IMG/VR virus record: IMGVR_UViG_3300037439_000286 | Reading direction: 5' to 3' (one strand) | Origin: an uncultured virus (IMG/VR IMGVR_UViG_3300037439_000286) | Taxonomy: Duplodnaviria; Heunggongvirae; Uroviricota; Caudoviricetes | Length of the DNA stretch: 20,000 nucleotides | Shown here: positions 1 through 20,000 of the stretch, piece by piece | Layout of the letters: each line of letters opens with the position of its first letter | Position numbering within the stretch: the first letter of the stretch is position 1 | Made by a program: the position numbers and the translations under genes | Notes under the pieces: generated by a model | What the model was told of the DNA's origin: nothing | Seen by the model: the letters and a program-made list of their open reading frames with translations, nothing else | Databases searched by the model: none

Positions 1-2116
1 CCCATGGTCCGTGCAGATTTCGCTCGAACCAGGCACAGGATACATGGTGCGGTGCTCCCGGGATGACTTCCAGCTCGCGATCCAGGCGCTCCAGGAGCTG
101 GTGGACGGCGGGTGCCTGTTCTGCGTCCATCAAGCGAGCGGCCCCGACTACTCCTTCCACGACATGGTCGTCTGCCGGGCGATGGGCCTGGAGCTGCGGT
201 ACGCGCGCCTGTTCGACACGATGTATGCGGCCTATCTGCGGCGAACCGAGCCCCAGGGGTTGAAGGCCCTCAGCTACCGGAAGGCCGGCATGCGGATGAC
301 CGACTACGAGTCCCTTCTCGGCGGGATCGGCCGCGACCGGCAGATCGAGTACCTGGTCGGGGTGATGGGGAGGAAGTGGCCGCGGCCCGATCCGACCATG
401 GTTCGCGACGGCGACGGGGAGTACCGGCTCTACTCGCCGGAAGCCCCGCATCAGGCCGCCAAGCGCATCCTCATGGACGTGTGGAACGGGAAGGTGAACA
501 AGGAGGGAGAGCCGACCGATCCATACAAGCGCTGGAAGAACCTGGATAGGTCGGTGCGCGCGATGGTCGAGGCCGAGGACGGGCGGATGCCGGCTGCCAC
601 TCTCGATGACGTATTGCCGGATGCCGCGACTCACTATGGCTGCAGCGACTCAGACGGGACTCTGCGCGACTATTATGCCCTCGCTCCTGAACTTGAGCGG
701 CACGGCCTCGCTCCGCTCATGGACCATGGGATGTCGGTCATGGGGTTCTTCGAGGAGATGCAGGAGCGCGGGATGCCGGGGTCGTACGCGCGGTTCCTCG
801 CCCTGCGCGAGCGGCTGATTGGAGAACTAGACAGCCTGCAGTGGGCTCTGCGGAACAAGTACTTCGGCGGCCGGCCCTACAACCCCAACTCGCCGATCGA
901 CGTGCCGGTGCTGATGGCGGAGCGGGGCCTGCTTACCGGCCGGGTGAAGAGATCGAGGAAGTCGGGTCGCGTGTCGACCAGCAAGAAGCACATCGGGCAC
1001 CTGAAGTTCGTGGACGAGGCGATGTACGACACGTTCCAGTACCGGGAGAGGCACAAGCTCGTCGGGACGTTCGTCGGGCCGATCATCGAAGGGATGGAAC
1101 GGCGGGGGGCGGGATCGGTTGGCACGGCCGGCACGACCACGGACGATGTATGCCCGGTGGGTGTCGACCGCGATGATGCATATCCGGTACTCCCGGTCCG
1201 CACCAACATGAAAATCACGAGAGTCGCGACCCGTCGGCCCGCGTCCTCTAAGTCCAAGAGCGGCGGCGAGGAGGTCAACCTGCTGAACATCCCCAAGCGG
1301 ACCAAACATGGCAAAGCGGTCCGTGCCTGCTACGTCGCGCCACCCGGACATGTGTTCGTCCGGGCCGACTGGAGCCAGTGCCAGATGCGCATCATGGCGG
1401 ACGAGTGCGGCGACCCGCTATTGATCAAGCTATATCAGGAAAACCGGGACGTGTATGTGGAGACGGCCGCGCGGGCCGAATCAAAGTCCCGGGGTGTGGA
1501 GGTCCCGACGTCCGCGATCACCGACGACACGCGCCAGGCGTTCAAGACGGCCTGCCTCGGGACCATATTCGGGCTCCAGGCGCTGGGCCTGCGCGATCAA
1601 TTGTGGGGCATGGGCGAGCAGTACCGCGCATGGTCAGAGGACGACTGCCAGGGCCTGCTCGACTCGATCCTCGTCACCTATCCAGGGATTCCCAGGTACT
1701 TCGATGCGGTGGCCCGGGAGTTGAGGGGGTCGAGAGGCCAGCCGAACCCGCACGGGGAGATCCGTAGCCGCTGGGGGATGCCGCGCTACCTCCCCGGGAT
1801 ACATTCGCTCGATCGGAAGGTATCGGCCGCGTCGATTCGGGAAGCCGTGAATCACAAGGTCCAGGACGGCGAGTCCGGCATGATGTATAACGTAATCGAA
1901 TGGCTCAGGCCGGTGGTGCGGAGCTGGCAGGATGTGGGGGTGGAGGTCGTGCCGCGGCTCGAAATCTACGACTCGCTCGATTTCACCGTGCCCGAGTGGT
2001 TCGCAGACACCTGGAAGGAGATCCTGCTGGACGCGATGCTCAATCATACGGGGGTCGAGCTGGCCGTGCCGATCAAGGCGGACGTGTCGAGCGCGGTCAA
2101 CTGGGCAGATCTGTAG
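1..2116 (+). CDS. polA: Family A DNA polymerase with 3'-5' exonuclease domain, 5'-truncated at the window edge
   Basis: The frame is open upstream of GTG 11 (CCA TGG TCC). It shows ExoIII-like YGCSD, GRVSTSK, YRERHKL, NLLNIPKRT, motif A ADWSQCQMR, motif B RQAFKTACLGTIFG, NHKVQ, motif C EIYDSL and a C-terminal VPIKAD...NWADL. Confidence 0.95.
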   Translation, partial: PWSVQISLEPGTGYMVRCSRDDFQLAIQALQELVDGGCLFCVHQASGPDYSFHDMVVCRAMGLELRYARLFDTMYAAYLRRTEPQGLKALSYRKAGMRMTDYESLLGGIGRDRQIEYLVGVMGRKWPRPDPTMVRDGDGEYRLYSPEAPHQAAKRILMDVWNGKVNKEGEPTDPYKRWKNLDRSVRAMVEAEDGRMPAATLDDVLPDAATHYGCSDSDGTLRDYYALAPELERHGLAPLMDHGMSVMGFFEEMQERGMPGSYARFLALRERLIGELDSLQWALRNKYFGGRPYNPNSPIDVPVLMAERGLLTGRVKRSRKSGRVSTSKKHIGHLKFVDEAMYDTFQYRERHKLVGTFVGPIIEGMERRGAGSVGTAGTTTDDVCPVGVDRDDAYPVLPVRTNMKITRVATRRPASSKSKSGGEEVNLLNIPKRTKHGKAVRACYVAPPGHVFVRADWSQCQMRIMADECGDPLLIKLYQENRDVYVETAARAESKSRGVEVPTSAITDDTRQAFKTACLGTIFGLQALGLRDQLWGMGEQYRAWSEDDCQGLLDSILVTYPGIPRYFDAVARELRGSRGQPNPHGEIRSRWGMPRYLPGIHSLDRKVSAASIREAVNHKVQDGESGMMYNVIEWLRPVVRSWQDVGVEVVPRLEIYDSLDFTVPEWFADTWKEILLDAMLNHTGVELAVPIKADVSSAVNWADL

Positions 2117-2146
2117 AGATGGAGAAGAGAAGGTAAGGAGACATCG

Positions 2147-2419
2147 ATGGGCGAGATATATTCATCATATTGCGAGTTCCGGTTCGAGAGATACTGGATG
2201 CCAGGACACACGCACTTGCAAGTCAGCTACATCGACCTGTCGAACGTGCCTACCGTCGGCTTGGAGTACGTTCGAGCCCTCATGCACATACATCGCGCGA
2301 TCGATCCGCATCACGGCCTGAGAATGATGTTCGGCAAGTCTCTGTGCCCGGCGCGAGTCATCCTGGTGCCGCTCGGCGGCGGCCTGCTCGCGCTTCTCGC
2401 GGTCGATCGATGGGACTGA
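2147..2419 (+). CDS. Hypothetical protein (90 aa) with a hydrophobic C-terminus
   Basis: AAGGAG RBS lies just upstream of the ATG, and the ORF fills the gap after polA. The 5' part is AT-richer than its flanks. Confidence 0.5.
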   Translation: MGEIYSSYCEFRFERYWMPGHTHLQVSYIDLSNVPTVGLEYVRALMHIHRAIDPHHGLRMMFGKSLCPARVILVPLGGGLLALLAVDRWD

Positions 2420-2443
2420 GCCGCGACGGGCTCCGCAGTCCCA
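2411..2443 (+). terminator. Stem-loop, possible terminator or RNA processing site
   Basis: TGGGACTG (2411-2418) and CAGTCCCA (2436-2443) form a perfect inverted repeat with an inner AGCC/GGCT pair. It overlaps the stop codon at 2417-2419, and the U-tail is weak. Confidence 0.45.
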
Positions 2444-2451
2444 CGATTCAC

Positions 2452-2481
2452 TTGACAGCACGCGCCGCAGCATGAGACAAT
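2452..2481 (+). promoter_or_regulatory. Sigma70-type promoter, probably giving a leaderless mRNA
   Basis: TTGACA (2452-2457), an 18-nt spacer, then an extended -10 TG-a-GACAAT (2473-2481). The ATG at 2488 sits at the expected +1 and has no Shine-Dalgarno. Confidence 0.65.
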
Positions 2482-2487
2482 CCAATC

Positions 2488-3312
2488 ATGGAAGATAAAG
2501 ACGAGCTGACCATCCGCGAGCTGGAAGTAGAGGCCGAGCGGCTCAAGGCCGGCGTCGCGAGCCTGGAGGCCGAGAACCGCCGCCTGCGAGAAGACCGTGA
2601 CGTGACTCTCCGGGTGCTGGGCCAGGCGCGCAATCGATCGCAGCGGATTGCCCGCCTGGAACTCGAAGTCGAGTCTGAGCGACGGGCGCAGGCTGACATC
2701 AGCGAGTCCTGCGGGCGGATGAAGGACAGATACGAGAAGAGGATTGAGGGGCTGCAGGGGTGGAATCGGCAGGCAGCCGATCTTCTCGGTCGGCAGGAGT
2801 CCGAGATCCGCGCGCTCTCGACGCGCCTCCAGGAGGTCGGGGATATCGTCGGTTCGGACGCCTCGATCGGTCGTGAGCTGCGGGCCATCCTCTACTGGCC
2901 GTCGGAAAGCCCGAAGGACGCCCTGCTTCGGATCATCCGCGAGCGAGACGAGTACATGAACGAGCTACATCTTGCCGGCTTCACGGCCGAGCCACGGAAG
3001 ATCGCCCTCCTCGTGCAGGACATCGAGACCTTGCGCCGCGAGAAGCTTCGGCTGGAGCGGGATCGGAACGCCTGGAAGGCCAGCGCCGAGTTCAATGCCC
3101 TGCTCAACGCGGCTCGCGACGACCCTCGTACGGAGAAGCTGCTGGACCTGCTGGACGACGAGAAGCCGCCGTCGAGCCTGGCCGAGCACCTGCTGCGGGG
3201 CACCGGTTTCAGGATGTCCATGCACTATTGGCGACTGATCTCTCGCTCGGCCTGGCGCTGGCTCCGCGACCAGGTGAAGGCCGACGACTCGACCGCCGAG
3301 GCCGGCCGATGA
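2488..3312 (+). CDS. Coiled-coil-rich hypothetical phage protein (274 aa)
   Basis: Long heptad-like E/R/L-rich helices. The stop overlaps the next ATG (ATGA). Confidence 0.8.
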   Translation: MEDKDELTIRELEVEAERLKAGVASLEAENRRLREDRDVTLRVLGQARNRSQRIARLELEVESERRAQADISESCGRMKDRYEKRIEGLQGWNRQAADLLGRQESEIRALSTRLQEVGDIVGSDASIGRELRAILYWPSESPKDALLRIIRERDEYMNELHLAGFTAEPRKIALLVQDIETLRREKLRLERDRNAWKASAEFNALLNAARDDPRTEKLLDLLDDEKPPSSLAEHLLRGTGFRMSMHYWRLISRSAWRWLRDQVKADDSTAEAGR

Positions 3313-3812
3313 TCACCGACCGCACCGGCTCGATCTTCGACTCGCACGCCGACGCCCTGGTCGTGCCGGTCAACTGCGTCGGGGTCGCGGGCAAGGGGCT
3401 GGCGCTGGAGTTCAAGCGGCGATGGCCCGAGTGGTTCCGGGCGTATCGTGCGGCTTGCGAGACAAGGGACCCGGGGCGGCTGATCGCTGGTCGGGTCTTC
3501 GCGTACTTTGTGCCGAGCGGCGGCCCATGGATCATCGCCCTGCCGACCAAGGATCATTGGCGCCGCCCACCCGACCTCGGCCTGATCAATCTCGGGCTAA
3601 ACAGCCTGCGGCGGTGGCTGATCGCGAACCCGCAGGTCGAGACGATCGCGGTGCCGGCGCTCGGGTGCGGGCTCGGCGGGCTCGAATGGACCCGCGTGAA
3701 GCCGCTGATCGAGAATTGGCTTGACCTGGGCTCTCCAGGCTCTGGCGTGAGGGTTCTGCTCTATGAGCCGCAGGAGTCCCCGCAAGATAATCCGCAGGTG
3801 CCTGCCCCATGA
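3309..3812 (+). CDS. Macrodomain (Appr-1''-p processing, DarG/Poa1p-like ADP-ribosylhydrolase)
   Basis: GSIFDSHADALVVPVNCVGVAGKGLALEFK, IIALPTKDHWR and IAVPALGCGLGGLEW. The start is taken as ATG 3309 from the ATGA overlap. Confidence 0.9.
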   Translation: MITDRTGSIFDSHADALVVPVNCVGVAGKGLALEFKRRWPEWFRAYRAACETRDPGRLIAGRVFAYFVPSGGPWIIALPTKDHWRRPPDLGLINLGLNSLRRWLIANPQVETIAVPALGCGLGGLEWTRVKPLIENWLDLGSPGSGVRVLLYEPQESPQDNPQVPAP

Positions 3813-4003
3813 GCATCACCGGCGGCGTGCGTCCGGCCAACCTGCCGAGCGACGACCTGCCGCGGGTGGACAAGGAGAGCGTGCGGGAGATCGGGCGGAT
3901 ACGGTTGCGGTTCACAACCCAAGTGCCCCGCCCCGGGAACCGGGACGAGGCCCCCAGTGTGAGACGCGGCGGGCGAGTGCCGCCGAGCCGAAGGGACGAA
4001 TGA
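3809..4003 (+). CDS. Small basic hypothetical protein (64 aa)
   Basis: ATGA overlaps at both ends. Confidence 0.55.
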   Translation: MSITGGVRPANLPSDDLPRVDKESVREIGRIRLRFTTQVPRPGNRDEAPSVRRGGRVPPSRRDE

Positions 4004-4031
4004 GCGAGATTGGCGAGCGAGAGGAGCATTG

Positions 4032-4508
4032 ATGCCCACGAAGAAGAAGGCCGATCCACCGACCCTGCTCGACGAGGATGGAGTCCCGGACGATGGGACT
4101 CGCGTCCTCCTCCAGATCCTCCAGATCCTCGGGGACGAGGCGGCGCGATTGTCGGCCGAGATCGCGGATCTACAGGCCCAGCAGAAGGCCGCGACCGCCG
4201 AACATGGAGCCGTGGCTGCCGCCGCCGGGATCGCGCGGCTCAAGGCGTCCGACGGATCGTGGTCGGCCGGCATGCAGCCGTGGCGAAACGAGACGATACG
4301 GGCCGAGCGGCTGCTGCGGGACGGGTGGGAGGTTGCGTGTCCGCATTGTGCCGGCGCACTGACCATCACGACCCCGATGCACGTGATCGAGGCGGCGACT
4401 GATAGGCAGGCCGGCGAGACGTGGGTGGTGCGGAGGAAGCCCAAGAAGAAGGAGAAAGGGAAAGAGAAGGGAAAGTCGCCAACCGATGGAGAGGAGAGTG
4501 GATCGTGA
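4032..4508 (+). CDS. Hypothetical protein with a coiled coil, a CPHC motif and a Lys-rich tail
   Basis: GAGGAG RBS at 4021-4026. The stop overlaps the next GTG. Confidence 0.75.
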   Translation: MPTKKKADPPTLLDEDGVPDDGTRVLLQILQILGDEAARLSAEIADLQAQQKAATAEHGAVAAAAGIARLKASDGSWSAGMQPWRNETIRAERLLRDGWEVACPHCAGALTITTPMHVIEAATDRQAGETWVVRRKPKKKEKGKEKGKSPTDGEESGS

Positions 4509-4882
4509 GCAGCGACCGCGTACGAATCAAGGACGGCTGTGCCGGTGCCGGGCAAACCGGCCGTGCACTCGGCCCTCAAATTTTTGAGGGGCAGTGGTGG
4601 ACGCCGGTCCTGTGGGACAAGGGCGGGGACCCGGATTGGCACAAGACATCGGGGCTGGAGGAATCGCCCGCGCCCGGCCTCAAGCCCTGCCCGTTCTGTG
4701 GGGGCAATGATGTTGTGCTCGTGCCGGTCCTGGATGCGCAGGGCGAGGAAGTACCAGACGCCTATGGGGTGTCGTGTCCTGGCTGCCAGTTCGACTTCGC
4801 GATCGGCGACTCTACGGCCGAGGAAATCGCAGCGGCGTGGAACCGGCGGTCCCAGGGAGACGATAGGAAGGAGGGCCGCTGA
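4505..4882 (+). CDS. Lar-family (restriction alleviation) zinc-binding protein with an extra N-terminal domain
   Basis: LKPCPFCGG...VSCPGC...AEEIAAAWNRR signature. GTGA overlap with an upstream GAGGAG. Confidence 0.8.
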   Translation: MSSDRVRIKDGCAGAGQTGRALGPQIFEGQWWTPVLWDKGGDPDWHKTSGLEESPAPGLKPCPFCGGNDVVLVPVLDAQGEEVPDAYGVSCPGCQFDFAIGDSTAEEIAAAWNRRSQGDDRKEGR

Positions 4883-5485
4883 ATGCGCACGCCGTTGGAG
4901 ATCTTCGAGGAAGTGCTGGGCGCCTGGGGCGGCCTTGCTAGAGCCGCCATTGAGATCGGCGGTGCCCCCCGTGAGGCGAGGGCCAGGGCACATCAGGAAT
5001 CGGTCGCCGCTGTCCGGGAGGAGTTCCAGGAGGCGATGGGACCCGGAGGCACTGTACACGGGCACATCGAGACCTTCGATAGGCCATCATTTCTATCGTT
5101 CGATGATGATGCTCCCGCCGAGCTCACGGCGAGCGCTGACGAGGCGTTCCGCGGCGTGACGGACGCCGGCACGACCTACGACTCGATCGAGCCCGCCGGT
5201 TCCGTGGTCAAGCCGCCGCGGGTCGGGCCGGGAGACCACCTGCTACGACCCGCTGCCGACGACGAGCTGGTCTGCGCGGTCTGTGGAAGGCCGCATGTTT
5301 TGCATGGCATCAACTGCCCGATGCTGTCCGTCCCCGAGCAGGCCGAGTTGACGATCGTCAGCCAGGCCGAGAGCCTGCTCCAGGAGAGTCGGCATCGGAT
5401 CGAGCCATTCGATGACGAGGAGTTCCGCCGGCGCCGCGACGAGAGCGCCGAGCGCTACACTCGGCCGGACGGGAGTTCCCGATGA
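4883..5485 (+). CDS. Acidic hypothetical protein (200 aa) with a CxxC...H...C possible zinc motif
   Basis: AAGGAGG RBS, CAVCGRPHVLHGINC motif, and ATGA coupling to the next gene. Confidence 0.75.
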   Translation: MRTPLEIFEEVLGAWGGLARAAIEIGGAPREARARAHQESVAAVREEFQEAMGPGGTVHGHIETFDRPSFLSFDDDAPAELTASADEAFRGVTDAGTTYDSIEPAGSVVKPPRVGPGDHLLRPAADDELVCAVCGRPHVLHGINCPMLSVPEQAELTIVSQAESLLQESRHRIEPFDDEEFRRRRDESAERYTRPDGSSR

Positions 5486-5961
5486 ACGCTGCCCACCTGC
5501 GCGACATGGTAGTCCGCCCGACCCTCCAGCACCTCGGCACCTGGTCCCTGGTCGACGAGCAGCTCGTCATGGGGACCGCGGCCCATGAGAGCGACGGCTT
5601 CCGCTACCTGAAGCAGGCCGGCGGCGGGCCAGCTCTCGGCCTATGGCAGATGGAGCCGGCGACCTACGATGATCTGCACGCCAACTACCTGGCGTACAAG
5701 CGCGACCGGGCCGTCAAGCTGCAAGGTCTGGTCGCCGACTGGCCGGTGGGCGCCGCGGCCCTCCCAACCAACCTGGCGTACGGTGCGGCGCTGTGTCATC
5801 TCCAGTATCTCAGGTACAGAAAGGGGTATGTGCTGCCGATGCCGGGCGACGTGCAGGCAATCGCGGCGGTGTGGAAACAGGTGTGGAATACGCACCGCGG
5901 CAAAGGGACCGTCGGGAAGTTCGTGGACGACTGGCGGCTGTGGATCGGCGACTTGTACTAG
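5482..5961 (+). CDS. Putative endolysin, lysozyme/transglycosylase-like fold
   Basis: VRPTL...LVMGTAAHES...YLKQ..GGPALGLWQMEPAT...WKQVWNT..GKG is a pattern typical of a phage lysozyme-like family. The candidate catalytic Glu is in HES. Confidence 0.8.
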   Translation: MNAAHLRDMVVRPTLQHLGTWSLVDEQLVMGTAAHESDGFRYLKQAGGGPALGLWQMEPATYDDLHANYLAYKRDRAVKLQGLVADWPVGAAALPTNLAYGAALCHLQYLRYRKGYVLPMPGDVQAIAAVWKQVWNTHRGKGTVGKFVDDWRLWIGDLY

Positions 5962-5979
5962 ATCGGAAGGAGCAACGGC

Positions 5980-6906
5980 ATGGCGAATCTCCGCGGCAGC
6001 ATCGGACCCAACGGCTACATCCCGCCGGCCAACGTCACCGTGACTTGGCGCAGACCCGGTGCGCCCGACATCACGAAGAAGCTACGGCCTTCTGTCCCCT
6101 TCACCGGCTCCGGCAACGCGAGTGTCTACAGCCGTTATGGAGAGGACGACCCGGAGTGTGTTGGGCGGCAGATCACCGCCATCGGCTCGGAGCAGCTCGG
6201 CGGGAGGGCCTACCTGATTCTGAGGGAGTTGTACGCGCAGGCCGGCGTTACGGCACCGCTGGCCGCTATAAGCCAGCCCGTGTGGGATTTCGCCGTCGCC
6301 GAGTGCGGGAACCGCCCGGCCGACTGGTGCGATTACAAGCGCTTCACCGGCAAGCCCGATCCGATCTGCGGGGAGAAGTGCCCTCCCTGCACCGGCGGCT
6401 CAGGAGGACAGGTCGAGCCTGGGCAGGTAGTTGAGACGCCGACGAATCTGCGGCTCGAAGGCAGGTTGCTGTCATGGGAATGGCCGGGCTCGGGTGTGGT
6501 CACGTTCAACGCCTACCTCAAGGAGGGTGAGGCGTTCGTGGCCCTCGGAACGTCCAAGAGTTCGCCGATGGTCTTGAGCCTGCGCCCGTCCAACGGAACG
6601 CAAATCCTCCTCTACGCAGGTCAGCGCAAGAAGCGGTACTCGGAAGCCCATCTCGTGGTCGGGAGCGCCGAGCCGGGGCCGATCGATCCGCCACCCCCGC
6701 CTCCCCCGCCACCCCCGCCGCCTGTCTCGCCGCTCGCCGAGACCCTGGCCCTTCACACCGCGGCCGAGATCTGGGAGGCTCTAAGCGAGGCGCAGCGAGA
6801 GGAGATCCGGGCCAAGTTCCCGCCGACCGCCGCGGTGCCGGAAGGGACCGTTGAATCCCTACGACGGTTGGAGGAATGGCTGCTGTCCCTGGGGACCGAG
6901 CCGTGA
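5980..6906 (+). CDS. Hypothetical protein (308 aa) with a Cys cluster, an FN3-like domain and a poly-Pro linker
   Basis: AAGGAG RBS. TPTNLRLEGRLLSWEW...FNAY resembles FN3 strands, and there is a 12-Pro run at about 6688-6723. Confidence 0.75.
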   Translation: MANLRGSIGPNGYIPPANVTVTWRRPGAPDITKKLRPSVPFTGSGNASVYSRYGEDDPECVGRQITAIGSEQLGGRAYLILRELYAQAGVTAPLAAISQPVWDFAVAECGNRPADWCDYKRFTGKPDPICGEKCPPCTGGSGGQVEPGQVVETPTNLRLEGRLLSWEWPGSGVVTFNAYLKEGEAFVALGTSKSSPMVLSLRPSNGTQILLYAGQRKKRYSEAHLVVGSAEPGPIDPPPPPPPPPPPPVSPLAETLALHTAAEIWEALSEAQREEIRAKFPPTAAVPEGTVESLRRLEEWLLSLGTEP

Positions 6907-7253
6907 GCACCGGAATCCCCATCACCGACCCGGAAGAGCTGGCGTGGTGCGACTTTGCGCAGCGCCAGGAGAAGACGTGGCGCGCGATCGAGCTGACCGA
7001 GCAGGGGCTTTCGATCGCCTCTTTCAGGGCCGGGGCGGGCTGGGAGCGCGCCGCCTGCCTGGAGATCGTGCGGGCGGCGGGGTGCGCGTGCTGGGTCCTG
7101 GACCGCGTCGGCCTGTTCGAGGGGACGTTCAGCGGAAACAAGATCCGAACGCGTCCCGGTGGGACCGTGGAGGATCTGCGCTCCATCGAAGTCCATGACC
7201 CCCGCTGCCCCCACGCCCTTGCAAAGCGCATCGAAGCCCGAGAGAGGGGCTGA
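6903..7253 (+). CDS. Hypothetical phage protein with scattered Cys/His residues
   Basis: GTGA overlap with the upstream stop. Contains CAC and HDPRCPH motifs. Confidence 0.65.
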   Translation: MSTGIPITDPEELAWCDFAQRQEKTWRAIELTEQGLSIASFRAGAGWERAACLEIVRAAGCACWVLDRVGLFEGTFSGNKIRTRPGGTVEDLRSIEVHDPRCPHALAKRIEARERG

Positions 7254-7256
7254 GCC

Positions 7257-7469
7257 ATGGACCTGAGACAGCACGCAGAGTTCCTCGTTGAGCAGCTTCT
7301 CCGGGAGGAGCGCGCCCGCATCCGACGGGAGCTTGAGGAAGCCATAGAGGCCGCGTCCTCCGTGGTCCAGCTCTCGGAAGCAGGCGAGGACTTGGGGGAG
7401 CCCGTCGAGATGGTCGAGAAGGAAGACATGCTGGCGGCGCTGGACCGCATCATCCCGGAGGAGCCCTGA
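7257..7469 (+). CDS. Small acidic hypothetical protein (70 aa), last gene of the + arm
   Basis: GAGGGG upstream, directly after the previous stop, with helical composition. Confidence 0.7.
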   Translation: MDLRQHAEFLVEQLLREERARIRRELEEAIEAASSVVQLSEAGEDLGEPVEMVEKEDMLAALDRIIPEEP

Positions 7470-7502
7470 GCCGCCCCGGGGTAGAGATCGACCGCCGGCC
7501 TT

Positions 7503-8021
7503 CTACAGCCCGCCGCCTGGCCAGCGGCCGCCCTTCTTCTTGCTCGTCGCCTCTCGCGCTTCACGAGCCGGCGGCGCCTGGGGAACCTGGGCCTCCTTCG
7601 CCACCTGCGGCTCCCGCGGATGCTCCTGCGGCGGATGCTCCTGGGCCGGCACCGGCACCTCCTGCGGCGACACTTCCAGCCCTTCCCGCTTCAGCCACTC
7701 CTTCTCGTCGACCGCGGCCCGCTCCGCATCATGCCGCCGCTCGACAGCCGCGTCCCTGCTAGCCTGCGTTCCGGTCGTTTCGGCCTCCGCCTGGGCCGCG
7801 TCCTGGGCCGCCTGGGCCTCTCGCGCCTCCCGAGCCTCCCGCTCCGCCTTCTCTGCCCGCTCGGCCTGCGCCACTCGCGCCGTCTCAGCCGCCTCCACCT
7901 CCTTGGCCTCGCGCTGTGCATAGGACGCCGGGTCGTTCGGCAGCGGCGGGTCCCGCAGTACTGGAACGGGTCGGCGCGTGGGATGGGTATCGGGGTGGGT
8001 ACCGGTCTTGGGCTTGTCCAT
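7503..8021 (-). CDS. Ala/Glu/Arg-rich hypothetical protein (172 aa), last gene of the - arm
   Basis: Strong AAGGAGG RBS, a charged helix and a Pro/Gln-rich tail. Confidence 0.75.
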   Translation of the reverse strand: MDKPKTGTHPDTHPTRRPVPVLRDPPLPNDPASYAQREAKEVEAAETARVAQAERAEKAEREAREAREAQAAQDAAQAEAETTGTQASRDAAVERRHDAERAAVDEKEWLKREGLEVSPQEVPVPAQEHPPQEHPREPQVAKEAQVPQAPPAREAREATSKKKGGRWPGGGL

Positions 8022-8136
8022 TGGAATGCCTCCTTGGGCGATGAAGCGATGGGGGTTGGGTGGTCAACCGCTCACCACTCAAGGCAGTAGCACGCCGCGT
8101 GCCATGTGCCGACCGTCCAGTCCTGACGACCCATCC

Positions 8137-8463
8137 TCACCGCGGGATCACGGGCTTGACGACCTCGACAGCCGGGGTCTCAGCGGCGGACTTCGTCTCG
8201 GCCGCCGTCGTCGCCGTCCGCAGGACCTGGGCCGCTGCCGTGGCCGCCGCGATTGCCTGAGCCGCCGCGGCGGCCGCTACCGACGCCGCCTCCTTGTGTG
8301 CCGGGCTGTCCGGCGAGGCCGCGTTCTTCTGCATCCAGAACTGGATCGCGGCGCCGATGACCAGGCCCGCCAACGCCGGCTGGCTCTCGCGGAATAGGTA
8401 ACAGAAGCTCAGCATCATGAACATCGCTGCCAGGTCGATGATACGTTCCGTGGTCCTGGTCAT
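8137..8463 (-). CDS. Holin-like two-TM membrane protein with an Ala-rich tail
   Basis: From ATG 8463 there are two hydrophobic segments, IIDLAAMFMMLSFCYLF and ALAGLVIGAAIQFW. Confidence 0.6.
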   Translation of the reverse strand: MTRTTERIIDLAAMFMMLSFCYLFRESQPALAGLVIGAAIQFWMQKNAASPDSPAHKEAASVAAAAAAQAIAAATAAAQVLRTATTAAETKSAAETPAVEVVKPVIPR

Positions 8464-8479
8464 GGCGGGCCGGCCTTGT

Positions 8480-8671
8480 CTACCGCAGACCGACCGGCCC
8501 ACTCCAGATGCCGAAGAAGCTCAGCAGCCATAGCACGACGGCGAGCACGATCACGAACATGGCGATCTCCCGGAAGGGCGACTGCATCGGGATCTTGGTG
8601 AACAGCAGCCAGCAGACGAACCCGAGGACGACCAGGACGAGCACGACTGTGATGAGGGACTCGATGCCCAT
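8480..8671 (-). CDS. Small two-TM membrane protein (63 aa), resembling the Thivi_2564 family
   Basis: GAAGGAG RBS before ATG 8671. Sequence LITVVLVLVVLGFVCWLL..IPM..PF....VIVLAVVLWLL. Confidence 0.75.
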   Translation of the reverse strand: MGIESLITVVLVLVVLGFVCWLLFTKIPMQSPFREIAMFVIVLAVVLWLLSFFGIWSGPVGLR

Positions 8672-8684
8672 GTTCTTCTCCTTC

Positions 8685-8906
8685 TTAACCGGGGAAGGCG
8701 ATCTCGCGGATGGAGGCCGCCAGCTCAGCCGACAGGAAGACGATTCCCTTCTCGACCATGGCCTTCGCGGCCGAGTCCGCCTCTTCCTTGCGGACCCCGA
8801 GGTCGAGGAGAATCCCCACCCTGGCCCGGTGCCCATCATCCTGGCCGGCGGCGGTTGTCGGGACGCAGCAGATCTGGGCGGCGCAGTTGAGTCTTGGGTC
8901 TGGCAT
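8685..8906 (-). CDS. Hypothetical protein (73 aa)
   Basis: TAATG overlap with the upstream gene and an AAGGAG RBS. Confidence 0.7.
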   Translation of the reverse strand: MPDPRLNCAAQICCVPTTAAGQDDGHRARVGILLDLGVRKEEADSAAKAMVEKGIVFLSAELAASIREIAFPG

Positions 8907-9331
8907 TACATCACTCCTTTTCTAATGAGGTCGCGTGTGGCGTCCTCTTGCCATTTCTTGAGCTTCATGATCTCGATTTCGAGGTCGGAGCGGTTTGTCC
9001 CGACTTTCTCTTCGATTGCTTTGATCCGCAGTTCCAGCACCTCGCGGTTCGGGAGCTGCCCCTGGATAGACACCAGCTTCTCCTGCAGGACGTCCAGCCG
9101 GTTGCCGAGAGTCACCCAGGCGGCGGTGACTGTCACGATGATCGTGAGAACCTGGATGAGGAGACGCGGGTCGAGCCAGGCGGACGACGGGCGCGGGGAC
9201 TGAGGCGGCTCGTCCCATCGACGACGGAACGTGGAGGTGTCGTCCAGGTCCCGATCGCGGTCCCGGTCCCGAGACCCGCGCCCCGGGTCCATCGCGATCG
9301 GCGTCGGCACGGCCGGCGGATCGGCGGTCAC
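8906..9331 (-). CDS. Single-TM plus coiled-coil membrane protein, possibly lysis-related
   Basis: TM segment LLIQVLTIIVTVTAAWVTLG followed by a heptad helix. The GTG start overlaps the stop of a mini-ORF. Confidence 0.7.
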   Translation of the reverse strand: MTADPPAVPTPIAMDPGRGSRDRDRDRDLDDTSTFRRRWDEPPQSPRPSSAWLDPRLLIQVLTIIVTVTAAWVTLGNRLDVLQEKLVSIQGQLPNREVLELRIKAIEEKVGTNRSDLEIEIMKLKKWQEDATRDLIRKGVM

Positions 9332-9440
9332 AGTGGGCAGCTCCGTACATGGGCATACATGAACATTGTCTGTATCTCCGCTTCCTCCTGACGCGCACCC
9401 GATATGTTACACGACAACAGGGTACTTACAGTATCTGCCC

Positions 9441-12400
9441 CTACTCGTCCTTCTCCTTCGCCCGCTCTTCCTTCTTCCCCTCGACCCACTCGCTATTCAG
9501 CTCCTCATAATGCTCAACCACCTGATCGACATCCCCCGCGAGCAGCGCATCCCGTTCCCACACTCCGACGCCCGCGATGGCCATCGCCTCGTCGATCTGC
9601 TCCTCGCTCAGTCCCCACACGCGGGCCGCGCGCACGTTCTCGACCATGTCAGTGGCCGATTCGCGAACCGCGGCCACAAAGAGCCGCCTATCTCTGTCCG
9701 ACGCATCCTTGCCGAGCTTGATGGGCTTCTTCTCGATCTCTCGGCCTTCTGACACATCCCGCTTGTAGCCAAACGACAGGCGCTTCAACTGTTTACCGAT
9801 GTCGATCGTGACGAGCCGCGGCCCAAACACCGCGATCACCTCGTCGGCGGTGTTGCGCTTCTCGTCGGCAATGCGAGCCGCGGTCTTGAGGGTGCCGGGG
9901 ACGAGCGTCTTGCCGACGTGGCCGGCCTTCGCGATCTCGCGGTCCGCAACCGGCCACCGCTCGTTGTACACCGGGTAGCCTTCCGGCGTCTGGTTCCGGA
10001 AGTAGGCCGACACGACCGCCCCGGTGAACAAGTCCTCGCCGAATGGCCGCTTGAACTCCTCGATCGCGCCCTGCACATCCCCCTGGAGGAGCTGGATGAA
10101 GGGCTGCTTGATGACATTGAAGAAGTCGCCGAACGACACGTCCACGAACCGGATCTTGCCGTCGTCGCTCGGCAGGAAAATGACCGTCGAGTTGCGGTTC
10201 CAGGGCGCCATGAACCGGCGGGCCGCATCATCATCGTCCTCGTCGAGCGAGAGGAGGTGGCGGGCCGCGAGAGCCGCGATCGTGGGAATCGAGAGCGCGG
10301 CCACGAACCCGACGGCCTTCTTTGCGCCGAGCTTGCGGACTTCTGGATTGTCGCTCCGGATCTCGCGCACCGCGATGAGCCCGATGTTCTTGGACGTGCG
10401 CGCCACTTCCTCGAAAAACGACACGAACGGCCCGATCACCGGCGCCTGGCCCAGCACCTTCATCGCCTCGGGCACACGCGAGTAGTTCTGCATCGTGTCG
10501 CGCAGGATCTCCGCCACATGCTCCTCGGCCTCGGCCCGGGTCACGCCGAGCGCCTTCTCGTACTGCGGCACGAGCGCATCGAACGTGTACATCTTGGCGA
10601 AGTTGTCGGGCGCGTTGTAGAAGTTCTGGGTGAAGCGCACGCCGCGGCCGAACGCCGACCCGGCTCCCGGCTCCTCGCCCTTGAACATCTGGGCGTTTCT
10701 CTCGGTCCGCTTCAAGTCCCCGAGATCCGTCCCCTGGTCGAACAGGTTCAGCTCCAGCATCCGCTCGATCAGCCGCACGCGTCCCGCTTCGGTTGTTCCC
10801 AGGAGCTTGCCGTAGGAAACCGCGCCCGCACGCTTGAACCGGTCGTAGTTGATCGGGTTGACTCCGTTGGCAAGGACCGAGAGGAAGTTCGAGAGGAAGT
10901 TACGGTCTGCCGCCTGGATCGAGCCCGCGGTCACGGCCGCCTTCGCACCGAACGACAGATGAAACCACCACCTGATCCATCCAGGGTAGTTGCGCGAATC
11001 ACTGAACACCGACTCCAGCTCCTCCAGGACTTCTGGAGTCGTGTACAACCCCGACATCGGCTTGGTGCGCGGCTTGCCCCGCAGATCCACGACCCGGTCG
11101 AGCCCGGGTTCAGGCCCAGCGTCCTCGGCCGACTCGACTTTCCGCGCAAACCGGTCCGGGTCGATCGGCTCAGTGAACGTCTGCTCATCGACCGACCCCG
11201 CCTGCTCGACCTCGGCCGAAGTGCGAAGAGCGCCGGCGGCCCGGCCTTCCTTCTCGACACGCCGGAGGAACCGCTCGTTCTCAAGCAACGCCCCCATCTC
11301 CAGGGCCGTGGTCGCGAAGTTCGAGCCGGCGTGCCGGGTCTCGCCACGAAGCAACCGTTCGAGCGCATCTCGATCGCCGCGCTTCTTCATGACCGACAGG
11401 TTCTTCGCGCCTTCGGGAACGCCGCCCGGCATGACGGGCCGCTGCACCTTCTTCACGTACCGGTCGAGCATGCCCCAGATCTGGGAGTCCGGCTTGGCGG
11501 GATGTGCCCGGACCGCGCCATCATGCACGCCCAAGAACAACGGGCCATGAAGGTTGTAGTCCGCTAGGAACTGATTGAGGAGGAGCGGATCGCGCAGGGC
11601 ACGAGTCAAGTCGGCGACGGCCTGTTCCCGCGTTCCCTTGGCCTGCTTCAGATCGGCATATGGAACCTCGACCGTCTCAGGCTTGCCGTTCGCGTCTGCC
11701 GCGACGACGTATGCTTTGTCACCCACGACCTGCACGACATTCCCGACTCGGGAGCCGAACTTCACCCGATCGCCCTGGCGCGGCGGATGCGTGGCCGGCG
11801 GCCTCGTGAGCTTCATGTCCTTGACGACAGACCGCGCGCGGTCTTCCGCCACCGCCGCATCCCACTTCTTCCGCGTCAGCTCGAAGGCCCGGTTCCAGAG
11901 CGGCTCGTGGCGGACTCGCTTTGCCCACTTGTCGTTGCGGGCCGACTCATACTGCCGGTGGACATACAGCCCATGGCTCCGTTCCAGCTCGCGGGCAGTC
12001 CCATCATCCAGTGCCCCGAGCCGCCGGAGTTCCCGAGTCAGGCCGTCGGTGTGCGCGCGAAGCTGGCGGATGATCGGCAGGAAGCTTTGTGCGCCCGGAT
12101 CAGGAGCCTCGGCTCGGACGGCGAATCCTGGTGCGGTGCTGCGCTGAATGTTGGACGCCCTCGGCAGTGTAGCCCCAGCCAGCGGTTCTGGCATCGTACG
12201 ACTCGCCTGCTCGCGGACTGTCTCCTCCTGCAGCCCGCGGCGGGCCGCGATCCGTTTGATTTGTGCATCATCCAGCAGCTCACCACCGGTCCGCACGTTC
12301 ATCCCGCGGTACGCATCATCCAGATACCGGGTGAGCTGCTGGTAGGACAGCGGGCCGCGGTACTGGCGGATCTGCCGGTTGAGCTGTCGCGACAGGAGAT

Positions 12401-15095
12401 CGACCTGGTAGGTGTGCTTCGCGATCTTGCCGTCCCGGGCGAGGACTGCATCATCCAGGAACTTGGGCCGGCGCTTGCCGGGGCTCGCGAAGTTCTTGAC
12501 GAGGAAGCGCTTGATTGCGCGACCGGGCAGGGCGGGCAGGGTCAGGGCACCGCGCTCGCCGACCGAGGAGATGGCGCGGGACGGGAGAGCTACGCCCGGC
12601 CGTGGCTTGTTTTCTGGGGTGGCGCCTCCTGTCGCAACCACTCCCTGTACCGACCTTGCACTCTCGGCGGCAGCGGCTCCAGGAATCCCATCCACAGGCC
12701 GCGCATCAGGTACCGCCGGAAGTTCGACTGGCGCACTGCGCTCCGGGCCTCGTGCCTGCTCGGGTGATGCTTCAAGCGTGCTATCATTGGTCTCCTCCTC
12801 GGCACGTACTGTAGCACGAGACGCCGGCCGTCGGTCCCATCCCTCGCTTGCCTTCCATAGCCGCCGCGCCTCCCCATATCCGACACCCAGCGCTCTCTGG
12901 ATCTCGGGGAGCTTGGGCCGGCGGCCGAGCCGCTGTGCGAGCGCCACGACTCGGGTCTCGGCGGACTGCGGCTCGGCCGGCTCGACAGCCCGCTCGGTTG
13001 GAGCGGCGGGCTCAGCCGGCGACGATGACCGGTCCAGAGCCACGGCATCCGGAGAAAACAACGCGACTACGTTCTGTGGGGGGCTGTCGGACCGAGAGTT
13101 GGGCGCGTCGATCACATTGCGGAATCGCACCCCTGGGCGTCCCTCGGCCAACGCCTGCTCAATCCCTCGCGGGTATAGCGCATCCTCCACATGGTGACGC
13201 CCCCCGGCATCAATCTCCAGAAGCCGCCCTGGCTCTCGCACCGACCCGGCGAAGACCTTCCGTGGGTTGCGTCCCGGCACAGGCGGAGTGTCCGCGTACT
13301 CTGCAGCTCGATCGGAGTCTTCGGTAAACCATCCGACCTTTGCCCGGAAAGGCCCGAATCCGGAGTCAACAAACGCCTCCTCCGGGAACTCACCACCGGG
13401 CTCAAATTCTCTTCCACTCGTTCCGCGGAAAACACGCAACGGTCGACTCTCAGCCGGCACTACCTCCAACTCCTCGCTCGTCCTCACGCGCGTCGGCGGC
13501 ACCTGCGGCCCGACGGCCGGTGGCCCGGCATGCGTTCCCTTGGCCCGCAGCCACACGATCCGCTCGACTGCCCTCTCGGTCGCCTCGTCGGGAGGGTTGT
13601 CCAGGATGGCGCGGAGTTGATCGTCCGGCAGGTCTCGGACCGCGTCCATCTTCTCCTGGACCTGCCGTCGCATGGCCAGGTTGGATCGGCGGTCCTGGGC
13701 CGGCGGTTCCTCGGGCGATGGGCCGGGCTGCTGTAACTCAACAGGAGCGGCCGTCACAGGTTCGGCGGGCTCGATGGGCACGACCGGAGAATAAGCAGGC
13801 TCAACCGCCGGGCCTGCCGATGCCCGTGGAGCCACGGACGCGCCACCACCAGCCAATCCGAGCACGAACCCGCTGATCCCGGCCTCCCCGACGCGCCTGG
13901 CAACGTCCTCAAGCGACAGGTCCTCGGCCGCGGCGACCTGGGCCACGTTAGCCAGGATCTGGTTCAGCTCCTGCAGGCTCTCGGTTCCGCCTTCCGCCAT
14001 CCCCTGTTCGAGCACGAGCCGCACGACAGACTTGGCCGCGGCATCGTCGACTCCGGGCACGACCCCGCCCTTCAGAGTCCGCAGGAGCTTGCCGGCCGGC
14101 AGGTACTCCAGGACCATGTTGGTTGCGCCGACCCACCCGGCAACCCGTCGCGCCTCCTCCTCGGTGGCGCCCGAGTCCTTGGCCTCGTTGTAGGCCGCGC
14201 CTGCCTCCTGGGTGAAGGCCACGGCTCCGCCGCCTACCGGCCCGCCGACCGCCGCGCCGCCGATCGTCGCAACCAGGGTCGGCAGGTTTTCGAGTCCAGA
14301 GATGGCGAGCGTTTTGAGTGGATCGGTCTGTAGGCCGGACCAGAAGTCCTGGGCGTACTCGGGCCGCGGCATGGATTCCTGCGAGCGAGTGGCAGCCGAC
14401 TGCATCTGCTCGCCGGCCTGCTGGAGTTGCGAGCCCGTGGCGCCTGCCGCCAACCCGACCGCGGACATCGGCGGCGCGCCCACCGAGTAGAGATCCCGGG
14501 CTCGTGCCATCGCCTCCTGCTGGGCGAGAGTCATGCCGGCCATCGACTCGTCCGGCTCGGGCTGAAGCGCCCGCCCAACCATCTCCCCGAGCCCGCCGAC
14601 GGCCGACCCGACGTTGCTGACTCCGCGCTGCCACGCCTCGACCGCCGCCTCGGGGAAGGTGGGCTCGCCGTACAGAGCCGCGGTGTCCGCCTGCTCGGTC
14701 GGCAGTGGCGCGCCGCCCATCTGGCCGAGGGCCTTCTGCCGCAGACCTTCGGCGCGCTCCTCGCGATTCAGGTGGGCGGCGACAGGTGGAGGGACTTCGA
14801 CCGCGGGCCGATGCACCGCGAGCGGCCGTGGAGGCTGCGGAGGCGGCGGAGGCGGGATGCGTGCGAGTGCCGACGGCCGGGCCGGGGAACTCGGCGGCGG
14901 AACAAACGGTAGGAGCTGCGGCTTGCGGCCGGGCGTCGGTTCGGTCGGCGGCGGCTCGTAGGTTGAGAGGAACCAGTCGATGGCCGAGGCCGTGGATGAG
15001 AGAGCCGATCGCGGCTGGACCGCGGGCTCGGCAGGCGTACCTGCCGGCTCATACCTCCGCAGGAACTCGTCGAGAGCCGCCCGGTCGAACGCCAT
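9441..15095 (-). CDS. Large polyvalent internal virion/DNA-ejection protein (1884 aa) with ART-like, HTH and KOW-like modules
   Basis: Its size and position after the pilot-like genes fit this role. It has Gly/Ala-rich hydrophobic helices with the motifs EAGAAYNEA and EGGTESLQE, embedded domains, and a helical C-terminal region. Confidence 0.8.
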   Translation of the reverse strand: MAFDRAALDEFLRRYEPAGTPAEPAVQPRSALSSTASAIDWFLSTYEPPPTEPTPGRKPQLLPFVPPPSSPARPSALARIPPPPPPQPPRPLAVHRPAVEVPPPVAAHLNREERAEGLRQKALGQMGGAPLPTEQADTAALYGEPTFPEAAVEAWQRGVSNVGSAVGGLGEMVGRALQPEPDESMAGMTLAQQEAMARARDLYSVGAPPMSAVGLAAGATGSQLQQAGEQMQSAATRSQESMPRPEYAQDFWSGLQTDPLKTLAISGLENLPTLVATIGGAAVGGPVGGGAVAFTQEAGAAYNEAKDSGATEEEARRVAGWVGATNMVLEYLPAGKLLRTLKGGVVPGVDDAAAKSVVRLVLEQGMAEGGTESLQELNQILANVAQVAAAEDLSLEDVARRVGEAGISGFVLGLAGGGASVAPRASAGPAVEPAYSPVVPIEPAEPVTAAPVELQQPGPSPEEPPAQDRRSNLAMRRQVQEKMDAVRDLPDDQLRAILDNPPDEATERAVERIVWLRAKGTHAGPPAVGPQVPPTRVRTSEELEVVPAESRPLRVFRGTSGREFEPGGEFPEEAFVDSGFGPFRAKVGWFTEDSDRAAEYADTPPVPGRNPRKVFAGSVREPGRLLEIDAGGRHHVEDALYPRGIEQALAEGRPGVRFRNVIDAPNSRSDSPPQNVVALFSPDAVALDRSSSPAEPAAPTERAVEPAEPQSAETRVVALAQRLGRRPKLPEIQRALGVGYGEARRLWKASEGWDRRPASRATVRAEEETNDSTLEASPEQARGPERSAPVELPAVPDARPVDGIPGAAAAESARSVQGVVATGGATPENKPRPGVALPSRAISSVGERGALTLPALPGRAIKRFLVKNFASPGKRRPKFLDDAVLARDGKIAKHTYQVDLLSRQLNRQIRQYRGPLSYQQLTRYLDDAYRGMNVRTGGELLDDAQIKRIAARRGLQEETVREQASRTMPEPLAGATLPRASNIQRSTAPGFAVRAEAPDPGAQSFLPIIRQLRAHTDGLTRELRRLGALDDGTARELERSHGLYVHRQYESARNDKWAKRVRHEPLWNRAFELTRKKWDAAVAEDRARSVVKDMKLTRPPATHPPRQGDRVKFGSRVGNVVQVVGDKAYVVAADANGKPETVEVPYADLKQAKGTREQAVADLTRALRDPLLLNQFLADYNLHGPLFLGVHDGAVRAHPAKPDSQIWGMLDRYVKKVQRPVMPGGVPEGAKNLSVMKKRGDRDALERLLRGETRHAGSNFATTALEMGALLENERFLRRVEKEGRAAGALRTSAEVEQAGSVDEQTFTEPIDPDRFARKVESAEDAGPEPGLDRVVDLRGKPRTKPMSGLYTTPEVLEELESVFSDSRNYPGWIRWWFHLSFGAKAAVTAGSIQAADRNFLSNFLSVLANGVNPINYDRFKRAGAVSYGKLLGTTEAGRVRLIERMLELNLFDQGTDLGDLKRTERNAQMFKGEEPGAGSAFGRGVRFTQNFYNAPDNFAKMYTFDALVPQYEKALGVTRAEAEEHVAEILRDTMQNYSRVPEAMKVLGQAPVIGPFVSFFEEVARTSKNIGLIAVREIRSDNPEVRKLGAKKAVGFVAALSIPTIAALAARHLLSLDEDDDDAARRFMAPWNRNSTVIFLPSDDGKIRFVDVSFGDFFNVIKQPFIQLLQGDVQGAIEEFKRPFGEDLFTGAVVSAYFRNQTPEGYPVYNERWPVADREIAKAGHVGKTLVPGTLKTAARIADEKRNTADEVIAVFGPRLVTIDIGKQLKRLSFGYKRDVSEGREIEKKPIKLGKDASDRDRRLFVAAVRESATDMVENVRAARVWGLSEEQIDEAMAIAGVGVWERDALLAGDVDQVVEHYEELNSEWVEGKKEERAKEKDE

Positions 15096-15097
15096 CC

Positions 15098-16654
15098 CTA
15101 TCGCCCGCCACCCTGGGACCGCAGGAACGCCTCGACCGCGTCATCGACCTGCGAATCGCTCCACTCGGGGTGGCGCTCGCGGATGGCGGATTCAGCTTCG
15201 AGTCGAACGTCGGCCGGATCGTCCTCGGGCTCGCCGATCGCGGGCTCGCTCACCCCGATCTCGTCCGCATCGGTGATGGGCTCCAGGGACTCGGGCTCGG
15301 CAGGCTCAGCAGGCATCGTGGAGGCGGGCCGCTGTCTCCCACCACTGCCGGCCGCGAGCGCCGCCTCAACTCCGTTCTTGACCGCCTGCACAGGCCCTTC
15401 TCCCCTCCCCATCCTGGACATCGCGTCGGCCGATGCGCGAATCGCGGCCGCCTCCGCCTCCTCGGCCGGCAAACTCCCATCGACGACTCGCGAGTTGATC
15501 TCGCCCGCGAGGATGCGCGCCTGCGCCCCCGAAAGCGGAATCGGCCGCCGGCCGCCGTACGAACGCAGGAACGCCTGCTTGGCCAGCACGAGTTCTTGCC
15601 CGCGCTTCTCCTTGAGCACCAGCCGCAGCCCATCGTCGAAGTCCTTGACCGCCGACCGGCTGTCCCGCATAAGAAGCTCGGCCGAGATGCGCGGCGTTCC
15701 CGCATCCCCGCTCGCCTCCTTCCGGTAATCGATCAACCCCTTCTCGTGCGAGAACCGGTTCGACTCGCGCGATCGGGCCAACGAATCCTGGAGCTTGATC
15801 CGCGCGACCTGCTGCTCGTGGCGCTGCTTGGCGGCCTTCTCATTGGCCTCGGCCGACTGCCGGATCGCGGCCTGCTTGTTCTCTTCGCGGGCGACCCGTT
15901 CCGTCATCCAGTAGTCCTGCTGCTGGAGGACCGACGGCTTCTGCTCCAGTCCAAAGCCGATGCGGGCGGCACGGGCGAGCGTACTGTTGGGCGGGCCGAA
16001 CTGGCCGGACTCGGCCGCCGCGAGCGTCTTGAACTCGGCCGGCGCGTCCCGGTTTACATCGAAGACACGCATCGGATCGGGGATCGAGAACTTCTCTTCC
16101 TGGATTAGGCGATTGAGTTCGAGCTGCTGGGCCGGAGGGAGACCCTGCATGGCCTGACGCGGGAAGTACCCCGGCTGGACCTGCGCGTGCGACTGAGCGG
16201 CCGCGACCTGGCCCATGTTCGGCACGTTGAGTGGGAAGGCGGACGGGCCGGTGCCTCCAGGGATGACTGGCGGCATCGACTGCGGCATTGCGGCAATCTC
16301 CTGGCCGCGGTTCGCGTAGTCCGCCTGCAACCCGCTCCAGGCGTCGGTCCATGCACGCTTGGCCCCGGCGACCGTTTCGTACCTATTCTTGATCTCGTCG
16401 ATCATCTCCGACACGCCCGGATGCTTGTCACCGTACCGGGCCTTGATGTCCTCACCCCAGGTCGTCGCGAGCTGCGGCATGCCTTGGGCGGCACGGAAGA
16501 ACCGGTCGATCTCGGCGAGTTCACGTCCCCGTTCCTGCTCGCGGTTCGCGGCCCAGCGGTCGCGCACGCCGGCGATGGTTGCGCCGAGCTGCTGGGCCTT
16601 CCTGGTGTAGAAGTCTGGCCCACCTTCGTAGGACGTGCCGATGATGTTCGCCAT
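15098..16654 (-). CDS. Putative internal virion/ejection protein (518 aa)
   Basis: Helical Ala/Gln/Arg-rich protein in an operon directly upstream of the giant gene. Confidence 0.65.
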   Translation of the reverse strand: MANIIGTSYEGGPDFYTRKAQQLGATIAGVRDRWAANREQERGRELAEIDRFFRAAQGMPQLATTWGEDIKARYGDKHPGVSEMIDEIKNRYETVAGAKRAWTDAWSGLQADYANRGQEIAAMPQSMPPVIPGGTGPSAFPLNVPNMGQVAAAQSHAQVQPGYFPRQAMQGLPPAQQLELNRLIQEEKFSIPDPMRVFDVNRDAPAEFKTLAAAESGQFGPPNSTLARAARIGFGLEQKPSVLQQQDYWMTERVAREENKQAAIRQSAEANEKAAKQRHEQQVARIKLQDSLARSRESNRFSHEKGLIDYRKEASGDAGTPRISAELLMRDSRSAVKDFDDGLRLVLKEKRGQELVLAKQAFLRSYGGRRPIPLSGAQARILAGEINSRVVDGSLPAEEAEAAAIRASADAMSRMGRGEGPVQAVKNGVEAALAAGSGGRQRPASTMPAEPAEPESLEPITDADEIGVSEPAIGEPEDDPADVRLEAESAIRERHPEWSDSQVDDAVEAFLRSQGGGR

Positions 16655-16670
16655 GGGGAGGTGTCAATCC

Positions 16671-17729
16671 TCAGCCGAAGAGACCCAGGAGGAGCTGTGC
16701 CCAGTCCGCGGCTCCTGGGCCGCCCTGCTGGGTGATGGGCACGATTTGACCGGGCGATCCTGCACCCTGGCTCTGGGCCGCGCCGAGCATCATCGGCAGC
16801 CACCCGAGTTTCGACCGCTCGAAGTCGTCGTAGGCCCACTTGGAGAAGTCGTCCTGCCGCCCCTGTTCCCACTGCCCCAGCTCGAACGGCAGCCGGACCC
16901 TGTCCTGCGCCTGTTGATCCAGCATCCCGCCGAGCCCGATGCTCATGCCGGTCGCGTCGAGCGCGCGGTCCTCCTGCCGGTTCGAGTAGTCGGCAAGCAG
17001 GTTCTGCATGAGCATGTTCTGCTGGAGCGCGTTCTCGGCGCCGATCTGGCCGGCCGCGTTCATGGCGCTCGTGCCATAGCGGTTCCCGGAGAACCCCGCG
17101 CCGGCCATCGCGTCGCCGATCTGCCGGTTCATGTTCGCGTTCATCACGGGGACGGCCGACAAGAACTGCATCATCGGGTCGCGGAAATCGTTCGCGCCGA
17201 GTGGAGATCCGCCGGTCGGAGGCGGCATCGGCGGCATGAAGGGCGAGCCGACCGGGGTGCCGGGAGGAGGTAGGCCGAGGCCGGTTGGGCCGCCACCAGG
17301 AGGAGAGCCGGGGGAGCCAGGGCCGGCAGGTCCACCGGGGCCGGGACCGGGACCTGGGGCGCCGGGACTCCCGCCGAGCTTGCCGCGATTCTGAAGCGAC
17401 CGGGACCAGCGACGGCGGGCTTCAGACTCGGGCATGCCACCGGCCACGAGCTTGGCGAACGCGGGCGGCAGGGCATCGCGTGCCGGGTCGGGAGGACGCT
17501 GGCCAGGGCGAAGCTGAGCCCCGGGAGAGGGGGCGGGAGCGGCAGGATTGCCGCCGGCAGGACGGTTCTGCCGCGGCTGCCGGGCCGGGTTGCGCGCGCC
17601 GGGAACGCCGGGAGCGGCGGGCGGCGGGACCACGGGCGGCGGGACTTGCGCCCCTGGGGCCGTGGGCTGTTGCCGGCGGCTGCCGTCGAGGATCGGCCGG
17701 TCGTTGCTGAGCCTGTCGCCGAGTGGCAT
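16671..17729 (-). CDS. Putative DNA pilot/ejection protein (352 aa) with a Pro/Gly-rich N-half
   Basis: AGGAGG RBS. The C-half is Gln/Asn/Met/Gly-rich (AGFSGNRYGTS...QQ) and ends in a hydrophobic amphipathic segment, as in podovirus pilot proteins. Confidence 0.65.
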   Translation of the reverse strand: MPLGDRLSNDRPILDGSRRQQPTAPGAQVPPPVVPPPAAPGVPGARNPARQPRQNRPAGGNPAAPAPSPGAQLRPGQRPPDPARDALPPAFAKLVAGGMPESEARRRWSRSLQNRGKLGGSPGAPGPGPGPGGPAGPGSPGSPPGGGPTGLGLPPPGTPVGSPFMPPMPPPTGGSPLGANDFRDPMMQFLSAVPVMNANMNRQIGDAMAGAGFSGNRYGTSAMNAAGQIGAENALQQNMLMQNLLADYSNRQEDRALDATGMSIGLGGMLDQQAQDRVRLPFELGQWEQGRQDDFSKWAYDDFERSKLGWLPMMLGAAQSQGAGSPGQIVPITQQGGPGAADWAQLLLGLFG

Positions 17730-17764
17730 TGTCCGTCCTCCTGCGTTCTCGCGTTCCCGCTACA

Positions 17765-19177
17765 TTACATCGCCGGCAGGTAGAACACGCCGCCACCGAG
17801 GTAGTCCGCGCCGCTCGGCTTGCCGCCACCGATGCCGCCGCCCGAACCGGCCGCGCCGCCGCTCAGCCCGCCTCCAGGTCCACCTCCAGGCCCACCGCCG
17901 GGTCCTTGTGTGCCCTGATGGTACCAAGGTACGCCGCCACCGCCCGAGCCCGCCGAGCCTGCCGAGCCCGCGGCACCGGCCGGCCCCTGGTTGGCGAACT
18001 GATACCCGCCCTCGCCGCGTACGACCGGCCCGGTCCCCCATCCCCACTCCCACTCGCCGGCCTCGTTCTGCCGGTATCCGTACGGCCCGACCAGCGCCCC
18101 GATGTTCTCCTGTCGCATCCCACTGTCGTGGAGCCAATTCGTGAACTGGTCGAACGACTCCCCAGACATCGGGGCCGAGGGCGTCGACCCGGGGAAGCCG
18201 CCGGTGTTCGAGATGCCGGACGTGCGGTCCCTCATCCATCCCGGCGTCCCCATGTCCAGGTTCGATGGGTCGATGCCGCCGAAGATCGAGCCGCGCATGT
18301 CAGGGCCGGGGCCGACGCCGGTGTAGCGCTGCGAGCCGCGCGGCCCGAAGATCCATTCGAGGATGTCCGCGCCCGAGGAGCCAGGAGGCGGGCCGGCAGT
18401 ACCTCCGGGCGGGACGTTCTTGCCGCGCTTGTTCCCGCCACGCTTGCCACCTCCAGGCCCGCCTGCCGCGCCGGCCCCAGCCCCGGCTCTGCCTCCGCCG
18501 CCACGTCCCCCTCGGCCTCCGGGTCCCGGCACTCCACTGGCGGCGGGTGGAGCCGCGGGGGACGTGGCGCTTGGGCCACTGCTGCCTACACCGCCACCGC
18601 CCACGAACCTGGTTGGTTCGGCTGCCCCGCCGAACGGCTGGGTCGGCTGCCAGTCGACGAACGACGGCCGGTGCTGGACTCCGGCATACGGCTCGAAGGA
18701 GAACTGGTGCTTCCCGCCGCTGCCTCCGCCCTTGGGCTTGGTGGGCTTCTCGGGTCCAGACCGGTCTCCGCCGGGCCGATCCTGGTCCCAGGTCCCGCCG
18801 CCCGGCCGCCCCTGGTCCGCGAGCCCATGAAGCGGGCCGCCAGAAGGGCCGAACTGCGCGCCAGGGCCAGAGAAGAAGTGCCATAGGTAGCCGCCGGGCA
18901 GGTCGGGGGACTGGCCTTCCCCGCCGGTCCGCACGTTCCTCTCGTGCGCGCCCGCCAGCTTGCCGAGCTTGCCGTACTTCTGGAGCCAGTCAGGGACATC
19001 GTAATCCGGGTTCCCGCCGGCCGTGCCGCGCGACTGAGCCGCTTTGTACTCCAACCAGTTGGAGATGTCGCCGGGGAAGCGCCCGCCCTGGCTGATCGCG
19101 TAGTAGAAGGACGGATCGAGCCCGCCGCCCGAAGGGTCGGTGGTGGGGCCGTAGGGATCGAAGCCGGTGTAGGGCAT
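17765..19177 (-). CDS. Gly/Pro-rich low-complexity protein (470 aa), putative virion-associated
   Basis: The start is taken as ATG 19177 (MPYTGFDP), just after the previous stop. Contains GPGGG repeats and interspersed aromatic residues. Confidence 0.7.
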   Translation of the reverse strand: MPYTGFDPYGPTTDPSGGGLDPSFYYAISQGGRFPGDISNWLEYKAAQSRGTAGGNPDYDVPDWLQKYGKLGKLAGAHERNVRTGGEGQSPDLPGGYLWHFFSGPGAQFGPSGGPLHGLADQGRPGGGTWDQDRPGGDRSGPEKPTKPKGGGSGGKHQFSFEPYAGVQHRPSFVDWQPTQPFGGAAEPTRFVGGGGVGSSGPSATSPAAPPAASGVPGPGGRGGRGGGGRAGAGAGAAGGPGGGKRGGNKRGKNVPPGGTAGPPPGSSGADILEWIFGPRGSQRYTGVGPGPDMRGSIFGGIDPSNLDMGTPGWMRDRTSGISNTGGFPGSTPSAPMSGESFDQFTNWLHDSGMRQENIGALVGPYGYRQNEAGEWEWGWGTGPVVRGEGGYQFANQGPAGAAGSAGSAGSGGGGVPWYHQGTQGPGGGPGGGPGGGLSGGAAGSGGGIGGGKPSGADYLGGGVFYLPAM

Positions 19178-19196
19178 GGTGTGGGCCGTTCCTGCC

Positions 19197-19424
19197 TTAT
19201 TCGCCGGCCTTCTTCTCGTTCCGCGCGATCGCGGCATTGGCCCACATCACCGCCTCTTCGAGCTTGGTCAGCGCGAGAGACCGTTCACGAGACTCGGGGC
19301 AGTGCTCCAGGTAGCTCGCGGCGAGGCCCTTCGCCAGCTCACGCAGCTCTTCGTAGCGCGCGGCCTGCGTGCCGAACGGCGGGTGGTAGGTGAAGTTGTT
19401 GTCGATCGGGTACTGGGTTGCCAT
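19197..19424 (-). CDS. Acb2/Tad1-hairpin-like small protein, candidate immune-signal sponge
   Basis: GAAGGAG RBS. NNFTYHPP...YEELR...CPESRERSLALTKLEEAVMWANAAIARN resembles the Tad1 C-terminal helix pattern (SRE..AL T..EEA.MW). Confidence 0.75.
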   Translation of the reverse strand: MATQYPIDNNFTYHPPFGTQAARYEELRELAKGLAASYLEHCPESRERSLALTKLEEAVMWANAAIARNEKKAGE

Positions 19425-19482
19425 TCAAAGTTCTCCTTCTGTGTGTGGGCGTGGCGTGGGGCCGCCGATATACTGGCCTACC

Positions 19483-20000
19483 CTACCCTCCTCCAAACGC
19501 CCGCAGGATCTCCACGGGCGGCGGCTGGCGCTTCGGCATCGGTTTCGCGACCGGGATGTCGGTTGCGCCGCCGATCGGCCTCGCGACCCCGCGATCGGTC
19601 GGGCCGAGGGGCCGCGGCGGCCGGGGGCTGGGGTTGCCGCCGTTCTGGCGCCAGTAGCGTGCGTTGGCCCCGCTGCCCCACGCGCCACCCGGCCCACCGG
19701 TTCCCGTGCCCGTTCCCGCTCCAGTACCGGCCCCCGGCTGCGGCATCATCGGGGCCATCGGGTTGGGGGCCATCTGGCCCGGCATCTGCGGTGTCATCGG
19801 GTTGCCTGCGATGCCGCTCTTACCGGAGGGGGACGCGCCGTACCCATATCCATAGGGAGAATCCGGCGATTCACCTCCGGCCACGCCGCTCTTGCCAGAC
19901 GGCTCGGCACCGTACCCGTATCCATACGGCGAGCCAGGCCCCGGGCCGGCACCGGGCATTCCTGGCATTCCTGGCATTCCTGGCATTCCTGGCAGCGCGA
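19483..20000 (-). CDS. Pro/Gly/Met-rich repetitive protein, start probably beyond the window
   Basis: The frame is open to the right edge. It has MPG repeats and a duplicated SPYGYGYG..PSGKSG motif. Confidence 0.65.
   Translation of the reverse strand, partial: ALPGMPGMPGMPGMPGAGPGPGSPYGYGYGAEPSGKSGVAGGESPDSPYGYGYGASPSGKSGIAGNPMTPQMPGQMAPNPMAPMMPQPGAGTGAGTGTGTGGPGGAWGSGANARYWRQNGGNPSPRPPRPLGPTDRGVARPIGGATDIPVAKPMPKRQPPPVEILRAFGGG
19955..19994. repeat. Perfect 9-bp tandem repeat (GGCATTCCT x4 plus a partial copy), encoding MPG repeats on the - strand
   Basis: Read directly from the sequence. Confidence 0.9.

Follow-up and report, generated by a model that had tools for sequence, protein, structure and literature searches.

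The window analysed here, 20,000 nucleotides of DNA from a phage-like contig of 67% GC, raises the question of what a family A DNA polymerase (PolA) can still do when its sugar steric gate and the partner of that gate have both been replaced. The residues concerned, E710 and Y766 of Pol I, have textbook status: models of how sugars are discriminated, and of the fidelity checkpoint at fingers closing, are built around them. E710, hydrogen-bonded to Tyr766, has been called universally conserved in family A (PMC3715850), and the gate position (A2) is counted as conserved in all 19 clusters, no exception being reported in the parts of that source used here (PMC10201439). Judging by its sequence, the gene described below most likely encodes the catalytically active polymerase by which an uncultured high-GC phage replicates its DNA.

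Gene layout and polymerase motifs

Positions 2-2116 of the + strand hold one open frame, translating to 704 aa and open at its 5' end. These are the last 704 residues of a complete polymerase of 921 aa (P0002), whose domain order is a family-4 UDG-like domain, a 3'-5' exonuclease and a family A polymerase. The window edge truncates the gene, leaving P0002 residues 1-217, which hold the UDG-like domain and the ExoI motif, outside on the upstream side. The features are listed below with P0002 residue numbers and, in brackets, Klenow equivalents.

2..2116, + strand: UDG-like / 3'-5' exonuclease / family A DNA polymerase gene, 3' part, 704 of 921 codons (open reading frame, profiles, model)
128..163, + strand: ExoII region HQASGPDYSFHD, residues 260-271, with a 6-residue insert common to many family members; Asp kept (alignment)
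635..649, + strand: ExoIII motif Y429-x3-D433, both residues nearly invariant in the family
1115..1177, + strand: low-complexity insert, residues 589-609, predicted disordered (pLDDT <50) and mostly missing from the relative P0003
1217..1294, + strand: TGR-motif region TRVATRRPASS and a 7-8 residue insert (SKSKSGGEEV) ahead of NLLNIP (alignment)
1367..1390, + strand: motif A DWSQCQMR, with catalytic D673, C677 (I709) and Q678 (E710, the sugar steric gate) (translation, alignment)
1532..1573, + strand: motif B / O-helix RQAFKTACLGTIFG, with R728 and K732 kept, C735 (N761), L736 (F762) and F740 (Y766) (translation, alignment)
1838..1885, + strand: motif 6 / helix Q REAVNHKVQDGESGMM, with R830, N834 and Q838 kept and E841 (A852) (MAFFT columns, model)
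1961..1978, + strand: motif C EIYDSL, with Y873 (H881), catalytic D874 (D882) and S875 (E883) (translation, alignment)

The polymerase was matched by PF00476 with E 9e-43 and 145.8-147.1 bits against a curated cut-off of 34.3 (Pfam). Outside the window, PF03167 matched residues 7-146 of P0002 (E 4e-14), and TIGR00758 matched P0002 with E 2e-13, under its cut-off. The alignment places the UDG-A Glu (VLGE, E20) and the UDG-B His (FHPA, H143) in P0002, the position before the His being Phe as against Asn in phiLo (LNHP). The exonuclease residues D213/E215 (read from P0002), D271 and Y429/D433 are all retained.

HMMER aligned the window polymerase with the Taq large fragment (E 2.7e-24), setting d-y-s-q-i-E-l-r against D-W-S-Q-C-Q-M-R, R..aKt.nFgvlYG against R..FKT.CLGTIFG, vHDEl against IYDSL and vQGtAAd against VQDGESG. 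In Klenow numbering the Taq/Klenow alignment gives the substitutions E710Q, Y766F, F762L, N761C, I709C, H881Y and E883S. A first-pass annotation of this DNA had made the same residue equivalences by eye, with motif coordinates that all match the DNA and its translation, and its view that D705, D882, R754 and K758 are kept is upheld by the alignment, D673, D874, R728 and K732 falling on Taq D610, D785, R659 and K663. Also retained in the pocket are N834, Q838 and, in the TGR-motif region, the minor-groove Arg (IPKR, R650). The codon of the Gln gate, CAG, is at 1382-1384, that of F740 at 1568-1570 and that of E841 at 1871-1873; TRRPAS and VQDGESG, read from the DNA, occupy 1229-1246 and 1859-1879. 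The Glu of VQDGESG, which the first-pass annotation listed without singling it out, is the true companion of the Gln gate.

Both catalytic Asp residues are invariant across 206 sequences of the UDG-PolA family, with the Lys kept in 205/206 and the Arg in 196/206. The AF2 model (pLDDT 90.3, pTM 0.89) has a helix at 822-861 that spans motif 6, and its top Foldseek matches are Taq, Klenow and Bst (TMt 0.79-0.86; E 6e-27 to Taq). The pair of steric-gate Glu and Tyr766 is absent from P0002, which has Q678 and F740 instead. The Gln gate with Phe766 is a departure from a conserved feature of family A, not from its fold.

Conservation and recurrence of the Gln gate

Window DNA was found in one DNA sequencing run (a sediment metagenome, probably the source sample) and in no RNA run, and detection in a single run might point to a sequencing or assembly artefact. 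Against this, the frame is uninterrupted and its GC by codon position is normal (0.64/0.45/0.85), two sources record the 921-aa protein identically, and P0003, a separate record with the same motifs, effectively refutes the idea, so that the chance of an artefact is negligible. P0003 was the sole close relative found, the best identity to the window polymerase by tblastn against cultured phages being only 24% and megablast of the window against phages giving no match. P0003 is 70-72% identical to P0002 overall and matches it at 11/13 study positions, differing only at D839 and S842. The five motif windows are identical at 117/136 positions (86%) as against 67.5% elsewhere (Fisher p 6e-6), motif B reaching 34/35, and these regions appear to be under purifying selection. 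The shared motifs and their above-average conservation count against decay as well as against sequencing error; the check on close relatives proposed at first pass, where absence of the changes would have meant drift or error, gave no such signal.

The substitutions do not all carry equal weight. In the UDG-PolA family H881Y occurs in 15/206 members, E883S in 23/206 and F762L in 11/206, with the Glu gate too, and position 883 is Ser, Asp or Ala in 47/206. TRR is itself common in the family, and the post-TGR insert and Pro are found in P0002 and P0003 only. L762, Y881, S883 and the change of TGR to TRR therefore appear to be ordinary variation, and L762, C761, Y881, S883 and the TRRPAS insert would be lineage-specific additions drawn from variation common in the family. 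The suggestion that Gln, Phe and Tyr might define a clade as one unit is not supported, H881Y, E883S, F762L and TRR each being common alongside a normal Glu gate. The possibility, also raised at first pass, that the substitutions are ordinary among phage PolA enzymes holds, within this family, for L762, Y881, S883 and TRR.

Glu852, in motif 6, accompanies the Gln gate in every Gln-gate core aligned, a new observation. Column states were read from a MAFFT alignment of 352 PolA cores, 54/406 sequences having been dropped because the core was missed by the regular expression or the length filter. Glu852 was present in 70/70 Gln-gate sequences and in 1/274 Glu-gate sequences, and Phe766 in 69/70 and 18/274, respectively; these frequencies are no population estimates as the sample is non-random, having been collected around P0002 and a second polymerase, P0067, with one scan seeded with the pattern DYSQLQLR. 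When every core column of the P0067 clade was scanned without bias (67 Gln-gate against 104 Glu-gate sequences), only positions 677, 678 and 841 discriminated between the two groups, and the same three also separate P0002/P0003 from P0077 and P0148 from P0115/P0144.

In trees built with the study columns masked, every Gln lineage adjoins Glu-gate sisters, and parsimony on these trees gives five state changes. The Gln gate appears to have arisen at least four times: in P0002 with P0003, in P0148, in L029 and in the large P0067 clade. Because L029 combines Gln and Glu852 with Tyr766, Phe766 is not obligatory. The first-pass reading of the changes as coordinated and conserved, rather than as decay, gains from this recurrence of the E710Q/Y766F pairing in independent lineages and from the conservation of the motifs in P0003. 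Nor is the Gln gate rare, since it occupies a large metagenomic PolA clade of at least 64 related polymerases with the module. A second metagenome scan, seeded with the Gln-gate alignment, mostly returned Glu-gate relatives via the pattern AKAVNFGL, and only 3 of its 80 kept loci (L006, L007 and L029) have the Gln gate. Scans of viral contigs gave no relatives of P0148 or P0067, and every tblastn match of these two to cultured phages was below 60% identity. Literature searches found no published description of the P0067 clade and, going by search results alone, none of a natural Gln gate.

A compensated pocket and its alternatives

Klenow E710Q has a Kd of 320 uM and a kpol of 0.23/s as against 17 uM and 40/s for the wild type (PMC3715850, Supplementary Table S2), so that kpol/Kd is ~3000-fold down, while Y766F is near wild type (PMC3715850). 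Given that E710Q alone is so impaired, the natural state is read as one in which the carboxylate has moved and its loss from the gate is compensated. The Gln gate recurs in other polymerases, each time with a new Glu on a neighbouring helix, so that the combination has the look of a functional second design and not of decay. We put at roughly 60% the probability that the Gln-gate pocket is an alternative, internally compensated state of a likely active replicative UDG/exonuclease/PolA fusion.

In this pocket the steric-gate carboxylate (Klenow E710) has been lost to Gln and a new Glu (A852 to E; E841) gained one helical turn past the minor-groove Gln of helix Q, the Tyr that normally holds E710 through its hydroxyl has given way to Phe (Y766F), and the adjacent I709 to Cys. 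In place of a Tyr on the mobile O-helix, E841 on a fixed palm helix would then hold Q678. The sugar gate would keep its shape and the pocket one negative charge, so that dNTP would still be selected over rNTP, and the checkpoint before chemistry, at which the incoming nucleotide is read (sugar, minor-groove water), would be re-tuned. E615, N750 and Q754 (Klenow E710, N845 and Q849) share one bound water in ternary complexes of KlenTaq, and through it E710 joins a minor-groove contact to the incoming base (PMC6125688). Residue 852 lies three positions on from Q849 (i+3) in the same helix, so proximity to the gate is plausible. The residues, their conservation and their covariation are observed directly; the predicted Q678-E841 contact draws on this covariation and on helix geometry, and continued activity, like any shift in selectivity or fidelity, is inferred. 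The Ser for E883 and Tyr for H881 of P0002 might bring a loss of activity that the module leaves uncompensated.

The polymerase site might instead be relaxed or decaying, of low or no activity and kept as a scaffold or for its UDG or exonuclease while another polymerase replicates the genome. The ~3000-fold defect of Klenow E710Q would fit this, as would the loss, through E710Q and E883S, of two out of three carboxylates that the active site has in addition to the catalytic Asp pair, and a second polymerase is possible outside the 20-kb window. However, P0002 and P0003 are most alike in the motif regions, D673, D874, R728 and K732 are invariant or nearly so, replacement of E883 is itself shared by the 47 family members noted above, and the module is fixed in the 64 or more related metagenomic polymerases, some of them primase-helicase fusions and thus all-in-one replicases. 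Decay is accordingly judged very unlikely.

With the steric gate and the Tyr that pairs with it both replaced, sugar selection could also be relaxed, so that ribonucleotides or other 2'-modified nucleotides are incorporated, and in motif C the Ser after the catalytic Asp is reminiscent of single-subunit RNA polymerases. However, Gln is isosteric with Glu, Leu or Phe at 762 would still pack on the sugar, and profile searches gave no match of the polymerase to an RNA-polymerase family. Binding of A-rUTP by Klenow E710Q is not above wild type (Kd1 126 vs 210 uM, K2 0.056 vs 0.083; PMC3715850, Table 1), consistent with the first-pass statement that a Gln gate does not imply rNTP use. Relaxed sugar selection is highly improbable.

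Adaptation of the pocket to a modified dNTP pool, e.g. the 5-hydroxymethyl-dUTP of phages whose genomes have modified thymine, or a purine altered on its minor-groove side like 2-aminoadenine, has more in its favour. UDG-PolA enzymes with conserved UDG catalytic residues are tied, in the parts of the sources used, to the T-modified phages SPO1, SP-10, SP-15 and YerA41 (PMC10201439, PMC13697223), and P0002 retains the UDG-A Glu and UDG-B His. At B3 and B4 its motif B has the DpoZ-like Leu and Phe, respectively, the water-mediated contact of E710 is to the incoming base (PMC6125688), and PF18723, '5-hmdU DNA kinase, helical domain', was matched in two Gln-gate polymerases, P0067 and P0225. However, that match is to the helical domain alone, beside a methyltransferase, and P0002 scores only 36.4 bits on the DpoZ model NF038380 (cut-off 500). 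Residue 710 is remote from any C5 substituent, which sits in the major groove, and the Glu gate is retained in SPO1, itself an hmU phage. Moreover, the YerA41 and phiLo polymerases reportedly incorporate 5hm-dUTP efficiently (PMC13697223). Nucleotide-modification genes were absent from the ORFs of the window (20 of ~76 kb; Pfam, PHROGs, NCBIfam) and were not detected in the integrase/HTH/PrimPol element that carries the Gln-gate L007, so the contexts examined gave no evidence of a link between the module and modified nucleotides. This adaptation is unlikely.

With the compensated pocket as the preferred reading, a tentative and rather doubtful extension is that Gln710 with Glu852, usually joined by Phe766 and a changed 709, is a second natural sugar-gate design of at least four origins that alters acceptance or accuracy; here, with the loss of E883 and with H881Y, selectivity (modified dNTPs, analogues, error spectrum) might be unlike that of any characterised PolA. 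A natural and repeatedly evolved replacement of both residues with a compensating Glu on helix Q would provide a direct test of the Pol I models, and its pocket a possible new scaffold for polymerase engineering. Metagenomic PolAs can be sorted by the signature of Gln gate plus QxxE, and for phage biology the pocket singles out a UDG-PolA lineage with a replication chemistry that merits assay.

Comparison with known polymerases

P0002 shares with the Klenow, Taq and Bst large fragments (PDB 1KFS, 3PO4, 4EZ9 and others) the exonuclease-plus-polymerase fold, the catalytic Asp pair, the O-helix Arg/Lys and the minor-groove Arg, Asn and Gln, at only 16-20% identity. Unlike them it has the Gln gate, Phe766, Glu852, Cys709/761, Leu762, Tyr881, Ser883, the post-TGR insert and the disordered insert 589-609. 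The engineered Klenow mutants E710Q and Y766F match P0002 in these two substitutions (Hohlbein 2013, PMC3715850); the laboratory E710Q, without Glu852, is a slow mutator (PMC3715850), whereas the natural Gln-gate enzymes carry the extra Glu and are conserved.

The same three-part chain is described, in the parts of the sources used, for the UDG-PolA fusions SPO1 gp31 and N4 gp39 (cluster #17, Czernecki 2023, PMC10201439) and the SP15-like YerA41/phiLo enzymes (Missoury 2026, PMC13697223), and the SPO1-like and SP15-like enzymes are reported there to keep the UDG-A Glu and UDG-B His (PMC13697223), as P0002 does. Local HMMER alignments of P0002 gave 45 bits with SPO1 and 26 bits with N4. Both have a Glu gate (DYSQLELR and DFASLEDR), SPO1 also Tyr766, as against Gln and Phe in P0002. 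Judged from lengths alone, P0002 at 921 aa is too short for the large SP15-like inserts (YerA41, 1306 aa).

The DpoZ enzymes (2-aminoadenine polymerases, clusters #18/#19) have at B4 the Phe of P0002, called unique to both clusters in the part of the source used (PMC10201439), and phiVC8 DpoZ has the same Leu at B3 (PMC10201439, Discussion). DpoZ is without the UDG-like domain of P0002. Identification of P0002 as a DpoZ was rejected on its NF038380 score, and no purZ, datZ or mazZ is among the window ORFs (20 of ~76 kb).

The P0067 clade (DYSQLQLR / NFGLLFG / QGxEAD) has the same Gln710 / Phe766 / Glu852 / non-Ile709 module as P0002 at ~25% identity to the window polymerase region. Its members occur in integrase-bearing elements and are often fused to PrimPol-DUF3987, DUF3854 or DNA methyltransferases, whereas P0002 is fused to a UDG-like domain; unlike P0002 they lack a UDG domain and keep Phe762, His881 and Glu883. 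The module of the P0067 clade appears to be independent in origin from that of P0002.

Active site of the polymerase

The polymerase gene lies at the start of the window:

2-2116, + strand: 3' part of the polymerase gene, an open frame of 704 codons running off the 5' edge

Its product matched Pfam DNA_pol_A (E 9e-43), PHROG 17 'DNA polymerase' and the PDB chains of Taq and Klenow (E about 1e-24). Judged by sequence, the full 921-residue protein, P0002, belongs to the family A polymerases and to the UDG-PolA fusions: a family-4 UDG-like domain at the N terminus (PF03167, residues 7-146) is followed by the 3'-5' exonuclease and the polymerase. The motifs and coordinates of the first-pass annotation were all correct when checked against the translated window DNA, and its by-eye residue equivalences were reproduced by HMMER alignment to Taq. 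Relative to Klenow, this alignment gives E710Q (Q678 of P0002, the sugar steric gate), I709C, Y706W, N761C, F762L, Y766F (F740), G850D, A852E (E841), H881Y and E883S, with D705, D882, R754, K758, R668, N845 and Q849 kept. The E710-Y766 pair, described as universal in family A, is absent. A confident AlphaFold2 model (pLDDT 90.3, pTM 0.89) shows disorder limited to residues 589-609, and superposition on structures of Taq, Klenow and Bst gives TMt values of 0.79-0.86.

A single close relative, P0003, was found among 5.8 billion clustered proteins; it is 72% identical and comes from a different source. Eleven of the 13 study positions are identical, D839 and S842 being those that differ. The five motif windows are more conserved (117/136 identical) than the remainder of the protein (67.5%; Fisher p 6e-6), and motif B plus flanks is identical at 34 of 35 positions. 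This agrees with the earlier view that the site is not decayed. In the exonuclease, DTE, the Asp of ExoII and the Y-x3-D of ExoIII are intact, and so are the UDG-A Glu and UDG-B His. The altered motifs thus appear to be neither sequence error nor decay, and P0002 reads as a real, conserved variant of a known enzyme kind.

An alignment of 206 UDG-PolA relatives, made up of the best 150 of an exhaustive HMMER search plus word-search matches of at least 600 aa, was used to count each change.

Residues at altered positions among the 206 relatives
710 (gate): E 195, G 5, Q 4, D 2
766: Y 145, T 36, N 11, F 9, A 5
762: F 182, Y 13, L 11
881: H 187, Y 15
883: E 158, S 23, D 18, A 6

Given these frequencies, and that TGR to TRR is frequent among the relatives, L762, Y881, S883 and TRR are ordinary variation; each is also found where the gate is the usual Glu. 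Among named UDG-PolAs, SPO1 gp31 (DYSQLELR) and N4 gp39 (DFASLEDR) keep the Glu gate, whereas P0002 has Gln. Two cysteines of P0002 are nearly unique:

1379-1381: C677, replacing I709 beside the gate (Cys in 2/206)
1553-1555: C735, replacing N761 beside 762 (Cys in 3/206)

Both are kept in P0003 and could possibly constitute a Cys pair within the nucleotide pocket.

Thr (36/206) or Asn (11/206) occupies the 'universal' Tyr766 position in relatives including P0008-P0012 and P0015-P0021 (GFGVITG), apparently another undescribed departure in the UDG-PolA family. Five Pol I-like proteins that also contain 5'-3' exonuclease domains (P0069, P0071, P0073, P0075 and P0076; the single one with a named source is labelled Kofleriaceae) combine a Gly gate with Ala766, Glu849, Val852 and Leu, Val or His at 881. 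This heavily altered pocket may be inactive or repurposed.

Coupling of the Gln gate to residue 852

All four Gln-gate members of the 206-relative set (P0002, P0003, P0067 and P0148) carry Phe766 and Glu852, and Glu852 occurs in only 1 of the other 202. A search centred on P0067 returned a large metagenomic clade of 1522 proteins at E<=1e-10. Among the best 120 of these 1522, 64 of 117 alignable members read DYSQLQLR / NFGLLFG / QGxEAD and the Glu-gate sisters read DYSQIELR / NFGLLYG / QGxGAD. In a pooled, non-random sample of 352 polymerase cores (filtering on motif or length removed 54 of 406), Glu852 is present in 70/70 Gln-gate and 1/274 Glu-gate cores, and Phe766 in 69/70 and 18/274, respectively. 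The one Gln-gate exception, L029, is Q/Y/E. Both His-gate cores also have Glu852 (2/2).

Unbiased scanning of every core column of the P0067 clade (67 Gln versus 104 Glu) found only positions 677, 678 and 841 (P0002 numbering) to be discriminating. These are C/Q/E in P0002 and P0003 versus I/E/A in the nearest Glu-gate relative, P0077, and M/Q/E in P0148 versus I/E/A in its Glu-gate counterparts P0115 and P0144. Of the changes listed in the first-pass annotation, the Gln gate with Phe766 stands, as does Glu852, which the annotation gave as part of VQDGESG without singling it out; L762, Y881, S883 and TRR fall outside the set. The true coordinated unit, as far as sequence comparison indicates, is Gln710 with Glu852 and Phe766.

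With the study columns masked before tree building, each Gln lineage lies beside Glu-gate neighbours and parsimony gives 5 state changes, which argues for at least four origins of the Gln gate: P0002 with P0003, P0148, L029 and the large P0067 clade. Czernecki et al. 2023 (PMC10201439) describe catalytic residues as strictly conserved in all 19 clusters and mention no Gln gate in their text, and a literature search, judged at the level of search results, found no description of a natural one. The recurrent Gln710/Glu852 coupling is the point of interest; it extends well beyond the window and is directly testable.

P0283 and P0341, DUF3854-fused proteins inside the P0067 clade, have a His gate with Leu849 and Glu852, seemingly a third state of the sugar-gate pocket.

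Proposed mechanism and modified nucleotides

According to PMC3715850, the single mutant E710Q of Klenow is slow and a mutator (Kd(dNTP) 320 uM, kpol 0.23/s versus 17 uM, 40/s for wild type) and its binding of complementary rNTP is not improved (Table 1), and Y766F is near wild type (41 uM, 50/s). In KlenTaq ternary complexes (PMC6125688), E615, N750 and Q754 hold one water in contact with the incoming base at its minor-groove edge, so helix Q faces the gate residue. Position 852 is one helical turn past Q849. In the natural Gln-gate enzymes the carboxylate would have shifted from residue 710 to residue 852, and Gln710 would be held, by a putative contact, by Glu852 of the fixed palm instead of Tyr766 of the mobile O-helix, preserving charge and gate shape. 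Such a shift would explain why the lone laboratory E710Q is crippling and the natural state conserved. As a consequence, the fidelity checkpoint or the sensitivity to analogues could differ, or there could be no effect.

That the pocket is instead an adaptation to modified nucleotides is unlikely. UDG-PolAs with conserved UDG residues are linked to thymine-modified phages in PMC10201439 and PMC13697223, and P0067 and a further Gln-gate polymerase, P0225, carry a 5-hmdU-kinase helical domain. However, SPO1 is an hmU phage and keeps its Glu gate, the YerA41 and phiLo polymerases are reported to use 5hm-dUTP efficiently (PMC13697223), and no scanned ORF of the window matched a nucleotide-modification family. 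PMC10201439 describes Phe at 766 (motif B position B4) as unique to the two clusters of DpoZ, the 2-aminoadenine polymerases, and Leu at 762 (B3) in phiVC8 DpoZ, but the DpoZ model gives 36 bits, below its cut-off of 500. One Gln-gate polymerase, that of locus L007, lies in an integrase/HTH/PrimPol element. The carboxylate shift remains our preferred reading.

P0067 and P0225 are single chains of exonuclease, PolA, the helical domain (PF18723) and DNA methyltransferase; a kinase P-loop domain was found in neither.

Other loci and the surrounding DNA

The gene content of L007, whose contig ends in a second integrase, resembles that of an integrative element able to replicate itself:

L007 1735-9629: Gln-gate PolA module with HTH regulator, tyrosine integrase, excisionase-like HTH and 712-aa PrimPol protein

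P0148, an independent Gln-gate UDG-PolA, contains a LAGLIDADG intein within the ExoIII motif (residues about 532-828).

The window has 67.4% GC, and its DNA is present in one sequencing run, a sediment metagenome that is probably where it came from. Other features are:

3228-3812, + strand: 194-aa macro-domain protein; NF048014 (antitoxin DarG, DNA ADP-ribosyl glycohydrolase), E 7e-47, macro part only; PHROG 335
9441-15095, - strand: 1884-aa ORF; matches PHROG 22602 'virion structural protein' locally (E 5e-18)
19197-19424, - strand: 75-aa protein with Acb2/Tad1 hairpin domain (PF24729, E 9e-21)

Genes lie on the + strand up to about 8.2 kb and are met by a converging - strand block, which with the virion structural match marks this as a phage or phage-like contig. 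Three ORFs of 518, 352 and 490 aa after the 1884-aa ORF, on the same strand, had no family match. The macro-domain protein probably serves the phage in counter-defence, against DNA ADP-ribosylation of the DarT type. The hairpin domain of the 75-aa protein is the fold of anti-CBASS and anti-Thoeris signal sponges.
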